A stretch of DNA of 49,856 bases from a virus (lineage: Duplodnaviria; Heunggongvirae; Uroviricota; Caudoviricetes). Under the pieces are notes generated by a model. That model was not told the origin of the DNA, did not search any database, and saw only the letters and a program-made list of their open reading frames with translations. How positions within the stretch are numbered: the first letter of the stretch is position 1; every line of letters begins with the position of its first letter. Shown in pieces: positions 1-49,856 of the stretch. Position numbers and translations under genes: made by a program. The stretch lies in the IMG/VR virus record IMGVR_UViG_3300029003_000089; one strand, 5' to 3'.

Positions 1-1410
1 TACTATCGGATAAGTGGATTGGCTATCAGCAGAGATCGTCGGCGACGAATCTCCATCCAGTGTAAAAGACGAATCAGCCGTCGAGACACCACTATCAGTA
101 ACGCTAATATTCATCACGGCATAGTTGGAAACGTTGCCTCTGTTATCCTGTACTGTGGCTCCAACATTCCACGAATTTACACCTTCGCTTTTATAAGCCG
201 GTAAAGTGATCTGCCATGATGTGCCATTTCCACTGATCTTGCCGCCAGCCGCAGTGAATGCACTATCATTCCACTGTACAGACTTGATACCACCACTAGC
301 ATTGTTGATTGTCAGTGTTACAGGGATGATTGATTCCCCCTCCCCCTGAACAGACTCTGGCAAACTGATTTTCAGTGCATGCTTCTTCTTGTACTCCAGA
401 ACAATGTTGTTATTTCGTTCAACAAAATCATAACGCCGGTTCTGGACTTCTCGCATAACTGCAACATTATCGCTGCTAAGCTGTTCAGCCAAGGAAACGC
501 CCGGGCGATAATTAAACTCAACACCAAAGGTTGTATCGTGAGTGTTGCTCTGTCCTTGCTTATGCTGTGCAGAAAACTTAATCAGAGGAACTGGTGTATA
601 AGAAATTCCCCCAGTAACTGCGTAAGGGTTTTCCTGCAGGTTATCGCTTCCAAATAACCCGACATTTTTACCATAATATTTTTCAAACTGAATAGATGCC
701 CCTAATTGCGGATAAGCAGGTAGCCATCCTTCAGCAGAAAAATCCCAGCCATTTGCAGGTCTTTCCAGATAATCATCAATATCACGACTGTTCTTCCAGT
801 CAGATAGACCAAAATAGGTATTTACACCAAGCCTGAAATAATCCCTCCAGTACTCAACCCCAAAACCTGCACGAGAGTGACTACGACTTAAATCGTAATC
901 ATAGAAAACATTCGCACCCAACATTGCGTTATCAGGAGTGAAATGACGAATCCCCAAACCAATATTGGTCTGATTTCGGTCATCAGTACGATGTAGTGAT
1001 GTCTGACTGAATAACACATAATCCTGAGTATCCAGCCATGGATATAAAAAGTCGAATGATGAATCCTTCAAGGAAAAAGAATCATCGACATTAAGCTTGA
1101 TGCGCGCATTGCCATATTGTTGCAACCAGTCGACGACCTCTTTTGTCGCCTGAGTTGATAAAGTATTTACAGCAAAACTACTTGCATTATTATTCGCCAG
1201 GCTCTGACCTGCACTTGCTGCAAATGAGGCCACTTTATTTGCATGCTCATCGCTGGCATAAATTTGCGTAACATCTTTATTACCAGATGATGCAAAACTG
1301 TTTGCTGGGATCAAAGAAAGAGAAACTGGAGATAATATCTGGGTAACAATTACCGACCATGTAATCGCGCCAGATGCAGTTTTTTTTAACTTTTTATTCA
1401 CAGTGGTCAT
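1..1410 (-). CDS. Inverse autotransporter (intimin/invasin family) outer-membrane protein, N-terminal 470 codons; 3' end lies beyond window start
   Basis: ATG at 1410-1408 (MTTVNKKLKK...). Hand translation of the first ~130 codons and the last 20 codons shows no stop; the middle of the frame was not checked. Beta-barrel-type motifs present (e.g. DSSFDFLYPWLDTQD). AT-rich upstream region 1411-1659. Not in the ORF track because no stop in window. Confidence 0.55.
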   Translation of the reverse strand, partial: MTTVNKKLKKTASGAITWSVIVTQILSPVSLSLIPANSFASSGNKDVTQIYASDEHANKVASFAASAGQSLANNNASSFAVNTLSTQATKEVVDWLQQYGNARIKLNVDDSFSLKDSSFDFLYPWLDTQDYVLFSQTSLHRTDDRNQTNIGLGIRHFTPDNAMLGANVFYDYDLSRSHSRAGFGVEYWRDYFRLGVNTYFGLSDWKNSRDIDDYLERPANGWDFSAEGWLPAYPQLGASIQFEKYYGKNVGLFGSDNLQENPYAVTGGISYTPVPLIKFSAQHKQGQSNTHDTTFGVEFNYRPGVSLAEQLSSDNVAVMREVQNRRYDFVERNNNIVLEYKKKHALKISLPESVQGEGESIIPVTLTINNASGGIKSVQWNDSAFTAAGGKISGNGTSWQITLPAYKSEGVNSWNVGATVQDNRGNVSNYAVMNISVTDSGVSTADSSFTLDGDSSPTISADSQSTYPIV

Positions 1411-1659
1411 AGTTCAATCAACGTTATGAATATAATGAAAAAAATAACTGGTATGACAAGAGGCGCGAAATATACAGCTCGTTACAAAAAAATCAACTCA
1501 AAAATAAAATAAAATCTCTGCATAAACTTTATGGCTAAATGATTTCACAACAATGGAAGAAAAATTTTGTTGCTCACGCAATCAATCATTTCGGGCGTTA
1601 CAACTAGTCCTAAATTATATTCGCTAGGTATACTTTATTTTTAAGCTAATACTTTAGCT

Positions 1660-2361
1660 CTATTTCATCGCTCCTTTCAGCCCGAACTTAGCTTTGATTT
1701 CTGCGATCTTCGCCAGAGCCTGTGCACGATTTAGAGGCCTACCGCCCATGACAGGAAGTTGTTTTACTGGTTCAGGTATAGCCTCACCACGGTTAATTCG
1801 CGCGGTCATACAGGCCAGTTCATCGGCAGCCTTGCGCCGTAATTCCGCGTCAGTCAACGCATTGGCCCGCATGTTCTGATACAGGTTGGTAACCAGCCAG
1901 TAGTGCGCGTTTGATTTCCACGGATAAGACTCTGCATCCGGATACAGACCACGCTTCCGGCAATACTCGTAAACCATATCAACCAGCTCGCTGACGTTTG
2001 GCAGCCCGGCGGTAACGGATGCTTCTTCCCGGCACCATGCAACAAACTGCCCGGGTGATGGCAGAAATGGTCTATTCTGCCGACGGGCAACACGCATTCC
2101 GGCGCTCACCTGCTCCATCGTGGTGATCCCGTTTTCCCGGAAAGCCAGAACCCACTGGCGGCGGATTTCGTTCAGTTCGTTCTGGTCACGATTAGCCAGG
2201 CTCGCCGGGAAAGTTGCCAGTAACTGGCTGAATACACCGTTGATTATCTGCGCTACCTGCTGTACCTGCGGCTTTTCGTCGTACTGTTCCGGCATGTTGT
2301 TGGCGATCCGACGCATCTGCTCACGGTCAAAGTTAATCATCTGTGCGGCGATGTTTTTCAT
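1660..2361 (-). CDS. P: Replication protein P (DnaB helicase loader), lambda P-like
   Basis: 233 aa translation matches remembered lambda P nearly end to end (MKNIAAQM..NFDREQMRRIANNMPEQYDEKPQVQQ...); overlaps O stop by 4 bp. Confidence 0.9.
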   Translation of the reverse strand: MKNIAAQMINFDREQMRRIANNMPEQYDEKPQVQQVAQIINGVFSQLLATFPASLANRDQNELNEIRRQWVLAFRENGITTMEQVSAGMRVARRQNRPFLPSPGQFVAWCREEASVTAGLPNVSELVDMVYEYCRKRGLYPDAESYPWKSNAHYWLVTNLYQNMRANALTDAELRRKAADELACMTARINRGEAIPEPVKQLPVMGGRPLNRAQALAKIAEIKAKFGLKGAMK

Positions 2362-3287
2362 AGATCCACCCCGTAAATCCAGTCTGTGTTTGTCAGGTCG
2401 AGTTTTGGTTTGCTAGCTGTCACGCCTGCCTGTTGCTTGTTACGGTTGATTTCGAGTTGGGTCCACTTGTCGCGGAGTTTGGCCGGACTTAGCACGTTAC
2501 CGGACCAGAAGTTGTCCTGGCATGCCCAGCGGAACAGCACGCACATGTCGCGGTGGTTACGTCCGTCACGTTCACGCATCAGGCGGATATCGTTAGCCCA
2601 CCCTGCAAAATTCGGTTTTCTGGCTGATGGCGCGATGGTCTTCACCATGTCAAACATCCACTCTGCGGCGGTCAGGTCTTCTGCTGTCCCCCACTTGCTG
2701 CCGCTCTGAATTGCAGCATCCGGTTTCACCACAGGAAGATCGTTTTCTGGTTGGTCAGAGGATTCGCCAGAATTCTCGGACGAAAAAGGTTTTATATTGT
2801 CTTTTGTTAGTTTGTCTTTTGTGTTTACCTGATTCGGGTAAACGCCTTTACCTGATTTGGGTAAACTTTTTTTACCTGATTCAGGTAAATTTACCTCTTT
2901 CAGGTAAACTTTATTTTTCTTACCTGATTCGGGTAATGTTGACCATTCACTGACCACATTATTAATGCCGGTATTCCGCCCGCTCTGAATAAAAATCCCA
3001 CGCTTTACCAGAACACTTTTTGCAGCAGAACACTTGTGCGGCAATATCCCGGTTAATTCGGAAAGTTGCTCGTTGCTAACCCAATCCAGTTTTTTATTAA
3101 AGCCATATGTTTTGCGCATGACAGCCAGGAAGACCAGAAGCTGGTGCTGTGTTAATCCGGCCAGCATCACAGCTTCCAGCAACTCATTTGCAATGCGCGT
3201 ATAACCATCATCGAGATCTGCCACGCGCGGCTCCTTTTGTGCCGCATCCGGCACTGGAAAATTGAATATCTCAGCAGTGTTTGCCAT
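2358..3287 (-). CDS. O: Replication initiator O-like protein
   Basis: Lambda O-like N-terminal region (VADLDDGY..., LRKTYG.N) starting at internal Met (MANTAEIFNF); ORF track extends to 3377 but the first 30 codons overlap the upstream gene; iteron repeats lie inside the gene as in lambda ori. Confidence 0.8.
   Translation of the reverse strand: MANTAEIFNFPVPDAAQKEPRVADLDDGYTRIANELLEAVMLAGLTQHQLLVFLAVMRKTYGFNKKLDWVSNEQLSELTGILPHKCSAAKSVLVKRGIFIQSGRNTGINNVVSEWSTLPESGKKNKVYLKEVNLPESGKKSLPKSGKGVYPNQVNTKDKLTKDNIKPFSSENSGESSDQPENDLPVVKPDAAIQSGSKWGTAEDLTAAEWMFDMVKTIAPSARKPNFAGWANDIRLMRERDGRNHRDMCVLFRWACQDNFWSGNVLSPAKLRDKWTQLEINRNKQQAGVTASKPKLDLTNTDWIYGVDL
2826..2936. repeat. Origin-like iterons inside O gene: five copies of TACCTGATTCGGGTAAAC-like inverted-repeat elements
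   Basis: Direct reading: tacctgattcgggtaaac / tacctgatttgggtaaac / tacctgattcaggtaaa / tacctctttcaggtaaac / tacctgattcgggtaa; translated as the PESGKK repeats in O. Confidence 0.8.
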
Positions 3288-3373
3288 AATTCCTCCCGCA
3301 ATGAGTGTGTTACGATTTGCACCTGAAAGTCGGTTCTGTTCGCGCAGACCGGCTTTTGCCATTTCTGAACCTG

Positions 3374-3919
3374 TCATATTGCCCCCAGCATGGTGGTGAC
3401 CATCGCCATCAATGGACCAGCCAGGTCCGGGTCCACACGAAACATCGACACAATGCCTTCACTCATCTCCTTCAGTTTCTGGTGGCGTGGTGCGTTGAGA
3501 ATGACAGCCTGTTTTGCCTCACTGAGTTCCTTTTCCATTTCAGCCAGCCGAGCCATGAAGCTATCCTGCTCAACCAAGTGGCCGCGATATTCCAGCGGTA
3601 GTACCGCCAGAATTGCCGGGGTCAATTCACGCACGTTATTTCGGTATTTTTCAGAATCGAATTTGTTATCGAGGAAGCGGAACAGCTTCTGGCGTGCACG
3701 GCTGACATCATCAGGGAAATCGATGGTGCCGCCGCCCTGCTCCCGATACTCATTCACAATGAGTGTGGCAACGACATCCTGATTATCTACAGCCGACCAG
3801 GCGCGGACGGCATCACGGATTTTTTCGTGGCCTGGCACCTGTTTTGTTTGAGAACGATTTATCACCGCTGTCGGGCTAAATCCGCTAGTCTGTTGGTATG
3901 TAAGTGGTTGCATAGTCAT
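3374..3919 (-). CDS. YdaT-family protein (cII-position early gene)
   Basis: 181 aa; motif LTPAILAVLPLEYRGHL resembles remembered Rac YdaT (LIPAILAILPRELRHRL); position between cro-like gene and O. Confidence 0.45.
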   Translation of the reverse strand: MTMQPLTYQQTSGFSPTAVINRSQTKQVPGHEKIRDAVRAWSAVDNQDVVATLIVNEYREQGGGTIDFPDDVSRARQKLFRFLDNKFDSEKYRNNVRELTPAILAVLPLEYRGHLVEQDSFMARLAEMEKELSEAKQAVILNAPRHQKLKEMSEGIVSMFRVDPDLAGPLMAMVTTMLGAI

Positions 3920-3943
3920 TGCCTTATCAGTTAACGCCGCAGT

Positions 3944-4177
3944 TTAGGCGGCAGAATTACTCGCGTTAAACAATGGTGCGAGGTCGGGACGAATATCTGC
4001 TGGTTTAATCTTTCCACCAGTGGCTGAGACAATTTTCATTACATAGCGGGCATCAATTCCGCCACCGTGTAGCCAACGCCAAACAGTGGGTTGGGCTACA
4101 CCGCATAGATCTGCCAGTCGTTTTTGACTACCTGTAATACTGATTGCGAGTTGAATGGTTTGATTTGTCATTATCAA
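3944..4177 (-). CDS. Cro/YdaS-like HTH regulator
   Basis: 77 aa; HTH segment GSQKRLADLCGVAQPTVWRW; divergent from repressor gene. Confidence 0.6.
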   Translation of the reverse strand: MIMTNQTIQLAISITGSQKRLADLCGVAQPTVWRWLHGGGIDARYVMKIVSATGGKIKPADIRPDLAPLFNASNSAA

Positions 4178-4281
4178 TTCCTATTGGTATTGCAATGAAC
4201 AGATAATAGCAATGCGTATCAACCCATTCAATAGCAAAACGTGTTTTGACCATCAATACGCAAGCGTATAAATTAAAACTT
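4178..4281. promoter_or_regulatory. Divergent immunity promoter/operator region (oR-like) of prophage A
   Basis: Intergenic between divergent cro-like and cI-like genes; repeated motif AATAGCAAT(N3)TATCA at 4205-4221 plus related ATTGCAAT (4188-4201) and AATAGCAAA (4230-4241). Confidence 0.55.
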
Positions 4282-4974
4282 ATGAAAAAAGAAACTCTTG
4301 CTGATCGCTTAAACCTAGCGATGGAACAATCTGGAATGTCTCAAGGCGCTCTTGCAAAGGCGTCTGGCGTAGCTCAACCCACAATCTGGAGACTGACAAG
4401 CGGCAACGCGCGCGGCTCAACAAAAATTGTTGAAATAGCTAATGCATTGGGTGTTCGAACAGAGTGGCTCTCATCAGGCATAGGCCCGATGAGAAATGAC
4501 GGTCAACAATCAGGAAAGCCTGCTGTCAACCATTCCAAATACTTCAAGATTGACGTTCTTGATATAGAAGTCAGTGCTGGGCCGGGCGTCATCAACCGTG
4601 AGTTTGTAGAAGTCCTACGCTCGGTTGAGTACTCGTTTGACGATGCTCGTCACATGTTCGATGGCAGGAAGGCAGAAAATATCCGCATCATTAACGTACG
4701 CGGTGACAGCATGTCAGGAACGATCGAACCAGGTGATCTGCTGTTCGTTGATATCACGGTTAAATCTTTCGACGGTGATGGTATCTATGCGTTTCTGTAC
4801 GACGACACAGCCCATGTAAAGCGCCTGCAAATGATGAAAGATAAGCTACTGGTTATCTCTGATAACAAGAGCTACTCACCGTGGGACTCGATCGAGAAAG
4901 ACGAGATGAACCGGGTGTTCATTTTCGGGAAGGTTATTGGCAGTATGCCGCAGACGTATAGGAAACACGGATAA
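4282..4974 (+). CDS. CI-like repressor, N-terminal HTH plus C-terminal LexA-like S24 peptidase domain
   Basis: ATG at 4282 (MKKETLADRLN...) gives 230 aa, same length as prophage B repressor; C-terminal motifs INVRGDSM and KRLQ typical of autocleaving repressors; ORF track start 4246 is TTG. Confidence 0.85.
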   Translation: MKKETLADRLNLAMEQSGMSQGALAKASGVAQPTIWRLTSGNARGSTKIVEIANALGVRTEWLSSGIGPMRNDGQQSGKPAVNHSKYFKIDVLDIEVSAGPGVINREFVEVLRSVEYSFDDARHMFDGRKAENIRIINVRGDSMSGTIEPGDLLFVDITVKSFDGDGIYAFLYDDTAHVKRLQMMKDKLLVISDNKSYSPWDSIEKDEMNRVFIFGKVIGSMPQTYRKHG

Positions 4975-5053
4975 TCAGCTGCGTGCTGATGAGGCTTTTG
5001 GGTAATGCGCTGAAAGAATTCTTTATAAAAATAACATTACGGGAAAGGCAAAA

Positions 5054-5323
5054 ATGAGTGATAAAAAACTTATAAAAAAATCAAATAACTGTGTAGATGC
5101 ATATGCTGATGCATTTGGATATTCATCTTTTGGGGAAGATGACGATCGCTTAGGCTCCATATCTTTCTTTCAGCATGTTACAGAATGGGGCGCTGATGGT
5201 AGTAATGACACTGAAAACGTAAAGTACAACATTGCAACAATTCGCATGACGGAAGATTTAATGCTTAAACTCGCTGACTTTATTCGCGATCAGCATGATA
5301 GAGCTAAAACCAATAAGTCATAA
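5054..5323 (+). CDS. Hypothetical small acidic protein, first gene of cI-downstream cassette
   Basis: 89 aa ORF, same strand as cI, 80 bp downstream; no recognisable domain. Confidence 0.45.
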   Translation: MSDKKLIKKSNNCVDAYADAFGYSSFGEDDDRLGSISFFQHVTEWGADGSNDTENVKYNIATIRMTEDLMLKLADFIRDQHDRAKTNKS

Positions 5324-5331
5324 TATTAACA

Positions 5332-5772
5332 ATGAAACACGGTTATTACGAAGCTCCAAACCTAACTGAAAAGCTTGAACAAGCGGCAAGATCATCATCT
5401 TTGCATACTGCAGCATTTTCTCAATCAGCTGGTATGTCTGGCGGTAATGTACCTATGCTACAATCAAGTGGTAGCGGTGGCTCTGGGAGTAATAATGTGC
5501 TTGAATCGAAAGTTGCAAAGCTTGAGTCTGATGTGTCCTATATCCGACGTGACGTTGATGAGCTTAAGACAGATGTCAAATCTATCGACAGAAACATGAT
5601 CGCTGTTCTGGAGCGACTCGATTCAATAAAAGATTCACTAGCCAAAAAACCCTCCATCGATGCTGTCGATAGAAAGGTTTCAGACGCAAAGCTTGCGGTA
5701 TTGCTTGGTGTTCCAGCAATCATCGCTGCAGGAACAGGTCTTTATAAGCTATCAATGTACTTTTTTCTTTAG
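5332..5772 (+). CDS. Hypothetical coiled-coil protein with C-terminal transmembrane anchor (XhlA-like architecture)
   Basis: 146 aa; Gly/Ser-rich linker, heptad-like segment LESKVAKLESDVSYIRRDVDELKTDVKSIDRNMIAVLERLDSIKDSL, C-terminal hydrophobic LAVLLGVPAIIAAGTGLYKL; 9 bp after previous ORF. Confidence 0.5.
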   Translation: MKHGYYEAPNLTEKLEQAARSSSLHTAAFSQSAGMSGGNVPMLQSSGSGGSGSNNVLESKVAKLESDVSYIRRDVDELKTDVKSIDRNMIAVLERLDSIKDSLAKKPSIDAVDRKVSDAKLAVLLGVPAIIAAGTGLYKLSMYFFL

Positions 5773-5848
5773 TGCTTAAGAAACTGCTCGCCACCTTGCA
5801 TTACGCAAAGCGATTTTTCATTCCCTATTACCCTTTCTTATCCATCTA

Positions 5849-5878
5849 AACCCGGCCCCAGTGCCGGGTTTTCTTTTG
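5849..5878 (+). terminator. Rho-independent terminator after cI-downstream cassette
   Basis: aacccggc cccagt gccgggtt followed by ttcttttg. Confidence 0.65.
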
Positions 5879-6004
5879 CCTTCCCCTCATCACACAAACC
5901 GTTCAAAAAACCACCACGACCTCGCTTCAGTTATCGCTATGCGATGCAAGTCACAAAATTAATTCTTTTTGCTATCAAACATTTAATATCAAAACACATT
6001 TAAT

Positions 6005-6046
6005 AATAGCAATAAGTATTGATATCACCAATAGCAATGGCTATCA
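6005..6046. promoter_or_regulatory. oL-like operator pair of prophage A
   Basis: aatagcaataagtattga and aatagcaatggctatca share the AATAGCAAT..TATCA motif with the cro/cI intergenic region. Confidence 0.5.
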
Positions 6047-6143
6047 TCACCATGTCGCAACAACACAACGATACGGCAACCACCTGATTCACCGTTGCGA
6101 TGACCGCTTAGATCCGCAGCTTGATTTCAGCAGGCTTCGGGGA

Positions 6144-6530
6144 GTGCGAGGGGTGAAACGGACGCGTGAACGTCGGTGTGACCAGCTGAAATCAACTCAA
6201 CACTTCATACCTCAGTCGCTTCAACGAGGCGGCTTAGTTATGACAACCGGCGGCCATCCACCGCCTGAATGCGCGCAGAAGTCTCTATATGTTCAGCAGC
6301 CCAGCTTACGGGCAGGAGTTTTTATGGTTCATCAACATTACGGAACGCAGACCGTTAATCGCGGTGCGGTCATGCCAGGAATGCTGGTCAAACACAAAGA
6401 TGGTACCTGGACTGCATCAGCTAATTTACGCGGACGGCTTTATCTGCATCGCGGCATCGAGCGCACTTATACCCGTGATTTGCTCGTGGAAGTTTTTCTC
6501 GACGGACGCGGCAACGGCCTGAATCACTAA
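6144..6530 (+). CDS. Hypothetical early-left-operon protein (kil/cIII position), GTG start
   Basis: 128 aa ORF between oL-like sites and gam; Arg-rich N-terminus (VKRTRERR); no confident homology. Confidence 0.3.
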
Positions 6531-6605
6531 TCCCCTTTCCTGTTTACCTAATCAGCCCGGCATTTCGCAGGCGATATTTTCACAGCCATTTTCAGGAGTT
6601 CAGCC

Positions 6606-6902
6606 ATGAACGCTTATTACATTCAGGATCGTCTTGAGGCTCAAAGCTGGGCGCGTCACTACCAGCAGATCGCCCGTGAAGAGAAAGAGGCAGAACTGGC
6701 AGACGACATGGAAAAAGGTCTTCCACAGCACCTGTTTGAATCACTCTGCATCGATCATTTGCAACGCTGCGGGGCCAGCAAAAAAGCCATTACCCGTGCG
6801 TTTGATGACGATGTTGAGTTTCAGGAGCGCATGGCAGAACACATCCGGTACATGGTTGAAACCATTGCTCACCACCATGTTGATATTGATTCAGAGGTAT
6901 AA
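6606..6902 (+). CDS. gam: Gam (RecBCD inhibitor), lambda-like short form
   Basis: 98 aa translation [21 protein letters not shown]... matches remembered lambda Gam. Confidence 0.9.
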
Positions 6903-6907
6903 AACGG

Positions 6908-7693
6908 ATGAGTACAGCACTCGCAACGCTGGCTGGGAAGCTGGCTGAACGTGTCGGCATGGATTCTGTCGACCCACAGGAACTGATCACCACTCTTCGT
7001 CAGACGGCATTTAAAGGTGATGCCAGCGATGCGCAGTTCATCGCATTGCTGATCGTCGCCAACCAGTACGGCCTTAATCCGTGGACGAAAGAAATTTACG
7101 CCTTCCCTGATAAGCAGAACGGCATCGTTCCGGTGGTGGGCGTTGATGGCTGGTCCCGCATCATCAATGAAAACCAGCAGTTTGATGGCATGGACTTTGA
7201 GCAGGACAATGAATCATGTACGTGCCGGATTTACCGCAAAGACCGCAATCATCCGATCTGCGTTACCGAATGGATGGATGAATGCCGCCGCGAACCATTC
7301 AAAACTCGCGAAGGCAGAGAAATCACGGGGCCGTGGCAGTCGCATCCCAAACGGATGTTACGGCATAAAGCCATGATTCAGTGTGCCCGTCTGGCCTTCG
7401 GATTTGCTGGTATCTATGACAAGGATGAAGCCGAGCGCATTGTCGAAAATACTGCATACACTGCGGAACGTCAGCCGGAACGCGACATCACTCCGGTTAA
7501 CGATGAAACCATGCAGGAGATTAACACTCTGCTGATTGCCCTGGACAAAACATGGGATGTCGACTTATTGCCGCTCTGTTCCCAGATATTTCGCCGCGAC
7601 ATTCGCGCATCGTCAGAACTGACACAGGCCGAAGCAGTGAAAGCTCTTGGATTCCTGAAACAGAAAGCCACTGAGCAGAAGGTGGCAGCATGA
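6908..7693 (+). CDS. bet: Bet (Red-beta single-strand annealing recombinase)
   Basis: 261 aa translation matches remembered lambda Bet essentially throughout. Confidence 0.95.
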
Positions 7694-8370
7694 CACCGGA
7701 CATTATCCTGCAGCGTACCGGGATCGACGTGAGAGCTGTCGAACAGGGGGATGATGCATGGCACAAATTACGGCTCGGCGTCATCACCGCTTCAGAAGTT
7801 CACAACGTGATAGCAAAGCCCCGCTCAGGAAAGAAGTGGCCTGACATGAAAATGTCCTACTTCCACACCCTGCTGGCTGAGGTTTGCACCGGTGTGGCTC
7901 CGGAAGTTAATGCTAAGGCGCTGGCGTGGAGAAAACAGTACGAGAACGACGCCAGAACCCTGTTTGAATTCACTTCCGGCGTGAATGTTACTGAATCCCC
8001 GATCATCTATCGCGACGAAAGTATGCGCACCGCCTGCTCTCCCGATGGTTTATGCAGTGACGGCAATGGCCTTGAGCTGAAATGCCCGTTTACCTCCCGG
8101 GATTTCATGAAGTTCCGGCTCGGTGGTTTCGAGGCCATAAAGTCGGCTTACATGGCCCAGGTGCAGTACAGCATGTGGGTGACACGAAAAGATGCCTGGT
8201 ACTTTGCCAACTATGACCCACGAATGAAGCGTGAAGGCCTGCATTATGTCGTGGTTGAGCGGGATGAAAAGTACATGGCGAGTTTTGACGAGATGGTGCC
8301 GGAGTTCATCGAAAAAATGGACGAAGCACTGGCTGAAATTGGTTTTGTATTTGGAGAGCAATGGCGATGA
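7690..8370 (+). CDS. exo: Exo (Red-alpha 5'-3' exonuclease)
   Basis: 226 aa translation matches remembered lambda Exo; overlaps bet stop (ATGA). Confidence 0.95.
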
Positions 8371-8549
8371 CCCATCCTCACGATAATATCCGGGTAGGCG
8401 CGATCACTTTCGTCTACTCCGTTACAAAGCGAGGCTGGGTATTTCACGGTCTTTCTGTTATCCGAAATCCGCTGAAAGCCCAGCGGCTGGCTGAGGAGAT
8501 AAATAATAAACGGGGGGCGGTATGCACAAAGCATCTCCTGTTGAGTTAA
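8361..8549 (+). CDS. Hypothetical small protein
   Basis: 62 aa ORF in operon context after exo. Confidence 0.35.
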
Positions 8550-8713
8550 GAACGAGTATTGATTTGGCACATAGCCTTGCTCAAATTGGAGTCAGGTTTG
8601 TGCCAATACCAGCAGAAACAGACGAAGAATTTCATACGTTAGCCACATCCCTTTCACAAAAGCTGGAAATGATGGTGGCGAAAGCAGAAGCAGATGAGAG
8701 AGACCAGGTATGA
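8522..8713 (+). CDS. Hypothetical small protein
   Basis: 63 aa ORF, same strand. Confidence 0.3.
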   Translation: MHKASPVELRTSIDLAHSLAQIGVRFVPIPAETDEEFHTLATSLSQKLEMMVAKAEADERDQV

Positions 8714-8723
8714 CAACCACTGA

Positions 8724-9005
8724 ATGCATTTTTCTGGCAGCGGGCTTCATATTCTGTGTGCTTATGCTTGCCGACATGGGGCTTGTTCAGTGACACCTCA
8801 GCAAGAAAACGCCCTTCGCAGCATTGCCCGTCAGGCTAATTCTGAAATCAAAAAAGTCAGACAGCAGTTTCCGGATAAAAACGTCAATGACATTTGCCGT
8901 AGCGTACTGAAGAAGCACCGCGAAACGGTAACGCTGAAGGGATTCACACCGACTCATTTAAGCCTGGCAATCGGCATGTTAAACGGCGTCTTTAAGGAAC
9001 GATGA
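8724..9005 (+). CDS. Hypothetical protein
   Basis: 93 aa ORF; real start may be internal. Confidence 0.35.
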   Translation: MHFSGSGLHILCAYACRHGACSVTPQQENALRSIARQANSEIKKVRQQFPDKNVNDICRSVLKKHRETVTLKGFTPTHLSLAIGMLNGVFKER

Positions 9006-9103
9006 ACATGAAAAGCAAAATTATCAGGGAGCTACAGGCTCCTTTTTTATTGTTCGCATTCACCCTCAAGCGTATTAACCAACAGTTCAGGGATTAATGA
9101 AAG

Positions 9104-9325
9104 ATGGCAGACATCATTGATTCAGCATCAGAAATAGAAGAATTACAGCGCAACACAGCAATAAAAATGCGCCGCCTGAACTACCTGGCTGTATCTGCCA
9201 CTCATTGTTGTGAGTGTGGCGATCCGATAGATGAACGAAGACGCCTGGCCGTTCAGGGTTGTCGGACTTGCGCCAGTTGCCAGCAAGATCTGGAGCTTAT
9301 CCGCAAACAAAGGGGGATTAAGTGA
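9104..9325 (+). CDS. TraR/DksA-type C4 zinc-finger protein
   Basis: 73 aa with CxxC...CxxC (CCECGDPIDERRR...CRTCASC). Confidence 0.6.
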   Translation: MADIIDSASEIEELQRNTAIKMRRLNYLAVSATHCCECGDPIDERRRLAVQGCRTCASCQQDLELIRKQRGIK

Positions 9326-9651
9326 TGGCTAACCTGCAACTTGCTGTTAAAAGTGAATACTTCGATGCCATGATTCGCGGAGAGAAAACGGAAGAGTATC
9401 GCTTGTGTAATGACTACTGGAATAAGCGAATTATGTTCCGGGAATATGACCGCCTGATTATCACAAAGGGATATCCGAAGCGCGACGATTCCAGTCGCAG
9501 AATTGATGTTCCGTATGACGGATATGAAGTGAAGACAATCACACATCCGCACTTTGGCGATAAACCGGTAAAGGTGTTCGCTATAAAGGTGAATATCAGC
9601 ACTGAATATCAATCCGCACAACACAAGGTCAAGAATGTTCAGAGTGATTGA
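9322..9651 (+). CDS. Hypothetical protein
   Basis: 109 aa ORF, start overlaps previous stop. Confidence 0.4.
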   Translation: MMANLQLAVKSEYFDAMIRGEKTEEYRLCNDYWNKRIMFREYDRLIITKGYPKRDDSSRRIDVPYDGYEVKTITHPHFGDKPVKVFAIKVNISTEYQSAQHKVKNVQSD

Positions 9652-9874
9652 CCCTAACACCTGGTACGTCGACCACCACGGCACTCCCTGCAAAATCCTG
9701 CGTTCTACCCACAACAAAGTTCACTACATCCGAAAAGGCAGAACATGTATCGCCAGCATGTTCCGCTTTAATCATGACTTTGAACCTGTGAATAAAGCTG
9801 ATGCAGATCGGATAGCAGAAGAGATCGAAACGGCAGAACACATTAAGAAGTTACGTGACATGCGCAGGAAATAG
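9635..9874 (+). CDS. Hypothetical protein
   Basis: 79 aa ORF. Confidence 0.35.
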   Translation: MFRVIDPNTWYVDHHGTPCKILRSTHNKVHYIRKGRTCIASMFRFNHDFEPVNKADADRIAEEIETAEHIKKLRDMRRK

Positions 9875-10013
9875 AAAAATTGATAAATTCAATACTGCAT
9901 TTCTCAGCATTAAATTTATCTCTATGACCAGTCAAGAGATGTACCTGCCATGAGCTTAATATCATGTCAGATATATCGGTCACAAACTCCCTCAGCAGCT
10001 AAGAGGAGGACAA

Positions 10014-10250
10014 ATGTCTCGACTAATCACTTTACAGGACTGGGCTAAAGAAGAATTTGGGGACTTAGCACCAAGTGAGCGAGTTCTGAAAAAATACGCG
10101 CAAGGGAAAATGATGGCCCCACCCGCTATAAAAGTTGGTCGCTACTGGATGATTGACCGAAATTCCCGTTTTGTAGGAACGCTTGCAGAACCGCAACTCC
10201 CAATAAACGCAAACCCAAAACTCCAAAGGATAATCGCTGATGGCTGCTAG
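10014..10250 (+). CDS. xis: Excisionase (Xis-like)
   Basis: 78 aa; TLQDWAKE...RVLKKYA...PPAIKVGRYW resembles lambda Xis; overlaps int start; SD aggagg upstream. Confidence 0.6.
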   Translation: MSRLITLQDWAKEEFGDLAPSERVLKKYAQGKMMAPPAIKVGRYWMIDRNSRFVGTLAEPQLPINANPKLQRIIADGC

Positions 10251-11382
10251 ACCCCGATCTCACAAAATCTCTATACCCAATTTATATTGCAAATTAGATA
10301 AGCGAACCGGAAAGGTATATTGGCAATACAAACATCCACTATCCGGTCGTTTTCATAGCTTAGGAACTGATGAGAATGAAGCAAAACAAGTTGCTACTGA
10401 AGCAAATACCATTATTGCTGAACAACGTACCAGACAAATATTAAGCGTCAATGAGCGTCTGGAAAGAATGAAAGGCAGGCGCTCAGACATTACGGTGACA
10501 GAATGGCTTGATAAATATATTTCTATCCAAGAGGACAGGCTGCAACATAATGAACTAAGACCCAACTCCTATCGGCAAAAAGGCAAACCCATTCGTCTTT
10601 TCCGTGAGCATTGTGGAATGCAACACCTCAAGGATATTACCGCACTTGATATTGCCGAAATAATTGATGCTGTAAAGGCTGAAGGTCATAACAGGATGGC
10701 GCAAGTCATGAGAATGGTGTTGATCGACGTCTTCAAAGAAGCACAACACGCAGGACATGTTCCGCCAGGATTTAACCCAGCGCAGGCAACAAAACAACCG
10801 CGAAATCGAGTAAACCGCCAAAGATTGTCACTGCCCGAATGGCAGGCAATATTTGACAGCGTAAGCAGACGGCAGCCCTATTTAAAATGCGGCATGCTAC
10901 TTGCTCTTGTTACTGGACAACGTTTAGGCGATATCTGCAATTTGAAATTCTCTGATATATGGGACGACATGTTGCACATTACTCAGGAAAAAACCGGTTC
11001 AAAACTTGCTATTCCGCTTAACCTGAAATGCGATGCTCTGAATATTACCCTTCGTGAAGTTATATCTCAGTGCAGGGATGCTGTTGTTAGTAAATATCTG
11101 GTCCATTACCGTCACACTACCTCTCAAGCAAACAGAGGAGACCAGGTTTCTGCAAATACTCTGACAACGGCTTTTAAAAAGGCCCGGGAAAAATGTGGCA
11201 TAAAATGGGAGCAAGGAACTGCGCCCACATTTCATGAGCAGCGATCTCTGTCAGAACGGTTATATCGGGAACAGGGTCTGGATACGCAAAAGTTGTTAGG
11301 CCATAAATCCAGAAAAATGACCGACCGATACAATGATGATCGTGGTAAAGACTGGATTATCGTAGATATCAAAACAGCATAG
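10240..11382 (+). CDS. int: Tyrosine integrase, e14 IntE family (icd-targeting)
   Basis: 380 aa; clear paralog of the second integrase at 47603-48730 (shared blocks MAARPR, LLALVTGQRLGDI, KFSDIWDD, TFHEQRSLSERLY, LLGHK); adjacent to icd 3' fragment. Confidence 0.9.
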   Translation: MAARPRSHKISIPNLYCKLDKRTGKVYWQYKHPLSGRFHSLGTDENEAKQVATEANTIIAEQRTRQILSVNERLERMKGRRSDITVTEWLDKYISIQEDRLQHNELRPNSYRQKGKPIRLFREHCGMQHLKDITALDIAEIIDAVKAEGHNRMAQVMRMVLIDVFKEAQHAGHVPPGFNPAQATKQPRNRVNRQRLSLPEWQAIFDSVSRRQPYLKCGMLLALVTGQRLGDICNLKFSDIWDDMLHITQEKTGSKLAIPLNLKCDALNITLREVISQCRDAVVSKYLVHYRHTTSQANRGDQVSANTLTTAFKKAREKCGIKWEQGTAPTFHEQRSLSERLYREQGLDTQKLLGHKSRKMTDRYNDDRGKDWIIVDIKTA

Positions 11383-11392
11383 AAAATAGCCA

Positions 11393-11433
11393 GTTTTGGG
11401 GAAGGGTTTTGGGGAAAGTTTTGGGGAAGATTT
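11393..11433. repeat. Three tandem TTTTGGGGAA repeats, candidate integrase arm-type sites
   Basis: agttttggggaagggttttggggaaagttttggggaag immediately after int stop and near the att/icd junction. Confidence 0.4.
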
Positions 11434-11458
11434 TACATCATCATAAAACAACGGGCGT

Positions 11459-11482
11459 GTTATACGCCCGTTTCAATATTTA
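11459..11482. terminator. Bidirectional hairpin between convergent int and icd fragment
   Basis: acgggcgt gttat acgcccgt with T-rich flanks on both strands. Confidence 0.5.
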
Positions 11483-11500
11483 ACACATGTAGTGATTACA

Positions 11501-11660
11501 TATTCTTGATGATCGCGTCACCAAACTCTGAACATTTCAGCAGTTTAGCGCCTTCCATCAGACGTTCGAAGTCATAGGTTACGGTCTTGGCATTGATTGC
11601 GCCTTCCATACCTTTAACAATCAGGTCAGCCGCTTCAGTCCAACCCATATGGCGCAGCAT
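11501..11660 (-). pseudogene. icd: icd (isocitrate dehydrogenase) 3'-terminal fragment, att-associated duplicate
   Basis: Minus-strand translation [58 protein letters not shown] matches remembered Icd C-terminus; upstream frame closed by stop. Confidence 0.8.
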
Positions 11661-11893
11661 TAGTTAGATGACTAAATCGTAACTATTTGACATAGCAACA
11701 TAATTTTACTAATTTGCATATAACTCATTAGCCCTTAGCATTTCTATAACTCATTGATTATAAACATGTGTTTTTGAGTTTTGATAACCATTTTTAGCAT
11801 AAAAATAGCAGTTAACATTTGCAGAAGTTAAGATCAGAGAAAAATTTTACCCTGTAGGGTATTACGTCTTAAATGTGACTTTAATAAATAATT

Positions 11894-12727
11894 TTATTTC
11901 TGTAATCGGTTTATATTAACGTAAAGCATCTCGATTAGTTCTTTTGCATTTTTACTATAGTGCAATTCTCTATGGCAATTCGGACAAAGGGCAACACAGT
12001 TATCTGTTGTATCAGCACCACCTGAAGACAGGGGAATTACATGATGCACTTCCAAATATGGGTTTCCATCATTTAAATAAAACGGAGCATTTTTACCACA
12101 GTTTTCACATATACCTTTACTTTGCTGTAAAATCCAAGCTTTTACCATCGGGTCTCGGACATAAACTTTTTGTAGTCTTTCTACCTCAACTGGTTTCCTA
12201 GAGCCCTCGGGTTGACTCAACGTTTTCTTAATTAATTTACTAACCCTCATATTCAGAAGCGATTCATCATCTGTAGGCTGTGAAAGCTCTGATAGTTCTC
12301 CACGTATTATAGACGCCCAAAAACTGTCACTATAAATACCTGGAACATTTATCAATATTCGTTTCGTTCTATTGCCGGAAGGAATTTCCTTTCTCCCCGT
12401 ACGACTAAAATAAGCCTGATAACCACACATCTTCAAGCGTATATCGCGGGGGCTATTACCAATCAAAGTAAAATATTCACCAGGATGGATTTTTCTTTCA
12501 TCCAAAGAATGCATATGTTTTCTGACTGATGATGACGCCAGATATACTACGACTTGGGATACACCAGAATCAACCAACCGTTCAATGATATAATCAAGAG
12601 CGATATTGTAATCTTTGTTTCTGTCACCCGGCCCCCACGACTCAAGGATTAGACCATAAACACCATCCTCTTCACCTATCGAACACTCAGCTTTCAGTTC
12701 AATTCCATTATTATCAAAAACATGCAT
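11894..12727 (-). CDS. mcrA: McrA, 5-methylcytosine-specific HNH restriction endonuclease
   Basis: 277 aa; matches remembered e14 McrA including C-terminal HNH motif (EVHHVIPLSSGG...CPNCH); AT-rich gene. Confidence 0.9.
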   Translation of the reverse strand: MHVFDNNGIELKAECSIGEEDGVYGLILESWGPGDRNKDYNIALDYIIERLVDSGVSQVVVYLASSSVRKHMHSLDERKIHPGEYFTLIGNSPRDIRLKMCGYQAYFSRTGRKEIPSGNRTKRILINVPGIYSDSFWASIIRGELSELSQPTDDESLLNMRVSKLIKKTLSQPEGSRKPVEVERLQKVYVRDPMVKAWILQQSKGICENCGKNAPFYLNDGNPYLEVHHVIPLSSGGADTTDNCVALCPNCHRELHYSKNAKELIEMLYVNINRLQK

Positions 12728-12833
12728 AATATTAATCTTTAATCAATTTTTCACGACAATACTACTTTTATTGATAAAATTGCAACAAGTTGCTGTTGTT
12801 TTACTTTCTTTTGTACACAAAGTGTCTTTAACT

Positions 12834-13388
12834 TTATTTATCCCCTGCAGGAAACCTCTTATACAAAGTTGACACACCAACATCATAGATAATCGCCACC
12901 TTCTGGCGAGGAACTCCTGATGCAATTAATCGTCCGGCCTGTTCCCATTGTTCTGGTGTAAGTTTGGGACGACGTCCACCAATTCGTCCCTGTGCGCGAG
13001 CAGCTTCCAGTCCAGCTTTTGTTCTTTCAACAATCAGTTCACGCTCCATTTCAGCCAGGGCACCCATCACATGAAAGAAAAAGCGCCCCATTGGGGTACT
13101 GGTATCAATTGAATCCGTCAGACTACGAAAGTTGATGCCTCGTTCGCGCAACTCCTCCACCAGCACGACAAGATGCCGCATACTGCGCCCCAGTCGGTCC
13201 AGTTTCCAGACCACCAGCGTATCACCTGCCGATAATGTCCTGAGCAGTTTTTTCAGTCCCGGCCTTTCGGACTTTGTACCGCTTATCTTGTCTTCAAAAA
13301 TCAGCTCGCATCCTGCACAGTTCAGCGCATTACGTTGTAGATCTGTGTTCTGGTCATTTGTTGACACACGTACATAGCCAATAAGCAT
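12834..13388 (-). CDS. pin: Pin DNA invertase (serine recombinase, Hin/Gin/Cin family)
   Basis: Translation from internal Met MLIGYVRVSTNDQ (184 aa) matches remembered e14 Pin; adjacent to hix-like site. Confidence 0.9.
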   Translation of the reverse strand: MLIGYVRVSTNDQNTDLQRNALNCAGCELIFEDKISGTKSERPGLKKLLRTLSAGDTLVVWKLDRLGRSMRHLVVLVEELRERGINFRSLTDSIDTSTPMGRFFFHVMGALAEMERELIVERTKAGLEAARAQGRIGGRRPKLTPEQWEQAGRLIASGVPRQKVAIIYDVGVSTLYKRFPAGDK

Positions 13389-13442
13389 GGTAGATCTCCC
13401 TGACAAAAGCAGGAATGATGCCATTTGCTCGTTATTTCTGCA

Positions 13443-13468
13443 TTTTCATAAACGTTGGTTTGGGAGAA
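13443..13468. repeat. hix/gix-like recombination site (left end of invertible tail-fibre segment)
   Basis: TTTTCATAAACG TT GGTTTGGGAGAA; right half identical to the inverted copy at 15301-15326. Confidence 0.7.
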
Positions 13469-13948
13469 GGCTCAGCATTACCCGTTGGTGTGCCTGTTCC
13501 GTGGCCTTCAGCCACTCCGCCAACAGGCTGGCTGAAATGCAACGGAGCAGCTTTTTCTGCTGAAGAATACCCGGAACTGGCAAAGGCTTATCCGACAAAT
13601 AAATTACCTGATTTACGCGGTGAGTTTATTCGTGGCTGGGATGACGGACGTGGAGTGGATAACGGAAGGGGATTATTAACGCTTCAGGACGGTGCGATTG
13701 TCAGTCATAACCACTATTGGGGAATCTGGACTTCACGAACTAACGACCAGACTCTGGGAAGTTTTACAGGCACCACGATTTTAAAACAAATCACGCCCCT
13801 GTCTCCGGCCATTGACTTCGATAATTACCCAATTCCCAACCCGGCTATTACAGAGGGTGGTGTTGTTGCGGCAACGACTAAACCTGCAGGTGCGAATGAA
13901 ACACGCCCACGAAATGTCGCTTTTAACTATATTGTGAGGGCTGCATAA
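13457..13948 (+). CDS. Alternative tail-fibre C-terminal segment (silent orientation inside invertible segment)
   Basis: Frame continues GLGEGSALPVG... from the crossover core, exactly in frame with the constant fibre N-terminus ...ALENLGLGE after inversion; ORF track 13415-13948. Confidence 0.7.
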   Translation, partial: GLGEGSALPVGVPVPWPSATPPTGWLKCNGAAFSAEEYPELAKAYPTNKLPDLRGEFIRGWDDGRGVDNGRGLLTLQDGAIVSHNHYWGIWTSRTNDQTLGSFTGTTILKQITPLSPAIDFDNYPIPNPAITEGGVVAATTKPAGANETRPRNVAFNYIVRAA

Positions 13949-14550
13949 TGAATAACGCAGAATTAAACAGTGAATTAATTGCCACTATGGCAGGAGAAAT
14001 TACTGTTTATAACTTTGACGTCATGAGTCGGGAGTATATTTCAGCTTCAACTGAATATCTTGCTGTTGGTGTCGGCATTCCGGCATATTCCTGTTTAGAT
14101 GCTCCAGGCACCTACAAAGCTGGTTATGCAATCTGCCGCTCTGCAGATTTTAACTCATGGGAATATGTACCAGACCATCGCGGTGAAATCGTCTATAACA
14201 CCGAAACGGGAGACGCCAAAGAAATCACAACTCCGGGTGATTACCCCGAAAAAACAACCACTATCGCCCCGTTAACGCCATACGATAAATGGGATGGTGA
14301 GAAATGGGTGACGGATACTGAGACACAGCATAGCGCCGCAGTAGACGCGGCAGAAGCACAACGTCAGTCACTGATTGATACTGCAATGGCTTCCATTAGT
14401 CTGATTCAACTGAAATTGCAGGCCGGGCGGAAGCTGATGCAGGCAGAGACCACCCGACTTAACACTGTGCTGGATTACATTGACGCGGTGACGGCAACAG
14501 ATACCAGTACCGCGCCGGATGTCATCTGGCCTGAACTGCCGGAGGAGTAG
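13948..14550 (+). CDS. Tail fibre assembly protein (Tfa) for the alternative fibre
   Basis: 200 aa; C-terminal motif PDVIWPELPE shared with the other Tfa (PDIEWPTPP); downstream of alternative fibre segment. Confidence 0.75.
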   Translation: MNNAELNSELIATMAGEITVYNFDVMSREYISASTEYLAVGVGIPAYSCLDAPGTYKAGYAICRSADFNSWEYVPDHRGEIVYNTETGDAKEITTPGDYPEKTTTIAPLTPYDKWDGEKWVTDTETQHSAAVDAAEAQRQSLIDTAMASISLIQLKLQAGRKLMQAETTRLNTVLDYIDAVTATDTSTAPDVIWPELPEE

Positions 14551-14953
14551 GCCATTCAATATCTGGCGCACTGGAAGTATCGACCAGTTCCAGTGCGTCC
14601 AGATAATCCAGCCACAAATTATATTGCGCCAGTTCCTCACCTTTCAGACGACCAATCGCCGCTTTACCAGGCCATTGTTTACTGTTCATGTATTCGTTGG
14701 CCTGATTAACTAATCGCTGTTTATTTGATTCAGCGATTGAGATTAATTCTTCGCTGGTAAGTGGTGGCGCATCCTGCCATGCTGGAAAACCATTTTTATC
14801 TGAACCAAGTATTTTACCATCAGGCCATGCAACTCCTGCGAACTCAGAATAAATAGTAAAGTTTATTTTCGTAGCGTTCTCAGGAATGGTTTGGCTATCT
14901 GGTGAAATATAAAATCCCGAATCAGAGGGATTAAAATAATATGTCTTTTCCAT
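14522..14953 (-). CDS. Tail fibre assembly protein (Tfa) for the currently expressed fibre
   Basis: 143 aa; Tfa-like; immediately downstream of tail fibre gene. Confidence 0.75.
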   Translation of the reverse strand: MEKTYYFNPSDSGFYISPDSQTIPENATKINFTIYSEFAGVAWPDGKILGSDKNGFPAWQDAPPLTSEELISIAESNKQRLVNQANEYMNSKQWPGKAAIGRLKGEELAQYNLWLDYLDALELVDTSSAPDIEWPTPPAVQAR

Positions 14954-14955
14954 AG

Positions 14956-15603
14956 TTAATACCCCACAGCCATCCAGTAAATTGAATTTGTTGTAGCAGA
15001 AGTGTAAGTAAATCTGATTTTAGTTCTGTTGGTACTTCCAATATCAAAGCCCACAGAACGGGCAGAAGGATCATTAGTTGAAATAAGAGCGTTTACCGAA
15101 CGACAAGCAGCAGGGAAAGCTACAGGTAATGTTATATCAACTGTTCCAACACTTCCTCCGGTTGGTGAGACAGAAAAACTCCCCCATTGAATAATCATCC
15201 CCCCAGGTAATTTCTGGTATCCATTGGCGGTCAATGAGTTACCAAAGCTGTTCATATCCGGTACCTGATTTTCTCCTGTCCCCACATTCCTCTTTGCCGC
15301 TTCTCCCAAACCAAGGTTTTCGAGAGCTGTTTTCACCGTGCCATCCGATTTGATATCGCCAAACGGATTCTTGCGGCTTAACAGCAGCGCACGAAGCGCG
15401 GTAAGCAGCTGGTCATGCCGCCCCTTCTCCAGGCTGGCACCGGATGCCTCCACAACGCTGCAAAGCTCCTCCTGCAACATGTCAAAGTAGTCATCATCCA
15501 GATCAGTGGCAGGCGTGCCGGTCTGGGGGTTACCACGGGTAAAACCGTTCTTACCCGCGCCGAACTTATCCTTCTGCGCGGTTTTCGTGTCTATACGATG
15601 CAT
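14956..15603 (-). CDS. Tail fibre protein (constant N-terminus 15603-15315 fused to variable C-terminus within invertible segment)
   Basis: 215 aa; hix-like site lies inside the coding sequence at the LGLGE codons. Confidence 0.8.
15301..15326. repeat. hix/gix-like recombination site (right end of invertible segment)
   Basis: TTCTCCCAAACC AA GGTTTTCGAGAG, same half-site layout as remembered hixL TTCTTGAAAACCAAGGTTTTTGATAA. Confidence 0.75.
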
Positions 15604-15606
15604 GGA

Positions 15607-16191
15607 TTACTCCGGATATTTAAAAATCACATAGGTATGCGACGGGCAGAGTTTGTTAAGCACACACTCGACAACGGTGTCGCCCCATATACGCAGCGCG
15701 GAATCACAGGGATCGCCACATGTCATCCAGGTGGTGTTGGTGGCGGCTGGCATGTTGACCTGCCAGTAATACCGCCATTCAGGCGCATTCACCGCGTCAG
15801 TACAGGCCGATGAGCAGGTGAATGTGCTTTTGTCGTATCGCGTGATGTTGGCATCCGGTCTGCCCAGGGCAGCAAGCTGTGCAAGATAAAAATTCTCGTT
15901 GATGCCGCCCGCCAGGTTAACCTTCGCATCCAGCCGTTGCTGACGCTGGCGAAGGGTCTGTGTCCCTGTAGGAATACATTCATCCGGCAGGCCGCACAGA
16001 CGCTCCCAGCGATTTATCAGTTCAGTGGTGGTGCGCGGATCCAGCTCCCGCATCAGGGCATCCGCACGCTGATGAACGCGGGTTAATGACGGTGCCGCAC
16101 CGGCAATCGCCGGATCGCTGGCTGACCACGCCGGACCGGGCGGCAACAGTGCTGACAACAGACGGATGTAATCATCGTTTGTCACGTCCAT
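15607..16191 (-). CDS. Tail/baseplate protein, Mu gp48-like
   Basis: 194 aa; position and size match Mu-like baseplate module. Confidence 0.6.
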
Positions 16192-17240
16192 GAAATCGCC
16201 CCCAGAACCGCCAGTTCATTTTTCGCAATGGTGATATTGTCCGCCGGTGCAAGCAACTGATGGCTGTATTCCCCGTTCGCACCGGAAATCGCTTCACTGA
16301 TACGTGACACCTTCAGTTCTCCCTGCGGATAACCATCACGCAGCAGGAACGAACGCAACTCCGCGGTGATGGCAGCCCGTATTTCCGGTGTGTCCGGCGT
16401 CACACGGATATGAAAATCCACCGTATGTGCCACCGGCCTGAACACATACAAATCAGAGCCTGCCACCGGGGCCAGTGGCCCGATATGTTGTCTTGCCGCC
16501 GTTTCCGTTGATTCTTCCGGAATGGGATTAATCAGGTCACTGCTGGCAATCATCACACCGACAGTCCCCGTTCCCATCCAGTGTCGGTATGTCCATGCGC
16601 GGGTAATGCCAGGCACTTCTTTAGCCCAGACGACATAGTCCCCGTCAGCCCCGCCCTGCGGCGTCCAGTAATACCGCTCAATGACGCGGGCGCGCCACGT
16701 TTCCAGCTCTTCAGTATCAAATCCGCCTGTCAGGGTGTCAGCCACACCGGAAGACGGCAGACCATTCACCGGCGTGACCAGGATTAATGCCGTACCGTCG
16801 TCAGCGTTACCGACCGCACCTGCACTTGAGCAGGCGATCGGCACGCGCAGGACACCACCGGAGCTGATTGCATCGTCAGTTGTCGTGTACTGCACCAGGT
16901 CATCGCGCTGAATAACACTCCCGGCAGTCACCTTCAGGCCATCGCTGACACCTTCCCAGCGCATATACCCGCTGGCAACCGTGGCTCCCTTGCGCGGACA
17001 CCGTTTCATCGCAGCATGTCGCGCCAGCCAGGACTCATCGCACAGGTCAGGCAGCATATTCATTGCCAGATAATCGATGTAACCGTAGACCGTATGCAGC
17101 GCCGCCGCATACACCTTTGCCCGCACGTCTTCATCCATGCGCCGGAGCGTGTCGCTGACGTCCAGCCTGGCGAATAAATCGTTACGGAGCATACTGATAT
17201 TTTCTGCCAGCGTCGGGCGCTGAAATTCACTGTCCGCCAT
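16182..17240 (-). CDS. Baseplate J-like protein (Mu gp47-like)
   Basis: 352 aa; gene order and size. Confidence 0.7.
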
Positions 17241-17655
17241 GCGTTATCGCACTCCACAGATCATCAAAAGAAATCATTACCGGTCCGTCACGACGCCAGA
17301 GAGTGATACTGTTACCCAGTTCATTAATCCCGGTGCGACGGATATCCAGATCAATACGGGACACCACGCCGTCATCAATCATCCATTGCAGGCATTCGCG
17401 GATATAACCCCTTACCGTCTGCACCAGCTGATTGGTCAGTTTGCTGCGCTGAAGCAGCCACAGTCGGGAGCCGTAACGGTCATTCTGTACCGCAGGCCAG
17501 GTATCCCCCCACCATCCCATCGGGACGTCGGCGTTGTCATCAGGCTCCGCCCGCCGCCAGGTAAACAGGGAAATCACCACGGCGCGGGTCAGCGGATCCA
17601 GCGGTGCGCTGGCGCAGGTGCGTTTACCGTTCACCGTCAGCCACAGTTCCATCAT
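17227..17655 (-). CDS. Baseplate protein, Mu gp46-like
   Basis: 142 aa; gene order and size. Confidence 0.6.
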   Translation of the reverse strand: MMELWLTVNGKRTCASAPLDPLTRAVVISLFTWRRAEPDDNADVPMGWWGDTWPAVQNDRYGSRLWLLQRSKLTNQLVQTVRGYIRECLQWMIDDGVVSRIDLDIRRTGINELGNSITLWRRDGPVMISFDDLWSAITHGGQ

Positions 17656-18200
17656 GCCTCCATCGCTTTATCAGGTTTGTCGGTGTTACTGCCCTGACCG
17701 TTCTCTCTGTGACGATGCCCGTTATAGGCAAGCCGCATCGCTGACATGGTGGTGCCGCCGGAGTCGCACAGGTCTTTCACCTGTCCTGTCACTTCCAGGT
17801 CCATTTCAAAACGTGCTTCAGGTGCATTGCGAAACGTGATCGTTTTACCTGCACCATCCACCACGATCCCCTCCCGGGTCAGCGTCACGGACTGCCCCTG
17901 ATCGTCATAGACCGCCACCTCACCCGTCTGCAGCCCTTTCAGGCGGTAGCGCCGGTCCGACACCGTAACAACTACCGCATGAGAACGGTCACCATCCGGA
18001 AACAACACCACCGCTTCCGCACCGCTGTTTGCCCTTGCGGTAAAACCGTAGGGTTCAAGATGTTCAACCCCGGCTTTGGGTTCACCGGCAATCAGGGACA
18101 CATCCACGGTCTGACATTTCGTGGCGGCACTGATGCTTTTCACCACGGCCCGCCCAATCAGGCCGAGGAGTTGTCGCTGCATGGCTTCAATCGTCCTCAT
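17652..18200 (-). CDS. Baseplate assembly/spike protein (Mu gp45-like)
   Basis: 182 aa; gene order and size. Confidence 0.6.
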   Translation of the reverse strand: MRTIEAMQRQLLGLIGRAVVKSISAATKCQTVDVSLIAGEPKAGVEHLEPYGFTARANSGAEAVVLFPDGDRSHAVVVTVSDRRYRLKGLQTGEVAVYDDQGQSVTLTREGIVVDGAGKTITFRNAPEARFEMDLEVTGQVKDLCDSGGTTMSAMRLAYNGHRHRENGQGSNTDKPDKAMEA

Positions 18201-19279
18201 CAGAACGGGTCCTCCTGTACTCTGGCTTTTTTCTTTTTCCGCGCGCCGGGGGCTTCGGGTTCAGGCAGATAAGCATCAGGTGGGCCGACACGGATTTCCG
18301 TCAGGGTGCCGTTCTGGTCCTGAGTAAACGTGACTTCCGAGACAAGCAGTTCGGTATTGTCGAAACCACAGACCGGATCAAAGACAATCACCCGCTGGTT
18401 GGGCTGCCACAGCGTACCGTTACCCTGTCGCCAGCCCTGCACCACATAGGTGGTTTCATCCGTCCGCGCCGCCCGTTGTCGGGCTTCAAAGTCAGCACGG
18501 GCAATACAGCCTGCCCCCGTGGCCTGCCCTGTCTGCCTGATATACATCGGACGGTAACGGGAAATAAATGCGTCCTCTGTGCGGGCCCGCAGCGCGGTGG
18601 TGGTGGCCTCACCGAAATCATCGTCGTTTCCGGCACGCTGCCCCGCCACCTGGTAAACAGAAAACCGCTCCCGGATACTCTTCTCCGTATCGCAGGAAAG
18701 GATGTTTTCCCCAAGTACCAGCGCAGTATGTGCCCGCGTTGAGCCAATACCGCCAATCACCAGCCTGCCGTGCGGGTCGTCGTAAGCCAGTGCCTGCTGC
18801 TGACCGAGTATTTTGTTGATTACCTCAATCACCGTTTCACCGTGATCAGGCTGGACGTCAGGAATAACACCCGACGGCGCACCGTTGTTCACCACCTCAA
18901 TGCCGAAAGGCGCAGCAAGCGCCTGCGCAATCTGTACCAGCGATCGTCCGTTAAACTGTGTCGGTTCGGCTGCACAGTCAATCAGGTCAGCGGTCAGACT
19001 GCGTCCGGCAATACCGGTGCTGACCGAACGGGCATCGTAACGAACGGGCGTCGCCTCCACCCAGCCGGTGATCACCAGCTCATCACCAATCAGCACCTCC
19101 ACTTTTGAACCGTTTTTAATGCGCGGCTGAAGCGTGGTGATACCCTCATCTCCCGGCCACTGGCGGGTGATCTCCACACTGAAATCCCGCGCCAGCCGTT
19201 CAATACCGGCACCGATGCGCACCGATGTCCAGCCATTCCACTCCCGGCCATTTACCCGTAGCGTGACATTGTCGTTCAT
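18200..19279 (-). CDS. Tail protein, Mu gpP (gp44)-like
   Basis: 359 aa; gene order and size. Confidence 0.6.
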   Translation of the reverse strand: MNDNVTLRVNGREWNGWTSVRIGAGIERLARDFSVEITRQWPGDEGITTLQPRIKNGSKVEVLIGDELVITGWVEATPVRYDARSVSTGIAGRSLTADLIDCAAEPTQFNGRSLVQIAQALAAPFGIEVVNNGAPSGVIPDVQPDHGETVIEVINKILGQQQALAYDDPHGRLVIGGIGSTRAHTALVLGENILSCDTEKSIRERFSVYQVAGQRAGNDDDFGEATTTALRARTEDAFISRYRPMYIRQTGQATGAGCIARADFEARQRAARTDETTYVVQGWRQGNGTLWQPNQRVIVFDPVCGFDNTELLVSEVTFTQDQNGTLTEIRVGPPDAYLPEPEAPGARKKKKARVQEDPF

Positions 19280-20646
19280 TGCACTGGCACCTTCAGAGGG
19301 ATCACCGGCACAAATCCGGGATGCGTAATGGCATTACGCCGGATAATGTCCGCGTCACGCGCCGCGTTATCAAACCAGGTCGCCGCCAGCACCAGCGCGG
19401 GTAAAACCTCATCCGGTGTGCGCTGAATAATCCGTGCAGACTGTTCAAGGCGCGTGTTGATATCCGCATTCAGATCCGCTTTCACCCGGCGCAGCGCCAG
19501 AAACAGCGCATCACTGGTTGTTCGGGACAACTCCTTATCAATTGCCGTATTCAGTGTGTCGCGAATGTCAGTCAGTTCTTCCCACGTCGGCAGGTCAACC
19601 GTGTTTTTCACCGCCGGTGCATTGTTCAGTGCCGGATGCGTGACGGAAGGCCAGCCAGTGCTCTGCGCAGGTGTTGTTGCCTGCCCCACTGTGGCATTCT
19701 GCATCACCGCGGAAGTTGTTGGCGCAGGCAATCGGGTGACGGCATACGCCGCTTCGCTGATTGCGGTCGTACGAAGGGTGCTGGCAACCACGTTACGCTG
19801 CTGCGTCGCCGTAGCGGTGGTTTTACTGTCCGTTTTCCAGACGCCGCGCGGTTGCAGATCGCTGCCGAGGCTGACACCGGAAAGCATTTTGATCATGGTG
19901 ACCAGGTCGCTGGCGTTACCATAAAGGCGTTTCCCGGTACGCCACATTTTCTGCACCTGCTCAACGAAATTTTTGCCTGACGATGGCGGCGGCAGAAGTA
20001 CCGAGATATCCCCCTGCAACAGCCTGGCGGCATCCGATACGGCAGAATCCACCACTTTCATCGCATCAGAAACATACCCAAGCATTGTGCTGGCATTACC
20101 GACGACGTCGTTCTGCACAAAATCTGCCACGCCATCGATACTGAAACCACTGAAGCTGTCACTGATGCAGTCATCCAGTGCAGAACAGGATGACATCAGC
20201 GTCTGCGCCGTCGCCGCACCTGAAGTGGGGTAAGAGAGTTCTCCCGCTTCGACAAACTTCAGGTCAAAGCGGACAATACGCCCTTCACTCTTCGATGTGC
20301 TGACCCGAACTTCCCCATCAACACAGACTTTCAGCTCACCGTAAGTCGGATGGACAAGCGTGCCGGGACCGGGTTTATTCAGCGCGTCAATCAGGCGATC
20401 GCGCTGGTCAAAGCAGTCATCTCCCACCACATAAGCTGTGATGGACGGGCGGAAAGTGATTTTCCCCAGGTCTTCGGTATAGGGTTTGTCGCGGTTCGGG
20501 TATTCGTGCGTTTCCACACGACGACCGGTTCCCGCACTTTCTTCTTCAACCTTAAACGGCACACCGCGAAATGACGCGTCCTGAAGTCTGTCTTTCCACG
20601 TCATATAAACTCCGTACATAAAAAATCCCACCGGAGTGGGACTCAT
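19276..20646 (-). CDS. DNA circulation protein, Mu gpN (gp43)-like
   Basis: 456 aa; directly downstream of tape measure gene. Confidence 0.6.
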   Translation of the reverse strand: MSPTPVGFFMYGVYMTWKDRLQDASFRGVPFKVEEESAGTGRRVETHEYPNRDKPYTEDLGKITFRPSITAYVVGDDCFDQRDRLIDALNKPGPGTLVHPTYGELKVCVDGEVRVSTSKSEGRIVRFDLKFVEAGELSYPTSGAATAQTLMSSCSALDDCISDSFSGFSIDGVADFVQNDVVGNASTMLGYVSDAMKVVDSAVSDAARLLQGDISVLLPPPSSGKNFVEQVQKMWRTGKRLYGNASDLVTMIKMLSGVSLGSDLQPRGVWKTDSKTTATATQQRNVVASTLRTTAISEAAYAVTRLPAPTTSAVMQNATVGQATTPAQSTGWPSVTHPALNNAPAVKNTVDLPTWEELTDIRDTLNTAIDKELSRTTSDALFLALRRVKADLNADINTRLEQSARIIQRTPDEVLPALVLAATWFDNAARDADIIRRNAITHPGFVPVIPLKVPVQ

Positions 20647-20664
20647 TAACAGATTAATTTTTCA

Positions 20665-22500
20665 TTACCTGCCAAAGCGCGTATAGCCAACATCATGGCT
20701 GACATCAAAACCGCTGGATCGCGTTTCCATAACCCGCATACCCGGAGGCGAATTCACAAAAGAGACCTTGATCTCACCATCAACTTTTGGCGCAGAAGCT
20801 TTGTTAATCATGAAGGGATTCGGGCCTGTGGCACCGGAGGCGTTGTTTGACTGAGCCGGATCCACCACCGGATAAGGTGTGTATCCCCGCGCCGGTATTC
20901 CCGTCCCATAAGCATCATAAGCACCCGCGCCCCACTGCGCAGAGTTAATGGCATCGACCGTGTCACCGGAACTGTCGGTAAACCACTCAATAATTGGCTT
21001 CAGCTTGTCCCACATATCCTGAAACCACTTAACAACCGGTCCCCAGTTATTGATTACCATCCCCAGCGGCGACCAGGCAAAAACCTTCTTCAGAAGTTCC
21101 CGGCCAGCCTCAAAATAAGGACCAATGGTTTCCCAGAGCTTCTTGAAATAAGGTCCGACAACATCCCAGTTAGTGATAATTAATCCCGCAGCCAGGGCTA
21201 TCGCCGTCGCAATCATTCCAATCGGCGTCATCGACATGATCCTGCTGACAATACTGATGGCACCGCCAACGCCCATCAATCCCAGTTTCAGAATCGCAAG
21301 ACCGGCAGCAAGCCCGACGACGCCGCGAATAACCCGGGGATTTTCATCCGCAAACTTCGTGAATTTTTCCCCCAACTCCCCCAGCCATTGCGTGATATTT
21401 TTGGCGTCACCAGAAAATGCGCCGCCAATAGCCGCAAGGCCGTTAGTTGCGGTCCCCGTCATTGCCTCCCACAGGTTGGACAGCGTACCAAGCTGGGCCT
21501 GAACACGTTTATTCAGGCTGGCCTGTTTATTCATCTTCTGCTGGATCTGATCGTAGCCATCCTTTCCTTTATCGATCAGTGCATTGACCACCTGAAGGGT
21601 TTCGGCATCATCACCAAATATTGCCTTAAGTACACCTGTTCGCTTAACGTCGGTCAGTTTTCGCAGCTTTGCCAGTTGCCTGAACATGTTATCAAGACCG
21701 CCAAAACTTCCTTTGCCGTCAGTAAAATCGAGCTGTACCCCGAGTTTCTGGCGGGCCATGACTTTATTGACGTCCCTGATTTTCTTAACGCTTAATCCGG
21801 ACTGGATAACTTTTCGCAGGGCATTACCTGCCGACTCCCCGTTCATCCCCATCTGATCCATCATGACACTGATGGGGGCAAGACTCTGTGCAGCCTGAAG
21901 ACCGTCCTTGTTCACCATCTTCAGAACAGAGCTGGTTTTAGTGAAGAATGACAGCATGTTGGTGTCGTCAACGCCCAGATAAAACGCCTTCTGAATTGTG
22001 TCGAACAGCCCCATCATGTCTTCTGAGACCGTTCCGGTAGCATCCTGCATCTTTGCGGCAAACTCGGCAGCCGCTTCCGGTGTTTTTTTCAGTTGTACCG
22101 CAAGATAAGCTGTCGCTTTACCCACACCGCCAAGAATGTTTTCTGCCGGGATCCCCTGACGCACCAGCATCTGCATCATGTTCTGAAAATCAGCTGTTGT
22201 ACCGGGTAGCTGGTTACCCAGGCCAATAGCCAGTTTATTGATGTCCTGAAAGCGCTTTCCAACCTCGCCGTTCGCATCCATCATGGCGACTTTCAGCCCG
22301 GTGGCGGCGTTTTCCTGATCGGCATAAGATTTCAGGGAAAGCGTCAGACCCGCTGCCAATCCGCCACCAAGCGCCAGCCCACCCTGTGACGCTTCTTCCG
22401 CCTGGCGTTTAAATCCCCGGATTTTCTTTTGCATTTTCGACAGCGCGGGAGAAAGCCTGTCGACACCGGTGATCAACGCCTTAAGCTCAAATTCAGCCAT
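20665..22500 (-). CDS. Tail tape measure protein
   Basis: 611 aa; Gly/Ala-rich hydrophobic central region, coiled-coil N-terminus; follows frameshifted chaperone pair. Confidence 0.85.
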   Translation of the reverse strand: MAEFELKALITGVDRLSPALSKMQKKIRGFKRQAEEASQGGLALGGGLAAGLTLSLKSYADQENAATGLKVAMMDANGEVGKRFQDINKLAIGLGNQLPGTTADFQNMMQMLVRQGIPAENILGGVGKATAYLAVQLKKTPEAAAEFAAKMQDATGTVSEDMMGLFDTIQKAFYLGVDDTNMLSFFTKTSSVLKMVNKDGLQAAQSLAPISVMMDQMGMNGESAGNALRKVIQSGLSVKKIRDVNKVMARQKLGVQLDFTDGKGSFGGLDNMFRQLAKLRKLTDVKRTGVLKAIFGDDAETLQVVNALIDKGKDGYDQIQQKMNKQASLNKRVQAQLGTLSNLWEAMTGTATNGLAAIGGAFSGDAKNITQWLGELGEKFTKFADENPRVIRGVVGLAAGLAILKLGLMGVGGAISIVSRIMSMTPIGMIATAIALAAGLIITNWDVVGPYFKKLWETIGPYFEAGRELLKKVFAWSPLGMVINNWGPVVKWFQDMWDKLKPIIEWFTDSSGDTVDAINSAQWGAGAYDAYGTGIPARGYTPYPVVDPAQSNNASGATGPNPFMINKASAPKVDGEIKVSFVNSPPGMRVMETRSSGFDVSHDVGYTRFGR

Positions 22501-22911
22501 GTGTGCGTTTCTCCTGCTCTATCCTGTTTGCCTGACTGACCAGCAAGGGAATTTCACTGATCGGCATATTCAGCAATTCGAAGGGATTAATGCGCCAGTA
22601 GCTGGCGCAGTCAAAGAAGCGATCAGTGAGGTATTCAGCCGTCAGGCCTGGAGGAAAAAACCAGCCACAAGCCACGCCGCTGCATTCAGGTCTGCCGGAG
22701 ACATCTGGTCGACAGAGTTTTGCGGCACTTTCGCCAGCCGCACAATGTATTTCGATACCACATGCGCCAGAAGTCTGACGGACTCATCCTGATTCATCTG
22801 GTAGGGATACCCCAGCTCGCGGACATCTTTCCCGGTGGGCTCATCAAACTCCAGTACGGAGAGTGTCTCGCCATGAGCGGTAATCGGTTTCTTTAACTCA
22901 AGCTCTTTCAT
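22493..22911 (-). CDS. Tail assembly chaperone pair with programmed -1 frameshift (upstream ORF 22642-22911, extension 22493-22675)
   Basis: Slippery heptamer T_TTT_TTC on minus strand (plus-strand 22655-22661) in the overlap; -1 frame continues FFPPGLTAEYL... Confidence 0.65.
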
Positions 22912-23267
22912 TACTGGTAATCCCCTTCTTCACCGTGGAACTCAAGATCAACCGTCCCTTCTTCGGCATTATGGTTCGCTTCGCCGTGCAGCCAGGCAGA
23001 CGACAGTACATAGACCTGACCGTTCGCCAGCTCGGCAGTGATGGTCATCTCATCAGACGAGGTGATTTTGCTCACCGGAAAATTCTTCGGCACCTTGAAG
23101 GTCCCTTTAACATAAGGCGCACGGTGAGTTTCCTTGCGGTCCACTGAACCGTCCAGGCCGATGATGTCATCATTGACCGTCCTGTTCATGGGCACCTCAA
23201 TGCCGCCGGTCAGCGATAGCTGCTGACCGTCAATTTTGAAATAACAGGTTCCCCCGATACGGGCCAT
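22911..23267 (-). CDS. Tail tube protein (Mu gpM-like)
   Basis: 118 aa directly downstream of sheath gene. Confidence 0.7.
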   Translation of the reverse strand: MARIGGTCYFKIDGQQLSLTGGIEVPMNRTVNDDIIGLDGSVDRKETHRAPYVKGTFKVPKNFPVSKITSSDEMTITAELANGQVYVLSSAWLHGEANHNAEEGTVDLEFHGEEGDYQ

Positions 23268-24763
23268 TATGCGGACTCCTCTGAATACTGAAGACGGAAC
23301 TGGTTAACCACGGCAAAGACACGCAACTGGTTAACATAGTCAGGCGGGAACAGCGTGTTCAGGCGGTTCGGATCGCTGGCATCACGCTCCACAACCAGGT
23401 ACTGCTTAAAAAGTTCGTAGTTTTCCACGATCCCCGCACGCTCAAGCTGACGGTAGGTTGCCAGCAGTTCCCCTTTGATCACCGCCGGGGTGACAATCGC
23501 CTGACCGGGACCAAAGCGGGTACCGTCGCTGGCAAGCTTGTGACGCCCGTACTTACTGGTAATGACGGATTTCAGTTTGCGCAGTACATACGCACTGGTA
23601 TGCAGCGTCTCGCTGTCGAGGTAGCTGTTATCCGCAACCCCGTAAGCGTTTTTCCTGTACGTGGTGACATCACGCTGAATGCGCAGTACCCCGCTTTCGA
23701 CATACGCCGTTGCCACGCCATGAGACAGCAAGGTCTGTTGTTCGGTCATCGTGAACCGTTTCCCCTTCGGCGCAGGCTGCATACCCACCAGCTCACCGGT
23801 CTGCGTGGGACGTGCCGGATCGTTGCGGATAAACACCGCTGCGCGGGCGGTACGGCTTGCCGCCAGCTCGTCGGCAGGCGTCTGGGTGTCTTTTTCGTAC
23901 CCCGCCAGGGTAATGTGCTGCTGGTTAAACTGGTCACCTGCGGTCACCAGTTCTGACAGCGTGCCGATCTTTGCCGTATACACATGACCATACAGCTGAC
24001 GCGCATAGCTCCAGCGACCGCTGGTATCGTTCATCTCGGTCACCAGCGTGTTAACGGAGGCCGTGTCGTTGAACGGCAGGCCGATATAATCAAACGGCTC
24101 ATCCGCCATTGCAGCCACCGCGCCGGTGAGAACCGGAGCACCCGTTCCGGCGGTACCCGTCGCCACGGCAATCTGTACGCCCGCTGGCAGCACTTCGCCC
24201 CCACCAAAGCCGTAGTAATTGAGGCTGACAGGAATTTCATTCCCGCAAAGCCCCTTATGACGCGCGGTCAGTGTGACCACGCCTGCCGAAGATGAAGCCG
24301 TAAACGGCAGGGTCGGAACGGCATTGATGGCATCCTGGATACTGCTGGCAATCATCGTGACGTTATCGCCGTTAGTCACCGGTGCCTGCACGCGGGTACG
24401 TCCCACATACACATTCACCGTGCCGGTTTCGGTTGCCGCCCCGGTCACCGTCAGCGTAACCGTTGCCGCCGCGCCTGTGGATTCAGGAACGGCAATCACA
24501 TACAGCTCGCCAAACGGGTCAGTCTGGCGATAAGCCTCGACCATACGCGCCAGCTGACTTCCCGCACCACAAATCTGGCGTGCATAGTCTGCCGACGGCA
24601 TCAGTACCAGACTGTTGGCAACAATCTCTGCACCGTTATTGGCATGACCAATCAGCAGCGATGCTCCGCTGTCCTGTGCAGTATTCGCCGCCTGGTTATC
24701 CATTTCCGCATAAAACAACGGAACCAGCGTATTCGACGGAATGGTGTTAAAGCTTATCGTCAT
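23267..24763 (-). CDS. Contractile tail sheath protein (Mu gpL-like)
   Basis: 498 aa; position before tube gene. Confidence 0.8.
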   Translation of the reverse strand: MTISFNTIPSNTLVPLFYAEMDNQAANTAQDSGASLLIGHANNGAEIVANSLVLMPSADYARQICGAGSQLARMVEAYRQTDPFGELYVIAVPESTGAAATVTLTVTGAATETGTVNVYVGRTRVQAPVTNGDNVTMIASSIQDAINAVPTLPFTASSSAGVVTLTARHKGLCGNEIPVSLNYYGFGGGEVLPAGVQIAVATGTAGTGAPVLTGAVAAMADEPFDYIGLPFNDTASVNTLVTEMNDTSGRWSYARQLYGHVYTAKIGTLSELVTAGDQFNQQHITLAGYEKDTQTPADELAASRTARAAVFIRNDPARPTQTGELVGMQPAPKGKRFTMTEQQTLLSHGVATAYVESGVLRIQRDVTTYRKNAYGVADNSYLDSETLHTSAYVLRKLKSVITSKYGRHKLASDGTRFGPGQAIVTPAVIKGELLATYRQLERAGIVENYELFKQYLVVERDASDPNRLNTLFPPDYVNQLRVFAVVNQFRLQYSEESA

Positions 24764-24925
24764 CGGTATTCACCTTTTTATTCACGCGCCGGATATCACC
24801 CGCTGCTTCACGGCGCAGCCAGTAGTTGTTCTCGTCAACATTTCGCCCTTCGGCGGGCAAAAGGTCGCCGCGGGCAGGGTCAGGAACTGACCGCCCTTTA
24901 ACAGGTTTGACAAACATGAGGATCC

Positions 24926-25486
24926 TCAGGAAGGAAGGGTTATTTCGGTGTGATGTTCGATATCGCCGTCAGGCCCGTTACCGGGCTCGAGATAATCAAC
25001 ATCAATCGCCAGCGTTTGCAGTTCATCCAGACTGTTCAGATCATCCTGCTGGCGGGTATCGTCTTCAGTCAGCTCGCTGATGACCGAAAAATCGAACTGA
25101 TAAATCAGCTCATGACGATTCAGATCCAGCAGCGTGCCGCCGTCATAGGTAATCGGGTTACCGCACGCCTCCGGGTTCCAGCCCAGCAGAGCCTTAAAGA
25201 GCATCTGCCGGACATCGTCCACCACATCATACGAGGCAAACTGACCGCGCTCATCACGCCCGTTACTCAGTATGACAACCACGGAGAAACCCTCTTTCAG
25301 CTCCTGCCAGTAGTCGGTCTGGCTTTTGTTTTCTCCCGGAGAATCATCACCCGGTACAACATATGCCGCCGGGAGTTTCAGCTTTCCGACCTCCGGCAGA
25401 TTTTTGAACTGGGCCGCGCCTGCGACCCGGTTTTCAAAATACGGACAGCGGGCACGCAGTGCAGCAATAACAGGCGTCAGTTTCAT
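24926..25486 (-). CDS. Hypothetical tail-completion/neck protein
   Basis: 186 aa between head-closure genes and sheath. Confidence 0.45.
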   Translation of the reverse strand: MKLTPVIAALRARCPYFENRVAGAAQFKNLPEVGKLKLPAAYVVPGDDSPGENKSQTDYWQELKEGFSVVVILSNGRDERGQFASYDVVDDVRQMLFKALLGWNPEACGNPITYDGGTLLDLNRHELIYQFDFSVISELTEDDTRQQDDLNSLDELQTLAIDVDYLEPGNGPDGDIEHHTEITLPS

Positions 25487-25989
25487 CTGTGTCGTCGCTC
25501 CGGCTTCAGTGATTTACGCAATTCCCGCGCCAGAAAATAGCGTGTCCAGCTGCGGTTCTTTTCAAGCGTTTCCACCATGAAGTTATTACGTGGAGCCAGT
25601 CGCCAGCCGCTGCCACCGGATGCACCACGATGATGGCTGCGACGACGCTTTGCCCCTCGCCTCACGCCATAGAACAAAAAAGCCGGATAAAAATCACCGG
25701 TGATACGGCGGTTTCCCTCTCCATTACGCTGGTTAGGGGCTATACGTGCCATAAAACCAGGGCGATGTTTACTGGCTCTGGGTACCATGTAACCAATCGA
25801 ACGAGCCAGGCGTCCGGTCTGATAACCGGGGTTTTCACCCGGTGCCGACCGCGCACGGCGCATCACCAGCCGACGGGCATCACGCATATGACGCTGACCA
25901 ATCGTGACAAACGCCCGCCGGACACGGGCGCGGTTAAAGCGCATCTCCGCGGGCTGCTGAAAATCAACGTGCAAAAAGGAAGTCGTCAT
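25483..25989 (-). CDS. Hypothetical head-tail joining protein (HK97 gp10-like position)
   Basis: 168 aa, basic; position. Confidence 0.45.
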   Translation of the reverse strand: MTTSFLHVDFQQPAEMRFNRARVRRAFVTIGQRHMRDARRLVMRRARSAPGENPGYQTGRLARSIGYMVPRASKHRPGFMARIAPNQRNGEGNRRITGDFYPAFLFYGVRRGAKRRRSHHRGASGGSGWRLAPRNNFMVETLEKNRSWTRYFLARELRKSLKPERRHR

Positions 25990-26374
25990 TGTTGCCTCCG
26001 TGACTCTGCCTACATTCGCCCAGCTCCGTACACTCCAGCAGCAGAAAGCGCCGCGCCCCGTTCAGATCGCGCTGACGTTTCACCCGGTACACACTGTCAC
26101 CGCAGACCACCTCATAATCAGCGGTGATCCCCCGGCGGTAACGAATGGTGATGTAATGGGTGATGGCGTCCCCGGTCTGCGCGGTTTCCTGCCAGGTGGT
26201 GGCACTGGTCTGGATAACCTTCGCCCATGTCCGGAACGTAACCGGGTATTGAGGCTCCACGCCAAAGTTATCCGCGGGCATATCCACCCGCTGGCGGATC
26301 AGGACGCGTTTATTCAGTTCACCGGGGTCCGGCAGAATGTAGGTTGCGCTGGTCTGCGCCTGACGAATTTTCAT
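25964..26374 (-). CDS. Head closure / head-tail adaptor protein
   Basis: 136 aa; position after connector. Confidence 0.55.
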   Translation of the reverse strand: MKIRQAQTSATYILPDPGELNKRVLIRQRVDMPADNFGVEPQYPVTFRTWAKVIQTSATTWQETAQTGDAITHYITIRYRRGITADYEVVCGDSVYRVKRQRDLNGARRFLLLECTELGECRQSHGGNNDDFLFAR

Positions 26375-26694
26375 TGCGGAAAGTACCTGTACGGGCCGAC
26401 AAGCCAGCCAAAACTCTGCGGCATGTCGAGTTTCTCCACTTCCGTAACCGACGAGCGGTTTTCGTAAAAATGGCTGATAAGCATCAGCATCCCCAGACGA
26501 ATATCATCCGGCAGGTGCAGCCCGTCCGGATCGCTGTCCGGAATGGTTTCATCCGGTGCATAGAGCTTCCGGTTCAGATACGTTTCCGTCCGCTTTTGTG
26601 CCGCACAGGCCAGCAGTTGCAGATGGCGGTCATCAGCATCGAAATCCTCATCCAGCCGGAGTTGGGCTTTAATCTCTTCCATTGTCAGAAGCAT
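26371..26694 (-). CDS. gp6-like head-tail connector protein
   Basis: 107 aa acidic protein directly after capsid-proximal small ORF. Confidence 0.6.
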   Translation of the reverse strand: MLLTMEEIKAQLRLDEDFDADDRHLQLLACAAQKRTETYLNRKLYAPDETIPDSDPDGLHLPDDIRLGMLMLISHFYENRSSVTEVEKLDMPQSFGWLVGPYRYFPQ

Positions 26695-26696
26695 AC

Positions 26697-26897
26697 TCAG
26701 CCCTCTTTACTGGTCGTGGCTTTTTTCTCTTTTGTCGCTTTACTGCTTTTTGCACTGGTTCCGCGCTCTGCTAACCCGGCCTGAAGTGCAACCTCCTGCA
26801 CCCGGGCAGGAAGCGCCCCGTCGTCATACTCACCGGCCCGAATGACCTCAACACGCATACCGTCCGGTGACCATTTCAGATCTTGTTTCAGGATCAT
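26697..26897 (-). CDS. Hypothetical small protein (head module)
   Basis: 66 aa between capsid and connector genes. Confidence 0.4.
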   Translation of the reverse strand: MILKQDLKWSPDGMRVEVIRAGEYDDGALPARVQEVALQAGLAERGTSAKSSKATKEKKATTSKEG

Positions 26898-26945
26898 GAT
26901 TCTTCACCCATCAGAACAGGGGCGCGGTTCCGCGCCCCTGAGTGA

Positions 26946-28151
26946 TTACGCCACTGCAATCTTCAGCAGTTTGATGGCCTGCGAATCGACCAGCATGCCG
27001 CCGGTGCGTTTGGTGGTATAAAAACCGACAAACGGTTTATTGGTGTACGGGTCACGCAGAATGCGGGTGCCGATACGGTCAACGATGGTGTAACCCCGTT
27101 TGAAGTTACCAAATGCAATGGCTTTCGCATCAGCGGCGATATCCGGCATCTGTTCGTTTTCAGCGATACCGTAACCCGCCAGAGAGGACGGCTGCCCCAG
27201 TTCCAGCCCCGGACGCCACAGATAGTTACCCTCGGTGTCTTTCAGCAGACGGATGGCAAACAGGCTGTTGTTGTTCATCATGAACTTCGCGCCAGTGCGG
27301 TGTGCCTTTCGCAGCGTGTAAATCAGTTTGATAATGGCGTCTGCGGTCACCGCAGTCGCGTCGCCGGATACAATATGCTGAAGTTTGCCGAACGCCCGGA
27401 CCTTATCGGTTTCATCCGTGGATTCATACGCCAGGAACCCTTTCGGCTTCTTGGTACCATCGCCGGTGGTAAAGGCAATTTCTTCCTGTTCGGCAAATTC
27501 GGTTGCCAGCTCGCTGTTGATCCAGGCCTCCACGTTGAAAAAGGCATCATCCAGCATTTTCTGGGTGGCCTGCGGGTTACCGTAGATTTCCCCCATGAAA
27601 GGTTCAATCAGCCCCAGTTTTGAGGTGGCAGTCTGGGAGCGCGCGTCAGTCTCGCCAACCCATCCGGAAGCCGTGCCGCCCAGATTCACCAGTTTTTTGT
27701 AGTCGGAACCACCAACGGTGATCACCGTGGCTTCCTGACGCATCACCACTTCATCTTTCAGCAGGTTAAGAATGTTGCGATCCAGTTCTTCCGGCACGGC
27801 GTAGCCACCGTCTTCATCGGTGCCCACCTGCAATGCCTTACGCTCCAGATCGCGCAGACCGTCTTCACGGCCTTTACGCAGGAAGCTCACAAACGCCTCT
27901 TTATGCTCGGTGGCCAGTTTATTTTGCGCACCACCTGCCGGACGTTTCAGCTCAAGCAGCTCTTTTTCAAGATCGCTTTTGAGGTTTTCCAGCTCGCTGA
28001 GTTTCCCGTTCAGGGTTTCCACCTGCCCGGCAAGTTTGCCTTTTTCCTGCTCAATCGCATCCACGCGCTTGTCGTTCTTTGCTTTGAAGTCGTCAAACTT
28101 CTGCTGCAGCTCCTGCGCGACCTGTTCGACATCTTTAATATCAACCGCCAT
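26946..28151 (-). CDS. Major capsid protein, HK97-like
   Basis: 401 aa; coiled-coil delta-like N-terminus; downstream of prohead protease. Confidence 0.85.
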   Translation of the reverse strand: MAVDIKDVEQVAQELQQKFDDFKAKNDKRVDAIEQEKGKLAGQVETLNGKLSELENLKSDLEKELLELKRPAGGAQNKLATEHKEAFVSFLRKGREDGLRDLERKALQVGTDEDGGYAVPEELDRNILNLLKDEVVMRQEATVITVGGSDYKKLVNLGGTASGWVGETDARSQTATSKLGLIEPFMGEIYGNPQATQKMLDDAFFNVEAWINSELATEFAEQEEIAFTTGDGTKKPKGFLAYESTDETDKVRAFGKLQHIVSGDATAVTADAIIKLIYTLRKAHRTGAKFMMNNNSLFAIRLLKDTEGNYLWRPGLELGQPSSLAGYGIAENEQMPDIAADAKAIAFGNFKRGYTIVDRIGTRILRDPYTNKPFVGFYTTKRTGGMLVDSQAIKLLKIAVA

Positions 28152-28165
28152 CGTATTTCTCCTGA

Positions 28166-28852
28166 TTAGAAGTTCAGATTTTTCAGTGCATTCAGTGCAG
28201 AGCCCACATCCTCAGCGTCGCGCAGGGACAGTGCGCCATAGCCCCCGGCCATGAATGCTTTGGCCTGGGTACGGGAGAGTCCGACATCACGCAGGACTCT
28301 TTCGATTTTTTTCTGTTCGGGGATTTCCCCGCGGGCCAGCGCGTTCTTGACGTCGCTGATCCGCGCCTCGTCGTTAGACGGAAACGTCACCAGACTGACT
28401 TCCCAGAGGTCGATTTCTTTCAGCAGAAAGGCTTCTTTCGTCTGGTCGTATTCCCAGTCCTTCAGGACGTACCCAATAGAAAGGCCGGTTAACGAACCGG
28501 CCTTCATGTGTGCATGTGCGCGTTTTGCCAGAGGATCATCATCAATGAGCAACCGCCCCCTGACGTAAAGCCCGACATCGTCTTCCTTCATTTCGGTGTA
28601 AACACCGATGGGCTCATCCATGCGGTGCTGCCAGAGCAGCGCAGGTAACGCTTTTCTGTCACTCCACGCCCGCAGGGAAGCAGCAAATGCCCCGGACATC
28701 ACCACATCATCGTGGCTGTCCTTTACACCAAAGACGGAGCCATACCCTTCAAACTCACCGGAGTCACTGACAGATTTCAGACTCAGCGGTACATCAAGAC
28801 GTTGTTTCGTCTGCATTGGCGTTATCCTTCTGCTTACCGGCTTTACTGCCAT
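28166..28852 (-). CDS. Prohead protease (HK97 family)
   Basis: 228 aa between portal and capsid. Confidence 0.8.
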   Translation of the reverse strand: MAVKPVSRRITPMQTKQRLDVPLSLKSVSDSGEFEGYGSVFGVKDSHDDVVMSGAFAASLRAWSDRKALPALLWQHRMDEPIGVYTEMKEDDVGLYVRGRLLIDDDPLAKRAHAHMKAGSLTGLSIGYVLKDWEYDQTKEAFLLKEIDLWEVSLVTFPSNDEARISDVKNALARGEIPEQKKIERVLRDVGLSRTQAKAFMAGGYGALSLRDAEDVGSALNALKNLNF

Positions 28853-30035
28853 CGGAGGGTTTCGTGGTCATGTTCATCGGTGTGAGATAGACATCCCCAC
28901 CGGGACGCGGATTCATATCTTCCAGGTCGCGGCAGTCATTGGGAGAGTAAATTCCCCAGTTAATCCCGGTGGCGTAGGCTTCAAAACGGGACTTCATATC
29001 CCCGCGCAGTAACGCCCCGGCGTTAAATTTGGCGTAATAAACGCCCTGCTTACTTTTTCGTACCAGTCCGGTGTTGATCCGCTGTTCGATGCGGGTCAGA
29101 TACGGCACCAGTGAATAGTTGATAAATCCGAGCCCCAGTTCTTCGATATTGTTGAAGGTGGCGCGATCGGTGTTCTGCACCATGTGCAACGGTACCCGGA
29201 ACAGACGACAGATTTCTTCAAGCTGAAACTTGCGGGTTTCCAGGAACTGGCTGTCCTCGGCGTTCAGCGCCATCGACTTCCAGTCCAGCCCCATCTCAAG
29301 GATCATCGGGCGGTGAGCATTGCCAAGCCCGGTGTGACGCTCCTCAAAATCTTTCTTCAGGCGCTCATAAGCCTGATCTGACAGCGTCTGCTCTGTACGC
29401 AACACACCCGACGTCACCGCACCATTGCTGAACAGTCTGGCCCCGTGCTCTTCAGTCGCTGCCGCCAGCGATATTGCCTCGCGGGCATAGGCGACGGGAT
29501 TCAGCCCCACCAGTCCGTCCAGCGTCAGCGTGCGCACATGCCAGATATCCTCCTGGCTCAGCACATCCGTGGAGCCGTCCGGGAATGTGACCTGATAGAC
29601 CGGCTCCCAGCTACTGTTAAGCTTCGGTACCACACAGCCGGGATCGACGGGCAGCAGTTCAGCCACTTCGCCAAATGCTTTCACTTTGTAGGCGTAAAAG
29701 TTTCCCCGCAGGCACAGACAGGTGACCACCAGCTCCCAGAACTCCTGCGGCGTCATATAGCCATTGGGATGCGTGGAGATCAGCTTATGCAGACGTTCGC
29801 CAGTGGCTCTCTGCTTCAGGCTGCCGTTCAGGTGATACAGGTTGCAGGGCAACATCCCGACCGACTCCGCCAGCACCCTGACACAGGAAAAAACCGCCGT
29901 CAGTCGCATGGCCCGCTGGCTGCTGATCTGCTTTCCGGTATAGGTGTCGTAGGACAACCCGATAGCATCCGCCAGCTCTGCTGGCGTGGTCACCGGTGCG
30001 TCACTTTTTCGTTGAAATAATCCCGAAAAGAACAC
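28794..30035 (-). CDS. Portal protein (HK97 family)
   Basis: 413 aa downstream of terminase large subunit. Confidence 0.85.
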   Translation of the reverse strand: MFFSGLFQRKSDAPVTTPAELADAIGLSYDTYTGKQISSQRAMRLTAVFSCVRVLAESVGMLPCNLYHLNGSLKQRATGERLHKLISTHPNGYMTPQEFWELVVTCLCLRGNFYAYKVKAFGEVAELLPVDPGCVVPKLNSSWEPVYQVTFPDGSTDVLSQEDIWHVRTLTLDGLVGLNPVAYAREAISLAAATEEHGARLFSNGAVTSGVLRTEQTLSDQAYERLKKDFEERHTGLGNAHRPMILEMGLDWKSMALNAEDSQFLETRKFQLEEICRLFRVPLHMVQNTDRATFNNIEELGLGFINYSLVPYLTRIEQRINTGLVRKSKQGVYYAKFNAGALLRGDMKSRFEAYATGINWGIYSPNDCRDLEDMNPRPGGDVYLTPMNMTTKPSDGSKAGKQKDNANADETTS

Positions 30036-30217
30036 TATTTACCTCCGCCGACAGACGACTGTGTACGGTCAAGATATCGCGCCACCAGCCACGACCAGAA
30101 CAGGCACAACGCCCCGGCAACAACAAACCCCGCCGGGGGATAAATCAGCCAGGCACCATACGCCAGCAAAAGCGCCCCCAGCACGCCCACCAGAGGCGCG
30201 AGAATCAGCATGATCAT
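30035..30217 (-). CDS. Hypothetical small membrane protein
   Basis: 60 aa, two hydrophobic segments. Confidence 0.4.
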
Positions 30218-30228
30218 AATTACCTCAG

Positions 30229-31962
30229 TTAAAGCGAGCGGATCCCATAGGACTCAATGTGGTCAGACAACGTGTCTTCTTTCTCGTACAGCATGGCTCT
30301 GCCAACCGCCATAATCAGCGCAACTGCACCATCGATTTTGTTTTCCGCCTGCTCTTTGACGGGCTTCACCACATCATCGTTACCCGGAATGGTTTTGCCG
30401 ACCACGTTGCCGATACACCAGGTCATGATGGGATTGCCATCATGATGAAAGCGCCCCGATTCAATTGCCGCTTCCAGCTCTTTCATCGGGTCGGACATGT
30501 TGGTGTAGTTCTGAATGATAGTGATGGGGTTCAGGTCTTCATCAGCAAGGTCATGTGAGAGCCCGGTCGCCCCGAAGGGGTCGATGGGTGACTCGCTGAC
30601 CGGGCTGATTTTGTTCGCCGCTTTGGCCTCCTCGAGGATGTAGCGATAATCCACCTCCGCACCAGCGGTAACGGTCAGAACGCCCATTTCCACCCATTTC
30701 TGAAAGCGTTCGGCTGTCCGGCGATCTTCATTTTTCTCGACGCTGTACACCGTGTCATACGGTACCCAGAAGCGCGGAGCCACACTGTAGTAATACGTTT
30801 TACCGTCAATCTCGCGGGTATAAAGTCGCGCCATACTGTTCATATCCAGCTTACGCGCCAGGTCAAAGGCCAGAATGCACGGCTGCCCCTCGAACTGCTC
30901 AAGGGTCAGTGATTTATCCTCGCAGCTCTGCCAGCTCACCAGGTTGAAATACGCCGAACGCGCCGACACCCAGATATTGAGGTGTTTTGTTTTAAAGACG
31001 TTTGCCAGACGGGCGTTATTTTTCGCACGCTGCTGCTGACTTAACAAAAATTCGCGATAAACCGACACGCCAATATTCGGGTTGGCTTTTTCCAGCACCT
31101 GCGGGTCGGTCCAGTCATCGCCTTCGTCAACGGTATAGATGATCCCGAACAGTTCATCGTTGGGTACCGACCCGTTGAGCATCTCGATAACTTCCCGTCG
31201 CTTGTCGTAGCACGGCCCCTCAATGTTGTACCCTGCAGTAGTAATGGCCCACATCAGTGGCTGACGTCGCGCCCCCATCCCGGTAAGCATCGTGGTGTAA
31301 AGCGCATCGGTGGCGTGCTCGTGATATTCATCCACCACCGCACAGTGGGGTGATGAACCATCACCGGGGTTACCGATCAGCGGTTCAAACCGCGCGCCAT
31401 CCTCCGGACGGTTCATGTTTGAGGCGTTAACCTCAATCCCGAACGCTTCCGTCAGCATGGGTGTGCGTTTACACATCAGTCGCGCCGGGCGAAAGACTTC
31501 CCACGCCTGTTTCTCTGTCGTGGCACCGGAATACACTTCCGCGCCAAACTCGTTATCACAGGCAAAACAATACAGGGCGACACCGGCAGAGATTGCCGAT
31601 TTGCCGTTCTTACGGGGGATTTCGGTATACACCTCCCGGAAGCGGCGCAGCCGGGTACCTTTATTGACCCAGCCAAACGCACAGCAGATCACAAAGAGCT
31701 GCCACGGCTCCAGCGTGATGGGCATCCTCTTGAATGCCCACTCCCCCTTGGTGTGTGGCAACAGCTGAATAAATTTGGCGGCCCGTTCAGCCAGGTCCTT
31801 GTCGAAGCGGTAACGAAACGACTTACTTTTTTCCGCCATCAGGTCATCAAGATGGCGCTGGCAGGCCTGAATCACAAACTGGCAGGCCACAATATTTCCG
31901 CGCACGACATCACGGGCATACTGATTGGCAGCATTTACGTTGGGGTAAGATTTCCGGCTCAT
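30229..31962 (-). CDS. Terminase large subunit
   Basis: 577 aa; position between small subunit and portal; overlaps small-subunit stop. Confidence 0.9.
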
Positions 31963-32462
31963 GATTCGATGATTTTCAGAAACGGGTTAGTGGCTTTCTT
32001 CTGCCCCGCCAGGCCAATCAGACGCTGGCGGCTGCTGGGGTCGAGTCCGAGCATTGCCCCCGTACTGCTCATCTCGGACTCCTGTTCTTTTTTGGCGGTC
32101 AGCTCCGGATTTTTGACCATACCGCCCATTGCACCGGTGATGGTGTTGCCCTGTCTGGCAATATTTTTCACGGCACGTCGCCAGAACTCGTAGGCCACGC
32201 ACCACCGCTCAAGCACCGCGAGGTCAGTCACGCACAGCAGGCCCTGACCGCAGAGTTCTTTAGTTGTCAGTTGCCACATGATCGTAGCGAGAGGGAGATC
32301 TTCTTCAGCGAACCACTCCGGTGGCTCAACACCTTTGATGGGCGTAAAAACAGGTTCATCTTTATTCAGGGCTCGCTTGCCGGGGTTTCCGGCCAGCGCC
32401 TTGCGCGCCGTTGGCTTGGGGCGACGCCCGGAACGCCCCGCCGTTCCAGCCATATGCGGCAC
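31959..32462 (-). CDS. Terminase small subunit (P27-like)
   Basis: 167 aa, basic N-terminus (GRSGRRPKP). Confidence 0.75.
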
Positions 32463-32480
32463 TCCTGGTTAAATTTCATT

Positions 32481-32545
32481 TTTCGCGGGTATAAAAAAAC
32501 GATGGGGCGGGCAGTCCTGAAGGCGTCAGGTCACAGGGATTTGAC
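32481..32545 (-). terminator. GC-rich hairpin plus T-run on minus strand between HNH and terminase genes (terminator and/or cos-region structure)
   Basis: ggggcggg ... cccgccc inverted repeat with internal cctga/tcagg; minus strand followed by TTTTTTTAT. Confidence 0.45.
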
Positions 32546-32577
32546 CCGCCCTCCCCTCTGGCAGTGGAAACTGGTTC

Positions 32578-32928
32578 TTACTTCAGCCGTTCACGGGCCG
32601 TCTTCGCCTTATGACACGGCCAGCACAGACTCTGCAGATTACTGTCGGCATCAGAGCCGCCATGCGCTTTAGGGATGATGTGGTCAACGGTTTTCGCCTC
32701 ACGCGCCACACCGGCACGCAGACATAACTGACACAGGCCTTTGTCACGCTTGAGCACACGTTCACGGATAACATCCCATTTCGAACCATAACCGCGCTGG
32801 TGACGGGACAGGCCGCGTTGATATTGGATCCATCCTTCACCACGATGTTTAACACAATACCCAGAATTGTCTGTTGTAGTCCCCGCACACCCGTGCTTAC
32901 GACATGCTCGGGGAATTCGTGACGCCAT
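32578..32928 (-). CDS. Phage HNH endonuclease (packaging-associated)
   Basis: 116 aa; CxxC ... DHIIPKAHGG ... CWPCH motifs; immediately upstream of terminase genes. Confidence 0.85.
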   Translation of the reverse strand: MASRIPRACRKHGCAGTTTDNSGYCVKHRGEGWIQYQRGLSRHQRGYGSKWDVIRERVLKRDKGLCQLCLRAGVAREAKTVDHIIPKAHGGSDADSNLQSLCWPCHKAKTARERLK

Positions 32929-32965
32929 ATTATCTCCAATAAAAAACCCGCTAAAGCGGGTCTTG

Positions 32966-33391
32966 TTAGCAACTTATTAACATTGCATGGTTATTTAGCA
33001 TCCAGTCGTTTAACTCATTTTCTGCCCATTCTACGTCTATAAGCACTTTGCATAAATTCGAAGGTTTAAGAAGTTCACCTGCTGACGCCCCTGAAGGCCA
33101 AAAATGCACAGCTACATAATTTTGAGTTACATATGTTTTTTTTATAGTTTGTCGTGTTTCGATTGAGATAATCACATCCGATATTTTACATTTTCTTTTT
33201 TTGACCAAAAAATCATGAATTCGCTCCCCAACAGCTTCCTTAAAAATAGTTGAGTTAGCATGTTGATTAAATGTTGCAAAAATAAGTTTAAGTTCGCAAT
33301 TTAAAGCCTTAGCTTTTGATATTCCTAATTGCATAGCCTTGTGAGCAGCAAGTATATGATTGCTATTTGCCCTGATTACATACTTTTCCAT
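32966..33391 (-). CDS. Hypothetical protein in AT-rich moron between lysis cassette and HNH/terminase
   Basis: 141 aa ORF; strongly AT-rich with ~375 bp AT-rich upstream non-coding region. Confidence 0.5.
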   Translation of the reverse strand: MEKYVIRANSNHILAAHKAMQLGISKAKALNCELKLIFATFNQHANSTIFKEAVGERIHDFLVKKRKCKISDVIISIETRQTIKKTYVTQNYVAVHFWPSGASAGELLKPSNLCKVLIDVEWAENELNDWMLNNHAMLISC

Positions 33392-33765
33392 ATTCGCTCT
33401 CCCAAAAAATCAGAGGTATATAATAAGAACATAGAAAAATTTATCAATAAAATCAGCAACAAAAGTAGCTCATCAGCATTACTGACTAAAAGTTCTAATA
33501 TCATTAACAAACGAGTATTGCACTGTACACTTTTTCAAAACGGACAAGTCTTTCAGATACTCACATCGACAACCAATAAAGAACACCAATTGTACTCATC
33601 TCGCGTCAATTCATTGTAGCCTGTGAGCCTATGCTTTCTGATCACAACGCTACCAGTATTATCGCTTCAAGCAGGAATGAACTCCGTATTTTAGCATCCA
33701 AAGGAATTAGCTGTCCCCAAACAGGGTATTAGAACGTAACAATATCACTTTACTAATATAATCAG

Positions 33766-34227
33766 CTAGTTAACACACTGCGCTCTGATGTATTCCTGTA
33801 GGTAATTAACCTGTGCAGTTATCTTGTCGATTCCACTTCGGAGGCGGTAATAATTGAGTTCAGAATCTGCTGTAAGTCTTGGGCTTTCTCCATCGCCCAT
33901 GCCGCTGGCTCTGGTCGTTGATTTTGCACAGGTGGCGGCGACTTGCAGGCGCTTACGCCCAGCAGAAACATCAGCACGGAGGCTTTCGATAGTCGCGTTA
34001 GCATCAGCAAGCTCCTTTGTGTATCTGGCGTCAAGTTCTGCTACGTCACGTTGACGCTTCTGCATATCAGAAATGGTCGCCATAGCCGAATCTAATGCCA
34101 TAGCATTCTCATCACGCTGCTTTTTGTATTCAATAGCTTTATTGTGGTAATGATTCGCTGAACAGATAAAAGAACCGATGACAGTAAAGAAGAATGCAGA
34201 GATAGCCAGCTTATAGCTCAACTTCAT
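33766..34227 (-). CDS. Rz: Rz-like i-spanin
   Basis: 153 aa; N-terminal TM then coiled coil; overlaps endolysin end. Confidence 0.75.
   Translation of the reverse strand: MKLSYKLAISAFFFTVIGSFICSANHYHNKAIEYKKQRDENAMALDSAMATISDMQKRQRDVAELDARYTKELADANATIESLRADVSAGRKRLQVAATCAKSTTRASGMGDGESPRLTADSELNYYRLRSGIDKITAQVNYLQEYIRAQCVN
33819..34004 (-). CDS. Rz1: Rz1-like o-spanin lipoprotein embedded in Rz (+1 frame)
   Basis: Lipobox-like VSAC followed by proline-rich KSPPPVQNQRPEP; fully nested in Rz. Confidence 0.6.
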   Translation of the reverse strand: MLTRLSKASVLMFLLGVSACKSPPPVQNQRPEPAAWAMEKAQDLQQILNSIITASEVESTR

Positions 34228-34687
34228 TTACCACCCCACCAGCCTCTTTAAACCGGGAAATCAGGTCACCGATTTTATGTTCATACTGACCGTAACCTGC
34301 ACCAGGTAACGACGCCCAGATATTGCTGCAACGATCGATAGCCTGACGAATATCGCCGCGATCAATCATCGGTAAAGCGCCACGCTCTTTAATCTGCTGT
34401 AATGCAACAGCATCCTGGCTTTTAGGAGAGAAGTCTGTCAGCCCTAACTGCTTGCGGTAAGCATCCCACCAGCGCGAAAGAAGTTGATAACGGCCTGCAG
34501 CTGTTGATTTGAGTTTCGGGTTTAGCGTGACAAGCTTGCGAGGGTGATCGGAGTAATCAGTGAAGAGTTCTCCACCGACAATAACATCATAACCGTGGTT
34601 ACGTGTCGGTTGTCGCCCGTTATCCGTTCCTTCTGACCATGCCACCATATCGAGGAAAGCTTTACGCTGGGAATTTAGTACCTGCAT
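34211..34687 (-). CDS. R: Endolysin, lambda R-like
   Basis: 158 aa; matches remembered lambda R across most of its length (EGTDNGRQPTRNHGYDVIVGGELFTDYSDHPRK...). Confidence 0.9.
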   Translation of the reverse strand: MQVLNSQRKAFLDMVAWSEGTDNGRQPTRNHGYDVIVGGELFTDYSDHPRKLVTLNPKLKSTAAGRYQLLSRWWDAYRKQLGLTDFSPKSQDAVALQQIKERGALPMIDRGDIRQAIDRCSNIWASLPGAGYGQYEHKIGDLISRFKEAGGVVNEVEL

Positions 34688-34690
34688 AAA

Positions 34691-35017
34691 TTACTCCTTA
34701 GAGCCACCAAACTTGTTACCGATTACTCGCATTGCAGCCCCACGAATAGCATCGACACCGATCAGCCCCACCCCACCACCAATGGCAACAGATAGTGATT
34801 TAGGCCATCCGACATACTCAAGCGCGGATGCAAATGTCAGCGTCAGAGCGCCACAGAGTAAAATCTCAAGCGTTTTTCGCTTCCAGCCACCACCACCGCC
34901 AAAATAGGCAATGCGCAAGCCAGCCATAACGATCGACATAATCACTGCGCCCAGTGGTGTGTCTCCACGCCACCAGCTCTGGACCAACTCCAGCCAGGTA
35001 TTTGGGTTATGAGGCAT
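34691..35017 (-). CDS. Holin
   Basis: 108 aa with hydrophobic helices, directly upstream of endolysin. Confidence 0.7.
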   Translation of the reverse strand: MPHNPNTWLELVQSWWRGDTPLGAVIMSIVMAGLRIAYFGGGGGWKRKTLEILLCGALTLTFASALEYVGWPKSLSVAIGGGVGLIGVDAIRGAAMRVIGNKFGGSKE

Positions 35018-35169
35018 TTGTAGTTATCTCTCACCTCGCTGATACAGCAGGTGCAAATTGAGGGAACATCATGTACAGCAAATTAGAAGCGGAAACGTCA
35101 AAGAAGCCGAACCAATGGATAACTGCGGAATAGACCAGGACCAACGAATCCCCAGCCCCAGAAACGACA

Positions 35170-35196
35170 AAACCCGCTCAACGGCGGGTTTAAGCT
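35170..35196 (-). terminator. Hairpin with minus-strand T-rich tail upstream of holin (tR'-like)
   Basis: aacccgc tcaac gcgggtt; minus strand continues TTTGTCGTTTCT. Confidence 0.4.
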
Positions 35197-35307
35197 GTGT
35201 GGCGAAGTAACCACTCTTAACAGAGTACTGTATTTTTTGCGTACGCATTAGTATTTTTTGAAGTATTATCAACACCAATTGTTCAAAACCATTAAAAGGA
35301 TGTTGTT

Positions 35308-36342
35308 ATGACTGCATCAGCGACCCCCACTAATATCACTCATAAGTTTATTGTTCACATTATGAACAAGGAACAACAGGGGTTAGCCACCATTATTCCT
35401 TGTCCTTCAGAAAAACCTGTTCAGCAAGCATCAAAAGACCTCTCTAACGCACTTACTGAAAGGTACTCTGGGAGAGCAGGTAAAGGATATGGGAAATTTG
35501 AAGATGACCGCGATAGTTACCCTATGGGTAATATCGTTGATGATTATTTCGTAAATAAAACACATAGTTTTTATGATACTAGTATCCGAATGATCAATCA
35601 TTTAAAAGCCAGAGCCGATGATGAATCAATGTCTACTGGTGGTTATGTAATAATTGCCCATAATGAGGTAAATGGAAATCATTATTTGATGGTTGCAATC
35701 CTAACTTCAGCAGTTGGCTCTTCAGTCCACGATTTTGAAATTCAAGAAAGTGAATATCTAGACATTGCTAAACTTCGAGTAGCGGGACGAATTGACTTAA
35801 CTGGGCGCCAGAATGGCAAAGAGAGATATATTAGCTTTCTAAAGGGGCAAAATTCAGTAGCAGGTTATTTCAAAAAGTTTTTAGGTTGCAACGATATTCT
35901 AATTGCCAAACAAGAAACAACAAAATTACGGAATGCACTTTTAGAATTTGCTACTGAAAGAGGTTTTGAACCAGAGGCACGTGAAGAGTTCCTAAATAAG
36001 GCTCATGAAAAATTAAAAAATTTAAATCGTTCTGGTGAAACTTTCGACACTCAAATTTTTGCAAACGAGATATGGCCAACTGCTCCTGAGTTGTTAGTTG
36101 AAAAGTTAACCAATGACGATCTGGAGTTCTCTGATGGGTTCGTGCCTGATGGCAACGTTATACGTGGGCTTGTTAGTTTCAAAGGAAAGTCCAAACATTG
36201 GTCTCTGAAATTCGAGCGTGCGGCCTTGCATGATGGCAGCGTTCTTTATGATTCAGAAAACGATAAATTGATACTTACCGAGATTCCGGATACGCTAAGA
36301 TCAGAGATTTTATCAGAATTAGGTGAAGAGGATGAGCAGTAA
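35308..36342 (+). CDS. NdpA/YejK-family nucleoid-associated-protein homolog (first gene of opposite-strand cargo cassette)
   Basis: 344 aa; blocks GGYVIIAHNEVNGNHYLMVAILTS, YLDIAKLRVAGRIDLT, RYISFLKG, DKLILTEIPDTLR align with remembered E. coli YejK; SD aaaagga upstream; AT-rich. Confidence 0.65.
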   Translation: MTASATPTNITHKFIVHIMNKEQQGLATIIPCPSEKPVQQASKDLSNALTERYSGRAGKGYGKFEDDRDSYPMGNIVDDYFVNKTHSFYDTSIRMINHLKARADDESMSTGGYVIIAHNEVNGNHYLMVAILTSAVGSSVHDFEIQESEYLDIAKLRVAGRIDLTGRQNGKERYISFLKGQNSVAGYFKKFLGCNDILIAKQETTKLRNALLEFATERGFEPEAREEFLNKAHEKLKNLNRSGETFDTQIFANEIWPTAPELLVEKLTNDDLEFSDGFVPDGNVIRGLVSFKGKSKHWSLKFERAALHDGSVLYDSENDKLILTEIPDTLRSEILSELGEEDEQ

Positions 36343-37510
36343 AAATCAGAGAACCTTCAAAGACTTAGTGACTATTTACAAGGCCGCTACATTTGCAGGT
36401 ACCCTATCTGAAGCATCACTCATTCTTTCAAACGAGGAGCTCTGTGACATCATCAACGATATCACAGAGAATCCCCATGATTTTGGCATCACCCTTGAAT
36501 CTGGCAACATTGAGTTAGGCCAAACTATAACCTTACATATAACCCCCCCAAAATTACGATTGGGGCAGCTACATTTCTCTTTTAATGAGTATTTAAAAAA
36601 TCCTAAAAATAGGATAAAGGAAGCCAGTAACTTCTTTATAATCGAACTTAATTATCACAACAGGGATAAAAAGTCGCCTGCTATTATATCCAAGTACAGA
36701 GATGTTTTGAGCTTAATTACTTTATTCAAAGATTGTTCTGCTTATTTAGATGAAACAAATTTTGAATTGGTATTCGTCGAATCCAACGTACTAAAAATTC
36801 CAGTAAATTATTCTAGCGATGACCTTATGAATGTTAATGGAGATCTGATTCATAATTTGATCGCAAACTTTGCAGAAGATACGCATAAAGATCAAAAACT
36901 TACTATTTTAGCAAGTAGTATAAAATCATCATGTGAATCTAAAACTAAAGAAACCTCTTTTTCCTTCATGTTAAGGGATTTAGGACAACTTTATGAAAGT
37001 TATCAAAAAGGATACAAAGTATTCGTTTCTGGTTTTTCTTACGAGAAAATACTGGATCAGTTACGAGTAGCCAAAATAGAAGAGATGGGGAAAATACATA
37101 AAGTATTCAGTGACATACAAAATCAGATATTAGGTATCCCCGTCGCAACAATTATCGTTGCGACTCAAATGAAGCAGGCTAATGGTTGGGATAGTCAAGC
37201 ATTAATAAACACAGCTGTAGTGTTGGGTGCATTGTTCTTCACTATTATGATTATATTTGTTCTATTTAATCAATGGCAAACTTTAACAGCAATAAATGAT
37301 GAGTTAAATCATAAAAAACAACAAGCAGAATATAACTTCAAGGCTATTTACGAAGATATAAAGGATACATTTGATAGTTTAACCACAAGATTGCTTGTTC
37401 AGAAAGTTGTTTTTGCCTCATTAGGAATTATAGTTTTATGTGGCTTATATCTTACATTTAGATTCTACTTTTTACTTACACCTTATGCTATTACATATTT
37501 ATTTAGCTGA
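36323..37510 (+). CDS. Hypothetical protein with two C-terminal transmembrane helices (second gene of cassette)
   Basis: 395 aa; ~285 aa soluble N-terminal region, then hydrophobic ALINTAVVLGALFFTIMIIFVLF and VVFASLGIIVLCGLYLTFRFYFLL; start overlaps gene 1 by 20 bp. Confidence 0.6.
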   Translation: MKRMSSKNQRTFKDLVTIYKAATFAGTLSEASLILSNEELCDIINDITENPHDFGITLESGNIELGQTITLHITPPKLRLGQLHFSFNEYLKNPKNRIKEASNFFIIELNYHNRDKKSPAIISKYRDVLSLITLFKDCSAYLDETNFELVFVESNVLKIPVNYSSDDLMNVNGDLIHNLIANFAEDTHKDQKLTILASSIKSSCESKTKETSFSFMLRDLGQLYESYQKGYKVFVSGFSYEKILDQLRVAKIEEMGKIHKVFSDIQNQILGIPVATIIVATQMKQANGWDSQALINTAVVLGALFFTIMIIFVLFNQWQTLTAINDELNHKKQQAEYNFKAIYEDIKDTFDSLTTRLLVQKVVFASLGIIVLCGLYLTFRFYFLLTPYAITYLFS

Positions 37511-37527
37511 CGGCCAATATGGCCGTC
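37509..37527. terminator. Perfect hairpin between convergent cassette gene and Q gene
   Basis: gacggcca tat tggccgtc followed by taataaatt. Confidence 0.5.
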
Positions 37528-37534
37528 TAATAAA

Positions 37535-37882
37535 TTACCCATGTATTATATATATAACTGCATCAATAAATCCCAATGCAGCTTGCAACTTTTTTCTTAT
37601 AGTCCCATCAGAGCATTTTCTCTTCTTCGCAATAGTGCGTAATGAGATACCGATAACAAAGTGAGCAATGATTAGCTCATATTCTTCAGGCCTATATTTA
37701 CGCAACCGAGCCACACAACTGTCTATCATAATGCCTTCGTCATCATCACACTGAATCCGGGACTTTTTGCCATGAGGTAAAAGTCCCTTGAAGCCAGCGG
37801 CTACCGGTTGCCAGTCCACTCCGCTATTGTCTGAAGCAGCCCAAGCTCCCCAACGATCCATTACTTCATACATATCACGCAT
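37535..37882 (-). CDS. Late-gene antiterminator Q (QuuD/phage-82-type family)
   Basis: Resembles remembered DLP12 QuuD (ERWGAWAA, AAGFKGL, CDDD, CSDG); likely start at internal MRDMYEV. Confidence 0.7.
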   Translation of the reverse strand: MRDMYEVMDRWGAWAASDNSGVDWQPVAAGFKGLLPHGKKSRIQCDDDEGIMIDSCVARLRKYRPEEYELIIAHFVIGISLRTIAKKRKCSDGTIRKKLQAALGFIDAVIYIIHG

Positions 37883-37899
37883 CAACTTTCTCCACAAAA

Positions 37900-38895
37900 T
37901 CAGGCCAGCACACCAATTGCCAGCGCACGATCGATAAAACGAAATATCAGCTCCAGCTGGGAGCCATACATCTCTTCAAAGGCCACGGTATCCGCATGCA
38001 GCTCGTCGTGATGCTTTCTGCACAAAGGCAACACAAAGAGGTCATGCGCTTTTGTCCCCATTCCACCCTGACCATGGCCTATCAGGTGGTGGGGATCATC
38101 AGCGGGCTTTCCACAACATGCACACGGCTGTGTCTTAACCCAGCGCGTGTACTTTTCATTAACCCAGCGGCGACGTTTTGGGCGTAACATAAAAGACTCC
38201 GGTGACTCCGGATCCACTTTCAGCGCCAGCACCTTTTTCGCCTTATCTTGGATGATGCTGGTGGCAGGAACCGAAGGCACAAGGTCACTTTCCCGGGTGA
38301 CAGACGGCACAACAGGCTTCGGTAATCTCAGTGCCTTACGGGCTGCACTTTCCGGTAAGGCATCCGCCAGGTCATTACGAATCAGCCACCAGCACAGTTC
38401 CGGCATTGTCACAACGTGACTATCATCAAAACCGAGATCCCGACGCACGACAGACAACACCCAGCGGGCACAGTTATCCGTTGCCATTGATTCCAGCCGT
38501 TCCGTGAACTGGTCACGCAGCTGGTTATCGCAGTGCCAGCACAGACGAATTGCTCCCGGAGCGTGCCGCATTGTGGTCATGTTCTCGCTGTGCCAGTCGG
38601 AATGAGGCCACTGACAGCCCTTTTCACGAAGTAACCAGCTTTCAAGACATTCCACGCCACCAGCACGACGGATCACTGCCTCATTGCGGAACACGGCCCG
38701 AACGGCAGGATCATCCGCCAGCGGTTGTGATGCCGCCGGAACGGCACCACTGGCGAAAGATGAATAACGTTCCGGCTCAGGCTCCAGCAGGACACGCCCC
38801 TGCATAAACAGGGGCATCAGCTCTGAACCTGGCCTGAACAATACGATCCCCATACGCGGGGCAATTTCAGGGGTCAGTAGTGCTCTCACGGTCAC
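37900..38895 (-). CDS. DUF968-like protein (YdfU-like), Cys/His-rich C-terminus
   Basis: 331 aa; C-terminal CACCGKPADDPHHL...H..C.KHH motif; position upstream of Q. Confidence 0.55.
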   Translation of the reverse strand: MTVRALLTPEIAPRMGIVLFRPGSELMPLFMQGRVLLEPEPERYSSFASGAVPAASQPLADDPAVRAVFRNEAVIRRAGGVECLESWLLREKGCQWPHSDWHSENMTTMRHAPGAIRLCWHCDNQLRDQFTERLESMATDNCARWVLSVVRRDLGFDDSHVVTMPELCWWLIRNDLADALPESAARKALRLPKPVVPSVTRESDLVPSVPATSIIQDKAKKVLALKVDPESPESFMLRPKRRRWVNEKYTRWVKTQPCACCGKPADDPHHLIGHGQGGMGTKAHDLFVLPLCRKHHDELHADTVAFEEMYGSQLELIFRFIDRALAIGVLA

Positions 38896-38896
38896 C

Positions 38897-39706
38897 TCAA
38901 TGAACGGTATCGAGCAGCTTTAACAGCTCAGGGAATCGGGATTCGAAGAAATGCGGCTGCGTCTCGCGCGGATTTGCAGGACTGGTGATGTTCTTGCCGA
39001 ACATGCAGCCTTTCGCCGTCAGCGACCAGAATTTTTTGATGTTGTTAATCGCGGTACGGCTGTATCGTTCGCGTTGTTCAACGATCCCCAGCTTCACCAT
39101 CTGGTGATATGCCTGATTAGCCGTCAGGCGGATACCATACTGCCTCAGCAGTGCACTCAGCGACAGCGTGGGGCGACTTGAGCCATCGTGTGCATCAGCA
39201 GGAGCATCAATGGCATAGCGCGGTGCCAGATTCGGTAAGCCAACAGCCTCCTGGAGTTTCTGACAGGCCCCAAGCACAGATGAGTTAGACAGGTTTAACT
39301 CCCGACGCATAAAGTCCAGCAGAATCACACCTGCCTGCATCTTGTCAGCAGCCTGCCCGGATAATTTTTCCGGTGCACTGACTACCATATCGAAAGTACG
39401 GATCACCTTCAGATGGAATGACGGACTGATCCACATTGCATAGGCATACACCAGTTCCTTGCAGACATAACTCCCCTGCTTAGGACCACCACGAACTGTA
39501 TTAACCGGACCGACACCCAAATTTTGGGTATCGGTCAATTCCTGAACAAGTTCAACAGTCTGTTGGCTGGAAAGAAACTTTCCCGGCTCCTTCGTTCTGG
39601 CATTTGCACCAGATGCTACTGCGGCACGATGCAGATCGTTCAGGCTGTAACGTCCATAAGCATCACGACGAACTTCAATACCATCAATGACCATCAGATT
39701 ATTCAT
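38897..39706 (-). CDS. KilA-N domain protein (antirepressor-like)
   Basis: 269 aa; N-terminal MVIDGIEVRRDAYGRYSLNDLHRAA...YAMWISPSFHLKVIRTF pattern typical of KilA-N. Confidence 0.55.
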   Translation of the reverse strand: MNNLMVIDGIEVRRDAYGRYSLNDLHRAAVASGANARTKEPGKFLSSQQTVELVQELTDTQNLGVGPVNTVRGGPKQGSYVCKELVYAYAMWISPSFHLKVIRTFDMVVSAPEKLSGQAADKMQAGVILLDFMRRELNLSNSSVLGACQKLQEAVGLPNLAPRYAIDAPADAHDGSSRPTLSLSALLRQYGIRLTANQAYHQMVKLGIVEQRERYSRTAINNIKKFWSLTAKGCMFGKNITSPANPRETQPHFFESRFPELLKLLDTVH

Positions 39707-39725
39707 ACTTCGTTTCTCCTCTTAA

Positions 39726-40115
39726 TCAGGCGGCTGCACCCGCCGTTTTCTCGTACTTACTGATAGTGATCTCGACCTTCCCTTCCGGGATAACCGGTCC
39801 CCACTCCACCAGCATTCTTTTCACCTGGCTGTCGTCTTCCCACACACCTGCGTGGGTCAGGGCGTCAAACAGCGCCTTGTTATAGTTATCCAGATCGCGG
39901 ATCCTGTTATCCGGAGGAAACAACACGATCTCCACTGAAGCAGGTGCCGACGTTGGTTTCGGCAGACGACGTAACTGCTCAACTATTGCTGCGCACGCCG
40001 CGCTCTGGAATTTTCGCCCCGCCGCGCTTATCAGGCTCTTACCTGCAAACGCCCCTTTGTTAGGGTGTCGCCAGTAAGTGTTCACGCTGGGCGGGAAAGG
40101 CAGGATAAGCTTCAT
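39726..40115 (-). CDS. rusA: RusA-like Holliday junction resolvase
   Basis: 129 aa; LPFPPSVNTYWRH...DLDNYNKALFDALTHAGVWEDDSQV matches RusA family. Confidence 0.8.
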   Translation of the reverse strand: MKLILPFPPSVNTYWRHPNKGAFAGKSLISAAGRKFQSAACAAIVEQLRRLPKPTSAPASVEIVLFPPDNRIRDLDNYNKALFDALTHAGVWEDDSQVKRMLVEWGPVIPEGKVEITISKYEKTAGAAA

Positions 40116-40438
40116 ACTTTCAGGCCCCTCTCATGTAACCAGTGAGTTGCACGCAGCCTGGCGTTTTCCTCACCGGCAAGCAGTGCGCGGATAATCCCGG
40201 CTGCCTCGCTGTCGTCGTCCTTCACTGTGGTATGAAGCGTGATACCCCGGGCCACGCCACGCTTTATCGTGATGACGCCTTTTTTCTCCAGTGAGCGAAG
40301 ATGCTCCACCGCTGCATTCACCGAACGGTATCCCAGCATGGCTGCCACCTCCTGATTGGTTGGCGGGAAACCACGTTCTTTCTGATAAGAAATCAGCATA
40401 TCCAGCACCTGCTGCTGGCATTGAGTTAACGTCGTCAT
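40112..40438 (-). CDS. LexA N-terminal DNA-binding-domain homolog lacking the peptidase domain
   Basis: LTQCQQQVLDMLISYQKERGFPPTNQEVAAMLGYRSVNAAVEHLRSLEKKGVITIKRGVARGITL parallels LexA residues 1-70; no S24 domain; probable start MTTLTQ. Confidence 0.65.
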   Translation of the reverse strand: MTTLTQCQQQVLDMLISYQKERGFPPTNQEVAAMLGYRSVNAAVEHLRSLEKKGVITIKRGVARGITLHTTVKDDDSEAAGIIRALLAGEENARLRATHWLHERGLKV

Positions 40439-40926
40439 TAACCCCCCACGTAATTCCCTGACAGATACCACTCATCACCCGATACAGCGCGCTTGCTGCT
40501 TTTCCGTAAACACTGCTCACGACGCGCCAGAAAATTGTTTCGTTCTGGCTGGGAGTGGCTTTCACGGAATGCCGCCATCCACACCGTTGCAGCACGACGG
40601 TATAAGCCCCTGGACTCTAGTTCTTCAGCCTGGCGGGTCAGGCACAAAATCACACGGGGATCGTTAGTGCCGACATAGAAATTGCGCACAGGTCTGGTTT
40701 CACGAACTGGTTGTGGTTCCGGCTCCTGTGCTCTCTCAGTCAGGCGCGGGAAATGTCTGCGTGTATCCCCTTCACAACGGTGAGCCACACGCCCACTCTG
40801 ACGTAACTTGCTTGCTGACTGCAGAACGCGCTGCCGTGAGTAACCAGCAAAAGCATCCGCAATGTCTCCGGAAGTACACCCCGGATGGGCTTCAATGAAT
40901 TTCTGAACTTCATTCAAAAGACTCAT
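40438..40926 (-). CDS. Hypothetical regulator with PerC-like C-terminal region
   Basis: 162 aa; AEELESRGLYRRAATVWMAAF...RREQCLRK resembles PerC family. Confidence 0.4.
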   Translation of the reverse strand: MSLLNEVQKFIEAHPGCTSGDIADAFAGYSRQRVLQSASKLRQSGRVAHRCEGDTRRHFPRLTERAQEPEPQPVRETRPVRNFYVGTNDPRVILCLTRQAEELESRGLYRRAATVWMAAFRESHSQPERNNFLARREQCLRKSSKRAVSGDEWYLSGNYVGG

Positions 40927-40928
40927 GA

Positions 40929-41747
40929 TTACCCCCTGAATCCTGCCGGGATCTGGCTGTAGTCCACGTTGTCGTAACTGGCTTTGAAGTACGGGTCCTC
41001 GCGTCTGGCTGCAGATACCGCAGGAACTTCCCAGGATTCTTCGAAATGACGATCCAGACCAAAGAACGTGACAGCCTGTTTCACAAATTGTGTGCCGCTG
41101 TTACCCATCGCAGATACCCAGCCCGCGTAGCGTTTCACACCTTCCAGCATGGTTTCGGGTTTTACCCCCTCATTCAAACGGGCTTTCCAGGCTTTGAAGG
41201 CTGCAGATTTTGAATTGCCACCAGCACGTTTGGGGTATGCCAGCCATGCCTGCTCAAACTCCGGAGAGTATTCCGGTCGGTTTGAACGAACTCGCACAGA
41301 CTCATCAGCAGATGCACCAACAGCTATTGGTTCATTGACTGGTTCTTTGACTGGTTCAAAAGAGTGACTGGTTCTGGGTGAATCCCCTGCACCACCCCCT
41401 GGTGCAACTCCTGCACTACCTGGTGAATTTGCTGCACCAGATAGTGAATTATTTGCACTACCCCCTAGTGAATCTCCTGCACCATCAAGATGAAGGAGAT
41501 AGATATTACTTGAGTTACCTTTTTCACCTTTCCGGGTGACTTTTTTTACCAGCCCGGAATCACAAAGGGCCGCAATATGATTCATCACAGAACGTTTGCT
41601 AATCTCGCACTGGTCAGCAATATGCTGGTAGCTGGGCCAGCACTCACCCTGATCGCTGGCATTATCAGCCAGCTTGATCAGAACCAGTTTTCGCAATGGA
41701 TTACCCACTCGAATTTTCATCGCTTTAACCATCAGCTCCATACTCAT
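40929..41747 (-). CDS. Replication initiator / replisome organiser with N-terminal winged HTH
   Basis: 272 aa; N-terminal HTH; internal DNA repeats (iterons) encoding a low-complexity Gly/Ser/Ala linker. Confidence 0.6.
   Translation of the reverse strand: MSMELMVKAMKIRVGNPLRKLVLIKLADNASDQGECWPSYQHIADQCEISKRSVMNHIAALCDSGLVKKVTRKGEKGNSSNIYLLHLDGAGDSLGGSANNSLSGAANSPGSAGVAPGGGAGDSPRTSHSFEPVKEPVNEPIAVGASADESVRVRSNRPEYSPEFEQAWLAYPKRAGGNSKSAAFKAWKARLNEGVKPETMLEGVKRYAGWVSAMGNSGTQFVKQAVTFFGLDRHFEESWEVPAVSAARREDPYFKASYDNVDYSQIPAGFRG
41335..41486. repeat. Origin-like iteron cluster inside replication initiator gene
   Basis: Three TGACTGGTTC repeats (41336-41374) then five ~21-bp GTGAAT(N3-4)CTGCAC-type repeats (41378-41486). 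Confidence 0.65.
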
Positions 41748-41968
41748 GCTGCACCTCCGAGATGCTTCATGTTTTTTCCGGAGCGAAAGGCTATAAGCGG
41801 CATACTGACGCGGTAACTACGGCCCAGCGGTTCACAAATCACCTTCTGACATTCACGGTCAACCAAGCTAACACGTAGAACATGCCCTGCAGGTGTGGTG
41901 TACCACTGACCCGGACGAGGACAACGGAAAGTCTGATTGGTAAACCGTTTGAAAATATTCCGGATCAT
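41744..41968 (-). CDS. Hypothetical small protein
   Basis: 74 aa ORF overlapping neighbours by 4 bp on both sides. Confidence 0.4.
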   Translation of the reverse strand: MIRNIFKRFTNQTFRCPRPGQWYTTPAGHVLRVSLVDRECQKVICEPLGRSYRVSMPLIAFRSGKNMKHLGGAA

Positions 41969-43113
41969 TTGCGCCCCCTTACCTCTGAAGGGTTCAGCGA
42001 CAAATTTATGAGGCAGGCCAGTGCCGAAGCATCATTAATATAGTCATACAAGCTAACAGCCAGCGGAGATTCGGCTTTTGCCAACATAGGATAAAGCTGC
42101 TGCAGCCAGACCTGATGAATTGATGAAATGTAGGAATAGAGAACGCTGGCGTTATGTGCAACGTCGCTCAGTACAGAGGGATTTGAAAGCTGTTTCTCCA
42201 TCTGGTTAAAGGCATTGATGTATGCCTCTTTGAACTGGGCAGCACGTTTACCCGTGAAACCCATAGCAAGAAACGCAAAGCCGTCGCGGGTTATTTGATA
42301 GCAAGGTAGTTTGCGGCCTGTGCAATCGGTGTAATCACTCACCGAAAAATTGCGGGAAGTGAATGATGCAGAGCATTCAAGCGTGCGGATCTTTTTCAGT
42401 ACATCGTCATGACGTTTGGAGAAGAAGTTGGCAACAGCCAGGGATGAAGTAACAGCCTGACCATCAACGATGGCAATTTCAGGTTGAGTGAGGGTTGGGA
42501 TCGTAGCCATGATGGCAGCCTCCGATAACAGTGAATTACCTTCACCACCGGAAACGCCAATTTCGCTGGTGGTGAACTGAACGGGGTTGGCGTAACCGGC
42601 GTTATCGGAAACCGGCGCACCTTTCGGTGCCCCCGTCCAGCCCACCATAATTTGGGTGTGCACAGACGCAGACGATAAAAAAGACGCTGGCGCGTCATAT
42701 ATCGCCGATAACATTTCCAGGACGCCAATCCCGGCACCCGCTTTATAAGGTGCCTGAACAGTGTAACGTCCCGGAATGGCAGAATCAATGTGCTGGTGGT
42801 CCTTCACACTCAACAAAATCACGCCTGAATTTCCACAAAGGACTAAAGCACTCATGCGGGTAGTCTTTGCGAAGATAGATAACGCGCTGTGTTTCTGGCT
42901 CCCAACGAATAACATGGACATAAAGCCCTCTTCCGTCACGAAACCAGCGGTTAAGTTCCTGCACAACTCGCCCCCCACAGTCAGGTAAAGTTCTCTGTGG
43001 TTACTTACAGACAGGTGATTTGGTAATCTGCATTCATGCCGTAACAACAGGTGTTCAGCGACACTGACCACCAGCTGTTGCGACAAACGGTTATTTGCCG
43101 TTAAACTGTTCAT
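41965..43113 (-). CDS. Rha-family phage regulatory protein with ~200-aa N-terminal extension of unknown function
   Basis: Rha-like block (AVANFFSKRHDDVLKKIRTL...YQITRDGFAFLAMGFTGKRAAQFKEAYINAF) at residues ~215-300; ATGA overlap with upstream gene at 43110-43113; alternative internal start at 42510 with GGAGG. Confidence 0.5.
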   Translation of the reverse strand: MNSLTANNRLSQQLVVSVAEHLLLRHECRLPNHLSVSNHRELYLTVGGELCRNLTAGFVTEEGFMSMLFVGSQKHSALSIFAKTTRMSALVLCGNSGVILLSVKDHQHIDSAIPGRYTVQAPYKAGAGIGVLEMLSAIYDAPASFLSSASVHTQIMVGWTGAPKGAPVSDNAGYANPVQFTTSEIGVSGGEGNSLLSEAAIMATIPTLTQPEIAIVDGQAVTSSLAVANFFSKRHDDVLKKIRTLECSASFTSRNFSVSDYTDCTGRKLPCYQITRDGFAFLAMGFTGKRAAQFKEAYINAFNQMEKQLSNPSVLSDVAHNASVLYSYISSIHQVWLQQLYPMLAKAESPLAVSLYDYINDASALACLINLSLNPSEVRGRK

Positions 43114-43661
43114 GCGTTAGTTTCTCCACAGACACAAAACGCCACGACGCCCGGAGCTGCACACTCGCGGGCGTCACTCTTTTCTGGAACGCAGAAAATT
43201 TTGTAGACCAGTGCCGCATGCTCCTGGAGCTTCGAAATCGACAGATACAACTCATCATTAATTGCTGTTTGTTCGTGTGGCTCCACTACCCCATCTTCGA
43301 TTGCCGAACGAATCTGCTTTGAGTAACTCCCGATCTGTTCAATGACTTCCAGCAGGCGTTGGTTGATATCAGCGTTCTCTACCTCCTCAATTTCAGGAAG
43401 TGATACAAACACCCCACCAGCAGACTGTGCGACAGCATCCGCAATGTAGTGAGTGCCAGCCGCGCGCTGTAAAATCATTGCCCATCCCAGCGGGAAAATC
43501 TGATCGCCATCTGCACGAAGGCGGTTGAATAAAGCGTTCTCTGTTACATCCAGCCAGTCAGCAGCTTCAGCGTAACCACCTGGCAATGCCGCGATAGTTT
43601 TTCTGACAGCTTTCACGTACCAGTCAGGTTGTTTTTCCACTTTCCAGTGATGCTTACCCAC
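43110..43661 (-). CDS. Hypothetical early regulatory protein (cII position)
   Basis: 183 aa; directly downstream of cro-like gene with overlapping start/stop. Confidence 0.4.
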   Translation of the reverse strand: MGKHHWKVEKQPDWYVKAVRKTIAALPGGYAEAADWLDVTENALFNRLRADGDQIFPLGWAMILQRAAGTHYIADAVAQSAGGVFVSLPEIEEVENADINQRLLEVIEQIGSYSKQIRSAIEDGVVEPHEQTAINDELYLSISKLQEHAALVYKIFCVPEKSDARECAAPGVVAFCVCGETNA

Positions 43662-43914
43662 GGCTTACCTCCTGTTCCTGTGGTTTAAACCCATTCTGGT
43701 TTTGGCTAGATTGAAAACGTGCCGGATAAAGAATCTGCATTTCGCTGATTTCACCCTTAAAAAAATTGGCTAGACGTTCTGCAAGATCGATAGATGGAAT
43801 TTGTTCCAGTCTTTCAATACGACTCAGCGTCGCTGGATTGACCTGAACGCCCGCAGCAACATGCTGCAAAGTAAATCCGTGCGCCTTACGCACATTTCGT
43901 AATGGTGATTGCAT
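43654..43914 (-). CDS. Cro-like XRE-family HTH regulator
   Basis: 86 aa; HTH GFTLQHVAAGVQVNPATLSRIER; divergent from repressor. Confidence 0.7.
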   Translation of the reverse strand: MQSPLRNVRKAHGFTLQHVAAGVQVNPATLSRIERLEQIPSIDLAERLANFFKGEISEMQILYPARFQSSQNQNGFKPQEQEVSRG

Positions 43915-44011
43915 ATAACCTCCACATATTGCGTGAGAAGCATATTATTTCACGCAAATATTTTGCGCAAGTTGATTTGCTTAACGCGCAATAAAGAAAT
44001 GTAATAAACGC
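43915..44011. promoter_or_regulatory. Divergent immunity promoter/operator region of prophage B
   Basis: Palindromes TTGCGTGA(N13)TCACGCAA (43929-43957), TTGCGCAA (43963-43970) and AACGCGCAA (43983-43991). Confidence 0.55.
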
Positions 44012-44704
44012 ATGAACATAGGAAATCGAGTCAGACAACTTCGCCAGGCGAAGAACATGAAAATCGCCGATCTCGCTGAAGCAATAGGAGTGGATGCGGC
44101 GAATATCTCACGCCTGGAAACAGGTAAGCAGAAACAATTCACTGAACAAGCCCTGAGTAATATTGCCAGGAGCTTAGGTGTTGATATTGCTGATCTCTTT
44201 ACCTCAGACCTCAAAAGTAATACTGTATATAAAAACAGTATTAGTGAGGATGTTGCGCAGGTGAAGGATGTATTCCGTATTGAAATGCTGGATGTCAGTG
44301 CCAGTGCGGGAAATGGCCTTATCCAAGGCGGTGATGTCATTGATGTGATTCATGCCATTGAATACAGAACTGATAATGCTGTATCGATGTTTGGCGGACG
44401 GCCAGCCAATCACATTAAAGTTATCAACGTTCGTGGGGACAGTATGTGTCCAACCATTGAGCCAGGAGATCTCATCTTCGTTGATGTAAGTATCAATCAG
44501 TTTGATGGGGATGGTATCTATGTATTTGGTTTTGATGATAAAATTTATGTCAAACGACTGCAAATGATACCTGACAAACTACTGGTGATTTCTGATAACC
44601 AGATTTACCGTGAATGGGGAATTACCAGCGAAAATGAACACCGGTTTATGGTCTTTGGAAAGGTCTTAATCAGCCAGTCACAAACCCTTAAGCGACACAA
44701 TTAA
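44012..44704 (+). CDS. CI-like repressor, HTH plus S24 peptidase domain
   Basis: 230 aa; C-terminal domain closely parallels the prophage A repressor; N-terminal HTH differs (heteroimmune). Confidence 0.85.
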   Translation: MNIGNRVRQLRQAKNMKIADLAEAIGVDAANISRLETGKQKQFTEQALSNIARSLGVDIADLFTSDLKSNTVYKNSISEDVAQVKDVFRIEMLDVSASAGNGLIQGGDVIDVIHAIEYRTDNAVSMFGGRPANHIKVINVRGDSMCPTIEPGDLIFVDVSINQFDGDGIYVFGFDDKIYVKRLQMIPDKLLVISDNQIYREWGITSENEHRFMVFGKVLISQSQTLKRHN

Positions 44705-44860
44705 CCCTTACCTCCTCATCAATTAGCCACCCGAAGGTGGCTTTTCATTACTCACAAAATTGCACATCTCGCAATAAAAACACTTGCATAATGCGCAACT
44801 TCATTTTATCTTTCTTTCCAGACCAACAAACAAGGTACTAACAAAATTTGGTTGTAACAC

Positions 44861-45185
44861 GGCGTATGGCACATGCGTCGTTAGCGGTCTGGGGACGTTA
44901 AAGGGGACAATCCACTCCTTGCTCGGGCAAACAAACCAGGTAGCCGGAATGTGCAAGTCAATGATGATGCTGATAAGACGCCTAACCAGCGTGGCGATCC
45001 GGTTTGACGCCTGGGAAGAGACCAGGGTGCAACGATGAGGGCATTTATGGAGCCGCGACAAAGTGTGGTGCCGTAACTGGCTAAGTGCTCTCAGCGTTGT
45101 GGTAATCCGCGAAATGGCGCGGCGGTAAGTATGGCGGGGTTACTCTTTCCCCGTTGAGGACACCGGATTGTCAGGTTGACCATAC
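44861..45185 (+). ncRNA. Candidate structured non-coding RNA region downstream of repressor gene
   Basis: GC-rich ~325 nt with no convincing ORF, bounded by 9-bp inverted repeat GGCGTATGG (44861-44869) / CCATACGCC (45177-45185); followed by strong terminator. Confidence 0.25.
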
Positions 45186-45223
45186 GCCTGAGTGACAACC
45201 CCACCACAACAGCCACTGCTTTG

Positions 45224-45270
45224 GCGGTACCAGCTTGTACCCTTGCTTCCGGCTGGTACCGCTCTTTTTA
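45224..45270 (+). terminator. Strong rho-independent terminator
   Basis: 11-bp perfect stem gcggtaccagc / gctggtaccgc, 17-nt loop, then TCTTTTTA. Confidence 0.7.
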
Positions 45271-45406
45271 CAAAACAGAGAAGAGCATCACCGGACGACA
45301 GGCTCATAACCCAATCCATCCGGGCGGCTGCCACCACAGGTGTTCTTCTCTGTTTTGTGGAGAAACTAATCGGCCTTGCAGGGCCGATATGATGAGGAGC
45401 AGCAAA

Positions 45407-45769
45407 ATGGCTAGCGAACGCAGTACTGATGTGCAGGCATTTATCGGGGAGCTGGACGGCGGCGTATTTGAAACCAAAATCGGCGCAGTTCTCAGTGAAG
45501 TCGCTTCAGGTGTGATGAACACGAAAACCAAAGGTAAGGTCTCACTCAACCTGGAAATCGAACCATTTGATGAGAACCGTGTGAAAATCAAACACAAACT
45601 CTCATATGTTCGCCCGACTAACCGCGGGAAAATTTCCGAAGAAGACACCACCGAAACGCCGATGTATGTCAATCGCGGTGGTCGCCTGACTATTCTGCAG
45701 GAAGACCAGGGACAATTACTGACTCTTGCCGGTGAGCCTGACGGAAAACTCCGCGCAGCAGGTCATTAA
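45407..45769 (+). CDS. YfdP-like hypothetical protein
   Basis: ATG at 45407 with AGGAG 8 nt upstream gives 120 aa; size and neighbourhood resemble CPS-53 yfdP-yfdQ-yfdR. Confidence 0.45.
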   Translation: MASERSTDVQAFIGELDGGVFETKIGAVLSEVASGVMNTKTKGKVSLNLEIEPFDENRVKIKHKLSYVRPTNRGKISEEDTTETPMYVNRGGRLTILQEDQGQLLTLAGEPDGKLRAAGH

Positions 45770-45834
45770 TATCGTTCTTAATTAACTGATTATTTATCTC
45801 ATCACTGAATATCTTAATATAGTGAGGACTTATT

Positions 45835-46659
45835 ATGTCTCAGAACTTAGACGCAACCGCAATTAATCAAATCCATGCCCTTATTTCTGCTCAGGGTGTT
45901 AATGAAATTATCAGTAAGATTGGTGCCGATGCTGTGGCATTGCCTGAGAATTTCCGCATTCATGATCTGGAAAAATTTAATTTAAATCGCTTCCGTTTCC
46001 GTGGTGCGCTTTCCACTGCCAGCATCGATGACTTTACCCGTTATTCTAAAGATCTTGCAGATGAAGGCACCCGCTGCTTTATCGATGCTGATAATATGCG
46101 TGCCGTCAGTGTGCTTAACCTGGGTACTATTAATGAACCAGGTCACGCAGATAACACCGCCACTCTCAAACTGAAAAAGACAGCACCGTTCTCTGCACTG
46201 TTGTCTGTTAACAGCGAGCGTAACTCCCAGAAGTCACTGGCAGAATGGATTGAAGACTGGGCCGACTACCTTGTGGGTTTTGATGCTAATGGTGACGCTA
46301 TCCAGGCAACAAAAGCGGCTGCGGCTGTCCGTAAAATCACGATTGAAGCAAACCAGACCGCTGATTTTGAAGATAATGACTTCAGCGGCAAACGCTCCCT
46401 GATGGAGTCTGTCGAAGCGAAGACCAAAGACATTATGCCAGTGGCATTTGAATTTAAATGCGTTCCGTTTGAAGGTCTGAAAGAACGTTCTTTTAAATTA
46501 CGCCTCAGCATTATCACTGGCGATCGTCCTGTACTTGTTCTGCGCATTATTCAACTGGAGGCGGTGCAGGAAGAAATGGCTAACGAATTTCGCGATCTGC
46601 TTGTTGAGAAATTCAAAGACAGCAAAGTAGAAACCTTTATTGGTACTTTCACCGCCTGA
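45835..46659 (+). CDS. YfdQ-like protein (DUF2303-type)
   Basis: 274 aa ORF; same length as remembered YfdQ; operon position. Confidence 0.5.
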
Positions 46660-46787
46660 TTTGATTACTGCAAATGCCCCTGCGGGGGCATTTATGGAAA
46701 CGTAATTAACTCAATAATCGCCGGATGGTGAGGGCTTCCTTTTACCAGAATTCAGTGCGGTGCAGCGCAAATAACGTGGAGAACAAA

Positions 46788-47321
46788 ATGTCATTTATTA
46801 AAACTTTTTCTGGGAAGCATTTTTATTATGAAAGGATAAATAAAGACGACATCGATATTAACGATATCGCGGTTTCCCTTTCAAATATCTGTCGCTTTGC
46901 CGGTCATCTTTCGCACTTCTACAGCGTCGCCCAACATGCGGTGCTTTGCAGCCAGCTGGTACCGCAGGAATTTGCTTTTGAAGCGTTAATGCATGATGCA
47001 ACAGAAGCGTATTGCCAGGACATCCCCGCACCACTGAAACGCCTTCTTCCTGACTATAAACGGATNNNNNNNNNNNNNNNNNNNNNNNNNNNNNNNNNNN
47101 NNNNNNNNNNNNNNNNNNNNNNNNNNNNNNNNNNNNNNNNNNNNNNNNNNNNNNNNNNNNNNNNNNNNNNNNNTCGGGCTTGATGATGGCTCTTTCTGGC
47201 CTGTACTGGAAGGTATCCCGGCAACAGAGATGTTCAACGTGATTCCACTGGCACCGGGCCATGCCTACGGGATGTTTATGGAACGTTTTAAAGAGCTGCA
47301 TAAGATGCATAAGCAATCCTA
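46788..47321 (+). CDS. YfdR-like HD-domain phosphohydrolase, interrupted by assembly gap
   Basis: N-terminal part MSFIKTF...CRFAGHLSHFYSVAQHAVL...MHDATEAY (HD-type motifs) before the N run; C-terminal part ...FNVIPLAPGHAYGMFMERFKELHKMHKQS-stop after it. Confidence 0.5.
47066..47173. other. Run of 108 N (assembly/scaffold gap)
   Basis: Literal n characters in sequence. Confidence 0.99.
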
Positions 47322-47376
47322 ACTGCGAAATTAACTAGTGAAATAGTTTTGTAGCAAAAGAAATGAGGTTATCAAA

Positions 47377-47622
47377 ATGCTTCAAATGCTGACACTTGAG
47401 GAATGGGCTGCGGAAAAATTTAGGAGTAACCCTCCAAGTGTGTCCACATTGCGTCGTTATGCTAAGCAGAATTTATTTTGTCCACCGGCAATGAAACAAG
47501 GTCGACTATGGCGAGTACGTGAGGACGCAGAGTTAGTTGGAGAATTAGTTACTCCTGTCATTAAGAAAAGTGATTCTATTATTCTACAAAGGATTTTAAG
47601 TAATGGCAGCCAGACCACGTAA
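47377..47622 (+). CDS. xis: Excisionase (Xis-like)
   Basis: 81 aa; paralog of the 10014-10250 product (TLEEWAAEKF...LRRYAKQ...PPAMKQGRLW). Confidence 0.6.
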   Translation: MLQMLTLEEWAAEKFRSNPPSVSTLRRYAKQNLFCPPAMKQGRLWRVREDAELVGELVTPVIKKSDSIILQRILSNGSQTT

Positions 47623-48730
47623 GAATAATGTTTCAGTCCCGAACTTGTATCCGCTCTATAGCAGAAAAGTAAATAAAGTTTATTGGCGATATAAGCATCC
47701 AGTGACCGGGAAGTTTCATTCTTTGGGCACAAACGAAGCTGAAGCCATTGCTATTGCCACTGAGGCCAATACACGCCTAGCTGAGCAAAGAACCCGGCAG
47801 ATTCTAGCTATCAGTGACAGGATCGCAACCAGCAAAGGAAAAGCAATCACAACGTCAACCTGGTTAGATCGCTATCAAGCAATCCAGGAAGACAGACTGA
47901 AAAGTGGCGATATAAAGCTCAACACCTATAAACAGAAAGCCAAACCAGTATCCTTGCTCAGGGAACGAGCAGGACTGAAGTTAATTTCAGCCGTTGATGT
48001 CAGGGATATAGCCCAGTTGCTTGACGAGTATATCGCCGCCGGACAGCCGAGAATGGCGCAAGTAGTTCGTTCCGTACTGATTGATGTTTTCAAAGAGGCG
48101 CAACACTACGGAGAAGTCCCCCCTGGCTATAACCCGGCATTAGCCACCAAACAGCCCAGAAGAAAAATTACCCGACAACGGTTAAGTCTTGAAGAGTGGC
48201 AAAAAATCTTTGATATCGCTGATGCCAGTCATCGTTATATGGGGAATGCCATGCTGTTAGCACTGGTTACCGGCCAGAGGTTAGGTGATATCTCGCGTAT
48301 GAAATTTAGCGATATTTGGGATGATCATCTCCATGTCATCCAGGAAAAAACCGGGAGCAAAATCGCCATCCCGCTTTCCCTGCGTCTCAATGCGATTAAC
48401 TGGAGTTTGCGCGATGTAGTAGCCCGCTGCCGTGACTATGCTGTCAGCCCATACCTTGTACATTTTTTTCGTACTACCTCACAGGCTGAACGCGGCGCGC
48501 AGGTTAAAGCCAATACATTGACGATGAATTTCAGTAAAGCGAGGGATTTAGCAGGAATTAACTGGGGTGAAGGTTCTCCCGCAACATTTCATGAACAAAG
48601 GTCTTTATCAGAACGTTTGTATAAAGAACAGGGTTTAAATACACAAAAACTACTTGGTCATAAAACGCAACAGCAAACCGATCGTTATCATGATGATCGA
48701 GGTAAAGGATGGAGTAAAGTAGCGTTGTAA
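47603..48730 (+). CDS. intE: Tyrosine integrase IntE (e14-type, icd-targeting)
   Basis: 375 aa; matches remembered e14 IntE in length and sequence blocks; overlaps xis. Confidence 0.9.
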   Translation: MAARPRKNNVSVPNLYPLYSRKVNKVYWRYKHPVTGKFHSLGTNEAEAIAIATEANTRLAEQRTRQILAISDRIATSKGKAITTSTWLDRYQAIQEDRLKSGDIKLNTYKQKAKPVSLLRERAGLKLISAVDVRDIAQLLDEYIAAGQPRMAQVVRSVLIDVFKEAQHYGEVPPGYNPALATKQPRRKITRQRLSLEEWQKIFDIADASHRYMGNAMLLALVTGQRLGDISRMKFSDIWDDHLHVIQEKTGSKIAIPLSLRLNAINWSLRDVVARCRDYAVSPYLVHFFRTTSQAERGAQVKANTLTMNFSKARDLAGINWGEGSPATFHEQRSLSERLYKEQGLNTQKLLGHKTQQQTDRYHDDRGKGWSKVAL

Positions 48731-48909
48731 AGCATTAAGTGCCTTAACGCCACCTTGAATTTCGAACTACACTTGAAAAAGAACCAAACAGTCCACTTTG
48801 AGCAAAAAGCAGAAGTTCGCAGTTAATCTCGAAACCTAATAGTTACATTACTAATATTGTGACGTGTTAATCAATGGAGAGCAGATCAGTTATTGAGCTT
48901 AATTTCAAT

Positions 48910-48944
48910 AGATACCAAGCTCTTATGCATAGAGCTTGGTATCT
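48910..48944. terminator. Perfect 14-bp hairpin between convergent intE and HNH-motif gene
   Basis: agataccaagctct tatgcat agagcttggtatct followed by atttaataaaa. Confidence 0.6.
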
Positions 48945-48998
48945 ATTTAATAAAATGGAACTACGAAATTAGAACAAAAATAAAAAATTCAAGCATTA

Positions 48999-49856
48999 CT
49001 ACAAGTCTGACATAAGAGCCAAACACATAACCCGTTCCCAATGATTCACAAAAGGCGATTTATTAATTATTGTTTGAAATATAAGGTGTTTAGCAGCATT
49101 TTTATCTCTGGATAGTGGTAGCACTGAGTTATATAGAGCTAAAAGTACAACTAATCTCGCACTAGCCTCTTTCGAATATCTTAAAGACAAATCAAAATCG
49201 TTAAAATGTTTTTCCACTCTTTGTTTATGTGCTTCATCCCAATCAGCCGGTGGAGAAACAAAATACTCAATAACTCCTGGCTCATCATTTTTGCCAGCCA
49301 AGTATCTAGCCGATATCCACTGTTCATCATAATAACGGCTATCGTCTAAATAGGGATGTATGATCTGTTCTGCTTCATTTCTTGCAAAAACTTCCCCTTT
49401 GCCATCCATATTACAGTCTCGACAAGCAGGCACCAGATTAACTGGCAATATAGAAAACTGAGGATAGTAAGCTTTAGGCAAATAATGATCTAAATTTCGA
49501 GGGCGCCCAATTCCACCACAATATGGACATTTTTCATTAGCAGCAGTAATCAGGGAATCATAAATAGCTCGAGCAGGCTTTTTCTTCCCAACAACATAAT
49601 TGCCATAAAGCTTAACAAAGTCAGATTTCTTTAACCGACCGACAACAATAGGGTCTTCCTTATCTTTGTTTTTCAATGGTTGTATTGTATAAAGCTCACC
49701 AGTTGATGCCGATGCGCTATATGAAGCTGCCAGTGTTTGCAAATCAGTTATTGCTTCATTTACTTTCAGCAACAAGCCCGGATTACCGGTTATGCCTTCG
49801 CGGCAACTAGTCAGCATATCGGCATATGTGTAAGCAGGTTGTTTAAGTTTCAACAT
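48999..49856 (-). CDS. HNH-motif protein at int-proximal prophage end (possible defence nuclease); ATG on last three bases of window
   Basis: 285 aa; CPYCGG...NLDHYLPKAYYP...NLVPACRDCN HNH-like motif; AT-rich; occupies the position held by lit in K-12 e14. Confidence 0.5.
   Translation of the reverse strand: MLKLKQPAYTYADMLTSCREGITGNPGLLLKVNEAITDLQTLAASYSASASTGELYTIQPLKNKDKEDPIVVGRLKKSDFVKLYGNYVVGKKKPARAIYDSLITAANEKCPYCGGIGRPRNLDHYLPKAYYPQFSILPVNLVPACRDCNMDGKGEVFARNEAEQIIHPYLDDSRYYDEQWISARYLAGKNDEPGVIEYFVSPPADWDEAHKQRVEKHFNDFDLSLRYSKEASARLVVLLALYNSVLPLSRDKNAAKHLIFQTIINKSPFVNHWERVMCLALMSDL

Follow-up and report, generated by a model that had tools for sequence, protein, structure and literature searches.

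Stand-alone Septu (type I) systems, represented by structures 8EE4/8EE7 and by E. coli Septu EcB88, are encoded by an operon in which a gene for an ABC ATPase (PtuA) comes first and a gene for an HNH nuclease (PtuB) comes second, with no reverse transcriptase (RT). In solved PtuAB complexes, paired PtuA C-terminal extensions clamp the helical C-terminal domain of PtuB, and released PtuAB nicks supercoiled DNA (PMC12819146). Septu is described as being restrained by ATP and becoming active when ATP falls (PMC13001434); DNA nicking or tRNA-Tyr cleavage are its reported activities. In the E. coli Septu that has been tested, the key residues are the PtuA Walker A K43 and Walker B D316 and the PtuB catalytic H75. 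Type I-A retrons ('Septu type II'), including retron-Eco7 (Ec78) and Ec83, combine PtuAB with an RT and msr/msd RNA. PDC-M denotes multi-gene phage defence candidates, predicted by guilt-by-embedding because their cassettes lie inside BREX, DISARM or type I RM loci (Payne et al. 2024). PADLOC calls of PDC-M01 have been reported as duplicates of Septu calls on the same genes and, because the calls overlap, PDC-M01 is not a kind separate from Septu.

We analyzed a stretch of viral DNA of 49,856 nucleotides (hereafter, the window) that ends within a related locus. The product of the last gene of the window is likely the nuclease subunit in a candidate anti-phage system of the Septu family (PDC-M01) that consists of two genes, with its ATPase partner beyond the window, carried as cargo of an e14-like prophage and working, by analogy, through an ATP-gated mechanism. 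Gene structure, conserved pairing, homology and fold, conservation of catalytic residues, and hotspot location were observed, and the pair is best described as a divergent member of the Septu family that is already catalogued as PADLOC candidate PDC-M01. The gene and its catalytic core are located as follows.

48999-49856, minus strand: complete coding sequence of a PtuB-like HNH nuclease of 285 aa, second gene of an ATPase-HNH pair
49410-49529, minus strand: HNH ββα-Me core with Cys4 zinc finger (C110, C113, D123-H124, N140, C145, C148, N149)

The preliminary description of this DNA, made from the sequence alone, reported an AT-rich open reading frame (ORF) of 285 aa whose ATG coincides with the end of the window. 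The final three bases are indeed CAT, the reverse complement of the start codon, and the GC content of the gene is 0.386, lower than that of int (0.457) and of the window as a whole (0.491). In an identical copy of the gene in E. coli MCJCHV-1, an in-frame TAA lies two codons 5' of the ATG (TAA GTA ATG), and the protein is therefore complete at 285 aa. This upstream stop also ruled out the ORF being a fragment of a longer gene, one of the outcomes that had been named as refuting its assignment. The protein is 100% identical to WP_001556896.1 in RefSeq. It matched PHROG 10378 ('HNH endonuclease') at 1.7e-130 and, over its full length, the PADLOC model PDC-M01B at 1.1e-114. Since 413 database homologues in addition keep a length of ~285 aa, this is not a chance ORF.

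The CxxC...DH...N...CxxCN motif noted earlier is present as C110-P-Y-C113, D123-H124, N140, and C145-R-D-C148-N149. Across 31 aligned homologues, which share 48-91% identity with the query, none of the eight motif residues varied, and the codon position of C110 was confirmed on the DNA sequence. With a catalytic His, structural and metal-binding Asn residues, a Cys4 zinc site, and the ββα fold, the protein belongs to the HNH (ββα-Me) superfamily. The profile check proposed in the preliminary description succeeded in part: PHROG 10378 and PDC-M01B matched strongly, whereas the Pfam and NCBIfam searches returned sub-threshold matches only. Pfam HNH aligned to residues 110-149 with 13.2 bits (cut-off, 21.4), and TIGR02646, the curated PtuB model with a cut-off of 52.15 bits, scored 15.3, which places the protein outside that family. 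The best 25 of 56 PADLOC matches were all to PDC-M01B, and PtuB models, if matching, stayed below 51 bits.

Structural comparison pointed to PtuB. In an AF2 model of the nuclease (pLDDT 86), ~95 mostly helical residues precede the core and helices 208-284 form a C-terminal segment, which is the PtuB fold of an HNH core followed by a helical C-terminal domain. The top three Foldseek matches were all PtuB proteins, from Septu and from retrons (probability, 0.98-0.99; best match, 8ee7_C), and they spanned 160 residues of PtuB, beyond the ~80-residue HNH core. When families were compared by hhalign with sets of five annotated PtuB and five annotated PtuA proteins from plasmids, the HNH family matched the PtuB set with 96.8% probability (E 2.4e-10) over residues 96-226, again past the core. 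Searches of the PDB by sequence and profile gave weak matches confined to motif regions, with E values of 0.0066-0.036 for PtuB against the nuclease and ~1e-7 for retron PtuA against the ATPase described below. The evidence for a link to PtuA and PtuB comes from the fold search and the profile-profile comparison.

Copies of the HNH gene with ≥99% identity were found in 82 complete E. coli genomes. Among the matches listed (82 in total), a gene annotated as 'AAA family ATPase' adjoined the HNH start in 20 of 20 E. coli records. The gene order in MCJCHV-1 is xis, intE, HNH (minus strand), 505-aa ATPase (minus strand), 436 bp of non-coding DNA, and icd, and the partner gene is placed as follows.

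MCJCHV-1 locus 10157-11674, minus strand: gene for a 505-aa ATPase, directly upstream of the HNH gene and co-oriented with it

The stop codon of the ATPase gene and the start codon of the HNH gene share one base (TAATG) in MCJCHV-1, an overlap that suggests translational coupling. Judging from these identical copies elsewhere, the source genome itself would carry the ATPase gene past position 49856. The expectation that any upstream partner would fall outside the window was thus borne out in the identical E. coli copies, as was the suggestion of a co-oriented ATPase, with the qualification that the Pfam matches (AAA_21 and AAA_15) indicate an ABC/SMC-type ATPase and not a classical AAA+ protein. 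A promoter scan upstream of the ATPase gene found no consensus promoter. Between the ATPase gene and icd, at 11851-12097 (plus strand) of the MCJCHV-1 locus and overlapping the icd terminator region, Rfam gave a match to the Hfq-binding sRNA STnc150 that was sub-threshold (34.9 bits, E 5.8e-05; the gathering score is 60).

The ATPase matched the PADLOC PtuA1 (PtuA) model PDLC00282 at 2e-239 over residues 1-504, which assigns it to the PtuA family, and PDC-M01A at 1.3e-217 over its full length. The hhalign comparison of its family with the PtuA set gave 99.1% and an E value of 1e-18. Conserved ABC motifs comprise a Walker A (G194-x4-G199-K200-T201), a signature-like S346-S347-G348-H349, a Walker B with catalytic Glu (D372-E373), and an H-loop (H406). 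The AF2 model (pLDDT 83.7) has C-terminal helices at 443-504 and an extra β-rich N-terminal region of ~150 residues (1-150), for which a Pfam search found no match. This N-terminal region is possibly a sensor or oligomerisation module. Residues 1-150 carry invariant positions, e.g., W27, D29, H48, and K54-I55-G56.

An ABC ATPase fold and the logic of an ATPase that controls a nuclease are also common to Gabija GajA, PARIS AriAB, OLD, and AbiL. The nucleases of those systems are, however, TOPRIM or other types and not HNH, and their models scored far weaker; the ATPase matched AriA at 5.6e-17 and AbiLi at 8.3e-14, versus 2e-239 for PtuA. A restriction-like ATP-dependent nuclease in the style of McrA, OLD or Gabija, attacking incoming DNA instead of acting through abortive infection, is accordingly a very unlikely reading of the pair, given that the PtuA and PtuB matches were far stronger than those to McrA, OLD or Gabija-type proteins in every comparison.

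Pairing of the two genes extends well beyond E. coli. The pair was carried by 90 of 5426 complete E. coli genomes, and a scan of one genome per species detected HNH relatives in at least 213 genomes. HNH genes are common in phage genomes and PHROGs labels this family 'HNH endonuclease', so the gene might have been a free-standing homing endonuclease, or a phage HNH protein aiding terminase packaging, unrelated to the adjacent ATPase. In the best 80 of the 213 loci, however, all from other species and searched by tblastn, an ATPase gene lay directly upstream on the same strand and abutted the HNH gene in 79; the sole exception had a truncated HNH gene. Stop/start overlaps were frequent across these loci, and in a Pedobacter genome and a deltaproteobacterial metagenome-assembled genome (MAG) the end coordinate of a 505-aa ATPase gene was the start of a gene for an HNH protein of 285/286 aa. 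The window gene is also situated at the int-att end, outside the structural and packaging genes, a near-identity (megablast) search of a phage genome collection with it found no match, and the fold matches to PtuB reach past the HNH core. The fixed partner gene and the gene position led us to exclude a solitary homing or packaging HNH protein, whose probability we place close to nil; the preliminary description had also listed a standalone homing endonuclease as a refuting outcome, and the evidence went against it.

The deltaproteobacterial MAG provides another mobile-element context for the pair, which there lies beside a gene encoding an HTH and a Peptidase_M78 domain and adjoins a block of small genes (829-1092 and neighbours) that is inovirus-like, with a weak Phage_Coat_B match. 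The tblastn matches at loci L077-L089 showed identical identities (39% for HNH and 53-55% for the ATPase) across unrelated genera, namely, Streptomyces, Oceanobacillus, Neobacillus, Bradyrhizobium, Leeuwenhoekiella, Pseudomonas, Shewanella, and Chromatium. Their coordinates were also equal wherever the full flank was present, and the stated contig coverage was very low (~1-10x). These matches look like shared contamination and not biology.

Compared with the tested systems, the locus has the Septu gene order, that is, an ABC-type ATPase gene upstream and an HNH gene downstream, adjacent and co-oriented, with the ATPase expected in the source genome from its E. coli copies. The HNH protein, like Septu PtuB, has its core followed by a helical C-terminal domain. 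The two differ in sequence: in five aligned TIGR02646-type sequences, PtuB has EH and lacks the second CxxC, whereas the protein here has DH and a full CxxC…CxxC and is ~50-70 residues longer at the N-terminus. The PtuA of the tested E. coli Septu lacks the β-rich N-terminal ~150 aa of the ATPase, so that K43 of its Walker A corresponds to K200 here; the equivalents of D316 and H75 are D372 and H124. The proposal that the gene encodes the HNH partner of a Septu PtuB-like pair was therefore upheld by the fold and hhalign comparisons and by the paired ATPase, with the correction that it represents a separate sequence family from TIGR02646. Both proteins match the PDC-M01 models (PDC-M01A and PDC-M01B) and their genes are adjacent, as in PDC-M01; that candidate was predicted from embedding in defence loci, whereas the cassette here is prophage cargo. 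Literature searches turned up no experimental work on this subtype, which differs from that of the tested E. coli Septu, and the RefSeq accessions were not mentioned in any of the papers searched.

The nearest solved relatives by sequence are PtuA and PtuB of retron Ec78/Eco7; for the ATPase and the nuclease alike, the PDB entries that matched best by sequence were PtuAB proteins of the type I-A retrons Eco7 (Ec78) and Ec83, which also ranked high by fold. This raised the question of whether the pair is the effector module of a type I-A retron, or of a multi-gene system with more parts upstream. On its upstream side in E. coli, the ATPase gene is separated from icd by a 436-bp non-coding stretch, with no RT annotated in this interval in MCJCHV-1, and an Rfam search found no retron RNA family at E≤1. 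The genes found upstream in Pedobacter and in the deltaproteobacterial MAG are different ones, again without an RT domain. Having neither the RT nor the msr/msd RNA of type I-A, the locus was excluded as a retron, and we give a retron or larger multi-gene origin only a negligible chance. Retron-specific PtuA elements for binding of RT and msDNA are not expected in this ATPase.

As a Septu-family pair, the two proteins may work as follows, with complex formation, trigger, substrate, and anti-phage phenotype drawn by analogy from PtuAB. As dimers or oligomers, the ATPase would keep the HNH protein bound by packing its own C-terminal helices into a bundle with the helical C-terminal domain of the nuclease; in the models, ATPase helices 443-504 and HNH helices 208-284 are compatible with a PtuAB-type clamp. 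In uninfected, ATP-replete cells the nuclease would be kept restrained, and a phage cue or ATP depletion would release it. The zinc-finger HNH site, with H124 as the putative general base and N140 and N149 at the metal, would then cut nucleic acid, either by nicking DNA or by cleaving tRNA-Tyr as in Septu. The predicted outcome is that phage growth is stopped while host growth is sacrificed. A bolder and doubtful extension, which we offer tentatively, is that the 505-aa/285-aa pair forms a distinct Septu clade, in which the N-terminal modules (β-rich, ~150 aa, in the ATPase; helical, ~95 aa, in the nuclease) could sense another phage cue or direct the HNH protein to another substrate, making this a mechanistically separate subtype that is widespread in Proteobacteria, Bacteroidota, and other phyla.

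The genomic setting of the HNH gene was defined by the following features of the window.

47377-47622, plus strand: xisE-like excisionase (ORF; annotated in MCJCHV-1 and K-12)
47603-48730, plus strand: intE-type tyrosine integrase of an e14-like prophage (ORF; MCJCHV-1 annotation)
48804-48998, no strand: cargo-specific non-coding DNA; homology to K-12 e14 stops at 48803/48804, the left border of the slot
48904-48950, no strand: 20-nt inverted repeat, 95% complementary, with a 7-nt loop (repeat search)
11442-11660, minus strand: second copy of the icd 3' end and terminator, 95% identical over 219 bp to the icd 3' end of MCJCHV-1

A blastn comparison of the window with K-12 e14 covered xis and int at 88% identity and stopped at 48803, 73 bp past the int stop codon. 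The order in K-12 is icd-[C0293, ymfD, ymfE, lit]-intE-xisE, and the cassette occupies the position between intE and icd where K-12 e14 has ymfD-ymfE-lit, in agreement with the preliminary description, which had placed the gene in the lit slot. The strain-specific segment in MCJCHV-1 spans 9105-11898 (2.8 kb), and its K-12 counterpart is 3.0 kb. An int allele with ≥99% identity to that of the window was present in 82 records, equal to the count with the HNH gene. The inverted repeat lies 49-95 bp past the HNH stop codon, where the int and HNH genes converge; it has no T-run and was not called by a simple terminator scan. It is probably the transcription stop for the cassette. By sequence comparison, the second icd 3' copy at 11442-11660 marks the far attachment-site end of the cassette-carrying prophage, which thus runs from ~11.66 kb to past the window end, roughly 40 kb.

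Comparison with a sample of other intE alleles in E. coli (loci L092-L095) showed that the contents of the slot between int and icd vary among strains.

K-12: ymfD, ymfE, and lit
MCJCHV-1, and the HNH end in this window: 505-aa ATPase and 285-aa HNH protein
8GC: 569-aa ATPase and DNA adenine methylase
GPEC617: two hypothetical proteins of 271 and 142 aa
PF9285: 858-aa ATPase and a ComEC/Rec2-family (ComEC-like) protein
S87: DarT and a macro-domain protein

The K-12 genome annotates Lit as 'cell death peptidase Lit', and Lit is an abortive-infection defence against T4. It shares the int-icd slot with the pair and is unrelated to it in protein and mechanism. With Lit, DarT-macro and other cargo in the slots of other strains, the int-icd slot of e14-type prophages fits a defence hotspot, as had been anticipated for the space between int and att. 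The uncharacterised cargo of 8GC, GPEC617, and PF9285 may merit a separate look.

The pair might instead serve chiefly for addiction or stabilisation, with a toxic nuclease and a restraining ATPase retaining the prophage or the cargo slot in the genome. A nuclease with its restrainer resembles toxin-antitoxin logic, retron PtuAB is toxic on release (PMC12819146), the cassette was always on mobile or variable DNA, and in every pair among the best 80 loci the ATPase was the better conserved of the two proteins. Against this, the closest relatives with data (Septu and retron-Eco7) protect against phages, and the same slot carries the known defence genes Lit and DarT-macro in other strains. We consider a primarily addictive role unlikely, and the two roles are possibly combined, as addiction and defence are not mutually exclusive.

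Read as a Septu-family defence candidate, the pair belongs to a slot in which e14-type prophages swap Lit, DarT-macro, an ATPase-methylase pair, and the Septu-like pair between E. coli strains. It is a widespread relative of Septu whose nuclease is labelled only 'HNH endonuclease' in RefSeq and is missed by the curated PtuB model. With both genes in view, the locus would be picked up by standard defence-finding software. The pair bears on how far the ATP-gated nuclease logic of Septu, and its tRNA-Tyr targeting, reach into this clade.

Among the complete E. coli genomes of the collection, none (0) had ≥80% of the 25-kb stretch at 25000-49856 in one place, so the prophage is a mosaic that is not represented whole; the best matches (96%) covered the structural genes and not the int-HNH end. 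A run of 108 N at 47066-47173 breaks an ORF at 46725-47183 (plus strand), at a position corresponding to yfdR (5'-deoxynucleotidase/HD hydrolase) of related prophages. Window positions 1-3282 are 96% identical to a block of MCJCHV-1 that encodes an inverse autotransporter and replication proteins P and O and that sits there beside IS elements and xis-int. This arrangement suggests that an additional, older prophage remnant lies in tandem and that MCJCHV-1 has undergone a deletion.
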